Assembly: GCF_022045235.1 (NCBI RefSeq)
Contig: NW_027266275.1
Location: 70,804,001-70,868,000, forward strand
DNA: 64,000 nucleotides
Direction: 5' to 3'
From: Haliotis cracherodii
Taxonomy: Eukaryota
The notes beneath the pieces were generated by a model, which worked only from the letters and a program-made list of their open reading frames with translations, made no database searches and was not told the DNA's origin. How positions within the stretch are numbered: position 1 is the first letter of the stretch; each line of letters begins with the position of its first letter. Shown piece by piece: positions 1 to 64,000 of the stretch. The translations under genes were made by a program, and so were the position numbers.

Positions 1-336
1 CCCATCCCTACCGGGTACCCACTGTAGGTCTCAAGAGTTGGGGACAAAATGTCTACTTGGGTATTGTTTTACTGGAGCCCTAGCAAAAAACTATTTAGAT
101 ATATATGATTAATCTGATCTGATTAATTTTCTTCTTAATTGTTATATCAATGTATTATGTGATGCTTTTGGAGGGCTTGAGTCAATTTATTATATACTTT
201 TAACTACACAGCTCGTGCACATATCTCCTTTGCCCATCACTTGATGAGAAACATGATACTGTAAATCTGGAAATTAATGCAACTGCTGATCCCTAGCCAA
301 AAATGCGACTCAATATCAATGCGACTCCCCCCCACC

Positions 337-435
337 CCACAAAGCGATCTTAGCGCTACGACTATTGTAAGCCTATGTTTAAGTATGGGAGTTACGATCA
401 TCTTAGCACTAAGATGGCTTTGTGCAAGTGGGCCC
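337..435. mobile_element. Small palindromic MITE (PIF/Harbinger-like GGGCCC terminus)
   Basis: cacaaagcgatcttagcgcta ... tagcactaagatggctttgtg form an inverted repeat; right end is gggccc, left end degraded. Confidence 0.5.
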
Positions 436-841
436 AGGAAGTGACATTTCCATGTGGACGACAACTCGGTAGCTGATTGTTTTTGTGGACAAGTGAAAAT
501 AAAGAACTGTGTGACATGGAGTGACGATCATTCTTCTTGTTCATATATATTAACGTGACAATAACATGACTGAAACCATATTGACCGATATTTTCCGTGG
601 ATTCAAGAAAATACATTATTAATATAATATTGCTAACTGACTTTTGACAGGGTTAGAAATAAGTTTAATATCTTATATATTTCAACTGTCCTTTGACATG
701 TTCCATAAAATGGTTTCAAAGAGATGTATTTAGTATGTTTACCGGTAGTGTATTTCAAATTTAACTTGATCCTCATCAATATTGTGTTGTTCAGATGTGT
801 TTGATATTTATATTTTTTATAGTTTACATCATTTCCTTCAG

Positions 842-1934
842 ATAAAGAGTGCAAGGAAGCAGATTCTCAAGCTTATACTGGAAAAGGAACATGTAAGTAT
901 ACAAGATGTCTGTTTTACTGTGTTTTTACTGGCTTCTTGATCCTTTTGTGACCTCAACTTTGTGTTACACCCCGAGAACTAAATTTTTAACAACCTCAAG
1001 CCTTCATCATTTGTGATTGAAGAAATACTGTGAAGGCTTGACCCAGCCATTGTTCTGCTTGTTCAAAGTTAGTGAGAGAACATGCAGCTTGTAGATCTCT
1101 CTCTTTCCTGTTGATTAGAAATGTGTAAAGTAGTTTGTTTCTATGTCATGTGCTTAATTTAATCCTTCCAGGTCAGTGAGATTGACTATGATCGTCTTGC
1201 CGAGGTGACCACTGACTTCTCTGGGAGTGATCTGCGGGAGGTGTGTCGGTCAGCGGCCATCACGACGGTCCAGGAGCTGGTCATGCAGAGGAACAACAGC
1301 CCCGGGGAAGCTGGGTGAGACTTACTTAAGATTCTGAAATTCCTCCGTGGTCTAGTGGATGCAGCATCTGCCTTGAGAGCAGAAGGTCGGGGGTTCAATC
1401 CCTGGCCGCTTCATTCCAAAAGGTTAAAAAGAAGGTACTTGTTGTTAACTTGTCTGGCGCTAGGCACTAAGGGGATGAAACTGTTTGCCTCGGAGTCAGT
1501 ATACTGTGTCTGAGTGGGGTATCCATGTTAAATTGTTCGGCTTGGAGTCAGTATACTGTGTCTGAGTGGATTATCCATGTTAAACTGCAGTATGGTATCT
1601 CAGTGAACTAGCACCATAAAACCAGCAATTGTCCATTCTAGTTCAGCGAACAATGTTCAACCACATTTCAACTCACCTCACTGTTGTTTTTTTATTGCAA
1701 GAGAATATTTTGATGAACATCAGTGAGAAAGATAAGATGATCATTTTGTGAGTTTAAGAATCTTGATAGTGATAGGTTCAATTTAAGTTCATATAACCTG
1801 TTTTTCTTCTCAGGGTGGAAAATCTTGTCGACCGAAGACAGATAACTTTCTGCGACTTGGACAATGCAATACGCAAAGTGAGACAGACGAAGAGCATGTC
1901 ATCGTCCAGTCAGAGCCTATTCCCTGTAGACTGA
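842..1934 (+). CDS. ATAD1: ATAD1/Msp1-like AAA ATPase, last three coding exons (842-892, 1172-1314, 1814-1934); 5' part lies upstream of the window
   Basis: Spliced translation IKSARKQILKLILEKEH|VSEIDYDRLAEVTTDFSGSDLREVCRSAAITTVQELV...|VENLVDRRQITFCDLDNAIRKVRQTKS...FPVD*. Contains the AAA small-domain FSGSDL-E-CR-AA motif and an ATAD1-like C-terminus; GT-AG introns with matching phases (0, 2). Confidence 0.85.
1341..1681 (+). mobile_element. tRNA-headed SINE, family B (~330 bp), in ATAD1 intron
   Basis: A/B-box-like head (gtggtctagtgg...ggttcaatccc) and core ggtacttgttgtt...ctggcgct; homologous copies at 26518, 35153, 57019 and 59195. Confidence 0.75.
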
Positions 1935-2422
1935 GTCATGTACTTCTAGACCAAGTAGCAGTGTGCCTGTCAGAGAGTCAGGGTGTGGCACAGGTGTACT
2001 GTGTGTGTGTAGAAGCTGTATGTGTGCATTTGTACAGAAATCACCATCAGTATATAATCATGTTATCACTGACGATGTTTGTGTGATGTATATCCATCAG
2101 GACTAATGGTAAATTAGAAATATCATTTTAACTGGAATTGTTGTTACTGTGTTGTATGTAACTTTTGCTGATGCGACGTTAAGCAATAGTCATTCACTGT
2201 GTGTAATTGTGAACATGTGATTTTTAATAGAAGAATAATTTTTGGATACTGTCGGTAAATTTAAGAAGATGGATGTTTAAGTCTGTAGAGAGGACTACTT
2301 CTAGTCTTCTCAAGCTTGCTGGATGATTTGCTTTGGTTTTGAAAATATAGTTAAAATTGTTTTCTGAAAAATCCTTTTTTTATTTTTGCTAAAAGTTAAG
2401 TTATGGCATAACATTGTGCAAT

Positions 2423-2568
2423 TGTAGCAGGGTGTGGTGTCATCCCACAGATGACATCCTTACCTTGTCAGTGTAGCAGGGTGTGGAGTCATCCCACAGA
2501 TGACATCCTTACCTTGTCAGTGTAGCAGGGTGTGGAGTCATCCCACAGATGACATCCTTACCTTGTCA
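2423..2568. repeat. 49-bp tandem repeat x3 downstream of the ATAD1 stop (probable 3'UTR)
   Basis: tgtagcagggtgtggagtcatcccacagatgacatccttaccttgtcag at 2423, 2472 and 2521. Confidence 0.9.
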
Positions 2569-3528
2569 ACTTGCTGAGAGGGTAAACCACTTTGGTCATG
2601 TGGACAAGGTGTGTGCCCTTGGATGAAAAAATCTGTGGTTCAAATCCTGCCATGGGACTGTTATGGCTGCTGCATTGGCACTCAACATGAGATTTAGCAT
2701 GTTCCTATCACATTGGAGCAAAATAAGTCTCAGTACCCTCCCATGCGGCCCGGGATGTACCCTCTTGTGACGGGGGAGTGTGTGGCAGGGCGTGGACAAC
2801 TAGATCAAACTATTTGTTCGTGTGGGCAATTTTTATGTGAAATATTTTGGCTGCTTAACATAGAATAGGTTCAGCTAACAGAAAATAGGTCCGAACGGTC
2901 AAATGGCGATACAGGCATAACTGACACTGCACATATGGCAAGAAAATAAATGAAATATTTTTCAAAAAACATTTCCCACCCACCGACCAAGATTTGTGTC
3001 TGGACCCGAAAAGTCATCCCCAGGCTCTAGTCATTCCTTGCGATGATGGAATATCTGTTTGTTTACCAGTACTTGACAAGTGTGATGGACTTTGTATATG
3101 TTGTATAGATCTATACATTGCAAAACAGTGTATCATTGCGTCCTAAATTATATAACCTTGGTGCACATTTATCTATACATGTATATATATGCAGTTCTGA
3201 AGCGACAGGTCTGGGATCTGTACAGTAGATGATAGTGTTATTTATCAGTTATTCATGATTGTTTTGTAAGGTGTTTTCCCTCTGTTTTGTATTTAAATCG
3301 TGTAAAGTTTTGGTCTTCTTATCCGATTTATTCCATTCACATAATGTCAAAATTTTCAGATCTTTGCCCATCTATTATTTGTTGAAAAGTAACATGATTG
3401 ATCTTTTTCACTGTTGCATTAAAATGAAATGTAATTGAGTGGTCTTTATCACTATGTTCATATGTATTACCAAGCAGGCTGACATCTAACTATATTTGAT
3501 CATTTGTGACAGCCAATATTGCAGTGTA

Positions 3529-3706
3529 CAGTGAAACATCGTGAGTCCGGAACCCGTTCTTCCTTAATCCCTGCCCACTGGACAAATTCTGTCAGTAACA
3601 CTCACAGTTGTACAAAGGGCCCTTGACTCTGTATTGATGATTTGTTTATCTGGACAATTGATAATTCGGACACCTACACAGGGGACAGATTAGCAAGTTC
3701 CACTGT
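3529..3706. mobile_element. Tc1/pogo-type MITE
   Basis: Terminal inverted repeats cagtgaaac / gttccactg, with TA on the left. Confidence 0.45.
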
Positions 3707-3778
3707 GCAATATAGTATTGTGTTTGTCAGGCTTCTTGTTATATCATCATCTCCATATATACAGATGTCTTTCTTTTA

Positions 3779-3946
3779 GGGGGCGGTAGGGTAGCCTAGT
3801 GGTTAAAGCATTCGTTCGTTAGGCCGAAGACCCGGGTTCGATTCCCGACATGGGTACAGTGTGTGAAGCCCATTTCTGGTGTCCCCCGCCGTGATATTGC
3901 TGGAATATTGCTAAAAGCGGTGTAAAACCAAACTCACTCACTCACT
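3779..3946 (+). mobile_element. tRNA-derived SINE, family A (~170 bp, (ACTC)n tail)
   Basis: Head gtagcctagtggttaaagc...ggttcgattccc; tail gatattgctggaatattgctaaaagcgg.gtaaaac plus actcactc; more than 10 copies in the window. Confidence 0.9.
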
Positions 3947-4029
3947 CCTGGTATAATGTAAGTTGTCCTGGAATAATTCTCACTGGGAAGCAGTGTTATT
4001 TGAGTAAAGGAAGAAAAGTTCAGTTTTAC

Positions 4030-4185
4030 CACACAGGTCACAAATCAGGTGAAGTTAAGCAACATCGGTCGAGAGTCCTCGTATGGGTGACTGCGTGTTG
4101 GCAGCTTGGCTCCTGAGTTTCTGGGGCTTTGGTCCTGCCCCTCACTGAAGCACATGTGGTGTCACCTTAGGCAAGTGACTTTGTT
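4030..4185 (+). mobile_element. Degenerate 5S rRNA-derived element followed by a CORE-like segment
   Basis: gaagttaagcaacatcgg...gtatgggtgactgc...gtgttggc resembles the invertebrate 5S A box, C box and 3' end; followed by ccttaggcaagtgacttt, similar to the CORE-SINE motif. Confidence 0.5.
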
Positions 4186-4196
4186 CGTAATAGGCC

Positions 4197-4277
4197 ATTG
4201 TACCCATGTGGGGAATCGAACCAGGTCTTCGGTGTGACGAACGAATCCTTTAACCACAAGACTTCCCCACCACCCCT
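4197..4277 (-). mobile_element. SINE family A, 5' part
   Basis: Reverse complement of the family A head. Confidence 0.75.
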
Positions 4278-5039
4278 ACTATATATGGAAGTGTTTTATA
4301 TGCTTGAAATGCCTGAATATACGGAAAAATCACAGGACTGTATATGTATATGATCATTCAGAACATTAACATTGAAATAGAGGATAATTGACCTCAGATC
4401 ATTAAAGTGTTTTAATAGGGAATCACGTGTATTTTACAGGGACCTGTGAGTGTATGGTAGGGTTTTCTCAAATTGGGCCAACACAATGTTTACCCACCCA
4501 CTTGTTTTATTTATTGTGTTGTGTCTTCTGAAGTATGCTTTATTCTTATCCCAATTTCAACACACAAGGGCAGGTAACTCTACACATCATATTTTCATAA
4601 ATTACATCTCAGGACAATACACTTCATCCAACCCATATTAAAAAGACTTATATGTTGGACAAACTGCTTTTTCTAAAAATTAAAACAATTTGTCCTAAAA
4701 TGTACATATGTATTTGTTTAGAGCAAATGTATACAGTTCATATTCCATGTGCTTCATCATGTTATTAATATTTTAGATTTGCTTATTTGTTGTGTAAAGT
4801 ACTTGTGTGAGGAAACTGTTAACTGTACAGACTATGTAACCTGTTGTGTGTATACATACTATGTGATAAGTTATTGGGCGATATATTATATACTAGTATT
4901 GCATGTGATCTTGTCTGTATGACCCAGAGACATGGAAGTAAAACAATCTGCAAACATTTTTGTGTTATTTGTTGTCTTTTGAATTTATAGTCCGCGGTAT
5001 CAATACTGATATGTTGATAAGACGGCGTATCTTTGCAGA

Positions 5040-5730
5040 CTGGATTTTTATTAACGACTGTTACCTTGAGAATACAGTCATGAGTAGAATGCATTGTCAA
5101 ACTGAATTTGAATCATCTCTATGGATATGTTTGGCTGTATATTATAGACAATTTCTTTCTGTAGTGTCGTAATGTGATAGTCCACTTTTAAGAACACGTT
5201 AAGAGGAAAAGGAGGAACCTTGTTATTTAATTCTAAACCTTGCGTCACACTTATGAGTGCAGACCTCCCATTGTGACACTGTGAATTTGACCTAACATTT
5301 TGCAATTTTACCAAACAGACCATTAATAAGAAGCGCCATAAAAGAAGCAGTTTTGTGTGCTGATGTTATGTATAACATCTTGTGTTCTGTTCCAAATGTA
5401 CCTCAAGGCTCCCCTATTCCTTGCCCCTACTTGCCGGAACAGCTTGCATTTGTAACCTTCAATTTGTATTATCAGTGTTTGAATCTGCCCATTGACAAGG
5501 ATTAAGAACATTTTCTGTCATTAATCATGTTAATATCAGCTTAATTTCAAAATCTCAAATTGAAATCTCAGAATCGAAAAAACTCTACTCTATGTTTAGA
5601 ATATCTATTGGATACCTGTTATGTCCGTCATATAGCTGGAATATTGCTGGGTGCGGCATTAAACAACAAACAAACCAAAACCCTTGTTTAGAAGTTGTCA
5701 TGTCCTACAAATACTTGGGATTACAGGTGG
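5040..5730 (+). mobile_element. Highly degraded LINE remnant (possibly CR1/L2-like)
   Basis: Scattered peptides in LINE order: FESSLWICLAVYYR (APE-like), VPQGS (RT), SYKYLG (RT thumb). No continuous ORF. Confidence 0.3.
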
Positions 5731-6204
5731 TCCAATGGTTTGAGCCACCACAATTTCATGTGCAGGGTTGCTTCCCCTGTCCATGCCAGGATTCGATAAA
5801 AAGCACCTTGCCATTCGGCCTTTCTTCTCACAATGTGACGTGTTGTGATATATCTGAGATAAGAAACTGAGACCTTTTAACAAAACAACTGTAGGTGGAT
5901 GTGCCAGCTGTTGCAGTATTATGGTTTTGCGTTTCAACTCACCCCATCATCTTCATCTTCTAACGGTTTCAAATCTTTGCTGATCATTTGACGTACCATG
6001 ACTTTATTAAAGTTTATATTTCCATGCTGCCCAGATTGACATGATTTTACTTCATGCATATGACAATTCATAGCTGTAGGATGATAGTGAGCACGCATGT
6101 CTCATGTCGATACATCCTGATGTAGAAATATGAAAAGGGGCAGGTTTCAGTTTCATAGTAATATTGACCCTGTAATCTTGGAAGGTCTTAGTGAAACACA
6201 TATT

Positions 6205-6360
6205 CGGCTAGCCTAGTGGTTAAATCTTTCGCTCATCACGTCGAAGACCCGGGGGCTCGATTCCCGACATGGGTACAATGGGTGAAGCCCATTTCTGTGT
6301 CTCCCGCCGTGATATTGCTGGAATTTTGCTAAAAGCGGCGTAAAACCATACTCATTCACA
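6205..6360 (+). mobile_element. SINE family A
   Basis: Matches 3779-3946. Confidence 0.85.
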
Positions 6361-6608
6361 TATTTGATGGCATATTGCAGGCGACAGTAGGACACAAGAA
6401 GACACAAGTAGGTCAAGATAATTTCTTCATGTATCATTTGCTGTAAGTCACATGTTGAGATGGACCATCAAGTCCTTGATCCGTTGTCATATCACTAGGT
6501 CTAACAAGAACCGTATATGCCGGATGTCTTCATTCTCGTACCGTTACCGACCTACAAAACTGCTTCCAAATGCGTTGACTTCATATCACAAAACCACAGG
6601 ACACGATG

Positions 6609-9600
6609 CTATATAGGACGATGACTGGTTGATGTCACTGGGTTGTCCTTGTCACGATGTTTCTGTAATATCTGTTCGGCTTCATCAACCTACAACAATT
6701 ATCCAAGTATTAGCAGCGTTGCACTTGAGTTAACATTTGCATCAAATACGCAGACCCGTATAACACTGGATCACATTGTAAGATCATATTGAAGCAATAA
6801 CCAAAACTATGATGTTGGCATCAGAAGTTCATGCGTAATGAGGTCAAATAACAATATAATCGGTGTCAAGACTCACTTTGAATTTGAGTTCATCCTCTGA
6901 TGTCATCAATGTTTCAATAGCCTCTGTGTCAAGTTCCAAAAGCATTCCCGTTATTTTCCCTGGATTTGCAGATGTGATGTCCTTCACCTTTGGGTACAGT
7001 CTGTTCCCTAAATACTGGTATCTCTCTTTGTCTGACAGTGTTTGAACATCCACATCCAACTCCTCATTTGACTCTTCTTCTATAGTTTCAAATGTTGGCT
7101 ACAACCGCAAAAGATATTTTCATTTTACTTTGAGAATCACATATAGGCATGAAAAAAAGTAATCATTCAGCAATGATTTTCCAAAGGGCAAAGAATCTAG
7201 GTATTAGCAGTCTAGCTTGGCCTCCCCACTGAGTATCTTGAAATATAATAATATACTGAACAAAAAAGGTTCGGGGTCATAAATGATTTCGCGGACATGT
7301 TTTTCTAGTGAAGACTGAGAACTCAATTATAAATAATATCCCCCAATGTGTTCATGATCCTTTTCTGATTTTCTTCAGTATATATGGCTTTGTTGATTTC
7401 GTAATATTCTTGCCTAAATAATGCTGTCAAGGTCCATGTGGTATTAATAATGTACTAAAAGGGTGTTCATTTAGTTCACCACTGACCTATTCCACCAGGT
7501 GTCCACGTACTTCTGGTCAGAATAGAGTCACCAGTGCTCATGCCTTTGGTAAGAGCCGCCCAATGAGGATAGGGTGAATACGAGGTGTGACCAAACCATA
7601 CCATGTTGACCATGCTTGGCCTGCCTCACCCAAACTCGAGTATATGAATGTTGCCATGATATAACTGGAATATTGCTGACTGTAGCATAAAACAACATTC
7701 ACTCACTCACTCAGCTGATTGGTTAAATAGATTCATATCACTTGTCAAGCAAATAGTTTCATATCACTTGTAAACAAATATATATTATGTTGTGTTACCA
7801 TCGCGTTCTCTTCTGTGTGTTGAGATGGCTCTGCAAATGAGACAATACTTGATGAAATACATCAGTCTGAGAGATGGTGGGTAAATCAACAAGGATTGTT
7901 TCTAAAAATGAGAAAGGACTTGAAATACATCTGTGTCTGAGTGTTGGTGTGTATCTCAACAAAGATAGGTTCTACAAATGAGAAGAAACTTGATAAAAAA
8001 CATATGTCTGAGAGACAAATGGCAGTCTCAAAGCCTTCATGTATATTGATCTGTTTAATCATACATTCTTAACAATAGGTGCCGTCAATAACAAGCCTTC
8101 ACTTATCCTGGAAGAGAACTAATCGTAGCTTGACCTTGGTTTTAAAAGGTAAGTTACCGTTTGTTTGGGAAGCCATGGTGGTTCTGAAGTGTGGTCCATG
8201 AAGAGGCACGTACAGCAATGGTGGTTGTGCTGGTGGTGGCGGCGCTAGATAACGGAAGGTGGGTGGTGCAGGAAACTGTGACTGGAATGGTGGCGGCGGT
8301 GGAACAGGAAGTCCCATTGGATACTGCAGTGATCCAAAAGTCCCTGGCCCTTGCTGTGAGTTACCTTGAACACATTTGACACATCACTGACATCTAACAT
8401 AGCTAATTTTCACATATTTCTATTTTCTGATTCAGTTGATTCAGCTGGTCGGCAGATGTGTGATAATATAATCATCTCCAATATAACTGCTGACTAAAAA
8501 GTAATACTCGTGTCTCAACTCTTATGTGCTTGTAATAAGTGAGTGAGTATGGTTTTACGCCACTTTTAGCAATATTCCAGCAGCATCACGACTGGGGACA
8601 CCAGAAATAGGCTTCACACATTGTACCCACGTGGGGAATCGAACCCGTGTCTTCGGCGTGACGAGCAAACACTTTAACCACTAGGCACTGACCCCGCCAC
8701 AGGTCATAATAAATGACTAATATTGTACTTTCGTAATAGTCAACAGTGATCATTTACCTACCCGGCAAACTTCCATACGTGGAGGGCTGGCGATACCCTA
8801 TTGTTGACGTTTCCCTTGGTACGGAGAAGGTTGTTCCTGGCTGGGGTGGGGGGAAGGCGAACTGTGGATATGTTGGACCCTGGACAGGAGACAAGAAATG
8901 ACGAAAGTATGTACATCAAAGCGTTGTGGGCAGAACGATTACACAAGGAGTGTATACACAGTGTATATGTATGCATGTTAGCAACTGTCATTAACTTACT
9001 TGCAAAGGAAAGCTGGAGACCGCGTTGCCAGGGTGGCAACCAATTTCCTTATTCTGAAGAGAAAGCCACATACTGTATTCACTTTCGAATCTAAAACTAG
9101 CATATGGTACATTTCTATTTGACACAAAGCGACAAAAAACATAATCATAAGAATCCCCTAAAAAAGCAGATACGATATCATGAGCATGTGTTTATGAATC
9201 ACTATCAAATAGTGAAGATACCAGGTGTTAGTCAGTTGTTCACCTACAAAATCATGGGAACATATGGTACAACCTAGTTAGTTGTCTTGCCTTTGCATGT
9301 GTTTGTGACGGTGCCACTGGTTGGGTAGGGTTCGCTTACCTTTTCGCGAACACCTAGTGTCATCACTATTTGAAAGTGATTCATAAACATGATTGTCGCT
9401 TTTATTTACATATTTGAAAAGTTGATCAGGTTCCCTTTTCAGTACCACAAATATGATTTAGCTCACAACAGCTTTTTTGAAGTCCGGGCTTTCCTTGAAA
9501 GTGTAGAAATATTCTTGAAACCTTTGAGCAAGTAAGGGGAAAATACGATTGGCCACACGATCATACAATGAGTTACCTTGTCCGCCTGAAACGATATGAA

Positions 9601-12294
9601 ATGACAAGATATTATTAAATTACCAAAAGCCTGTCAGATGTATTTGACATCATTCCTGTAATTTTCACCACTTTTTTTACGCCAAATGCAATTTGTTTCG
9701 ACAGATAAACTAGTCTGATTTGTCCTCGGGTGTTTACGTTTATCTCATAAATATCTATTGCAAATGAAACAGAAATGCACGCTAGATACCCCGTACTGCA
9801 TCATCAGCTGTAAACACTGATGCTTTGTCCGAAATGTCTCCAGTCCAGTCAAACTCCGTCCTTGTCTGACACAAACACTGAAATGAGTTGGCTTCATCGG
9901 TCATTAACTGCTGGTACACGTTTGCATATTTCTTCTTTAGGCTGTGTTTAAAGGCACTGAAGTCTTTAACATGTCCCTGTAACCGTTTCCATTTATCGTC
10001 ATGACTTAGAGCATCGTTCCTCATGTCATCTGTCACTGCCATTGAAATGATATCGTTACTTAGCATGTCCTCTGCAATGTCACGAAGTTCAACTGTGTCT
10101 TTCATGTAACACACAGAGCATTTATGAAGAACGTTAATGCCTTTGGAACTTGAGAAACTTCTTCTCAGAGTTTCCTCTAAAACGGGATGTTCTTTTTTCA
10201 GAGCTGGAAGAAATTTCTGTTCAAACGCCGCTGTCGTTATTCTTCCATTTAAAAAATGAAGGAAGCGTTCGTTCCGCCTTCTGTCTTTTCGCATGCTCGA
10301 AGCATCAGTGGCAGACATGAGGTCGTCTTCTATCAGCTGGTCTAGCAGCATCGTACGATCCAGCATGAGATCCCTGCGAAGAACGTGGTAGCAATCCCGG
10401 ATGACATGCTGGTGCCTTGTGGAGTGTGAACCTGGTTCCATACAAAGAACACATTGTGTTAGATATTTTCTCATTAATATTTGAATAACTTTACGATAAA
10501 TGGAATGAGCAAGTGCCCCTTAGATAGTGATGGTCAAAACCGTGTTCTTCAAGACCTGCATTGATGAGATCTCTTTTGAATTACGGTAAATTAGAATTGC
10601 TAGATAGATAAATGGCAATGTTCCAGATGCTATGGAATTACGTATTCAAACAATCACACCAAATTTAAATATAAGTACACACACATATACGCATCAAGAA
10701 GGGGCTGAGATGGTATGTGTTGGCAGTCATAATGTTACAACAATCAAAAAGTCAGGATGTTTTTGTGTGGATAATCTTCATTCCTATCCACACTGGATTG
10801 AAAGCACTTATGAAATTGTTCTAACGAGCAAAATGACAATGTATTGACAATGGATAGAATATGTATGTCCAGGATACCCATGTGATACTGGAGACCATGC
10901 TATTTAGCAAATCTCCATGAAATATGAAAAAAATAACTATTATGTATACATTACGGTGGCCCATAAGGGACATGGAGTCTGTTTTTCAATATTTTGATGT
11001 TTCACTTACTTTTATCGTAACCTTTTGCAAATTAACATAATTTGCCATACAAATATGTGATAAATCATGTATAAAACATCCGAAAACATGGAAAATGTAC
11101 TCTCAAGTAGCTATTTAGTCAAAAACTAAAATGGAAATGTCAAAAACCAAAACGAAAAGGTCAAAAACTAAAATGAAACCACAGAAAACTATTTCCATCG
11201 CGGTGTAAATATTATTACCGCGGTGGGAATAGTTTTCACCGCGGTGGAAATAGTTTTCTGTATTTTCATTTTAGTTTTTGACATTTTCGCTTTTGTTTTT
11301 GACATTTTCTTTTTAGTTTTTGACATTTTCGTTTTTGTTTTTGACATTTTCATTTTAGTTTCTGACATTTTCGTTTGGTTTTTCAGCGATTCAATATCTT
11401 CTTTACACATGATTTATCATATATTTGTAAGACAAATCGTGTTAATTTGCAAAAGGTTACGATAAATGTAAGTGAAATATCAAAATATGGAAAAACAGAC
11501 TCCATGTCCCTTATGGGCCACCGTAATACACTGTAGACCACTGATATGTTTTCAATGTTTTTCATATATTCAAACCAGTGGTTTAGTTTTCATGAAAGTA
11601 GTATCTGAAAACTTGTTGTATTTTACTGTTTTAATCAATTATATTCATGTAAAGGGTTGATACTTCTTGACAGTAATCTATCATGTAAGTGTGACTACAC
11701 ATTGTGAGTGAGTGAGTGAGTGAATCTGGTTTTAAGCCGTTTTTTGCAATATTCCAGCAATTTCACGGAGGGGGACACCAGAAATAGGTTTCACACATTG
11801 TACCCACTACACATTGTGAACATACCAACATTGAATGATGGGTATTCAAGCTGATGGGGAACCTGAACATCCATTTGTCTGAATCCTTGCATTAGTGAGT
11901 CTTCATAAAAACGGAGCATGTTCTCTATATCCTGGTCATGGACGCCAACATCTTTACTCAGATTATATGCTTTTTCTGCATATGATTTTACTCTTTCCCC
12001 AAGCATTTGCACACCAAATGAAATGATATTTTCAATGATCGCCAGTACTCCGTCTTGTGAATCCGTTTGACGATCCAAATATGGCTTGGCAAATAATTCA
12101 AAGATTTTTCTGTTGACGTCTTCTAGAGATCGTTCTCCTACTGGTACATTTCTGTTTCCGTCTGGCACAGTTGTGTTATTTGGACTTTGATGGTCATTCT
12201 CCCCAGCATCAGACGTGTCAGACGTCAGGTCTTCAGCGCTATCATACAGAGACTCGTCCGAGTCGGATGTGTTCCTGTGTGTACGAAACTCCAT
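6609..12294 (-). CDS. Predicted ~637-aa protein: acidic N-terminus, two CARD/death-fold-like domains, Pro-rich linker, C-terminal PABC/MLLE domain
   Basis: Exons 12294-11826, 10518-9797, 9585-9577 (9-nt microexon), 9053-9000, 8879-8762, 8364-8158, 7830-7799, 7098-6877, 6689-6609; all GT-AG with compatible phases (1,0,0,0,1,1,0,0); total 1914 nt. The MLLE is clear: YLGNRLYPKV...PGKITGMLLELD...ELKFK|VDEAEQILQKH. CARD-like segment: HVIRDCYHVLRRDLMLDRTMLLDQLIEDDLMS...RNERFLHFLNGR...FLPALKKEHPVLEETL. Probable 5'UTR exon donor at 13129. The acceptor at 10518 and donor at 9797 are weaker sites. Confidence 0.65.
6660..7060 (-). other. PABC/MLLE domain-coding segment (two exons)
   Basis: Signature GKITGMLLE plus flanking LG-RLYP and K|VDEA--L--H, as in PABPC and UBR5 MLLE domains. 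Confidence 0.92.
7252..7382. mobile_element. Short Tc1/mariner-type MITE
   Basis: tatactgaacaaaa ... ttttcttcagtata termini with TA flanks. Confidence 0.55.
7480..7712 (+). mobile_element. Degenerate SINE with the shared 3' tail
   Basis: Ends gatataactggaatattgctgac...aaaacaacattcactcactcactca. Confidence 0.6.
7815..8015. repeat. ~70-bp degenerate tandem repeat (about 3 copies) overlapping the acceptor of the 7830-7799 exon
   Basis: Motif ct(g/a)(c/a)aaatgaga...acttga...acat...gtctgag recurs at ~7831, 7902 and 7972. Confidence 0.6.
8538..8700 (-). mobile_element. SINE family A
   Basis: Reverse complement of the family A consensus. Confidence 0.88.
9172..9400. mobile_element. Inverted pair of Penelope-like element 3' modules
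   Basis: 9172-9230 (-) and 9305-9400 (+) both match the module downstream of the RT at 37660 (aacacctggtatcatcactatttgatagtgattcataaaca). Confidence 0.6.
10952..11525. mobile_element. Foldback/MITE with long terminal inverted repeats and internal 21-bp subrepeats
   Basis: tacggtggcccataagggacatggagtctgttttt... versus ...aaaaacagactccatgtcccttatgggccaccgta; inner arms built from aaaaactaaaatgaaaatgtc units; flanks atacat / atacac (6-bp TSD with one mismatch). Confidence 0.85.
11705..11806 (-). mobile_element. SINE family A, 3' portion
   Basis: (gagt)n plus gcaatattccagcaat...ggggacaccagaaat. Confidence 0.75.
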
Positions 12295-12512
12295 TTTGTT
12301 GCTACAATAAAACAAATACCAAATAATACAAATTCATAGGCATATGGTGGTTACTACTCGAAGATGCATTAATGGCATGGGTGGCAAAAACGTGATGGAG
12401 AGCGAGTGACTGAGCGAGAGTGGCCGAATACCCAGTACTTAAAGAAAGAGATTTATGAACGTGTTTGTTGATTTAGAACTTTCACACACTTTGTTCATCT
12501 AAGTGGAGCCAC

Positions 12513-12514
<2 letters not shown>

Positions 12515-12590
<76 letters not shown>
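12515..12590. repeat. (GA)n microsatellite
   Basis: Perfect GA run. Confidence 0.98.
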
Positions 12591-12591
<1 letters not shown>

Positions 12592-12592
<1 letters not shown>

Positions 12593-13022
12593 CAGTCAAT
12601 AGTGTGACCCACATATCTCTTTTCCACGAAGCCATACCGACAAACACTCCCTGGAAAGCGGACATTGTTACACACTAAATATCTGCATTTGCAATAACTG
12701 GTTCCACAGCAATTTGATGTATCATATATGATATCTGAATATACAATACATATTTCTGTGGACAATCACTAACAAATAAATATATAACCAGTTTCTCTGT
12801 CTGTGTTTCTTGTGTCACGGTGACCTTAGTCAATAGTGTGACCCACATATCTCTTTTCCACGAAGCGATACCGACAAACACTTCCTGGAAAGCGGACATT
12901 GTACACAATGAATATCTGCATTTGCAATAACTGTTTCCACAGTAATTTGATGTATCATATATATCTGAACATACAATACTTATTTCTGTGACAATCACTA
13001 ACTGAGCAATATATAACCAGTT
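12592..13022. repeat. Tandem duplication, ~235-bp period, 2 copies
   Basis: agtcaatagtgtgacccacatatctcttttccacgaagc... at ~12594 and ~12828. Confidence 0.85.
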
Positions 13023-14719
13023 ACTCCTAATAACTAGAACAATCTAACCATTATCTAACACCTAGGAGCATTATCTGTTACATGCTGTTTCCATCCAAAT
13101 CCACGATATAATGAATACATTTACTTACCTTGGCCTCCCTGATAATAAATTATTTGAATCCTGTCTGTTTTATATAAGTAAGGTTTCACTTTATAATCAC
13201 TATCTAACTCGTCAGTAACACCACGTAGCCGTTTGCAGTGTAGTATAAACGGTTCGATAATCACAGCCACGCAATTGTTTAACGATTTTTACGCATATGT
13301 CAAGTATACTACTAAAACGAACTTACAGAACACCCGATCAGAACACCCCATGAGAGATAAACTATAGTCATATGATAACTATTGAGTGTCCTTCACCTTC
13401 TTAAAGTAGTATAAATCACAATACCCAATAGACACAATTTCTTTACCCACCTTATTCCCACAAACTACACATAACCTGAACTTTCGGTTACAGCGCGTTG
13501 ACTTCCATGCTGCTCAGCCATTGATAACAAAAAACAAAGTTTGTTTACACTTATCTTTTCGAATGTGACGTAATGAAACAAGATACATAGCGCTGTATAT
13601 CGAGGCTCTAGCTGATAAGATATCGAATGACGTTTGTATGACATGGAAATATATTTCAAATGAATGACATACTATGTATAAAGTGAGGACATTACGAACT
13701 TATGTCGCGGTCTTCGTTCGTGGCCCCACCGTCCACTAGGTCAGCTCAAAACCTAAAAACCCCCGACATAAACTTGAAATTAAATTGAACTCGTGTAGTC
13801 ATGGTTACATCCTGTAAGTACTTTACAACAAAACATTGCAATCTCCTTGACAATGTGTTTGTTAATGTTGATTGTGAGAGTATCTTGATTAGGAAAAATT
13901 TAGTTATTTTCAACTTTTTTTATTTTTGACTATATAAACCATTTTAGATCATGTTACTTTATGTATCAATGTGAAAACACTAGTGGAATATTATGAAAGA
14001 AAATAACTATGTATAATACAACGTATCTTTGGAAACAAAATTGTATATATCCAACAAATTCTCTATTAAGTGCAGTTTTCAGTACTACGGAATCATCCTA
14101 TCCCTATGTTCTCATGTTTGCGCTTCATAAAATTATTCCTTTAACTTCCATAGCTTTTGATTTTAATTTATGTATTGCATAAGGTACGTTATAATTGGTG
14201 GAAGTTCGACCACTGATAATGCTGTTTCCTCCACCATCACCTTTGTAGATGTGGAGTATTAAAATGCCCGGAATATTTTTAACATTAGGATCTCGTACCC
14301 CATGCATGTGAAAACGAACAATTCAAGGAACCAGTTCAAAAGTTCGATGTAGGATAAAAAAATAATAATTCCGTACGTTTTGAAACATCCCCCTCCCCCA
14401 AATGTGACGCGTATAACTTTTCATTGTTTACTTTTTGACCACGTTATTCTTTTTAATGTTCAAATTTCACCAAGGTTCATTCCAACAGTCACATCCTCTA
14501 TCTCTGCTTAGCTGCAAAACAATAAACACAGTTATCATTAAACGTCAGCACACAGTTCTGCCAAAACAGATATTTTTTTCCATCTCTGAATGATTTCATA
14601 ACCATCATTACAACGCCAGCCGAGATATAAAGAATTTGATTATACTCGTGTCATTCTAGTACGCCTGTTTGATCATATTGGTTTCCACTGACATTTGCCT
14701 CGGACTTACTGCTCCTAAA

Positions 14720-14950
14720 ATCTTTTCCATGTAACCCTGGGGATAGGCTTTGATAAAGGTCAAGGTCACCTGTAAGGTAAAGGTCATTGCTTACAAGAAA
14801 TGGCTAAAAAAGGCATGGCGACACAATAACTGCCAAACTATTTATCGGATTTCTTTCAAACTTGGTACAATTAAACGACCGGAAGGAGTCTCGATTTGGT
14901 TTGGGGTCAAATTTGTCAAAGGTCAAGGTAACGGCTTGTGATTTTATACA
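14720..14950. mobile_element. Possible Helitron/Helentron-associated repeat fragment
   Basis: aaaggtcaaggtcac and ttcaaacttggtaca motifs, which I associate with molluscan non-autonomous repeats. Confidence 0.35.
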
Positions 14951-14990
14951 ACATGCCTATAGATTTTTACTGACCTGTTCATATCTAAAC

Positions 14991-15263
14991 GGGGGCACGG
15001 GTGACCCAGTCGTCTAAGGCGCCGCGATTCGCTGTGCAGAGTCCCGTGGACACGCTAGAAACCTATGATTGTGGGTTCGAATCCCGGTTCGCCCCGACTA
15101 TGTTTCTAGGTTTGTCAGGACCCTACCCGTGCTCGTGGGTTTCACCGAAGTGATAAACGTCTGAGACCTGTATCACTCAGGGCTTTCCTCCCACATTAAG
15201 CTGACACGCCGCAATATAACTGGAATACTGTTGAAAGCGGCGTTAAACACAACTCACTCACTC
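14991..15263 (+). mobile_element. tRNA-headed SINE, family D (V-domain-like centre)
   Basis: Head ggttcgaatccc, centre gggctttcctcccaca, shared 3' tail; TSD atatctaaac; other copies at 23337, 29945 and 33003. Confidence 0.85.
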
Positions 15264-16026
15264 ATATCTAAACTGACGACCAAAAGAGAGTACACATCTC
15301 AGTTGATTTTATCATTTGTTTCTTTTTCAATTTCAGGTTTCTCCAGGTGCAGATATAGTGTCCCAAAAATGAATAGTACTAGAGTTTAGTCAGTACTCAA
15401 AGAATACCACTGTATGATTTTAAATTTTTAAATACAATACCTTCAACCTGATAGACAGGATGAGTCCTGCACAAGATGAGACAAGACAGGGCAGAGGGGG
15501 TCGTAATACTGCTGGACTGGCCAGTCGGACACTGGTGTCCTGTAGGCAAGAGGATGTTGGTTGAGCCTCAAGTCCTGTAGCATCCCAGAGCAAATCTACT
15601 TCATCTGCCAGAGAATCACTGTGTTTAATACAACTAGACTTGGGCCGTAGGTATTAGTGTGTCTATCCCAGCAGGACTTCAAATGGATACTGTATTGAAC
15701 TTTGCAGGTTGGACCAGAGGAAACATTATCGCCAAATTCTGTAAGCGTTGTATACGTTCAAAACAAAGTAATAACGTTTCTAGACTGTGTTGAGTTGTCG
15801 GTAGATATGGATTATGAAGCTAGTCGTGATGGAGTAGTTTCCCCTGGACCATATACGAGATGTAAATATGTTCACAGGAATGTTTTCCATGCTGATGTCG
15901 GAAGGTATTTAATTCAATTCAATTGTATGAATTTGTATATTTTTGTTTTCTTTTGTTTGAGGAACGTGTTCTTGTGTATATGTTGAATGGATGCAGTGGT
16001 TATGTACACATGTCATCATGCATCCG

Positions 16027-16165
16027 TTGCAATTTCTCTAAAGTATCATGTGATTCCCCATTGTTACCATGGTGATGGAGAATGAAAAATTATATGAACT
16101 TACCTGGAAGTGAAGTTTGATTGAGAGTCTCCAGATCCATGGTAACACAACGGGGAATTACATGC
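16027..16165. repeat. Short palindromic element
   Basis: catgtgattccccattgttaccatgg versus ccatggtaacacaacggggaatttacatg. Confidence 0.55.
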
Positions 16166-16329
16166 CCTCATTACCTAATACCTCGGGACTATGAACTCAC
16201 TGACGAGTAAAGCTTTATATGGTAATGATGTTTGCATGGAGATAATAAGTTCTATGTAATGTATACATGATAACACTGTATGCTGGGATTGATGAAGTCT
16301 TCTCATATAATTCCCATTAGTGTTCGTTT

Positions 16330-17720
16330 ATTTTTTCAATTAAACTTCCCTTGATACTATTAATGTTGAGAACGCATGCTGCCACTGAGAAGTTGGTTCT
16401 ATCATCAGACATGAGCTTCTTCACTTCCCTTTGATAGATGGGAACCGCCTCAGAGCATTCATGAAAGCAGAAGTACGAAGCTCCTCAATAACTTCAATGC
16501 CATGCCCATCTTTTACTATTTGCTTGATCTCCTCTAGTTGGTCTTTTGACGACCGACCACAGACCAAACGGAGGAGGACCGCCAGCAGATCAGGGTTTCG
16601 GAGTTGGGTTTCGTGATCACGGAGCTTGCGGCAGCTCCTGTACATGTATGCCCCTGATGTTTTACTTGTTCATGGTAATGGCACACAAGAAGAGTTGCGA
16701 TGTGATTATGGCCAGGGATTATAAGATTGTTTTTGTGACCAGTACTCACAGATGCCTTAATGAGACGGCAATTTACTCTTCTTCATCATGTCCTTTTACA
16801 TAGACGTTATTTTGAAATTGTTTGGTGATAGAGCGTTCATACACAACGTAAGTTTGGGTGCTCACAATACTTGTACATGAAAAGTCTGTTTCAGTGTTAA
16901 CTTGACATTTGAGATTTCACATCAGTTTCTTGGAAATGTCCATTCCCGTCTGAGAAGTTCTCACTACGAAATTATCCGTGTGAAACACTTGTAACAAATC
17001 TGTGTTACTTTCTGAGTCCTCAAACAATGTGTCCATGTGCTGATCAGTCTCAGGGTTTTGAGAAGGTCCTTGAAGCCATGGACTGCTCCTAATTAACGTG
17101 GCCTAGACCACTCTTGTTGCATTATCCTCCGGAATGGAATCTGTTGCCACTATTTTCAATGTTGTGGAGACGATACTTTCCTGATGCCAGCCACTCTATT
17201 GGCAAAATACACTGAAAACCTCATAGTTTGTTATAAATGTATTCTAGTAGAATCCTACTATCTGTATAATAGCTGACAGATGTATATGTACATTGAATGT
17301 CAAAGCACTCACACAACAACCTTCCAATATCTACTGCTATCAATGCTGTGCATGAATTCCAGCTGAGAAATGGTACATATATGTCCATGGGTCGTTGCAG
17401 CCTTTGCTGTGCCAAGGATAAATTCTATGTGCGTCTTTCCATTCTTGTCATCCACATTTGTGATAAGCCACAGCTGCTATAACGTTTTCAGATGCATCAG
17501 AATATATGCATCTTTCTTTCTTTACAATATGTTGAAGAGGCACTGGTAATACTGCTTGTGGGATCATTAACTGCTAAAATGACTTTAAAGGGTCTCTCAC
17601 GTGTCCCATTCCCCTTGAGGTTCATCACATTCCACTTTCAACATCGTGGGTGGTACCTTTCCTTTAATGATTACAGGGTCTACTTAACCCATGGTGTCAA
17701 AGAGACGATTAATGGTTGAA
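16330..17720 (-). mobile_element. BEL/Pao LTR retrotransposon pol remnant (RNase H and integrase)
   Basis: Peptides YTDSRILL, WLQGPS, LIIPGHNHIATLLVCHYHEQVKHQG, IEVIEELRTSAFMNALRRF and SDDRTNF; frameshifted. Confidence 0.85.
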
Positions 17721-19329
17721 AGCACTCCACATCTCATATCATGCCCAGACTATGCAGTAGAGTGAATGTAGTTTCCTTCAAGTTCAAATCTTTGAATACT
17801 TTTGCGTCAAAGGGTTTAGTCGTTGTTATTTACATTAATCTATAAAATCGTTAGTAGATAGGATGTGTGATTCATTAATATATTAATCACGGATATATTC
17901 CCCGTTTCGAAGTGGTATAACATAAGATCTATGTCAGAAGCCTTATTCCAATTTAGCTGAATAATACCGTTTAGTTACAAACATAATGTTCATACAGACA
18001 TGAATGGTACAGAAAATAAGGTAAAGCTGTATCCGTTGTGTATGGGGTCTTCAAACAGATGGATCTGACGTATTACACTTTTTGTTCACAGTGAGAGGGT
18101 TAGTGTAGTGTACCAGCTAATCACGGTCTCTATATAACCCTAACTGGTCCAGGCACATCATGGGTAACAACATGAGCAACGTTCCACGCCATCAGGGAAT
18201 GGTGCCACACGATCAGCCAGGTCACACGTTGTAAATAAAGTAAAGTGGGAAGATTTCCATAAATAACAAAACCATTTGCAATAACTTCTGAAAACCATCT
18301 TTATTAAGATCGAGGAGATACATGTCATGTATATATTTTAATATATTGACTGATCCGACGATGTGGGCTGATATACTTGGGGTCTGAACATTTGGAATAT
18401 AACTTTTGAATACGGTCATCAATGTTTAATCATGACGTTTATTGTTACTGAAAAAAGCGACAAAAACTACCATATTCAGAGCAAGTCACTTGTAAGATTC
18501 CGACTATATAGTGATGTTGCCAGGTACTCCCGATCCTCATGATATTCCTCTATTACAACTCATATGGGGTACTAATGACTTATTCTGCCACGGATCTGCA
18601 CAGGGTATTGTTTTGAAATAATATGTCACGATTGACTTGCTCTGTAATAGCAACATGTAAAGGTTGCTCATAGATTTCCCGGAAGTACAACTAGTTTATG
18701 ACGATGGTGTTTGCTTCTACATAAATCCTTAAAGAACAGCTCATCCTGTACAAGAGCTGTAAATGACTTGCAGCCTCTGGTACAATATATATGTTATGGT
18801 TGTTATATATGAGACGAGGTCAAGATTGAGGGACCGATCCTTGTATTTTTATTTGCTTATGTACAAACATTTTAATTCCCTTCATCTTAGGTGGTAACTA
18901 AATAACCAATTTTGCCTTTTTTTAATACAAAACATATTCTTAAAGTGCAAACACTGCTCCTTATAATGATGGGTTCATTTCAGCAAGCTCCGAATCGGTC
19001 CAGTGCCTCTCAAAGTCAGCGGTGTGTGACCAAGCTGTTAACTGACATTTCTATAGCCTGTTTGACTATAGTCTGTTTCAGGTAATATCTATGAAGTGAC
19101 CGTCTGCCATCAACGTATAATTAAGATTAATTCGCATAATTATAAGATATAATATAATACAAAGGGATGTTTTAGAATAATATTTTATAAGGTTTTATTT
19201 CAGCATCAACATGTTCACACATTATTATTTTCAATGGTTACATGAACACATTTTACATGTAATGAGAGCTTCAATGTCATATAATTTTACAAACGTTTTT
19301 GTCAATTGTCTCTGACACTGGGAATACTA

Positions 19330-20049
19330 CTCTAAGTGCAGAAGATGTGACACTGCATCTACATACAACATCAGGTCTCGTCAGTAGTAAATTCCAACAT
19401 AAGGGTGTTCAACGTTTCTCCGAGGTCTCTGAAATTCTTTTCTGTGGTCTTGTGATGACATTTTGGTTCAGCTGCTAAATACTTATTTTTGTCACGGCTT
19501 GTTCTCTTTTCGGTACAGTTAACATCTTTTTACTCTTGTTTAATATGCTGTGCCACCCCTCACCATGGTTGGTGGTTCTGGGCCCCTCTGTCTGGAAGTG
19601 GTTCCAGGACTGCCATGGCAGTAGGTCTTCCACCCATTGTTCAGTCACATAGTCAGCAAATCTTGAAACAGTGTCAATATGTGTTGGACCATTGTTGATA
19701 ACCTCAAACCAAACACCTTCTACCAAGTTCAAAGGCACTAGTGTCAAAGCAGCTGCTCGTCTCACAAAACATCATCATCTGTCCGGTACAGATGCTGGAG
19801 TCCTGTTCTCGGGGCCTTTCACCACAAACACTGGGTGTAATGGAAATAACACTCTTTGACATCTGTAGTGGGGAACACAGTCTTCACATTGTTTCTTTCA
19901 GCAGTCTCAAAGTCCAAGAAAACACAAGATGGCGAGTGGTCAGGGAGTTCGTATTTTACAACTTGGAAAAGTCGTTTATAAATGGTCTCACTCTTGGCAA
20001 GAAGGACAGCATGCATCCATGGGAACATTACACCAAATGACGTGTACAT
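19330..20049 (-). mobile_element. Mutator (MULE) transposase remnant
   Basis: LLAKSETIYKRLF...LDFETAERN...CYFHYTQCLW and WNHF...RTTNHGEGWH motifs; contains stops. Confidence 0.85.
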
Positions 20050-20059
20050 AGTTTCATTA

Positions 20060-20700
20060 AGAAAGTGTCAGTATGTTGTGGCGATAGTACTGTCCAATGA
20101 CCCTTACTTGCACAATATGGAGATAGTTCGGTCAGTCACAGTGAGGCCACCCCACACCATAACTGTGTGAAGCTCATTTCTGGTGCCACCCCCCGCCCCC
20201 GTGATATTGCTGGAATATTTCTAAAAGCGGCGTAAAACCATATTCACTCACTCACCCCCACACCATAACTGATCCACCGCCAAATCTGACACGAGTTCTC
20301 GGGCTGACATTGGCTTGACGTTCATCTCGACGTCGCCAGGCACGACCACACCTATCAAGGAAGTACAAAGTGAATCGGGGCTCATCGGAAAACATTACAC
20401 TTGACCAGCGACGATTACCCCAGTTTCGGCGCTGACGTTTGTTGGCACTATAAAGATTTGTAAGGGGCTGCACAACACGTGGCCGTCGAGCCCATCTGAT
20501 CCGCAATTCGTACTCCAGTAGTCTAATGAAAGTTTGCAGCAATTTGATTTGCCGTTTGATCCCGATTTAGTAGTGTCTGGTTTCAGATCCTGTACTCTTG
20601 TCGTTGACCTGCGACGATCTTTTTGGTTTGTTAGTACGTGTTCCATACTAACCACAGACTGTGAAACATTGAAAGTACTGGCCACTGCAGACACCGCATC
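20060..20700 (-). mobile_element. Tc1-type transposase remnant
   Basis: VASTFNVSQSVVS (HTH), WSSVMFSDEPRF and FGGGSVMVWG. Confidence 0.88.
20166..20255 (+). mobile_element. 5'-truncated family A SINE inserted into the Tc1 transposase
   Basis: 16-bp TSD ccccacaccataactg at 20150-20165 and 20256-20271. Confidence 0.88.
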
Positions 20701-21165
20701 GCTGGTTCATACACAAATAATGAATGGAATTAAGTAAATCACAACCATATAATAAGCTGGATCCATACGATTAACAGAAATGGTCTTCAAAGATTTTTCT
20801 TCCTTGAAAGTGTAAACATCATGAATGACACCCTACGTACTTGTGTGGCGCTACACCTCCAAGCTTTCGGATATGTTGTTTTTTTTACAGACACAAACTT
20901 TCTTGAATAGGATGTTTGTCGTGTTCACTTATCTTAATTCTTTATACATTTACATTCATGACCCCCTACGTTTTGTAAGAGTATATATACACCTAATATT
21001 CAGTGATAAATAAAACCATTTGATCACAGTCACTTTTGTCGTTGAACATCAGATTGTCTATCCGCATAGACTGTTGCGACCATGTGAATAACGAGTCATC
21101 AGGATACGCTTTCACTCTGCGCGGTGAGCAAAGGCAAATGTCTGTACGTATACATCCTCGTACAC

Positions 21166-24100
21166 TTATGCGTTTTCCTCTTGACCATCATAATCATCCA
21201 GTGCGAGAATACGGTTTTCAGGGACATCTCTCCTGGGTGTCTCGGTACTACGAGGTCCATATTGTTCCAGGACTTGTCTCATCTCCTTACAGACTTGTGT
21301 AGCTATTGCTTCCTTCAAGTCAGACTTCATGTTCTGTATTTGCTTCCTTAATGAACCGACAAGATCTTCTACCCTGGAAACATTGTATTTTGTAAACGTT
21401 AGACAACTATTATTTTTTATTAATATCGTCTTGATTTTTCATAAATACGGAAATGCTTACTTTGATATGTCCATTCCGTTATTTGACGAAGCTACTTCAC
21501 TTGAACTGCAAACAGAAAAAATAAATTGTGTCAAACAAAATCTTATTTGATCTTTTTGCGGTTCAAAGATGACCCACACAAATTATTCATATGTAAAATA
21601 ATATTATCAAAATAGTCGGGCTTGCGCCGTTTTAAAGAGTATTTCAGTTTTATCAACGCTTCGGCTATGATCAATTATATGGTCATATATGCCACATGAC
21701 GGTCAGTGCACAAACGTTAGGCAATGATGCCATGTTTGCAACTATTATGTATGTAATTTGCCTGATTAATGTGTGACGTGAGTGTTTAAGCCCCGCGACA
21801 AAAAAGGTATAACAATCTCACCTCGACGGTTCAGGAACAGCTCTGAACGTCTTAGCCATGCCTTCTTTATTGTCAGGCTTTTGTCTGAAAAGAAGGAATG
21901 CAGTCTCGAAATCATTTATTGATATTGTCGATAATAAATAAAATTGGTATACGTGTGAATCACATAACGCTAGTATATTGCTTCAAAATTAATACTTTCT
22001 TATACTTTCAAATACATTTGATACAAAGACGTCACAGTTTTGATTTGCTATGGTAAAAGCAGAATGTCAAACAGTGAAAATATGTTGACCTGACATGCGG
22101 TTCGACTTCAAATGGATCAATATTTTATTGGTGTAGGTATAATGATGTTATCTACAAAAAGTTCAATTATTACCACAACAATGTTTTATCTATTGTTTTG
22201 GAAGATGCACGAGTATTGTCAGTAGAAAATAGATAAAAACAAAACAATGTGATACAGCTTTAGTACGTAACCGTATTCCTATACACACCGTATTTACTGT
22301 TAGTGCACTAAACATTTTTTGGCATACTGTTTATATATTTTTAGAAAATCCAGTTTTCAACTTTTTTTTAAAAAAACCCCATGCATTTTCGTTTGAATGA
22401 CAGAGGGAGCTTCCAGCAGGGCAGAGCATGCGTTGGACTATTTTGGTATGTCGACAACGATTCGTGAGCAGGGTTCACTATGAATGTGTCGCTTCCACGA
22501 GTATGAATTGCCTTGAAGCTTTCGTTCTCTGATTGCCACAGAAAACCTTGAACTTGTTTTCCTACCGATGTATTCACGAGGTTTTCGTATCCGATCTTTA
22601 TGTTACTTATGTGGTGGTAAATGTTAGCTCACTGTCAACCTACTGATTTACCTTTTTCAAATATTCGAACTTAAAGAACTGTCTGGCAAGCATTATGCAA
22701 ACGACGAAGACGTCATGTCTGCTTTGGAGAACGTTGTACACCACCAGGGGGAGCCTTCTACACAATTGAGATCCAGACACTCCAGCATCGTTGGCAGAAG
22801 TGTGTGGACCTCGGAGGGGATTATGTTGAACAATAATTATCAACAAACTCCATCAACATAGTCTATCGTGGTTTCAGCCACTCATAGTACCACTATAGCA
22901 TGACCCCATGCAAATTCCGTGTCAGATTGATTTCAGGCAACATGCCTTTAAGAGCCGACTTATGAGGACTCAGCTGCGTGGTATTTACTCTTGCTCGCAA
23001 ACACCGACTCGTCTATTTGCAGGCCTCAATGATATAACTGGAATATTGACCGCGGCTGACAACAGTTTCACACTTACTCAATAGCTACAGCCAGAATAGA
23101 AATCACAAAACTATGGTCATGTTGAAAATCGAACTCTCTTTCGCCCTCGACTTCTCGCACTCGTTATCACTGATTGATCTAGCTATAGCTACCATGAACA
23201 TATTTCATTGATTTCGTCAGCTGGCCTGTCGCCAGCGTTGCAGATATGTGGAAATATAGGCAATAGTAGACCTATACACATGTGTATTTATGTTCCATTG
23301 TAAGAAAGCGAGGCAATAGTTTTTGAAGTTGCATTGACTGAGTGAGTTGGGTTTAACGCCGCTTTTAACAGTATTCCAGTTATATCACGGCGTGTCAGCT
23401 TAATATGGGAGGAAAGCCCGAAGTCATGCAGGTCTCAGACGTTTACCACTTCGGTGAAACCCACGAGCACGGGTATGGAGCTGACAAACCTAGAAACATA
23501 ATCGGGGCGAACCGGGATTCGAACCCACAATCATAGGTTTCTGGCGTGCCCATTGGACGCAACTCTGCACCCCTTGAAGTTGCAAATATAAGACATCTCC
23601 TACTATAATTTCATGATGTTGAGAGCGTAAGTTCATTTCATATTCTTTCAAATCTATGCATGCAATGTTTTACAGTTGGCGTTTCTGTAGTAATTGTTTA
23701 TTTATACTTACTGCACATTTTAGTTTGTAATTGCATGTCAGAGCTACGGTAACGACGCGTTCTTTATCACTATGGTAAAGGTGAATCGATGGTTTTCTGG
23801 TTTGATTATATGAATTGCGATGGCAGACTCTTGTAGCATATCTAAACAACTTCTTTCTATTCGTTCTTATATGCGAAATCCACAAACCATTTTCTGTAAT
23901 TTTCTTGTTAGATGTATAAATGTACCTGATTTTAGCGTTGATGATAATCAATGTATGTTTATCAAAGTATATTTAGATAAATCAAGACTATAGCAACACT
24001 AAATCGGTTTAGATAAATCAAGACGACAGCAAGACTAAATCGGTTTAGATAAATCAAGACTACAACAACACTAAATCGGTTTAGATAAATCAAGACTACA

Positions 24101-27100
24101 ACAACACTAAATCGGTTTAGATAAATCAAGACTACAGCAACACTAAATCGGTTTAGATAAATCAAGACTACAACAACACTAAATGTTTTTTTCAGTCCGG
24201 CTATATGAAGTAGAAGAGGCTCGAAACACTGTTTGTCCGCGTTGCAGAGGACACTTTTATTTTGTTGTTCAACACATTTACAATGCATATATTGATAATA
24301 TCATGTTTTTATCCATTGCACGCGCAAGGAGGAAAGCTATTAGACAAACATATGGCAGTGTCACACATATTACTGTGAATGCAAAGATGATATTTTTTGT
24401 TTGGACGTACACATAAATATGACACCGTTCTCAAGAAAGAAAGCAAACTTTATCGGAATCTAACACTGAAAGTTTTATCTGGACTTACGTTATGGAGTAC
24501 CTTCCTCGTACGAAGTACGTCTTTAAGGCGGATGACGACACGTTCACAGGTTTGACCTTCTTGTTAGAATATTAAAGAGACTGCAACCTGTCAAGTCAGT
24601 TCTTGGACATATTTACATATCTATAAACGCCTTAAGAACGGGAAGATGGGGTATAAACGAGACTGTTTACCCTTTCAGTAAGTTCCCAAACCACGCAGGA
24701 GGATGTACCTATGTCATGACAATGGATGTTGGAAAATGTGTTGTCGAGAACTTTAAGTTCTTTAAATACTTTTGCATAGAATATGTTTTCATTACTGGCA
24801 TAATGTCATGAGTGTGTAATGCAACTTTGGTTCAGGTGTCAGGGATTACTGAAGTGATGCCAATGTTAGAAGACTTTCAGCAAGGATCTAAAATATCTGC
24901 AAAATGGGTGCCGACGGTAAGAAGTGGAAGATATGGAAATTGTTGAATTCAATAATTATTATTCTTAAGCTCTCTATATAGCGTTTGTTAACTTCAACCA
25001 CTGGATGATAGTCGGTAGACCATCTGGAAGGTTCTCAATGTTACGTAAATGTAATATTGAAATTTTGTATTTTCTATAAACTCTGGCAGAAAATCTAAAT
25101 GTACAACATTTAGCTTTGGTACTTCACATGCTTGTACATACTAGCATATATTTCAATAACATTGACATCGTTTACATTTCGAAGATATACGAATTGAATT
25201 TTCGTGTGGTCAACGTGCTTTTAAACTAAATAGATTTTATTTTAAAATACCCTTATTTTATACCTTGAATTCTACTGCTCTCAAATACAATGTGTCATAG
25301 CTAAGTATGTTTAACAGGAATTAATACAAGAGCATTGTCCTATAGGTATATGTTAACAAGTGCTGACAGGTATTACTGTCGTAAATGTTGGCAACGTCTC
25401 ATTATTCACATGAGGTTAGAGATGTGTCTTTTCAAATCAACTGAAACATTGTCAGCTAATTTACCAAACTATCTTTTCATTCTGCTAGTATTAGATTTTA
25501 CTCCAGTTTCCTTAAGCAAGAACCATAATATATGACAAACCCGAGTGGAGACATTCGCTTGCTTCCTGATTTGAATTCCTCAGTGGCCAGGTAGTATTCT
25601 CCCATGGACCTCTCCCAAGAATCCATTTCTGCATCCTGATTCTTTGCTGAAAGAAACGTTTCCGAGTAGAATGACGTTCCTTAGGTACATGCCTATTGGT
25701 CAGAAAGAGACTATGGTAATGTAGTTGTTCACTATATGGTCTCACCATACATTGGTATTTCCTGTATTAAGGTGTTGTTTGTAGAATACATTAAAATTAC
25801 TTGATGTATACTTGATGTATACTTGTTACCTAAACTGTCCATAATAAACAGTTAATCCACCAACTGCGTGAACCTGACCATTCGAAAACAGGATAACATT
25901 TAACATGTACGAAAAACATGTACAGACAATGGCAATATAATGAATAACACATAGTACATTTCAAAACCATTAAAAAGCTAAACCCACTGAAAGATTGAGG
26001 TGAACTTATTTATCTTCTGTTAGAAACCGATACCATGGCACATTTCTTTACACACACGACCACATACGTTTACATAAAAGAAGTTGAAATTACAATTGTG
26101 AAGCGGTATCTTGATCACGCTTGTACGAGTGTAGCGCCCTCATCAGTGCACATGTTAACACTCTCGGTCAATACTTAAAAACAAACCTGTAATATGACTA
26201 TTGCCGTCATTTAATTGAAGTAAACCTATGCACTTATTTCGATGCTAAATATCACACCTTTTCCACCAATAACCCTTCCAAACAATTAGATACTTGCAGT
26301 TGGCAATGTAAAACACAATTGGATGATAATATAATTCTAATTCATTTTGTCTTCTTACGAAGTTATATGTTTTCTATGTATATATCAACCAAACAAAGCA
26401 TACCTGGGAGTATGAATCAACTATCAACATTTCAACTAATATAAGGGTAGAAGCCCGAGGTCTGTAATTCACTGCCCGATGAAGTACATTTGGGATTTCT
26501 TGTAAATACCCAACATTTCTGACCGCTTCCTTGGTGTAGTGAATAGAGATTCTGCCCAGAGAGCGGAAGGTCAGTGCTTCGATCCCAATCCCCCATGCCA
26601 AAATACGTTAAGCGAATGTACTTGTTGTTACCCTGCCTGGCGCTTGGGTATCAATGTTAAACGGCCGCATGGTATGACTACACCCAACGTGCATTGACCA
26701 ACAACGGCCACCCCGTCCCCAACCACACACACACAAAGGGTGCGCCAATACGTGTAACAAAACTTAATCGTTTTCCGCATTACATTATTGATGAACATGT
26801 GATATATATATACTCACTCCAACACTCACACATAGGTGCAATGATCGTGAACGCGCCGTTTGAACCCATTTCACCTCAGCCAACATTTCTATACATACCC
26901 TCTTTTGGTGCCACTTGCACTGACTTGCAACACACATAGAGAAAGTAGCCAACGTCAAAGAAGACGTTGAAAGGAGGGGGTACCGGGGGTTTGCTGTAGT
27001 ATTCCAGTATAACTTTCGCCTTTTGCCACGCTGCCAGCCATTCAGTCTGATCGTGAACCTTTTGAAAGGTGAAGCTGTGAACAACACAATATCACCACAA

Positions 27101-30100
27101 TAGCGCCTCTATGATGTTGAGAGCATGTTCAACCTTGAATGAACAGGTACGCTGATTTTATGCAATGTTATGCTACACATCTTAAACATACTTGTACGGT
27201 TTGTTAATCTGTTTACTTGTGCTCCAGTGGCACCTTCGACCTGCATCTCGTTAAGTTTTTGTATTGATCTTCCTGTATACTGATCTACAAAGACGGATAG
27301 TCTGGCAAGACCTTAATGGTTTGCTTGAAGGATCTATCCACATCTGCGTGATCTTAACAACAAACAATCAATTCCATTATTCCTACAAACATGCATGCTG
27401 AAGATGAGAATTAAATTGTTGAGGAGAATATTCACCTGGATGAAAATACTGCCCTGAATCTTGCTAAGGAGATAGTATTGAAGAGGGTTAGTACACTACA
27501 TCTGAATTCTGCTTTTAGGAGGTTCGGGAAGAGCACTTCCATCATTATTCACCTGAATCTTAACTAAAGAGGATGTCTTCACTCCCACCGATTCTTGCTT
27601 CCAGAATGTTAATGAGAATTTGCAATCATGATAAAAATACTAGACCAGAACCTTGCTGTCAGAGTGTTTAAGGGGATGGTGTTCAAGAGGATGTATATAC
27701 CCAAACGTTGCTTTTATGGAGTTTAGAAGAGAACAATCATATGACCTTCATTGTATAATTTACCTGAGCCTCTCAGTGGCCTAGAGTGTGGATATCTATC
27801 AGGGTTTATATCACAGTGTTCAGGAGGAACTAACTGAAGATGTATAACCTTACCTGAATCTTGCGATCAGGATGTTGAGGAGGAGAACATTCAGTAGAAG
27901 CATGTGCAGTGCCAAAAGAAATGGAACTGCATATTTCCCCAAGGTGGATGGACATTCATTCAGTGTGTCGTTTTCAAAGAGAAGTGGGTTAGACGAACAC
28001 TCTTCCTGGGTTTCGCTTGCTGAACATTCCAAGAAATTTATAATTCTGATGAACCAAGTGTGTGAACTAGATTTGTTTTACTTTCTAGCCTAGGTTTACA
28101 TAGATTCAATACTGGCAGCAACTGAATATATAGATTTGTGTCACTTTCATAAGATTTACATCCCAGTCATTCTGTCAATCTTCAAAAAGGGAACAAACGA
28201 CACAGATTTAGGTATGTAGACATGCACTTATCATCGAACGCCAACACCAGAAAGTCATTCAACCAAATATATCTGATTCTGCATTGTATACATGTCTATA
28301 AATAATCTGGCATGACATTTACATGCCTAAATATTAGGAGTGAGTGAGTGAGTATGGTTTTACGCCGCTTTTAGCAATATTCCAGCAATATCACGGCGGG
28401 GGACATCAGAAATGGGCTTCACACATTGTACCCATGTCAGGAATCGAACCCGGGTCATCGGCTTGACGAGCGAACGCTTTAACCACTAGGCTACCCGACT
28501 GCCCCCTAAATGTTAGGAAAGTCATTGATATGTTATTGATTAGCTGCTGTATATCTGTAGCATATACTCCTAAAAAGGATACTGGTACTGGTTTAAAAAC
28601 ATAGGGATAGTGTAAATCAGTTTATAAACTGAAAAAAATGGATGAATGAAGTTGCACGATCAACAGAATCTCACCCTCGTGTCTCTTGATGTCAAATATA
28701 TCAACACTCGTAGGTAAAACTTCTACACTTTTATCGAGTCGTGTTGATATATTTGATATCAAATGACACTCGGGTGAGGTTATCTACATACTATACCTTC
28801 AATTTCATCCAGCCCTAATTCCCCAAATAGGTTCCAAAAGGCACTTCTAGGAATGTCAATCAAAGCTTCAGGGGACCAGTCACGGTTAGGATATAGAAGC
28901 GCGTGTGCGGCCAGGCCTTGCGATATGATGAAAACCGACATTATCAGCAGGAACGGAAACAGGTCTTTGATCTACATAGCAATGAAGAACAATTACCTAA
29001 CAACTGTAGCTCTTTGCCTAGAATTAACATATTTGTGTCATCTCAATAACTATTGAGTAATAAAATTGCCCATCCTTCATATTACTAACTTCACGAATAT
29101 CTAATTTCTGAAACATACTGATATGTAGCTCTCAGCCAATGTGATAAGAATATCAAGACAGACATTTGACCATTAAGGACATAATTCTTGTCCTTTTATT
29201 TGTACCGAGCATGGTCAAACTCTACCTACCATTTGAAAGATCATTTCAAGTACTGGACCCATGATGCGGAATATCGCCAGATGTTGAAGTATTCTCCAGG
29301 TAAAGAACATGATGTCGAGACTCAGTATGACTCTAGCTGCTTCATACACATCGTTTCTGGAGGTGTCGAGATGGACGATGGTCATCAGTACAGCACCAAT
29401 CAGGAAGAACCCAAGGGAAACACAGTCCAGTATGTTCCAGTAGTTATCAAAGAAGTATCCGCTGAAATCTGCGCTGAGTTTCCACCTGCAGCAGCACTGA
29501 CATTTGTTCTGTTCAGACTGTTTGATTTTTACAATCTGAAAGTATTAGCAATGCATTAACTTAAGCTGACTCTTTAGCCACCATTTCACACTGCGTAGTG
29601 TTTGTGTTAGTGCAGAACACAGACTGAACAAGAGGATACAGCATACATGTATTGCAGGGCCTACCAATGTACCACCAAACCCTGTCTCAAAGAGTTACCA
29701 TGACCCTTAATACGTTTTTTAAAATACTTCCATGAAGTATTTGAGATGAGAAAGTAATTTCATACGGACTCTCAAAAAGGATTTGCTTGACTTTTATTGG
29801 AATCTCAGAAGAGCCAGGTTCAATTCTATACACAACAAAAGTAAGAGAAATTTCATGTTTTGGCCCATAAGGCTCATGTCGCAAAACGCGGTGACCATGA
29901 TAGATATAGCTCCAACTCTATCTTCGAAGGTTCATCCCGGTTCTCTCAGACTATGTTTCTAGGTTTGTCAGCACCATATCCGTGCTCGTGTGTTTCACCG
30001 AAGTGGTAAACGTCTGAGATCTGCATTACTTCGGGCTTTCCCCCCCACATTAAGCTGACACGCCGTGACATAACTGGAATACTGTTAAAAGTGGTGTTAA

Positions 30101-33100
30101 ACCCAACTCACTCATTCTTCGAAGGTTCCAGACAATTTGTCAGAGATGAAATCACATAAAGTTTACTGAGATAGATATCAATTTGCAATTTTGGGGTGGG
30201 ACATTTAGGCAAGGGGTTGGCATGCCCATGGGTACCAATCGTGACCCCCTCCTTGATCTGTTTCTTCATGCGTATGAATCTGAATGGCTGCTGGGATTGG
30301 CAAACTACAAACAAGGTACAATCAAGCAGGATGTTTCTTCGAAGATTTCAAACCGGGTCATAGGTTTTCTTTTCTTTAACTTTGTATTGTTTTGGGACGA
30401 GTGATACCTGCGGGGCAGGATACGCTAATTTTCTTCGCAAACATCTGGTTAGGTTAGGTTTGTTGTTTAACGCAACACTCAGCAATATTCCAGCTATATG
30501 ACGGCTGTCTGTAAATAATCAAGTCTGGATCAGACAATCCAGTGATCGATATAATGAGCATCGATCCATGCAATTGGGATCGATGACATGCATGAACCAA
30601 GTCAGCGAGTATGACCACCCGATCGCGTTAGTCGCCTCTTACGACAAGCATAGTCGCCTTTTAAGGCAAGCATGGGTTGCTGAAGATCTGTTCTACCCCG
30701 GATCTTTACAGGTCCGCAAACATCTGGTATCATCACTATTTGAAAGTGATTAATAATTACATGCTTGTGATATAGTTGGAATCGTGCAATGGACTTTGCT
30801 TTGAGCAGAGACTTATGATTATGGAATGGATTTTATCGCTTTTATTTGAAAGAGTTTTACGTTAGAAATTGTGTATCAAACGTCATATTAACCTGTCTGA
30901 TTTCCTCCCAAACAAACGTGAACCACCATCCGACCAATATGCCTTCAAGGGCTGAAAATTCCTTCTTCATTTCAAACAGCAATGTGTGGCCAAAGAGTCC
31001 AAGGAAACAAACGTAGAACAGCTGCAGAGATTGAAAATTCGTTTGTATTCATTTACGTGTTCATTCATTCGATTATTAAACATATTAAAATGTAGTGCTG
31101 TAAGGTCTCTTTATGAAAGTGTTATTTCATTTTGCAATTATATCGTTATATTTTGGGAGCGGTGGTGTAGACTAGAAGTTAATGCGTTCGCTCGTCACGT
31201 CGAAAGACCGTGTTCGATTCCTTATATCACTTGGGTTCCATGTCTTGATGATTTGGAATTTCTGCTAAAAGCGGCGTAACATCGATACCAACCACTCATT
31301 CACGCTCTTATAATTGTGTGTATGTTACCAAGTTCAAAGTATATGTTGTAACTGGTGCTATCGCAAGTCGTCCTAAGCGAGCACAGCGTGTTCCATCCCT
31401 GAAATGAATACAAATGAAAAATGCACTAAAAATATTGGAAAGGAGTAAGTCATTTGTGTTTTCACATCTGAATTATTGTATCATGATTTGTTTGTAAAAT
31501 CTTAAGTCCAGGTTTATATTAAATGCATAATTTCATAAAAGAAATACTCACTCCTTGATAGTCATTTTCTTAAGTTCTTTGTATTTATCCTGAAAATAGA
31601 TGACACATGTTTTCTTGAAAAAGTAAATTATGATAAACAATGTTACTATTTCACATGTACCTAATAAACATTACAGCGATAAGTACTATGCAGTGAACAG
31701 TTCGAAGAACAATTTATAGAAATAGTAGTGCGTACTACTTCACTATGAACACTCCGCATTACCATGTTCAAGACCGAGTTCAAGTGGTCGTAAATTAAAT
31801 AGCATGGTACATCATAGCTTGAAACCTGCAAGGTGTTGTATTCCAAAGGACATGTGACCCGTGAAGATCTGGGGTAGAATAGATCTTCAGCAACCCATGC
31901 TTGCTGTAAAAGGTGACTATGCTTGTCGTAAGAGGCGACTAACTGGATTGGGCGGTCAGGCTCACTGAATTGGTTGATGCAATTGTGTGTATCGATGCTC
32001 ATGATATCAATCACTGGATTGTTCCAGACTCGATTATTTTACAGTCCGCCGTCATATAGCTGGAATATTGCTTAGTGCGGCGTTAAACAACAAAACAACC
32101 AACCAACCAAAGGACATCTTGACACGATCGTGGGTTTTCCAGGAAGGAACTCGTCTCCATGAACCTGTGTTGGTCGTAAAAGGCAACTTAATGGATCGGA
32201 TGTCAGACTTGGTGACTTCCTTTATATCATCGTACCCGACGGCGGGAACCCTTGCACATAATATCAATCACTGAAATGTCTGGTCCTGATTTGATCAGCA
32301 ACAGGCCGTCGTTAAAAGAGTTCGAATATTGCAGAAGGGGTCGTTATACAACAAACTAACCTCCCAACGTACCAAAGTAGATATTCTATTGATGTAACAG
32401 TTGCATAACGCAACTCACCTGTATGGGTGGGTTAATTTTTCCAAACCACACACGCTCAGTGTACTTCCGATAAGCTTCTGTCGCAAATATTCTCCGGTTG
32501 TTAGCAGCCAAAGAACATCTCATCAGATCCTGCTGCCATATGTTGTCTGCTAACTGTGACTGTATCAGTTTCATGGTCCTTTCTTTGTGGTCATCATAAC
32601 ATTTATTCATGAGGCCGATTGCTCTGCTCTGAAACAATCTAAACATATAACAGATGACCGAAGTGTGTGGTGTTCCTTATATCGGTCATACATAATAAAG
32701 AAATATGTAGCCGGCGCAATGTCCACGGCGACCTCTAACACATCAACTCAGGACCAGACGAAGCTTCAGCAGCGAACATCAACGTAAAGCACGTCACCGA
32801 TCCCCTTGTATAGTGGGAACAAATCCTTCCTTGATTATGTAAACGTTGCTATTCTTATGGAATTATGTCTTTAATTCAAATATTGATCCTTCACTTTCAG
32901 CAGACGTCATCACAAGTATTTTGTTTCGATAACCTTGGGTGTATTATGTTTATTATTCAGGACTGTTGATAAAAACCTTTCTTTTGAGCACTGTAACTAC
33001 CATGAGTGAGTTGGGTTTAACGCCGCTTTTAACAGTATTCCAGTTATATCACGGCGTGTCAGCTTAATGTGGGAGGAAAGCCCGAAGTGATGCAGGTCTC

Positions 33101-36100
33101 AGATGTTTACCACTTCGGTGAAACCCACAAGCACGGGTATGGTGCTGACAAACCTAGAAACATAATCGGGGCGAAGCGGGATTCGAACCCACAATCATAG
33201 TTTTCTGGCGTACCCAAGGGACGCAACTCTGCACAGCGAATCGCGGCGCCTTAGACGACTGGGCAACCCGTGCCCCCTGTAACTACCATGAAGTTTGTTA
33301 CGAAGTAAAATAATAAGTAGTACTTTAAGCAGTAACATTTACATCAGTAGATAGCCCTCATGTTCCAACAAATCGTTGATAATACAGTGATGTTTTTCTT
33401 TCAGACATGATGTCTCAGTCATACAGCCCAGTGCCCCTTGTTAATCTGATATATTGCATAACATGGCGAGAAGAAACAAATACATACATAAACATAAAAC
33501 CTTACTCTCCTTGTGTTTAAAACAAGAAATGTTTAATGGTTTAATACGCCGAACTTACATTGCCTGTGCTTCTAGTGTTTTCTGACTGCCAATGTTCTCT
33601 TCATCCCTCATCCGAGACCTGAGGACTAATGCCGCCAGCAGGGACGATGTCAGCAGGTGCTGAAGATAGGTGACATGCTCAAATTATGACTCCATCACTT
33701 TCAAAATGTACTTACAAGTGTACAGGTTAGCTTACTACAATACATAATTTACATATACTTTTGGGGCATGGGTGGCACAGGCACCAAATCGCCGTGCAGA
33801 GATGCGTCATTTTAACTGATGAGGATTCTATAAATTTGGGTTCCATTCCCAGATCCTTAGTACTAATCCAGCTATGTGACGGTGGTCGTAAATATTACAG
33901 TCTGGAACAGACAATCCAGTGATTGACATCATGAGCATCCACACAATTGAGATACAATGACATGCAATCAACCAAATCTTCCGAGCCTGACCACTCGATC
34001 CATTTAGTCGCCTTTTACGACAAGCAAAGGTCCCTGGGATTCTTTCCCGGATTCCTAAATGTATCAGCCTTGCCATGGTATAACGGAAATACTGTTCCAA
34101 TCGGTGTTAATCCTAGCTCACTCAGTCATTCATGGATGTAAATTATCTTACGGTTCCTTTCTTCCAAAACAGCGCAGCGCATTTCAGTCGGTCTGTCTGC
34201 ACGGCCCACATCATTAAACGTCTGAATACATCCTCCTTGGGCCCATACGACGGAGCACTGGATCGCGGAAACGGATTGTATGAGGTTTCCTATACAATAA
34301 TAAATACCGTATTCGCTAATGGCCTTTTTACCATATGAGAAGATTGATAAATTAAATGCTCAAACCAACATAAAAAAAGAACAATTATCACGTTGATATA
34401 TAAAGTACCTACCAGTGGCTGTGGACAGTGTGTCACTTTACACAAGTCTGAGATCACAGTCTCAGTGAAGAAATCTTTAAGGTTCACACCATCATAGTCT
34501 ATGATGAATTGTGCACTCTCCGCCTCGTCCATCAGCATCGCTTGAAGAAGGAACATGCCTGTTGTCTCTTAAAACAAAGAAATGAATTGTTGGTTAACTA
34601 AAATTTTCAAAGTTACATGATACAATTACGAGGTTTGGTCGATAACAGTCAAAATTATTTACTTGATTTACCAAACACTCATTGAGACCAGACATCACTA
34701 GCAGACAGCTTTGGTGTCTGACAAGGAGTGTTTACACTATAAAATATACGTTTATAAATACGCCAAAAAGGGTAACGATTGTGGACATAGGTTTCGAAAC
34801 GTTTCCATAAATGCCATTCTGCGAAACGTTTCCATAAATGCCATTCTGCTAAATTGCCAACAAGGCTAAATATCCACACGTGGAGTTTACCACTGAGATG
34901 TCTCCTCTGTTCCTGGATGTTGAGAGCTGCAGCAGCAGCCCCTTCCCCGTCAAACAACCTCGCCGGCATATAGTAGTCCAGAATCTGCAGCACGTCAGGA
35001 ACAGTTTTACCTGAAATTGAATAACACAGCGTTGTGATCTCACATACTTAAAATACAGTTCACAATTTCAATAACTTGGCTCTGAGCCTGCTTTCATTTC
35101 CAGACTCAAAGTCATTGTCGTCTTGACAAAATGCACCGTTCAAATTCAGCATGGACCGCCTTCATGGTCTGATGGTAGAGCGCCTGCCCGGAGAGCGGAA
35201 GGTCTGGGGTTCGATCTTTGGCCGCCTCATACCAAAACACGTTAATGATGGTACTTGTTGCTATCCTGGCTGGCGCTCCGAATAAAGGGGCTAAAACAAA
35301 CACTGTCTGAGTGGGGTATTCTTGTTAAACTACTCCATGGCATTTCAACGGGCTAGAACTAGAAAATCGGCATGAATCAAGACAAGTACAAGCAGCCACA
35401 CACACACACATACACACACACACACACACATACACGTGCATGCACGTAGCTACATAAGTGCAATAATCATGAACGCTACGTTAAACCCCATTTCACCTCA
35501 TCTCACCTCAAATTCAGGTTTGGTGAGATATGAATGATAAAAAATATGCATGTGTTGTCGGCCAAGAACGGCGATACGTGATAGTGAGTTTGGTTTGACG
35601 CCGCGCTCTGAACAGTATTTCTGTCATATGAAGGAAAGCGCACAGTGACGTACATTGTAGGTCTTACACGTTAGCTATATTCAGTTTAATCATGCGATAC
35701 GTGCAGAGAAATGATTTGAAGGGATTCAACTTTTCATGATTCTTTTGTTGGTGTTTCAATAATGAGTAGGTAATGTGAATGGAGCGGGAATTATCGTAAG
35801 CCTCACACCGTTAATCGTTGAGCATGTACTTACTTTTAAGAGGTGCCTGTATGACTGCATTTAATCGTTGAGCATGTACTTACTTTTAAGAAGTGCCTGT
35901 AGGACTGCATTTAGTCGGTGAGCATGCACCTACTTTTAAGAAGTGCCTGTATGACTGCATTTAATCGTTGAGCATGTACTTACTTTTAAGAAGTGCCTGT
36001 AGGACTGCATTTAGTCGGTGAGCCTGTACCTACTTTTAAGAAGTGCCTGTATGACTGTATTTAATCGTTGAGCATGTACTTACTTTTAAGAAGTGCCTGT

Positions 36101-39100
36101 ATGACTGCATTTAATCGTTGAGCATGTACTTACTTTTAAGAAGTGCCTGTAGGACTGCATTTAATCGTTTAGAATGTACTTACTTTTAAGAAGTGCCTGT
36201 ATGACTGCATTTTATCGTTGAGCATGTACTTACTTTTAAGAAGTGCCTGTATGACTGCATTTAATCGTTGAGAATGTACTTACTTTTAAGAAGTGCCTGT
36301 ATGACTGCATTAACCAAAGTGGTTTCCTTTTCATCAATGTGCACAACCGTGATGAGCTCTCTTTTCTGTAGGCACTGTAGGATTTTGTACTGGCCAGCTT
36401 CGTCTATTTGCTCGTGAACTTTGGTAAACTCCTCCTTTACGCGGTCGCGTAACACGTCATCAATCACTGTGCCCGTCCTGTTCACATTGTATACATTGGA
36501 AAATAGAGGCAAATCAATTATCTTGCTCAAATATATTCTCATACATACATATAATATGATTATACTAGAACAATAGGCTCTGTTTTTATAGATGATGGAA
36601 TTACTTTATTCATAATCTTAACATAGACACTTTGTGGAACGAATGTTCTACTTCTACATACATCATAACATCATGTGAGATGTGTTTCTACATTTGGGTC
36701 AGTAAACAACTCACCATTCCTTTTCACTGTCACCAGAGGAACTAGTCCTGTCCTCTTTGGAGTTTATAAATACACTGGCGAAAACATCAGCCATACCACC
36801 TGTTCCCTGATAAAACAGATAATGACGGTTGTTAGCCACATATGCGAAGAAAAATGAACAAATTCCATTGTGAACAGTATAACCCTTCGTAGTGTACAAG
36901 TATATACATAGATATTCAGAAGACAAAGGGTTACTTAATGACCTCCTCGTTGATAACATCTATGCAAAATGTGAGGGTAAGACATTTAGGCAAGAAGTAA
37001 GCATCCCCATGGGCACCAAATGTGTCCCCTTCTTGCTGATCCGTTTCTTTATGCATATGAATTGGAATTTCTGCTTGGACTGACAAAGTCCAAACAAGGT
37101 CAACTGGCCAAGGAGTTACCTTAAGCCTAGGTATATCGATGATCTGATATCGTTCAATGACAATCAAATAGCCATTTCTCTTCCACTGGTTTACCCACCT
37201 GAACTAGAAATATTGGAGACCAGTGAGACCACCTCATCTGTTTCATATTTAGATCTATGCATAAAGATTCAGAGTGACAAAACGCTCTTCACAAGACTGT
37301 ATGACAAGACTGATGACTTCAAATTTCCAATGGTCAACTTTCCCTTCATGTCGAGCAATATTCCAGCAGCTCAAGCCTTTGGTGTTTACATTTCACAACT
37401 TTTGAGATACAAGCCCTTTCTTCCAAGATTTCAAAGAGCGTCATACGACTCTTGGTCTGAGGTTGTTTGATCAAGGTTACAACATTCAAGGCCTTAGTAA
37501 AGCTTTCGAAACGTTTTATGACAGACATGTGGGGGACATTTCCAAATTTGTCGAAACAGTGACAAATATGATGTCTGGTGCAATTCACTATTTTGACTTG
37601 TACCATATGTTACCGTGTTTTTTTCAGATGAACATTTTACTTGTCCTTGTATATATTTGTGACGGGTGCCATCGGTGGGGCACGATATGCTCAACTTTTC
37701 GTAAACACCTGGTATCATTACTATTTGATAGTGATTCATAAACACATGCCCATGATATAATAGCAAACGTACTATCGTCTCTGCTTTATGCAGCTATTTC
37801 TATTGGACATGGAAAGGGTTTGTCGCTTTATTTAAACAAGTAAACTGATGTATGGCTTCATGCTTATTACGAGCAAATAATGACCACTTGAAAAATGTCA
37901 TCGTTATCTTAACACATGTGATTCAACACCCGTGAAGATCCATGTTAGAATAGGTCTTCGGAAACCTATGCTTAACGTAAAAGGCGACTGTGTTTGTCAT
38001 AAGAGGCGACTAACAGGATCGGATGGTCAGGCGCGCTGAATTGGTTGATGCACGTCATCATGTCCAATTGCGTAGAGCGATGCTCATGATGTCAATGTTC
38101 CAGACATTCCTGAGCGTTAAACAACAAACAAACGAACATGTGATTTCACTGTCATTTTCGGCAATAATTGCCATCATATACGATATGAGGCATGTTATTA
38201 ATACTCTTATACAGTTAAAGCAATATCCTATTCTAATTTCAATTTACCTTCAATACAACCACAGGGACGTTGTTTTCTATTGCAGACTGGACTCCATCGA
38301 GAACGTAAGCCCATCCACAATACAACACGGCCACCAATGGTATAGAGGATGTTCCTTGATAAATCAGTTATCCAAATTTACAGTTTGCATAATATATTAT
38401 ATCACATTAAATTTGTTAACGGATGTAATCATTGTATGTTTCTATTTCTCTGATAATGTTAATTATTTAAAGAAAGTAATCATTTAATTTATGGTATGGT
38501 TCGTAATTAATATTTTGAAACATTTACATTTGTTGCAACAGGTCATCATTTCGTTGTAATCACCTTCTGAATGCTTTGTCATTGATGTTTCTAATCTCAT
38601 TCTAAAATCTTGGAACGACTTGTGAACATGTGACGGATTAAGAGATCCGTCATCCACCAGGAGGTGATGCTTGTACAGAGCACTGGGTCTGTTTCCTTGT
38701 TTCTTCTCTGGTAATTGAGGCTATATCAAATTTTTAACATGAAACTCATTGCCAATGTGTTTAGTCTAAAACATGTGTCTCAAGGGACTCCCCAAATCCA
38801 TCACTACATAATTGTTCACAAGATTTATCCTCTGAGGTCCGAGGCAGATGATTATTAGCTGTGATCCTTTTTTTAGGAGGATACCAAAACAGAGATCGGT
38901 TGGTTGCAATGCGTTCTCAGTCTGTTTACCACTGGTCTAACTTGTCCAGATTCAATGTACAGGTTGATTTTCAATAAAGATGTAATATTGCTGAATGGGG
39001 TTTCATCTGTAAATAATAACCTTTCATACGTTTCAATAAATATTTTCAAACCGTTTAATTTAAGTTATTATCCTTTTGATCAAACCTGTTTTTACTATTT

Positions 39101-42100
39101 GCGTTCATTAACGACTCTCTTGTCCAACGTCATCAAGATCAAAAGACCATACGATACATGAATATAAAAGATAATTTATAAGTCGTTTTGAAGTATTGAA
39201 GTGTATACCTGCTCGGTTTCAAGTTCTTTAATAACTTCGTCGTCAACTCCTGCCCACGCATACACTCCGACAGGTGTTATGTATTTAGAAGGCTCATCTC
39301 TGATATAATCTCCAACCATTTTTGCAATCCCATAATTTATGCCTTCGGTTGTAATCCAAATATCTGACAAAAAAATGGGTGATATGTACAAGATAATTAT
39401 GATTATGTACATGTTTATATTCGTTACAATTCTTACGGCAATCATGAATACGGTATGTTACAAAACATATCACAGTGGAAATTATATATAAGATACCTTA
39501 TCTGTTATCTAATGCTGTTTACATGAATCTTACTTTGTCCATTGGAAAACGACTTCATTAAGCATTTCAGCTGGAACCTAATTTCCTTCTCCTTTGCATC
39601 CGCTTGTTCATGTTTATCTCCTATGACAGAGAACATCCACTTTGGCTTAGGCAGTCTCCATACCTCCAGCAAGAGATGCTCAACGATCGACATATCACTC
39701 TCAACATCGATACGAACATACTGTAAAACAAAAGCACATTTTGGAAACACTTAACTTTAACTTAACTTTACTTGCAGCTCCTTTATTATTTTTTGTAATG
39801 GACTAAACTAAAGTCTTCAAGTTTAATCTTTATACACTATGTTTAAGGATTGTTTTTCACTTTGCTTTTGCATTAATCGAAGGATAAAAGTCAACGAGTG
39901 TATAAAATCATGTAGCGTAGTATCATGTTAAGAATGGTGACATTACGTTATGCTGCAATAGAATATTCTCCTTTGAAGAATTTATTTTATTAGTTCACAA
40001 CTGGTGCACTCGTAATCATTTTGACAGTCCACTACATCGGAGTTCACGATACTGTTTTTATATATTGTTTCAAATATTGCATACATTCAATTTTGATCAA
40101 TCAATCGGAATCGCCGAAAACAGGAAAACAAACACTCGCTTTGTAATTGTGTCTAATGGTACAAGGTATTTTCCCTAACATGGCACCTGGTGGGGCACAC
40201 CTATCCCCTGTTTGTAGTGAAGGAAGGACATCTTTAAGTAATCTGAACAGATGCTGTATTTTTGTATGGAGACATGAACCTGTAGCTGTGATCTGGCTGT
40301 TTGTTTAAACATTTTCTCGGTCCTTGGTGCTCATTGTACCTATCTACTTTGAATTACGCCTTAACAGTTGATGCCATCCGAATTGACGCCATCCGATACG
40401 ACATGTAGAGTTGTATCAAATATTGTTTTAGAGATGGTGTCACTTATATAGCGTTCCATAGTGCATGTGGAATACTATCCATCCATAACATAAGGTGACA
40501 AGTTGTATTAACGCACCCGTGAAGTCTTGCCTTCTTCGCCGAAGTATATCTTTCCATAGTTCCTGCAAGTTTCAGATGCTGTGTTCCGCGATGTTGACCA
40601 GTCCTCGTCATTTATTGAATCGGGGTCCTGGTGTTCACTCTCACTGCGCCAACATTTGCAGGAAGCTTTCCTCTGTAATCTGCGATAAGGCGATACCGAA
40701 ATTGTTGTTAGTTATGTCAGTTGGCAAGGAATCACAGAATGTTTATATCTTTGATAGTTTCTGTATTTCCTAGTAAGCAAAAAAGAATTGTCTGCGTTTC
40801 AAATGTGACAAAATACTGTCTTTATGAAACAATGTATTAGCTAGAACAAGACTTGGTAACCCACATACGGACAAACGGAAAATATTATTTGTGTAGTTGA
40901 ACTTAATATCACGTTAGTTCACTCATCAGACGGAATGGTCGACCCAAGGATTCAATTGTCATACACCTACCTGATGTCACTGATGTCCAGCTGATAGTGT
41001 CCCTTCACATTTCTACGAACCGAAAACGCTTTGACTTCCCAAATGTGTTTGATACACATGAATGTGACTTTCAACTTTCTACGATATTTGCAGCTTCCTT
41101 TTTTGTAATGATAGCATTTTCTTTTAATGTTAATCTGTGTAATTTGTGGTTACTGATTGTACACACGAGATGCACGTGTTTGTCCAGGAATAGTAATACC
41201 TGTATAATGATAACTGCCAATCAGGTCGACAGTTCGCGTGGCCTCATTGCATTATTGCAGTTTTCTGATTTGTAACCTTACATTTGCTTTGACTCGAGAT
41301 ACATCATTTGTCTCATGCAGGATTAGCACGTAAAATTTGGAAATCACGTGCAGCAGATCGTGATAAGAATCAAGAGGCTCCGTGGTAACACTTGACTGAT
41401 TGTTAGTTTGGTCACTACTTGGTACACATTGGAAACATATCTTCATAATGAAAATATCTCCATATGTTTCAATAGTTCGCTTTTCCTTTGGCGGTGAGTA
41501 TATATATTATTGGTGTGTCCTCGACTATTCTGGTTCCGCATCGGATGTATAAATATATTCTGATGAGCATGACACAGATGGCAGCAGGTAGGAAGTATGT
41601 ATCAGTGCAATATAACCGTTACAACACGTAAATCATCATTTATTGAAAGATAAACAGTAAAATTCCGAATCATATATTATATTGATGTATATGGTGAAAC
41701 GACTCACCGTACTATTGATGCATAGCAACTGTTCATAGCCTGGTGACAACTTAAAATATCAACAGTTCACATTGATACAGAGTTATTAATTATATCGATA
41801 GAAGTAATGAATGAAAATAGTACGACTGTTCATCAGTGACATTAGCTCCTATGCCTGTGTGTCAAACCTGGTGTAAACAGAAATGGAGGTATTGTCTGGT
41901 TCACTGGTACTTGATTGTGCGGTCAAAAACCTGTGGGCCGTCGTATGGCAGTGGCACGTCTGTGCAGCGTTTTGACTAACAGTCACACGCAGTCACACAT
42001 GTAAAACATGTTGTTGTGTCAATTTAGCATAGTCTGCCTGATGAGCATAATGTTGGTGGTTCGATGCTCTGGTCGCGTCATGACAAAAGACTTGTCACCC

Positions 42101-43750
42101 TGCCTGGCATCAAGGGGATGAAACAAGGTGTGGTCGATCGGATTCAGTAAGCTGTGTATCCAGGTTAAGTTGCGGCACGGTATCCCTGTGGGTTGGCACT
42201 ATGCAACCGGTATAAATCCGGAGCAGTACAAAACGCACGCTTTATTAAACCCCATTTCACCTCACCTCTACTTAAACACGACCGTTGTTAAGGAACACCG
42301 TTGTGTTGCTTTCGTAGATAGATAGCTTAATGTAAAGTTATACTGACATGTGTCAGGTCTAGAACGTAGGGAGAAGACACCTCGTTATTCATCTAAACGT
42401 CTTTGTGTACTTTATCACCGAGTCCGCTGTTCAAATCTTTGTTTACTCTAGTGACTCACATACAAAAGAACACTATACTCAGACAGCGAATGACAACGTC
42501 CTGCTTTGGTTGTGATAAGCAGTTTCAGCAGTCTCGGGAAGATGTCCTTTTTAGATAACGTCATTGAATGTGAAAATATTAAATATTTCAATATCGAAAA
42601 AGTGTTTTATACAGTGTGCACGTTCATTACCATATATTGGGAACAGAAAATGCGCACCACCGCAAATATTCATATATGCACAGACAGCATCTTTCAACTT
42701 CAATCCTATCAACGGGAACGGCAGGGTAACCTGTTTGTTAGCTTAGTCACGTTGAAGACCTGGGTTCGATTTCCGACATGGGTACAATGTGTGAGTCCAT
42801 TCGTGTAGTCCCGTCCAGTGGTGATAGGCTCACTAACACATGACGATGAAGAACGCTGACAATGCAGCTGTAGATTTACATGCACGAGATTAAAGACTTA
42901 CCTAGGAAATACTGACAATGCAGCTGTAGATCTACATGCATGAGATTAAAGACTTACCAAGAAAACACTGACAATGCAGCTGTAGATCTACATGCATGAG
43001 ATTAAAGACTTACCTAGGAAACACTGACAATGCAGCTGTAGATCTACATGCACGAGATTAAAGACTTACCTAGGAAACACTGACAATGTCGGCTATAGAT
43101 TTACATGCACGAGATTAAAGACTTACCAAGAACACTGACAATGCACTAGTTTAGAGACTTACCAAGAAAACACTGACAATGCACTAGTTTAAAGACTTAC
43201 CTAGGAAATACTGACAATGCAGCTGTAGATCTACATGCATGAGATTAAAGACTTACCTAGGAAATACTGACAATGCAGCTGTAGATCTACATGCACGAGA
43301 TTAAAGACTTACCAAGAAAACACTGACAATGCACTAGTTTAAAGACTTACCGAGAAAACCCTGACAATGCAGCTGTAGATCTACATGCACGAGATTAAAG
43401 ACTTACCAAGAAAACACTGACAATGCACTAGTTTAAAGACTTACCGAGAAAATCCTGACAATGCAGCTGTAGATCTACATGCACGAGATTAAAGACTTAC
43501 CTAGGAAACACTGACAATGCAGCTGTAGATCTACATGCACGAGATTAAAGACTTACCTAGGAAATACTGACAATGCAGCTGTAGATCTACATGCACGAGA
43601 TTAAAGACTTACCAAGAAAACACTGACAATGCACTAGATTTAAGACTTACCGAGAAAACACTGACAATGCACCAGATTAAAGACTTACCGAGAAAACACT
43701 GTACATTTTCTTTGTCGGATATTTGTTCTGATCCACGTATCTTCATCCAT
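21166..43750 (-). CDS. TRPM-family cation channel (~1087 aa, 23 coding exons), no NUDT9-H or alpha-kinase domain
   Basis: Exons 43750-43689, 40679-40517, 39720-39534, 39363-39209, 38720-38564, 38354-38248, 36806-36715, 36477-36284, 35010-34891, 34567-34437, 34289-34152, 33659-33559, 32638-32419, 31589-31552, 31398-31329, 31021-30893, 29535-29230, 28971-28797, 28019-27854, 27074-26899, 25646-25541, 21884-21822, 21373-21166; all GT-AG and phase-consistent, 3264 nt. Motifs: WIRTNIRQRKC, YVRI, WRLPKP, IWITTEG, HLLVDDG, GTGGMAD, LMMWAV...FWKKG, WEEIRQ, YWNILD, MGPVLEMI, FWNLFGEL, LLLNILIARF, EYYSKPPVPPPF, terminal coiled coil. Probable 5'UTR exon donor at 44072. Confidence 0.92.
22630..22835 (+). 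mobile_element. Mariner transposase C-terminal remnant
   Basis: ELSGKHYANDEDVMSAL...IQTLQHRWQKCVDL.GDYVEQ* with frameshifts. Confidence 0.75.
23337..23573 (-). mobile_element. SINE family D
   Basis: Reverse complement of the 14991 element; flanked by ttgaagttgca repeats. Confidence 0.85.
23660..24960 (+). pseudogene. GT31 beta-1,3-galactosyltransferase-like pseudogene nested antisense in a TRPM intron
   Basis: Ordered GT31 motifs: possible TM anchor FTVGVSVVIVYLYLLHIL (~23670), RRKAIRQTYG (24327), YRNLTLKVL (24451), KYVFKADDDTF (24513), GRWGINETVYPFSKFPNHAGGCTYVM and IEYVFITGIM; disrupted by stops, frameshifts and deletions. Confidence 0.82.
23971..24184. repeat. 36-bp tandem repeat, ~6 copies
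   Basis: Unit aaatcggtttagataaatcaagactacaacaacact. Confidence 0.92.
26518..26660 (+). mobile_element. SINE family B, 5' part
   Basis: gaccgcttccttggtgtagtg...gtacttgttgttaccctgcctggcgct. Confidence 0.65.
27430..27870. repeat. Degenerate tandem copies of the TRPM S6 exon end and splice donor
   Basis: Variants of tacctgaatcttgc at ~27452, 27500, 27550, 27585, 27645 and 27761; true donor junction at 27854. Confidence 0.55.
28339..28506 (-). mobile_element. SINE family A
   Basis: Full copy; TSD taaat(a/g)ttagga. Confidence 0.9.
28666..28785. repeat. Palindromic MITE-like element
   Basis: ctcaccctcgtgtc...tgtcaaatatatcaacac versus gtgttgatatatttgata...gacactcgggtgag. Confidence 0.65.
29945..30115 (+). 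mobile_element. SINE family D, 3' part
   Basis: gactatgtttctaggtttgtcagc...cccaactcactca. Confidence 0.82.
30140..30850 (+). mobile_element. Penelope-like RT fragment with 3' module, interrupted by a family C SINE (30450-30715, minus)
   Basis: GTFRQGVGMPMGTN...DLFLHAYESEW; SINE flanked by TSD cgcaaacatctggt. Confidence 0.75.
31856..32360 (+). mobile_element. Two adjacent family C SINEs (core gtcgtaagaggcgactaa)
   Basis: gacccgtgaagatc...cagcaacccatgc...gtcgtaagaggcgactaa...atagctggaatattgc; second copy more degraded. Confidence 0.8.
33003..33277 (-). mobile_element. SINE family D, full length
   Basis: TSD tgtaactaccatga. Confidence 0.9.
33850..34050 (-). mobile_element. SINE family C
   Basis: cagacaatccagtgat...ttagtcgccttttacgacaagca. 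Confidence 0.72.
35153..35510 (+). mobile_element. SINE family B with internal (CA)n
   Basis: tRNA-like head, ggtacttgttgctatcctggctggcgct core, tail acgttaaaccccatttcacctca. Confidence 0.85.
35811..36310. repeat. 50-bp tandem array x10 containing a TRPM exon end and 5' splice site
   Basis: Minus-strand unit ATGCAGTCATACAGGCACTTCTTAAAA|GTAAGTACATGCTCAACGATTAA; the rightmost copy is the real exon end (36284). Confidence 0.95.
36860..37830 (+). mobile_element. Penelope-like retroelement RT C-terminal region plus 3' module (possibly Naiad-type; no C-terminal GIY-YIG seen)
   Basis: LLVDNIY...FRQEVSIPMGTKC, RYIDDL, SVSYLDL, LYDKTDDFKFPMVNFPFMSSNIP and GVYISQLLRY. Confidence 0.82.
37928..38135 (+). 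mobile_element. SINE family C (internally deleted)
   Basis: acccgtgaagatcc...aagaggcgactaacaggatcgg. Confidence 0.75.
42855..43701. repeat. Composite 56-bp/38-bp tandem array containing ~17 copies of the first coding exon's 5' splice site
   Basis: Minus-strand unit ...cagTGTTTTCT(C/T)G|GTAAGTCTTTAA...; real donor junction at 43689. Confidence 0.93.
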
Positions 43751-44631
43751 TTTCTAATGAACAAAAACAATCATTAATACATGAATCGATATAATTGATG
43801 CAACATAAACGCATCACTTCAATGTACACCATGATCTAGTATGGTCTGAATATATTAACGCATACACACACACAAACGTGTTGCTAAGTAAACAAACACA
43901 ACTGCATGGTCTCGGGAATGTTTACTGTTATTATTGATGATCTTGTAGTTACCACCTCTGGTCAAAATACTATATCCTCTCATGTTGTGCGTCATATGCA
44001 AGCATATATTCCTCTTGTGTTGTCAGTAGTCGTCTACTGCTGTACAAAGATTGAACATCATGGATACTCACTGTTGTGACTTCCTGGTCCCGTTATTCAC
44101 TTGCCTTGTCACAAATTCCAAATGCAGGTCGTTATTGATTATCAATAAGTCCAATCGATTACTTCTGGCGTAGATCTCACCAATCAACCGATGTCACGCC
44201 TTGGCAGTCAACTGACACAACAAACTATGCAGTTGCCTAGTTAAAATGATTGCATGGGGTGAGGGTGTTCTTTCATATCTGTTGGAGCGTGCCATACATA
44301 TGTCATTGATAGCCATAAAGCAGGCTTAAGCAACCGGGGTCACATAGCTAGTTTACCGCTTGAAGTTTAGTTGGGATATCAGCCGAGAGTTCTTTTATTG
44401 CCTCTTGTCGCGTATCAAAATTGGGATCAAAATCTTAGGGGTGTGTATTGTTGGAAGACAATGCGAACAGTGGATTTGGGTTCAGTGCAGCTTTGAACAG
44501 TATGCTATTTATATAACTGCGACTCAGTTTAATGTGGAAGGACGTCCCTATCTGGTGCATATTTTAGTTGTTGACTTCTTAGAGTGTGAGTGGATTACGC
44601 TATCTGGTGTGACTGGGTTTCTTTTCCAACA

Positions 44632-44797
44632 GGGGCGGTCGGGTAGTCTGGTGGTTAAAGCGTTCGCTCGTCACGCTGAAAACCCGGGTTCGATTACCGA
44701 CATGGGTAAAATCTGTGAAGCCCATTTCTGGTGTCCCCTGCCGTGATATTGCTGGAATATTGCTAAAAGCAGCGTAAAATCAAACTCACTCACTCAC
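44632..44797 (+). mobile_element. SINE family A
   Basis: TSD cttttccaaca. Confidence 0.9.
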
Positions 44798-45264
44798 GCT
44801 TTTCCAACACTTGTGTGTCTGGTCTGTTTACTTGTCGCCGTCGCATTAAAGGAGGACTGCTCTGTCAGGCAACAAATACATACTTTTATGCAAATTGTGT
44901 GGGTGGCAGGTGCCTACCCTTTCTGTGAACTCACTGATCTTCAGTGCTCCATTCATAAAACTTTAACGGCCAGTTTGCCTTTCACACCCAATCATAATCA
45001 AGACTGGTTATTCTCTGGCGTTGACGTTAAATGTACACTAGGACATGTCTGGTGGTGAAAAGCCAAAGGACCAACATTCATAATTAGGGAGAATCTGCGA
45101 TTCGCACACAGGAACATAAGATCATGGCACGCCTAAGGGACACAACTCTTCCCAGCAATTTACAGCCCAGGCGACATGGCCAGCGGCTACACACACCTGG
45201 GTTTAAGGGTTGGCGGCACTATGATACATCTCTCACATAATGTTACATTCACATCAAATTTTGA

Positions 45265-45430
45265 AGGCGGTCGGAGAGCCTAGTGGTTAAAGCGTTCGCT
45301 CGTCGCGCCGAAGACCCGGGTTCGATTTCCGACATGGGTAAAATGTGTGAAGCCCATTTCTGGTTCCCCCGCTGTGATATTGCTGGAATATTGCTAAAAG
45401 CAGCGTAAAACCATACTCACTCACTCACTC
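45265..45430 (+). mobile_element. SINE family A
   Basis: TSD tcaaattttga. Confidence 0.9.
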
Positions 45431-45629
45431 AAATTTTGATGTTGAAATTTAATCAGTGTTTGTTTAAATTTATGCAAAGAATTGTACTGATCTGGTTATA
45501 CAAATACACCTTTCACTTTCAATATAGCAACAAGTTACAAGTTGTACCAACCATCCATTATCAAGCTCATGTAAATGTAAATAAAAGGGACAAAACCCTT
45601 TCCATATTCATAAGGATATATGGCAAAAG

Positions 45630-45760
45630 CAGACACGATCGTACGATTCCGACTATGTCATGAACATCTGTTTTTGAAACTCTATCAAATAGATACCAGG
45701 TGTTCGTGAAATTAGCAAGTATGTTCTGCCCAACCGACAGTCCCACACAGACGTATGCAT
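45630..45760 (-). mobile_element. Penelope-like 3' module, solo copy
   Basis: Reverse complement reads cacgaacacctggtatctatttgatagag...catgacatagtcggaatcgtac. Confidence 0.6.
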
Positions 45761-45796
45761 CCCAAACGTGTGTCATAAAGACCTTCAAACCTTGAA

Positions 45797-45960
45797 GGTA
45801 GGTGGGGTAGCCCAGTGGTTAAAGCGTTCGCCCGTCACGCAGAATATCCCGGGTTCGATTCCCGACATGGGTACATTGTGTGAAGCCAATTCCCGGTGTC
45901 CCCCGCCGCGATGTCGCTGGAATATTGCTAAAAGCGGCGTAAAATCATACTCACTCACCC
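45797..45960 (+). mobile_element. SINE family A
   Basis: TSD caaaccttg. Confidence 0.9.
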
Positions 45961-46476
45961 AAACCTTGTATTCGATATAAATTACAAATAAATTCAACCA
46001 CAGTGGATCTTCTAAACACAAATATCTTAACGTAAATCCACGTTTTACTGAGTAAGTTAACAATTTCAACAAAGATCACTAAAAGATTCGTGTACAAGAG
46101 CGAATGAATATTATGAAAACAATAACAATTACTTATTATTCATTAAGTAGTGTGAGCCATATGTCCATTCTACGCTACAGATACTACAGAGAGAAACATT
46201 TGTCTTTGTCTGGCTATGTTCATTCTCTGTAAAAGTAGCCGGAAGTGGTGATATATACTATTTCAATGGCGATCTAAACGGCATCAAGCTTCCCTGGTCT
46301 ACCTGACGCATATGTCTGTTGTGTTCACAAAATTCGCATAGTCACTTGTCACAAACATCGTAATATTTATGAAGTTTCTGTTATAATGAATGGTTAAGAT
46401 CAGTTAAGAATAGACTTTCACACTGTGTGAGTTCATTGGAGTGTGTACCTTCACAGAGTGAGTTCCAAACTGTATG

Positions 46477-46535
46477 CCGCCGTGATATTGCTGGAATATT
46501 GCTAAAAGCGGCGTAAAACCATACTCACTCACTCC
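46477..46535 (+). mobile_element. SINE family A, 3' tail only
   Basis: TSD ccaaactgtatg. Confidence 0.85.
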
Positions 46536-47253
46536 CAAACTGTATGAACGTCGGAGCTTGCGACTTATAATTTTTTATCACAATTTCTTACCTCAAAGGA
46601 TGTAGGCCAAGATCTATACACAATTTTATTTAGTACGTGTGACTTCATGTTTGCAATGACAGCTATACAACAACCAGCTGTATCGCGGAATAAAATAGTT
46701 CCTCAAAAAGAGAGGTGGCATGAGCGTATGGATGCACAACTTGCTCTTCAGAAACATCTTACGCAACACATGTATTCAAATAATATCACCGTTAGATGAG
46801 AAAGATCTGCAAAGAACTAACCCAGTAAGTCAGTCACAATGACAGCGCGTCGTAATACATTTATGTTAAGTACATGACGCCAAAATGGCTGACACGATAA
46901 ACGTGAAGGGAGAGATTTCGGGAGTTGCTAATGAACCTATGGCGGTTACATGTTTTAGTCATCATTGATCAATTGGCCGATCATTGAAAGGTGAATACAG
47001 ATGTGTCAAATAGACACTAAGGTAAAGTCAAAGATTGCTTTAGACAGTCACTGTCAACCTAGACACGGATCGAGTCGATACTACTATAGTTTGTCTCTGC
47101 ATTTCTTCCTTTTGTTCACCAGGACGGGTCGCAGCGAGGATTTCGTGAACGATCGTGGTCAAACTCTGACGTTTCTCAGTGTATACTAAAACGCTCAGGT
47201 CAAGATTACAGGGTCAATGATCAGAAAGAACGCTTCTGTAGGTATTCGTGCCA

Positions 47254-47274
47254 GGGAATTCCCAGGGGTTTCCC
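47254..47274. promoter_or_regulatory. Two adjacent NF-kB (Rel) consensus sites
   Basis: GGGAATTCCC (47254-47263) and GGGGTTTCCC (47265-47274) both fit GGGRNWYYCC; upstream of the minus-strand TRPM gene. Confidence 0.45.
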
Positions 47275-48084
47275 AAGGAATGTGGAAGTAGTCCGTCAGT
47301 GTTTACGTCATTTCAAGAATACGGTCACGTGAAGAACGTATGAACGTCAAATTGTGTCGTCCATACACTTATGAATATCAATTTCGCGGTCAGGTGACCG
47401 ACCTCTCATCCAATTGAAACGCCGTATATCACGTAAACTTCAAAATTAAAAAATATTCATGTTTGTCCTTGAGTAGATATAGTCATGTAATGTCTCATGT
47501 TAGGGACTATGCCATTCCGACTGCTGATGCAAAGGGGAGATACGTATGTTGTATACACGTGAAAACAATAAAATTCAAACAGAATAAACGTATCGATGTA
47601 ATAAAAGGTATTCTACTATGTTCAGCTGAAGTATAATGCTTATCTACTATAATGCAAGATCAAATCACGTTACTTGCCTAGGTCACGCTAACGCGAACAA
47701 CAATCACCAATGGACGATTTGTGCGTCCTTTGAACAGGCAAAGAGCACACAAGGTAGGCTGACAAAGAAACACAAAGCATGCTTCATTGATCAAGGGGGG
47801 TAATGTACACCACCATACATGTACCCTGTACGATATGGTTTTGTTTAAGGTCACTGTCAGCAATATTCCAGCTATATCACGGCAGTCTGTACAAAATGGA
47901 GTCTGGTCCAGATTATGAACAACGTCCCATGCCGTTGGGGCACAATGGCACGCAAATGGCCTATCTACAGAGCAGGACTATCCGACCAGTGTTAGTCGCC
48001 TCTTACAAAGTCGTACGTGTGCATTGTAAGCTTAACTAATTCTGCCCGTATATGTTTCAGGTGAATAAGTGACTTGGCTTTGTG

Positions 48085-48235
48085 TTTGTGACGGGTGTCA
48101 CCGGTGGGACAAGATACGCTCACCTTGTAATATTACTTAAACATTTGACAGTGATTCATAAACACATGCTCTTGATATAGTCGGAATCGTACAATCGACT
48201 CTGCTTTTAATGAATAGGGTTGTGTCGCCTTTATT
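48085..48235 (+). mobile_element. Penelope-like 3' module, solo copy
   Basis: gtgacgggtgtcaccggtgggacaagatacgctcacc...gtgattcataaacacatgctc. Confidence 0.65.
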
Positions 48236-48329
48236 ACCATTACCTTATCAAAATGTAGTAAGGAACGAAGTATGCGTTTATTCGGAAGCAACTAAGAATG
48301 TTATTGAAGCTGTGCCTAGCATCAGGACG

Positions 48330-48910
48330 TCATCTCCACAACAGTGGAAATGTGTTATGAAGGATTCCAATCAAGCGGATTATGAACCAGATTGGTCCAG
48401 TCTAAGTCCATGGCTTCAAGGTCCATCTGAAATCCCTGAGAGTCAAGTCACCTTTGCGAAAAAGGGTAGTTCACTATTAAGATGAAACCAAGTGATTGAG
48501 GAAGAAAATATCCGCCGATCAAAGGATTTCTCAGCGCACAGTAAATGCACTCACCATCACGTCTCTTTCATCAGTACCTAGTATACTGACTCCATCCGCA
48601 CTGACAAAACTGATACTGTTGTGGAACTTGTGACAGACTATAGTGTGACAAACGTGTATAAATCACAATGGCGACATATACAGACACTGGATAGGCGAAT
48701 ATCTCAACCTTACAAGGTAGTCGCAGTTGGTTAAGTGATATTGTCATTTTGTAGGGAAAGAACACTGCCAGCATTGAATGGCCTATCGGTATAGTAGAAG
48801 AAGACTATCCCGAGTCCAAATGGCAAGATACGAAAGGCTGCCATCTGTCTTATTCGATCAGCAACGACTTAAAAGTATCCAATTTCCGAGATGGCTGTGC
48901 TGTTATTCAC
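48330..48910 (+). mobile_element. BEL/Pao retrotransposon remnant
   Basis: DSNQADY...SPWLQGPS and DIVIL*GKNTASIEWPIGIVEEDYP (integrase C-terminal region). Confidence 0.7.
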
Positions 48911-50269
48911 AGATAAGACAAGGCAGTAACTTTAGCCCGCCTGCCAATGATATTAATTTGAACAACATTATAGATCGAAACATGAAAGACGACGTAGATA
49001 ATCTTGAAAGGGAACATATCATTGAGGAAATTTAAAAAGCAGTTCTATCTATAGATTCATAGACAAACAAAATAAACCTATGAAAATACTAGACTATCAA
49101 CAACAATGAACAGAGGAATTATCACTTGTCTTTCCAAAACAAATAAAGACCAACAAGTATTGAGCAATTAGCGTCCAATTTCATTTTAAAACCTTCATAA
49201 GATAATAAATAAGCGCACTGCAATATAAAAACAACATTGAATACAGTTACATATGAAAATGAAATTTTATTCATGGAAGATGGTAGAATACTCTATGGTA
49301 CTAGATAAACAAACCAGACCTGCTTTTGTTACTTGGTCGTTAAAAAGCATTTGTCTCTGAACAATTGATTGAACAAATAATGGACAAAGGTATTAGATAT
49401 AATTTTTCTTTAAAATAACTCTTGATCTAAGTGAACAATTTGATGATATAAACAGAATACTAGCCTAATGGCATGGAAGAAATTTAACAAACTGAAAATA
49501 TATTGCAAGCATATATAATACAATCCACCGTTTTCACAAGAAATGGAATCAACCGACAACTCCCCCTGTCCACAACAGTTGAAGCGTTCATAAAATATGT
49601 TCTGTGTATAATTCTAAAAACAACCTGTTCAAATGTTGTATACACGTCTTCTATCATCAGTTTTATCATGTTGAACTCCTTGAAGGTAAAAGTATTTACC
49701 CACTGTAAACATTTTTTACCCTCTACTTTGAAATGGAATGAAAAGTATCAAAAATGATAAAAACAAATAATACATATGATCTCTCCAGGGTGGGATCGAA
49801 GTTTCCCTGTGACCTCCGATCAAGCCTAACAGGATCCTAATTGTTAAAACATGCAATGCTTAATTTTAATTCACGATAATACAAAGAATACAAATGGTAA
49901 GGTCATTCACACATAACACAGTAGTATACAGATGTATTTACAGTATGCCGCATTGATGTTTTACATTTGTATCAAAACATATGCTTGCAATTCGGGAAGC
50001 TTATGGCTGAGATAGAGGGTCAGTAACATTAGACCGGAAGTGTATTAAGAGCGTTATGCATACTGCATTATGTTTCCCAAACGGGAGTAATTAAACAGGG
50101 AGTGATAGCAGCACTGTAAAGTTAACAAATGTGTTTGATGTTAGGCCACTTTAGAGAAAAAAGAGACTTTAATTAAGTTTCAGGGAATTCAGGTAAAGTA
50201 GGGAATGGTTCTGATTCTGTTTTTGCCTGTAACCCAAACACCGTTGTTGCATCTCATGGTTACAGGTAT

Positions 50270-50590
50270 CGTCAAATGATTACAGTCACTTTTGTTGCTG
50301 AGCACTGGGAGGTCTACCCGAACAGAATGTTGCAATCAAATGAAAGGTACGTTTCCAATCTTCGGAGGTGCAGAAGCTAATGTCTGCACATATACATCCT
50401 CATACGCTTAAACATTTTCCTCTTTACCATCATAATAATCTAAAACCTGACGGGAACACCTGTCTTGGTCGTCTGAGTTCCATATTGTTCCATCCATTGT
50501 CTCATCTCATTATCTCTTGACTTCATCGTCTTTATCTGCTTACTAAATGCCCTAACAACATCTTCTACCCTGGACATGTTTATAAGATAT
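50270..50590 (-). pseudogene. Orphan paralog of the TRPM terminal exon and 3'UTR
   Basis: Exon start at 50569, then VEDVVRAFSKQIKTMKS...EMRQWMEQYG versus VEDLVGSLRKQIQNMKS...EMRQVLEQYG at 21373; nucleotide similarity extends through the 3'UTR (cf. 21020-21390); frameshift before LDYYDGKEENV*. Confidence 0.8.
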
Positions 50591-50629
50591 TGTGTATTAT
50601 AAATGTTATCAAACCAATATGTTTTTCAT

Positions 50630-51821
50630 AGGTTATGCCGTGTTTATTTTGATAATCATAAAAACTGAAATCCTTACTTTGCTGTGTGACGTTAGCTCCC
50701 AAGACACATGATGAAAACAAGGCATTCTTAGTTTCCTTAAAAGCGCCAAGTGTGTGGGGCATAATCTCAGTGACAATGTTGATTATGTTGATGGTTCTGT
50801 ACTGTTGGACGGTACAGAAATAAGTGTCAACCAAGCGAAGTGCCATATCAAATCGGCTCGGACTCAGTTTTTCAGGGAGAGGCTATCTGAACGACCGCTG
50901 TATCGAGTTGCAGTGTGTTGAGGATGTCAGCAACTCTGCAGAGTTCTTTGCTGAGATGAAGTCGGCTGGCCTGAAAAATGAAACAGAAGGCTTTCTGTTT
51001 GCTGCTCAGGACCAGTCACTTCCCACTCGAAGCCGTCAATGTGTGATTCTCGCATCAACATGTAAATATGAAATGTAGATTATGCAATGGATTTAATGAG
51101 ACTGTCCAACACTTTGTCAGTGGATGCCCAGCGAAATGATGGAGTGGCCCTATCCTTATATTACCGCCTTTGCCATGCTTGTTGTTTTGACACAGATACG
51201 ACCCATAGGGTCATGGAAAATGATAAATAAATACAATCTTTGGAATAGGCCCGTATACAGCCTCTGACATATCGAGGCTAGCAAACCTGATCTTGTCCTT
51301 TTTTATAAATCCAATGAAATCATTTATATCATTGAATTTTCTGTCCCTTTTGACAGTAATGTGATTGACAAGATTGAGGAAAAATATGGCAAATATGCAG
51401 ACCTCGCTTTCGAAATGTCCCTCTTGCATCCCAAGTTGTCCGACTCCCCGTTGTTTCGGTGCCTTAGGTTTGGTACATGTACCTCCCAATCTGTTGATTG
51501 ACATTGGAAGAGTACCCGTGTTTGCTACCTTCTGACAATATGGGTAATGCAGAAGGCTGCAGTGTTGGGGAGTCTTAACATTCTCCGAAAAGTTCTTGGT
51601 GAGTTTGACAAGGCAGAGCTTCCTGGGAGACGTCCAATTCGTTGCCTGGGCTGCGTGTAGAGGGGACAAGGGCCCTGTGCTACTGCTGATCCTAACCAGC
51701 CTGACTGTGCCGTGATCACCCAAACCCTTTGCCTCTTTGCTGCATTTTTAATTTTGTTCTGTAAAAAAAAAAAAAATAATAATAATAATAATAATAAAAA
51801 TAATAGTAATAATAATAATAA
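50630..51821 (+). mobile_element. R4/Dong-type non-LTR retrotransposon 3' part (RLE endonuclease) ending in A/(TAA)n
   Basis: LKNETEGFLFAAQDQSLPTR, CRLCNGFNETVQHFVSGCP, KPDL, IIEFSVPFD, KYADLAFE and MQKAAVLGSLNILRKVLG; followed by an (A)n(TAA)n tract at 51763-51821. Confidence 0.82.
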
Positions 51822-52799
51822 AGTAGTGTAGGCCATAGACCCATGCTACGCTGCAGATAAGAATTGTAATTTACAATATACCTGTATATATCTGTAAGTG
51901 TAAAAAAAACCCACATTATGAGACATATGTTTACACACCAAATGATGTTAGCGACTTCAAACTGTACAAAAATAGTATTCCTTCTCTCCTCTCCTCTAAC
52001 ATACAGTTTATATGCAAATAGTTCAAGTACCTTTCGTTTACTTTGAAGATGTAAGTTTATGAGGGTTTTATTACAATACATTTGGAAATATCTATTTACT
52101 TGGCACACAAAATGTCTGATTTTTCTCATTCACTAAATGTGTTGGTGGAAGTCACGATGACCACTATGCTTTTGCGCCAATAGCCATTTATACGGCATTT
52201 TGCTTCTCTGGTCTGTTTTGAGAAATCCTTTTGTTGTGTTCACAGTTTAAAAAATGATAAATTTGAAAATGCATATAGTCCCTCGACCCAAACTTTAATA
52301 TACTTATGACGTTTCGTTTTAATGAATTCATAAGATCACAGTTGTATTCACCTAGGTTATAGTTTATGTCACGTAATGCCTCAGTCTGTTTCGGCCTGGT
52401 GTGTAAGGGACTATGCCATCTATCTGCTGTGCTACTACTAACGCAAAGGGAGAATACGTAAACTGAGAAGCAAAAGAAACGACGCCTCTATGTTTGATTT
52501 TCAATTGGTCAGCACTTAAACAATACTTCTACATGGATTTATTTTTGAAATATGATTTGATTTAAAAGTTTATAAAGGACAATATATAACTGCAAATTTA
52601 AAACATTTCAAACATTGTCTTCATTAAACAATTGTACACAAAATTACCCAGCTACTTGTTACAAACTGTTGCAGGAATGAGTGATGGTTATTAAGACATT
52701 ATCAAATTTACAACTTTTTTCAATTTTCAATGAAAAGACTCGGTATACTTTCTTTAGCCCAATGTACAGCACCATGAACCCCATATGGCAAGGGCACAA

Positions 52800-53350
52800 T
52801 AACTCGCAATCAAATAAAAGCAACACAATCCCTTCCATAGCCATAAGAAATCTCTGTCAATTCTACGATTCCGAGAGTATCATGAGCATGTGTTGATAAA
52901 TCACTATCAAATAGTGATGATACCAGATGTTCGCGAAAAGGTGAGCGTATCCTGCCCCACCAGCTGCATCCAACACTGCAAAGGCAGTCAATTGTTCCCC
53001 TGAAATAAAAACCATTGGAACATATGGTGCAAGTCATAATAGGGAATTACATCGGACATCATTTTTGTCACAGATGCTTCAAATTTGGAAGTGTCCTTCA
53101 CATGTACATGTCTACCATAAACCGTTTCAAAGCTTTACTAAGTCCTTGAATGTTGTAACCTTGATCAGACACATTTTGAGCATGAGTTGTATGACGCTAT
53201 AAGAAGTCTTGGTAGAAAGAGCATGCTCAGTTGTACCTCAAACGTTGTGAAATGTAGACACTAAAGTCTCGAGCTGCCGGAATATTGCTTGACAAAGGAA
53301 ATGTTGGCCATTGGAAGGTTGCAGTCATCATCCTTGTCATACAACCAAGT
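52800..53350 (-). mobile_element. Penelope-like RT C-terminus plus 3' module
   Basis: Reverse complement encodes LYDKDDD and SNIPAARDFSVYISQRLRY, followed by the same 3' module as 37660. Confidence 0.75.
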
Positions 53351-53468
53351 GACAGAGCAGACCGAGTTAGTCGCCTCCTACGACAGGCAGCAGTGTCCTA
53401 AGACACATTGTACATTGTAAAGCATGTCTTATTCTGCCAGTATTAGAGATTCATTTTATGTTCAAACG

Positions 53469-53919
53469 TTAATATTGGTCAGCAAATAGTGAAGTTTGGG
53501 GCACATGATCGATGAATGGTGGAGCAGTGGCGTGCACAGATGGTTCCTGGTTCGAGGACGTATTATTGTGGTGATAGGGCACGGCGTATTGAGGTGTCTG
53601 GTCTGGGCGAGACACCAACACACTTGTCTGAGACCCAGCAGGTCTTAAATAGGTGAAGGGCGCTACCACGCTGTTCTCGTCCATTGCAGTACACTGGTGT
53701 ACTGCCGGAAAATTATCGGTTGAGTTATTTCTTCTTCTTCTCGTTCTTCTTGCTCTTCGACACTGCTTGTCATTCCGTAGTCCCGCCAACATAAACATCC
53801 CTCCGTAGATAGCCATAGCACTTCCAGCACAGCCTACACCCACGCCCCAGTACAGGAACTTGATTTCTTGACAGAAGATGTATACAATACATGCTGCTGC
53901 TCCGAACAATCCTGAAATA

Positions 53920-53950
<31 letters not shown>

Positions 53951-56900
53951 TAATAATAATGTGCATACTTATAACGCGCCAAATCTACACAATAATGCAT
54001 ACTCAAAAAGCTATATTATTGCCCCCGTCAACAGATCGATTTTCATTCTCAGCTCGCTGTAGAGTATGCATCCTATGCTACCTGTGAGACGCTAGAAGGT
54101 TAATCATAGTATCACATTATCATCTCATCCTACCGGGTACCCATTCACTGCCATTCCCGATTCAGAGCCACTTGCCTATGGAGACAACATATATGCTACA
54201 TGTGGTTTGGTGTTGGGAAGGACCGAAGCTCTAGAAACTCTCAGGAGTCCAACATAAATATTGTTTACAAACAATCTAAGGGAACTCCTGGACGATCAAA
54301 AGTGAATGAGTGAGTGAATGTTGTTTTACAACGCATTCAGTATTATCCCAACTAAATGACGTCGCTTTGTACATAAACGCACGACGATTCGGGCAGGAAT
54401 TGGTCTTCAGCAATCCATGCTTGAGGCGTCTGACGGGATCGATGCATGTCATCGTATCCTGGTCTCACAGATTTATGCTCATGATATCAATCACTGGATT
54501 GTCTGGTCAAAGCGATTACTTACAGACAGCCGTCATATACCTCGAAATATTGCTGAGTGTGGCGTTAAACAAAAAAGAAGAAGTTTTCATTAGTTCACGG
54601 TGACGACAGTCATGTCTTGCAGGATAATACGTCCCAAGCCGAAGGGATATGATAACAACCAATTGTGAGTCACCGACCATCAATCCATTTAGCCGCCTCG
54701 TACGAAAAGCATAGGTTGCTGTGCAATGACACGCGTAGTGGCGTGATGACATCCTCAGTCTGATCATTACTGTAAACATCCGATCTATACTGGGCATCTC
54801 TCACAATAAACACGGGATAGTGGGCACGTGTTCTAATTCAGAGTTCTATGACGTGTATTATGGTCAGTAGATAGACACGGGCGCTGCAGTCGAATGCAGA
54901 CAGGGAACCTACAGGGTGAACGTCATGCGTTAGGTATGATCTTCCCCTCCATTTGACTCGGAAACCCGAGCCGATCAGCTTGTCTGTAAGACGGCCCGAG
55001 AACATACACACATTAATCCACAGTAACTCACATAATATAATTCAGTGCGGATCTCGGGACCAAGGTTCCCAGTGCCCCACGCTTGCCAGAAGACGTCTTA
55101 CAATGGCCATTAAAGCATATTCAGACGCTATCTTTTGCAAGTAAATGGTCAGTTTGAGGTGAACTCAAGTTGAATACCATTGTTTTGCACAGACCAACGG
55201 GCAAAATATTAGTATAAGACAATGTAGACGAACAATACAACGAAACTTAAACTAAATTTTGCAACGCTTACCTGAAATGAGTGGAAATATTGAAACAAGT
55301 TCGGTTTCATTCTTTAGGAATCGGGAGTAGCCGGTGAAGTTATATAATGGTATAAGAACCAGTGATATGACAGCCAACAGGAGAGCCGCGCTGGCCAGAG
55401 ATCGCGCCGAGTGAAACAAGACTGAAAGAATCAAGACTTGCATTTCATACATTTCACAGTATAAAAACCAATAGCTTCATTATTACAGTTTGCACAACTA
55501 TAAGATGTCATATTTTCGCACAAATATAATTTGTAAAGTTTTCGCGAACACCTGGTGTCTTCACTGATTTTCAGTGATCCATTCATATAAATTTTTACCG
55601 CTATTGTGTCACACCTAATGGAATATGTTTCTGCGGATAATCGAGACTGGTTATTCTCTGGCTTTGACGCTTTATATTTATTTACATTCAGCGAAAGAGG
55701 ACATTCGCAGAAAATCTCTACATTGCGACTTAAGACAGTTGAACATTTGGAGATGAAATATTATTTTTAGGTTCTTTCCAGAAAACAGTGAATAGTGGAA
55801 TTTGTAATTACACGTGAATATATTTTTGGCAGCTAATAATTATAAGATCTAGAGACTAGCTATTTATTTTGTATATCTGCACACTTTAGCCTGCAAATCC
55901 ACAAAACAGCAAATATTAATATATTTGCACGTTACTCCAGCAACCAAATAGTGTCTCCTCTTTCCTTCTTATGTAATTACATGCTGAATGTCTGACTCCG
56001 GACATCCAAGACAGTGACGGCACAAATGCTGTCGATCTACGTTGTAATGGATATTAAGTGCTGAAATCAAGCATGGATATTGAAAAGAATGTAACACTCT
56101 TTTAAGGATCAATAAGGAGTATTGCGTATTTCATAGTCAGCGACCACGTTGGATACATCACTCCCTATGGGCCCTATACGCTATGTTATCTTTTACAACT
56201 TCCTAGCGGTAGCACGTGCTAGGATCAGGCAGTGCACTATGTGGCTGTACTATTTATGACAAGACTTCGCTGTGTGACAGGCAATGTCCTGTTGTGTTGT
56301 TTTCATTCTGTGGGTCACACTGACCTCAATGGCAGTCCGTGTGTCTTGTAATCACGATGGTGGATCAAGCAAGAGCTCCCGCTTACCTTCTAACGTTGAA
56401 TGAACATAAAACTTGCTATTATGCCTGTGCATACATGTGTCCGATGTTTTTGTCATATTCTAAGTGACATTAGGTTAGGTAACGATGACAATATCACGGC
56501 ACATGTGGTCTTGGCTCGCCGACTGGGTATTTGGCACACTCATCGATTTGCACCGTCAAGGTAAACCATTATTCAATTACACAATCCACCTGATCTTCGT
56601 TTGAGAGAATTGCACGTCAAGCATCGTGTCTTGGCCATAGACTCGCGGGGAAGTATACTAGTATATTAACACAATTATTTAAATATAGAACATCAACGCC
56701 GGAGAAGGACCAGTCTTGATTATCTGCCGAAACAGATTCCATTGGGTGTAATAGGAAACATACTGTAACATTTTATGAAAGAATGACTGGCAATAAGTGA
56801 TGGCACCATGTGTTCCCGAAAAGAGTAAGCGTGTCCAGCCCTAAGTACGCTTGTCCACCGTTAACAAACAGGCACTATTTTCATGTACAACAGTACAGCG

Positions 56901-58699
56901 ACGTGTGTGTTTAAGCACTCATCTGATGATACACCTGATGGTACACAATGGTACGTAGAACAGTAATAACACCTGCATGGATATTGTCCTGATATAGCTA
57001 CCCAGTAACCGTAATGTAAGGTGAGGCGAAATGGTGTTTTACGTCGCGTCCAAGATTATTGCACGTATATAGCGACGTGCGTACACGTGTGTGTCTGCTT
57101 GTATTAGTCCGGACTGATGCCGTCTTATAGTGCTAGCCCACTGAGATACCACGCCGCAGTTTAACATGAATACCCCACTCAGACACAGTATACTGACTGC
57201 GAGCCGACCAGTCCTTGTTTTAGCCCCTAAACGCCGAGCGCCAGGCAGGGTAACAACAAGTACCATCTTTTAACGTCTTTTGGTATGACGCGGCCGGGGA
57301 TCGAACCCCGAACCATCTGCTCTCCGGGCGGACGCTCTACCACTTGACAACGGAGGTGTTCACGCTTTAATGGAATTTTATGTTTTGTGATGGTGGAAGG
57401 TGGTCTGGGATTTCTTTTGGTTGGTACCTCAGTGACTCAGTGTTTTCAAATACAAATCCTGTGGTGGGTAAAGCATCTAACCAACAAATACTAAATACAA
57501 CAAATATTAATATATTTGCACCTTACTCCAGCAACCAAAATATTTTCTTTCCGAGCTACATTCTATTCCCTTTACTTCGGACGCCCAAAGGGTGTCTGCA
57601 AAGAAGCTTTCGGCATAAGTTGTAATTGATGTAAACTGATTAAATAAAGCATGGTAATTATAGTTGTTTTCAAATCTGCAGATGGAATGTAGAGTGATAC
57701 ATTAGGAGATTGAAATAACTGACGGGGTTTTAACTGAAGAATGATTCATTTCATCAATATAATAATAACATATGTATTTTAAACACTTCAACACAATCCT
57801 ACACTCTCTCTATAATCGCAAAAGATAAAATTTATTTTCAAATAACTAAGAATTCTGAAATGTATGTATCCAGTATGCATATACATGCACGTACATGAAC
57901 ATGAGACACGCGCGCCGCGAGTCATCTGTACAATCAAGCTGTTATGTCTCTAATAAACTCATAAATTAATTCCCTTTACCACATCAGTTGTTATCGTTGT
58001 GTAAATTGATGTTCATGTGGTTACATATAACCCTGTCAGATTATCTCCCTTACCTAACAATTGCTACCTGAAATGGGCCGAGCAAAGAGAAATAACCGAT
58101 GACCTCGTCAAGACTGATCACTGAGACATCAGTAAGTAATATCTACATAATTTGAAATAATGTTTTTCATTTAACTCGATGTACTCCTATTTTTAATGGC
58201 TTAAACATATTTTAACGTTTTGATGAGTTCTTCATACTCTGAGAGATACAAAATATTGCATTGTACATACACCATGCAATGTTAGAAGAAACACGCATGG
58301 CTTCTCAGTTTGCCATGAATAAACAATTTGATTGAAAAAATCTGCGGTGGTGTTGTCAAAATAAACAACTGCATCAATACAAATGTTTGACTCCATGAGA
58401 GCACGTACACAAACCATGTAGTGTACATGTGTAGGTGTGATTCTCTTCAACCTGTACTCACCCGTCTGTTGTGTAACGTTAAACGGTCGGCAGCTGGACC
58501 ACCCTTCACACGAGTGGAGCCATAGGCCACCATTCACATACTCCCCTTGATCGTACTCTACAGTGTCTATATCGCCAGCAGGTACAAACACGTGGCTCCA
58601 GGTGGGGAGACTGAATGCGAGGATGTATCCGAGAAACCCAAGGCAGGTGCATACAACACCTAGACGGTATGTGCGACACTTTTCCCCCCAGTGCGGCAT
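53469..58699 (-). CDS. PMP22/EMP/claudin-superfamily four-TM protein (~276 aa; exons 58699-58462, 55421-55272, 53911-53469)
   Basis: TM1 followed by W...GGLWLHSCEGWSSC (W-GLW-C-C signature); TM2 preceded by HSARSL; TM3 and TM4 with YWG; Arg-rich then Pro-rich tail; phase-1 GT-AG introns; 831 nt. Confidence 0.85.
53916..53959. repeat. (TAA)n microsatellite immediately upstream of the last-exon acceptor
   Basis: ataataatgataatgataataataat... Confidence 0.9.
57019..57358 (-). mobile_element. SINE family B, full length
   Basis: Reverse-complement tRNA-like head, cggccgcgtcataccaaaagacg core and cctcacc-type tail. Confidence 0.88.
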
Positions 58700-59194
58700 C
58701 ACTGAAACTACCCCAATCTACATGGGAAATGGTCTATATATTCAGCTTCTTGAAATACGATCGTAAGTGTACAGGCTCGACAACAGCTGGTGTGTCTGTT
58801 TGCATGGATGTATTATATATGTATTGATATTTCTCTCCATACTGTAATAACACTAGCATGGTTGCTCCTGAGTGAGTTCAATTCACCGGCTTAGTTAACA
58901 CCCTAACATCAATGTATTCATGTGACAAAATTCTTCTTCTTTACTAGTTTCATAAATATATTTGATACGTATTCATCGCCAACTGCACATGTGTTGATAA
59001 CGTCAGTGGTATTTCATTGCTATTCATGTTCACATAAATGCAATAACGTTTGAAATAGTCTGATTGATTTATATGTTGTGAATAATGAATTCCGCTATTA
59101 ACATGACCATTGACACAATATTTACCCTAATTTAGACTCCACCTTACAGCTGTGTCCTTATTGAACTATAGTACGACGTTAAATGAGTCTATGT

Positions 59195-59269
59195 GTGAGA
59201 AATGGGGTTTAACGTCGCGCCCAAGATTATTGCACTTATATAGCGACGTGCATGCACGTGTGTATGTGT

Positions 59270-59329
<60 letters not shown>

Positions 59330-59535
59330 ACGAGTCCGGACTAATGCCGAGGTTATAGTGATAGCCCCCTGTGATACCATGCCGACGTTTAACAGTGCCA
59401 GTTCTTGTTTTAGCTCCTTAATGCCGAGCGCCAGACAGGGTAACAACAAGTACCATATTTTAACGTCTTTTGGTATGACGCGGCCGGGGATCGAACCCCG
59501 GGGGGGAACGCTCTACCACTAGGCCATGGAGGCGT
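59195..59535 (-). mobile_element. SINE family B with expanded (TG)n
   Basis: Homologous to 57019-57358. Confidence 0.85.
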
Positions 59536-59914
59536 TCCTGCCTTACAGCTGTGTCCATATTGAACTACGGTACAAGCCGTTACGTGAGTCAATGGATGAC
59601 TATCCCCGCTGTGACGTTATCGGTTACATGTGTCACTTCAAAACTGCTCCCCACTTTGGGGCAAACGGATATATTTCTTAACGTTCTTCTTTACTTACAA
59701 GCAGAAAATCTAAATACTCGTAGACGTAATTGACAATTAACATACCGTTTTTATTAGTTTCAACAATATCAGTAATGGAACTCTCGTGTCACTGGATTTT
59801 CTGGTTCATCAATCACTTGATTGTCTGGTTTGTTTACAGGCTGACGTCGCAAAGCAGGAGTACTGCTGTGCTGCGTCACGCAATAAATACTTACTTTTTT
59901 ATGCAAATTGTATG

Positions 59915-60090
59915 AATGGCGGGTGCTACCGGTAGAGCAGGACAGGCTTACCCTTTTCGCGAATACCTGGTATCATCACTAATTTTGAGTGGTCTATTTG
60001 TATTTCCAAAGCTATTTGCCCTTTACGCCAAGTGGAATCTGTTTCGGCAGAAAATATTGGCTGGTTATTCTCTTGCATTGACAATTTATA
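59915..60090 (+). mobile_element. Penelope-like 3' module variant
   Basis: ggcgggtgctaccggtagagcaggacaggcttacccttttcgcgaatacctggtatcatcact; related copy at 55540-55680. Confidence 0.6.
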
Positions 60091-61869
60091 TTCAGAAGTG
60101 GGGAGCCCTTTGGGATTCCGGGATAGACTTCCTCATGAAGACTCTGACCGAATAGATCGAGGCAACCAAATTGTTCGGGTAGTCAGGCTCGGTAACTTGT
60201 ATGCATTTTGTCATACCCCGTTGATCATGACATCAGGGAGTCTATATATCTATGTATTGTCTCCCTGATAATATCAATCACCGGTTTCTATGGACCAGGC
60301 CTGATTTACAGGCCGCCGTCATACAGCTGGAATATTCTGAAACACTTGCAGGGATACGGATTTTACTTGCTAAATGATCTTAAATATTACGAGACCGAAA
60401 ATTATTTGGACTCCGCAATTTAAAAAGAAGTATTTTCGATGAACTAGTTTTGGGTGACCCATCAGATGCATAGATGCATAACGATAACTGAAAAGGAGAT
60501 AAAGTCAATTGTGTTGTGCCAAGATGGTGTGTCACATCAATCACTATGACGTCACAGTAGGTGTGTGTGGCTGTACTGATGCGAAGAAGGCGTCATGTTA
60601 TTTGGTGTGGCTGTAGAACGGGAGAAAGTGTAGCGTGAATATACTACACGGAACATGGCATGGTAAAAGTGAATTGAACGAAGCTGTACAATTATATTTA
60701 CCACAAATGAGACATGGGGGGGGGGGGGGGGGTAGCAAAATAATAATATTTATTACGAGTCTTTCTGAATACAGTTGCACCATTTGCATGGGGTAGCTGT
60801 ATATCAAAAATGTAAATCGTATGACATGTCACCACTTTCTTGCACACAAAAAAGCATAAAAACTGCCAATAATAATGATAGATGCATATATTCAAATAAA
60901 ATGTATTTTCACATTGTTTTGCACTTGGCATATGGATATGACAATGTAAATGCAGGTAATTATTAAGGCTCCAGCACTTATCACTTCGGGGCGAAGAAGA
61001 ATAAACGTTGTTCATCATCAGCAATGGCTGCGACATAACTCCATGTTTGTCTCAAGGAATATCTTCCAATAAACGATGTTAGTTTTTTTCATATTTAGCA
61101 GACTTTCGTAGAGGACTTCTGACAAAGCAACAAAAACACCAGATAAATTCAAACGCCCTTGTATTTCAAATGCACGTCAGGTGATATAAATATCTAAGTA
61201 AATATAAAACATAGAACGTCTTCAGACATATCAACTATAGCGTCTCAACGGAACATCAAACGACTGTCAATCAGAAATGCTACTTTCATCCTAAGGATGC
61301 TAGGAATCTAAGGTTCTAAACTCAGTACTTGTCTGAAAATGCTAACATTCACCCTATGTTGTGAACAGACCATTGCAGAGAACAGTTCTGATGGCAAACG
61401 TTGTGTTTCATTCTATCCGCTCGACGCACACATTCAAAAATCGCTTTCAGTGTGAAATGTTTGCATATTGTGTCCTATTTATCCATAACATTAGCTCCTG
61501 ACGTACAAAACGTATATGTGCGTATGACGTACATGACGTCATGAAAAGACCTACCTGTACAATCGTCACTTTAATGGATTCTGTGAAAACCTAAGTTTCA
61601 CATCGACTTCCAAACCAAGATTTTGAAAGGTTCCTGCGATACGTATTACTACAGCGGTAACTCCGACGTTCAGAAGGAGGTAAGGTTCTTTTGAACTTAA
61701 AGTGACGACATAAACAATGATTGATACATATGGTATTATTGTAACAAAACAAATGAAGCAATATAGTTGCTTCAAGTTTTAATGCATTCTGAAAACAATT
61801 ATCAAAGTAGAAATGTACAAATATTACAAATGAATGCATTTACACGTATTTATAATGTGTTTATATGCT

Positions 61870-62265
61870 AACAGATTATTACGAATGTGTGCGTTATATG
61901 TGCATATCAACAAGTTTATGTTCCATCTAATATACTATTGAGTATGCCTGTGTGAAAGTAAGTAAAACAATGCTTGCGTTGTATGTGCATATCAACAAGT
62001 TTCTGTACCATCTAGTATACTATTGAGTATGCCTGTGTAAAAGTAAGTAAAACAATGCTTGCGTTGTATGTGCATATCAACAAGTTTCTGTACCATCTAG
62101 TATACTATTGAGTATGCCTGTGTAAAAGTAAGTAAAACAATGCTTGCGTTGTATGTGCATATCAACAAGTTTCTGTACCATCTAGAAAGCTATTGAGTAT
62201 GCCTGTGTAAAAATAAGTAAAACAATGCTTGCGTTGTGTATGCATATCTACAAGTTTCTGTGCCA
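61870..62265. repeat. 85-bp tandem repeat, ~4.5 copies
   Basis: attgagtatgcctgtg at 61937, 62022, 62107 and 62192. Confidence 0.92.
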
Positions 62266-62652
62266 CATAGACCCATCCACAACTGGTCAGACTATTTTCA
62301 GATACATATTCAGCATATGGAAGACTACAATGAATGCAACATGGTCTATATATCAATCAATCGTTTTAATCATGTTTTTCGCCACACACCTGTCTAAACA
62401 CGTCGTAACTGCCCGAGACGCCTAGATACATACATATGCCAAGCTTGTTAGAATAGACAATCTTGAAAACAAATACTCCCGTCTTTATCGACATTTTTAT
62501 ACATTGTAGCATCTTTCTGGTTCTATCATTGCATAAATATGTACAATAACATTTGGTCCAAAATCAACAAGGGAGACAATAGTAGTTAGCAAGAGAATGT
62601 AAACGGCTGACATACCTATCAAAACTATGCATATTTCTACTTAAGTAAATAG

Positions 62653-62905
62653 ACCCGTGAAGATTCAGCAACTCATGCTTACCATAAAAGGCGACTATGC
62701 TTGTCGTAAGAGGCGACTAACGGGATCGGGTAGGCAGGCTCACTGACATGGTTGATGCATGTCATCGTATCCCAATTGAGTGGATCGATGCTCATGGTGT
62801 CAGTCACTGGATTGTCTGGTCCAGACTCGATTATGTACAGACCGCCGTCATATAGCTTGAATATTGCTGAGTGAGGCGTTTAACAACAAACAAACCAAAC
62901 AAACT
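62653..62905 (+). mobile_element. SINE family C
   Basis: gacccgtgaagatt...gtcgtaagaggcgactaacgggatcgg...gaatattgctgagtgaggcg. Confidence 0.88.
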
Positions 62906-62959
62906 TAATTGAGTAATACATGCCGTGTGAAGTTACCAGTTCCTGGCAACTTGGTCACC

Positions 62960-64000
62960 AACAAGTGTTTCATCATACAAAGGTACACATTTACTGAAAG
63001 GTGTTTCATCACACGAAGGTACCTAGTTACTGAAAGGAGTGTCATCACACGAAGGTACCTAGTTACTGAAATGTGTTTCATCACACGAAGGTACCTAGTT
63101 ACTGAAAGGAGTGTCATCACACGAAGGTACCTAGTTACAGAAATGTGTTTCATCACATGAAGGTATCTAGTTACTGAAATGTGTTTCATCACACGAAGGT
63201 ATCTAGTTACTGAAAGGAGTGTCATCACACGAAGGTACCTAGTTACTGAAATGTGTTTCATCACACGAAGGTACCTATAGCTAGTTACTGAAAGGAGTGT
63301 CATCACTCGAAGGTACCTAGTTACTGAAATGTGTTTCATCACACGAAGGTATCTAGTTACTGAAAGGAGTGTCATCACACGAAGGTACCTAGTTACTGAA
63401 ATGTGTTTCATCACACGAAGGTATCTAGTTACTGAAAGGAGTGTCATCACACGAAGGTACCTAGTTACTGAAATGTGTTTCATCACACGAAGGTACCTAG
63501 TTACTGGAAGGAGTGTCATCACACGAAGGTACCTAGTTACTGAAATGTGTTTCATCACACGAAGGTACCTAGTTACTGAAATGTGTTTCATCACACGAAG
63601 GTATCTAGTTACTGAAAGGAGTGTCATCACACGAAGGTACCTAGTTACTGAAAGGAGTGTCATCACACGAAGGTACCTAGTTACTGAAATGTGTTTCATC
63701 ACACGAAGGTACCTAATTACTGAAATGTGTTTCATCACACGAAGGTATCTAGTTACTGAAAGGGGTGTCATCACATGAAGATACTTAGTTACTGAAATGT
63801 GTTTCATAACACGAAGGTACCCATTTATTGAAAGGTGTTTCATCACACGAAGGTACCTAGTTACTGAAATGTGTTTCATCACACGAAGGTACCTAGTTAC
63901 TGAAAGGAGTGTCATCACACGAAGGTACCTAGTTACTGAAAGGAGTGTCATCACTCGAAGGTGACCATTTATTGAAAGGAGTGTCATCACACGAAGGTAC
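62960..64000. repeat. 36-bp minisatellite (~29 copies, runs off the window), two interspersed variants
   Basis: tcatcacacgaaggtacctagttactgaaa followed by ggagtg or tgtgtt. Confidence 0.97.

Follow-up and report, generated by a model that had tools for sequence, protein, structure and literature searches.

A nine-exon abalone gene with a CARD module and a C-terminal MLLE domain

The black abalone Haliotis cracherodii carries, on the minus strand at 12294..6609 of the 64,000-nt stretch of DNA analyzed here (the window), a nine-exon gene that codes for XP_071107852.1 (P0056), a protein of 647 aa listed in RefSeq as an "uncharacterized protein". The product very probably consists of an acidic and helical N-terminus, a CARD, a CARD-like domain, a conserved peptide, a linker, and an MLLE domain, none of which is enzymatic. 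Judged from its sequence, the gene appears to have arisen by exon shuffling and to be restricted to abalone, the fusion having been found in three Haliotis species. As an explanation of the data as a whole, we favor, with moderate confidence, an abalone-restricted shuffled gene whose product would act as a CARD/MLLE scaffold. The first-pass annotation of this DNA did not recognize the architecture, and the literature bears this out: the combination of CARD and MLLE is described in no paper searched, the gene and protein identifiers occur in no paper found, and the papers containing both "MLLE" and "CARD domain" are on unrelated topics.

Gene model and distribution among abalone

Exon by exon, all nine coding exons match P0056 at 100% identity (tblastn), from the start ATG at 12294-12292 to the stop codon at 6611-6609 of the minus strand, and a single GT-AG splicing solution is compatible with the protein (Table 1). 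The in-frame splicing of nine minus-strand exons proposed in the first-pass annotation is thereby confirmed. The fused product was also correctly foreseen, although at ~637 aa it fell short of the true length. The junctions at 11826 and 9000/8879 had been placed exactly, whereas those given as 10518, 9797, and 9577 belong at 10431, 9790, and 9467, and the CARD exon is 642 nt long instead of the proposed 722 nt. Exon borders were checked against P0056, and the whole-protein steps were run on this database protein. All protein models are the output of one prediction pipeline, and the P0056 protein cluster contains 0 members from read-based assemblies. For the long open reading frames nearby in the window, Pfam gave nothing informative.

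Table 1. Coding exons and CARD-module domains of the gene (window coordinates; residues are those of P0056)
Feature	Position	Strand	Length (nt)	Content and basis
Coding exon 1	11826..12294	-	469	Residues 1-156 and first base of codon 157
Coding exon 2	9790..10431	-	642	Residues 157-371, 100%; phase 1 to phase 1
Domain 1, CARD	10148..10423	-		Residues ~160-251
Domain 2, diverged CARD-like, six-helix	9857..10120	-		Residues ~261-348; bracketed by CxxC and CxC
Coding exon 3	9467..9585	-	119	Residues 372-410; borders from splice solution
Coding exon 4	9000..9053	-	54	Start of P/Q/G-rich linker; tblastn and borders
Coding exon 5	8762..8879	-	118	Linker; tblastn and borders
Coding exon 6	8158..8364	-	207	Proline-rich part of linker; tblastn and borders
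Coding exon 7	7799..7830	-	32	Linker; splice borders
Coding exon 8	6877..7098	-	222	Acidic stretch, then MLLE to end of helix 4
Coding exon 9	6609..6689	-	81 (including stop)	Residues 622-647, 100% (tblastn)

Exon 1, which matches residues 1-157 of P0056 at 100% in tblastn and ends at the donor G/gtatgt, encodes a Ser-rich acidic N-terminus followed by a helical region (~residues 56-150). The entire two-domain CARD module is carried by exon 2 alone (borders cag/GT and GG/gtatct). Within exon 8, the MLLE part begins at ~7047 and contains the KITGMLLE motif, and exon 9 contributes the final MLLE helix (to ~6666) and a polar tail.

Intact orthologous models are present in H. rufescens (P0001, 95% identity) and H. 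rubra (68-70%). Conservation tracks the domains, since the CARD pair of H. cracherodii is identical to that of H. rufescens at 189/189 positions and the linker at 120/137. Identity to H. rubra is 51% in the linker and 66% in the MLLE segment; next to that linker, the short peptide encoded by exon 3, for which no family match was obtained, retains 90-92% identity to the H. rubra proteins. Word-based searches, run both with the complete protein and with its tail (372-647), returned three Haliotis proteins alone, and these searches, limited in sensitivity and length, are no proof of absence elsewhere. The search for homologues sharing the CARD and MLLE architecture, suggested in the first-pass annotation, within these limits succeeded in three Haliotis species and returned none beyond that genus. 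Confinement of the fusion to one genus would also fit a gene that is young and matters little.

The same locus offers grounds for a different view of the gene model, namely that the joined product is an annotation artefact or the locus is not unitary and yields a CARD-only protein through retention of intron 2, a CARD-less protein through skipping of exon 2, or both. An in-frame TAG lies at 9784-9782, two codons past the exon-2 donor, where a transcript retaining the intron would terminate; exon 2 is symmetric, so the reading frame would be preserved upon skipping; and a paralogue in H. rubra, P0058, has exactly the CARD-less form, being without precisely exon 2. Nevertheless, the joined model recurs, with canonical splice sites and an unbroken frame, in the independent genomes of three species, and the CARD pair at the locus is perfectly conserved between two species. 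Furthermore, exon 1 is common to the CARD-bearing and CARD-less forms, which argues against the MLLE tail being a downstream gene in its own right. We regard the artefact as most improbable.

The CARD module and its caspase relatives

Both helical segments that had been described as CARD-like prove to be six-helix domains by profile comparison, AF2 modeling, VIA-align, and hhalign. Domain 1 is a true CARD, a six-helix death fold nearest to CARDs. Pfam, suggested earlier as a check, gives on exon 2 itself a CARD match (PF00619) that runs over the full length of the domain (positions 2-83 of 85) and stays below the cut-off of 23.9 bits (E 0.17, 12.3 bits), and phmmer of the open reading frame against PDB sequences returned chance matches alone (E 0.48 and above). 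In 51 of the 57 phmmer homologues of the module, the Pfam CARD is matched, with a best E of 1.8e-17, and the profile of the module family retrieves the APAF-1 CARD at 5.5e-11, along with CARD8, NOD1, RAIDD, CED-3, and caspase-9.

The death-fold similarity that the first-pass annotation had expected from structure and profile searches is equally evident in the AF2 model of the module, which was built with alignment input and reaches a mean pLDDT of 89; the single sequence of the 230-aa open reading frame gave a pLDDT of 39, and the alignment-based model was used. In VIA-align, domain 1 superimposes on the caspase-9 CARD (5wvc_D) with a Z of 13.4 and an rmsd of 1.9 A over 94 residues, and the Apaf-1/caspase-9 CARD (Z 12.9) and the CED-3 CARD (Z 12.4) follow, compared with Z values of just 6.8-8.0 for PYD, DD, and DED domains. 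The top Foldseek rows for the module are CARDs throughout. By sequence, the module appears nearest to apoptosome-type CARDs (APAF-1, caspase-9, and CED-3).

Domain 2 is best described as a putative diverged CARD-like repeat, an assignment based on profile-profile and indirect structural evidence. The profiles of domains 2 and 1 align in hhalign with 96.6% probability (E 5.9e-10) over 70 columns and in helix register, and AF2 models domain 2 as six helices, mostly at pLDDT >90. ESM Atlas structure rows for this domain fall into CARD clusters (feature score 0.83, TM 0.58-0.64), which we take as leads only. Pfam and PDB sequence searches with domain 2 were without match, and the VIA-align rows for the CARD module were taken up by domain 1. 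Across 57 aligned sequences, C107 (module numbering) is invariant and C104, W147, C185, and C187 are conserved at 90% or more; the four conserved cysteines of the domain probably form a zinc site. The CARD and the cysteine-clasped CARD-like domain together constitute a two-domain module without earlier description.

The family of the module is represented in the H. cracherodii genome by about 20 matches. Six members carry a caspase domain and one a TIR domain, and because caspase domains occur in only 6/57 sequences, the label "caspase prodomain" fits only part of the family. One of the family proteins, P0005, is AYK02334.1, deposited as H. diversicolor "caspase-8". The three modules that are joined to an MLLE come together in the tree as a single clade (100/100), nested in a 26-row group (99/100) that contains all the caspase-bearing members. 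The relationship may extend to exon 1, the helical region of which weakly resembles the pre-CARD stretch of other family members (hhalign 85.7%, hmmsearch 19.8 bits); ESM Atlas returned generic helical look-alikes alone for the N-terminal region (50-156). As for the protease itself, Pfam finds no Peptidase_C14 in P0001, and a caspase HMM built from five family members has no match in P0056, P0001, or P0057.

A protein of this composition could be a prodomain-only damper which, like CARD-only proteins or c-FLIP, would cap the caspase assemblies of its paralogues, with the MLLE serving in localization or turnover, for example through PAM2-bearing ligase cofactors. The presence of the family N-helical region and CARD pair without a protease domain is what such a regulator would look like, and the tree groups it with all the caspase-bearing members in one supported subfamily. 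The same features, however, fit inhibition and recruitment equally, and the conserved PAM2 groove described below suggests a specific client of the MLLE, less a passive tag; we consider a damper rather improbable.

The MLLE domain, the linker, and the proposed role

The identity of the MLLE domain is certain at the level of sequence, and both the P/Q/G-rich linker (about 135 residues) and the clear MLLE with its exact KITGMLLE signature, noted in the first-pass annotation, are present. Here the Pfam check was decisive: the MLLE family (PF00658) is matched by exon 8 alone at E 1e-16 (61.1 bits against a cut-off of 27) and by P0001 at E 2e-18 (66.5 bits; positions 2-66 of 66), in the latter case spanning both exons. 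PDB sequence matches of exon 8 are to the MLLE domains of UBR5 and PABPC1 (3.6e-8 to 1e-6). The earlier statement that the protein contains neither RRM nor HECT also holds, Pfam at E <=0.1 yielding the MLLE alone on P0001.

The groove that receives PAM2 motifs is largely retained. For PABPC1, 18 PAM2-contact residues have been named (PMC2854688), 14 of which are identical in the abalone MLLE in ungapped alignments, the remaining 4 being conservative replacements (E564N, F567Y as in UBR5, I588L, and V613I). Docking of residues 556-640 with an abalone PAM2 peptide (L021:1471-1584) lends weak support, with a score of 0.37 compared with 0.01 for the best of 3 controls. The docking mark is reached by 51/78 solved complexes and 2/108 mismatched pairs, and scores of 0.60 or under comprise just 5/78 solved complexes and all 4 passing mismatches (of 180). 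Between runs, contacts agree at 74% or more, and the partner has a pLDDT of 54 or higher. The existence of solved MLLE-PAM2 complexes means that the pass may reflect no more than likeness to them or memory of them. Binding of the MLLE to a PAM2 motif in the protein itself or in its relatives was considered and rejected: a scan of 77 family proteins with an ELM-type and a looser pattern gave 0 matches, so the MLLE is not obviously a binder of its own relatives.

Intron positions speak to the origin of the gene. Exon 8 ends ...LKFK/gtgagt, at a position and phase equal to those of ...LKAK/gtaggt in abalone PABPC genes, which carry RNP1 motifs and sit elsewhere (C1:19.60-19.65 Mb), and the phase-1 acceptor of exon 2 has a counterpart of equal phase and place in the paralogue P0015, 7-8 codons before the CARD. 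The impression of exon shuffling stems from the location of the CARD pair on one symmetric phase 1-1 exon of a multi-copy family and from the intron at the MLLE end held in common with PABPC. For the linker, descent from PABPC is not demonstrated, as the best tblastn match of residues 372-547 to the 60-kb abalone PABPC cluster has an E of 1.7.

These features lead to the most likely working mechanism, which we hold tentatively and as somewhat short of an even chance, namely that of a bivalent scaffold, in line with the adaptor between PAM2 proteins and CARD/caspase signaling suggested in the first-pass annotation. The CARD pair would enter homotypic death-fold assemblies, the most plausible partners being its own paralogues, including caspase prodomains, while proteins with a PAM2 motif, for instance factors of translation termination, deadenylation, or PABP regulation, would dock in the MLLE groove. 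The scaffold would thereby bring CARD/caspase assemblies into contact with PAM2-bearing factors of mRNA translation or decay. What we infer extends to the binding partners, to caspase activation as against damping, and to expression. A stronger version, according to which abalone evolved a direct link between the death fold and poly(A)/translation, either by bringing PAM2 factors to a caspase platform or through a PABP-mimicking guard that senses pathogen interference, seems unlikely.

Viral proteases and PAM2-mimicking factors often act on the C-terminus of PABPC, and CARD8 and NLRP1 sense viral proteases. The MLLE end could accordingly be a tripwire or, as the first-pass annotation also proposed, an integrated decoy that mimics the PABPC C-terminus, so that upon attack or binding the CARD pair would be released or clustered and trigger a caspase response. 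The position and phase of the intron 3' of the MLLE, common to abalone PABPC genes, suggest descent from the 3' end of PABPC; as read from the sequence, the long low-complexity linker ahead of the MLLE echoes the PABPC layout; the relatives of the module include caspases and a TIR protein; and the divergence of linker and MLLE segment from H. rubra suggests that these parts evolve fast. Moreover, conventional MAVS has been reported absent in abalone, where parts of antiviral signaling are unusual (PMC11103948), which makes unusual CARD adaptors plausible. Yet the linker is without detectable similarity to the PABPC gene region, the protein has no known cleavage motif or viral partner, and the order of its parts, with the CARD N-terminal to the supposed bait and neither a FIIND nor any other autoprocessing domain present, counts against the idea too. 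None of the results favors protease cleavage or the stress-granule coupling raised in the first-pass annotation. We judge a decoy to be very unlikely and retain the bivalent scaffold.

Comparison with known death-fold and MLLE proteins

Relatives of the N-terminal half include the abalone caspase-8/10-like initiator caspases with a CARD-type prodomain (for example P0005 and H. cracherodii XP_071115293.1, P0014). At 25-33% identity, these have in common with P0056 the N-helical region, the CARD, and the CARD-like domain bracketed by cysteines, and they belong to the same supported subfamily of the tree. Whereas these caspases run on into Peptidase_C14, P0056 continues into the linker and MLLE without a protease. 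Shuffled on one exon, the pairing of a CARD with a cysteine-clasped CARD-like domain serves these caspases as their prodomain. In possessing a caspase prodomain without catalytic activity, the protein is reminiscent of CARD-only proteins, c-FLIP, and ARC, death-fold regulators which have a prodomain in common with a caspase and no active protease; we know of none among them with an MLLE or a link to poly(A) or translation.

Like the 2CARD of RIG-I and MDA5, the module appears to place two consecutive CARD folds in about 200 residues. Foldseek aligns the whole module to the tandem CARDs of both receptors over 193-203 columns with a probability of 0.96, and domain 1 matches their CARDs in VIA-align with a Z of 10.7-10.8; the relative orientation of the domains is, however, unlike that of the module (rmsd about 16 A). 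RIG-I-like receptors also lack the cysteine clasp of domain 2 and possess a DExD/H helicase and a C-terminal regulatory domain, whereas downstream of the CARD pair of P0001 Pfam gives only the MLLE. A MAVS-like adaptor combines a CARD with a proline-rich region, as does P0056, but ends in a transmembrane anchor, whereas P0056, on reading of its sequence, ends in the MLLE and a polar tail without a hydrophobic stretch. Abalone suffer herpesvirus and bacterial epizootics. Given these and the reported absence of MAVS (PMC11103948), lineage-specific CARD adaptors are of practical interest.

On the C-terminal side, PABPC resembles P0056 in having a five-helix C-terminal MLLE with KITGMLLE after a long low-complexity linker, although the two linkers are unalignable. 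The four N-terminal RRMs of PABPC are absent, the N-terminal half of P0056 being death-fold (Pfam on P0001), which implies that the protein does not itself bind poly(A). Among PDB sequences, the MLLE of UBR5/HYD matches best (3ntw, 36.9 bits), and its MLLEL variant and a helix 2 of the RLYPKV type recur in P0056. Nevertheless, UBR5/HYD is a protein of about 2800 aa with a HECT domain, a UBR box, and a UBA, all absent from P0056 as judged from Pfam on its orthologue P0001, and in the UBR5-like locus of abalone (L007) the MLLE intron lies elsewhere, between helix 2 and the KITGMLLE helix.

Reuse of the MLLE as a general peptide-docking module in other contexts is exemplified by plant MPC, in which it occurs outside PABP, and by a fungal protein. 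Rrm4 of fungi has three MLLEs (PMC11572963). Both, however, are RNA-transport or PABP-derived proteins in which a death-fold domain is absent.

The significance of the fusion should be weighed against the commonness of death-fold shuffling in molluscs, the genomes of which are rich in lineage-specific shufflings of this kind, and against its occurrence in one genus as a predicted gene. On the other side of the balance, the fusion would offer an easily testable handle on the coupling between death or innate-immune signaling and translation in a mollusc. To our knowledge, the MLLE has been known in animals from two contexts, PABPC proteins and UBR5. An MLLE joined to a CARD would constitute a third, and through it the PAM2/PABP network would for the first time be seen hard-wired to death-fold assemblies.

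Structure of the gene

Long open frames run along the minus strand from 12294 to 6609 of the window, and the RefSeq protein XP_071107852.1 (P0056; 647 aa, "uncharacterized protein [Haliotis cracherodii]") matches the window with 100% identity in each exon. Among the candidate borders searched, a single combination of GT-AG introns yields this protein. The span and the nine exons of the first-pass annotation agree with this model, as do most of its junctions, but it had placed the exon 2 acceptor at 10518, the donor of that exon at 9797, and the end of exon 3 at 9577 (correctly 10431, 9790, and 9467); the large exon thereby shrinks from the 722 nt proposed to 642 nt, and the product is 647 rather than ~637 aa long. 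P0056 was used for whole-protein analyses, and the exons were searched individually. All protein models of the gene come from one and the same annotation pipeline, and RefSeq names the protein "uncharacterized" in all 3 species.

Coding exons of the gene, each placed by its match to P0056 and by GT-AG borders (window coordinates)
Coding exon	Position	Strand	Remarks
1	12294-11826	minus	
2	10431-9790	minus	642 nt; phase 1-1, symmetric
3	9585-9467	minus	P0056 residues 372-410
4	9053-9000	minus	
5	8879-8762	minus	
6	8364-8158	minus	
7	7830-7799	minus	
8	7098-6877	minus	
9	6689-6609	minus	

The introns contain further elements. Intron 1 carries a MITE-like element (10950-11527) with 126-nt inverted arms (10950-11075 and 11402-11527, 93% complementary) and a core of 21-nt tandem repeats (11230-11397) palindromic with 11118-11209. 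Copies of what is probably an abalone SINE, a short repeat whose core resembles a tRNA and whose tail is of the (CACT)n type, occur at 8538-8630, 11715-11807, and 7654-7713; one of them is inverted, and those in direct orientation resemble one another at 86%.

The CARD pair and the MLLE domain

The first helical segment of exon 2 is a CARD. Exon 2 alone matches Pfam CARD at E 0.17, and folding the exon without an alignment gave an unusable model. An exhaustive phmmer search turned up 55 relatives; 51 of the 57 aligned sequences have a Pfam CARD match (best E 1.8e-17), and the family profile matches the CARD of APAF-1 (5.5e-11), with further matches to CARD8, NOD1, RAIDD, CED-3, and caspase-9. 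With the family alignment, AF2 produced two six-helix domains (mean pLDDT 89), the CARD (domain 1) and the segment behind it (domain 2), which together make up the module, and structural alignment of this model superposes domain 1 on the caspase-9 CARD with Z 13.4 and rmsd 1.9 A over 94 residues; PYD, DD, and DED folds (Z 6.8-8.0) rank below a long run of CARDs. The best Foldseek rows for the module are CARDs throughout.

The second helical segment is probably a diverged CARD-like repeat. Domain 2 has no sequence match in Pfam or PDB; its family profile aligns helix for helix with that of domain 1 (96.6% probability, E 5.9e-10, 70 columns), Foldseek aligned the RIG-I and MDA5 tandem CARDs to the whole module (~200 columns), and among the ESM Atlas structures, residues 258-350 lie nearest to CARD clusters (TM 0.58-0.64), which serves as a lead only. 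Profile and fold evidence supports the CARD-like character first read into both segments. Domain 2 is bordered by CxxC ahead of helix 1 and CxC behind the last helix; these 4 cysteines and one Trp are kept in at least 90% of the 57 sequences in the alignment, one cysteine being invariant. Since a death fold has its two ends close together, the cysteines look like a putative zinc clasp.

Judged by its sequence, the C-terminal domain is certainly an MLLE, as had been proposed for the downstream exons: Pfam MLLE (cut-off 27) scores 61 bits against exon 8 alone and 66.5 bits against the H. rufescens orthologue P0001 (positions 2-66 of 66), and among solved structures the domain is closest to the MLLEs of UBR5 and PABPC1. 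Of the 18 PABPC1 residues named as contacting PAM2 peptides (PMC2854688), 14 are identical in an ungapped alignment, among them all of G-KITGMLLE as well as K606, E609, A610, L614, and H617; the remaining 4 differ conservatively (E564N, I588L, V613I, and F567Y, the last as in UBR5). P0056 residues 556-640 were docked with a 38-residue segment (L021, from the same genome) that surrounds a canonical PAM2 motif scoring above the Pfam PAM2 cut-off. The pairing received weak support, with a score of 0.37 against 0.01 for the best of 3 controls, contact agreement of at least 74%, and partner pLDDT of at least 54; 51 of 78 solved complexes attain the mark, as do 2 of 108 mismatched pairs, and at scores of 0.60 or under only 5 of the 78 do so, together with all 4 passing mismatches (of 180). 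Since MLLE-PAM2 complexes have already been solved, such a pass indicates likeness, short of proof.

Other MLLE loci were seen in the H. cracherodii genome (G000). A plus-strand tandem array of three or four PABPC genes (C1:19.60-19.65 Mb; L028-L033, L001-L004) shows repeated RNP1 motif sets and 4 near-identical KITGMLLE exons within ~45 kb. A divergent MLLE with the signature AQITGMLLD (C5:35294866-35295060, L006; 57.9 bits, positions 3-66, one open frame) may, from its sequence, belong to another non-PABP, non-UBR5 MLLE protein.

Family, origin, and constraint

About 20 module matches are present in the H. cracherodii genome, mostly single open frames of 220-315 aa; the species of family members, as looked up, are Haliotis species and the snail Gigantopelta. 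Six members have a caspase domain downstream of the module, among them a deposited H. diversicolor caspase-8, others being named caspase-8-like or caspase-10-like. In H. rubra XP_046564218.1 (P0002), 2 copies of the module precede a TIR domain, a further unusual death-fold combination in abalone. In a maximum-likelihood tree of the module, the 3 MLLE-bearing modules form one clade (100/100), nested in a 26-row group (99/100) with every caspase-bearing member and the TIR member; branching inside this group lacks resolution.

Upstream of the CARD, residues ~78-150 of exon 1 are collinear with, and weakly similar to, the pre-CARD stretch of other members (hhalign 85.7%, hmmsearch 19.8 bits, phmmer match to P0015). 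Like exon 2, the corresponding exon of the paralogue P0015 begins with a phase-1 acceptor at the equivalent place, 7-8 codons ahead of the CARD. In 4 tandem caspase genes of the family (C56:65.98-66.02 Mb; L016, L018, L019), an intron inside the CARD splits the module, which is a single exon in the window. At the other end, exon 8 closes with LKFK directly before gt, and abalone PABPC with LKAK before gt at the same residue and phase; a UBR5-like locus (L007) has its MLLE intron at a different position. The P/Q/G-rich linker has no detectable similarity to the abalone PABPC gene region. The simplest reading is that exon shuffling joined a 5' part from the CARD family to a 3' end of PABPC type, and that the gene was assembled once, ahead of the split of H. 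rubra from H. cracherodii and H. rufescens; the fusion is so far confined to the genus Haliotis. H. rubra has 2 neighboring gene copies on one 720-kb contig (P0057 and P0058), of which P0058 (435 aa) is without exactly exon 2, the CARD exon. The H. cracherodii contig C12, to which the window belongs, has only one MLLE match.

The reading frame is intact and collinear in the 3 Haliotis species. Toward H. rufescens, the CARD pair is identical at 189/189 positions and the linker at 120/137; toward H. rubra, identity is 66-80% in the domains and 51% in the linker. The best conserved piece relative to H. rubra (90-92%) is the 39-residue exon 3 peptide, which adjoins the linker and has no family match. 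Together, the intact frames and the domain-wise conservation speak for constraint on the protein.

Proposed working and comparison with known systems

The predicted protein has no enzymatic domain; it starts toward its N-terminus with the CARD pair and finishes with an MLLE that looks competent for PAM2. Its most likely, and plausible, role is coupling: the CARD pair would enter homotypic assemblies, most obviously with paralogues, caspase prodomains among them, and the MLLE groove would bind PAM2 proteins, so that a caspase/death-fold platform would be linked to translation-termination, deadenylation, or PABP-regulatory factors. A coupling protein of this kind may recruit substrates, localize the platform, or damp it like a CARD-only protein. 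A less likely reading, in which the MLLE end mimics a PABP C-terminus as a decoy that guards against attack by pathogens, is favored slightly by the PABPC-type intron position of the MLLE exon and by the fast-evolving tail. No family member has a PAM2 motif, and the MLLE is therefore not simply a binder of its own relatives.

Shuffling of death-fold domains is common in molluscs. CARD-caspases, "caspase-Y," and DED-caspases have been described in molluscs (PMC7836458, PMC11463336), and abalone are reported to be without a conventional MAVS (PMC11103948). The literature searched describes neither a second CARD-like domain in molluscan caspase prodomains nor a CARD-MLLE protein, in keeping with the first impression of an unrecognized architecture. 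The abalone protein differs from PABP in the absence of RRM and from UBR5 in the absence of HECT and the UBR box, the lack of RRM and HECT having been read correctly from the outset. It is neither a caspase nor an RLR and, being without an anchor, is not MAVS-like; its architecture combines known domains in a new way.
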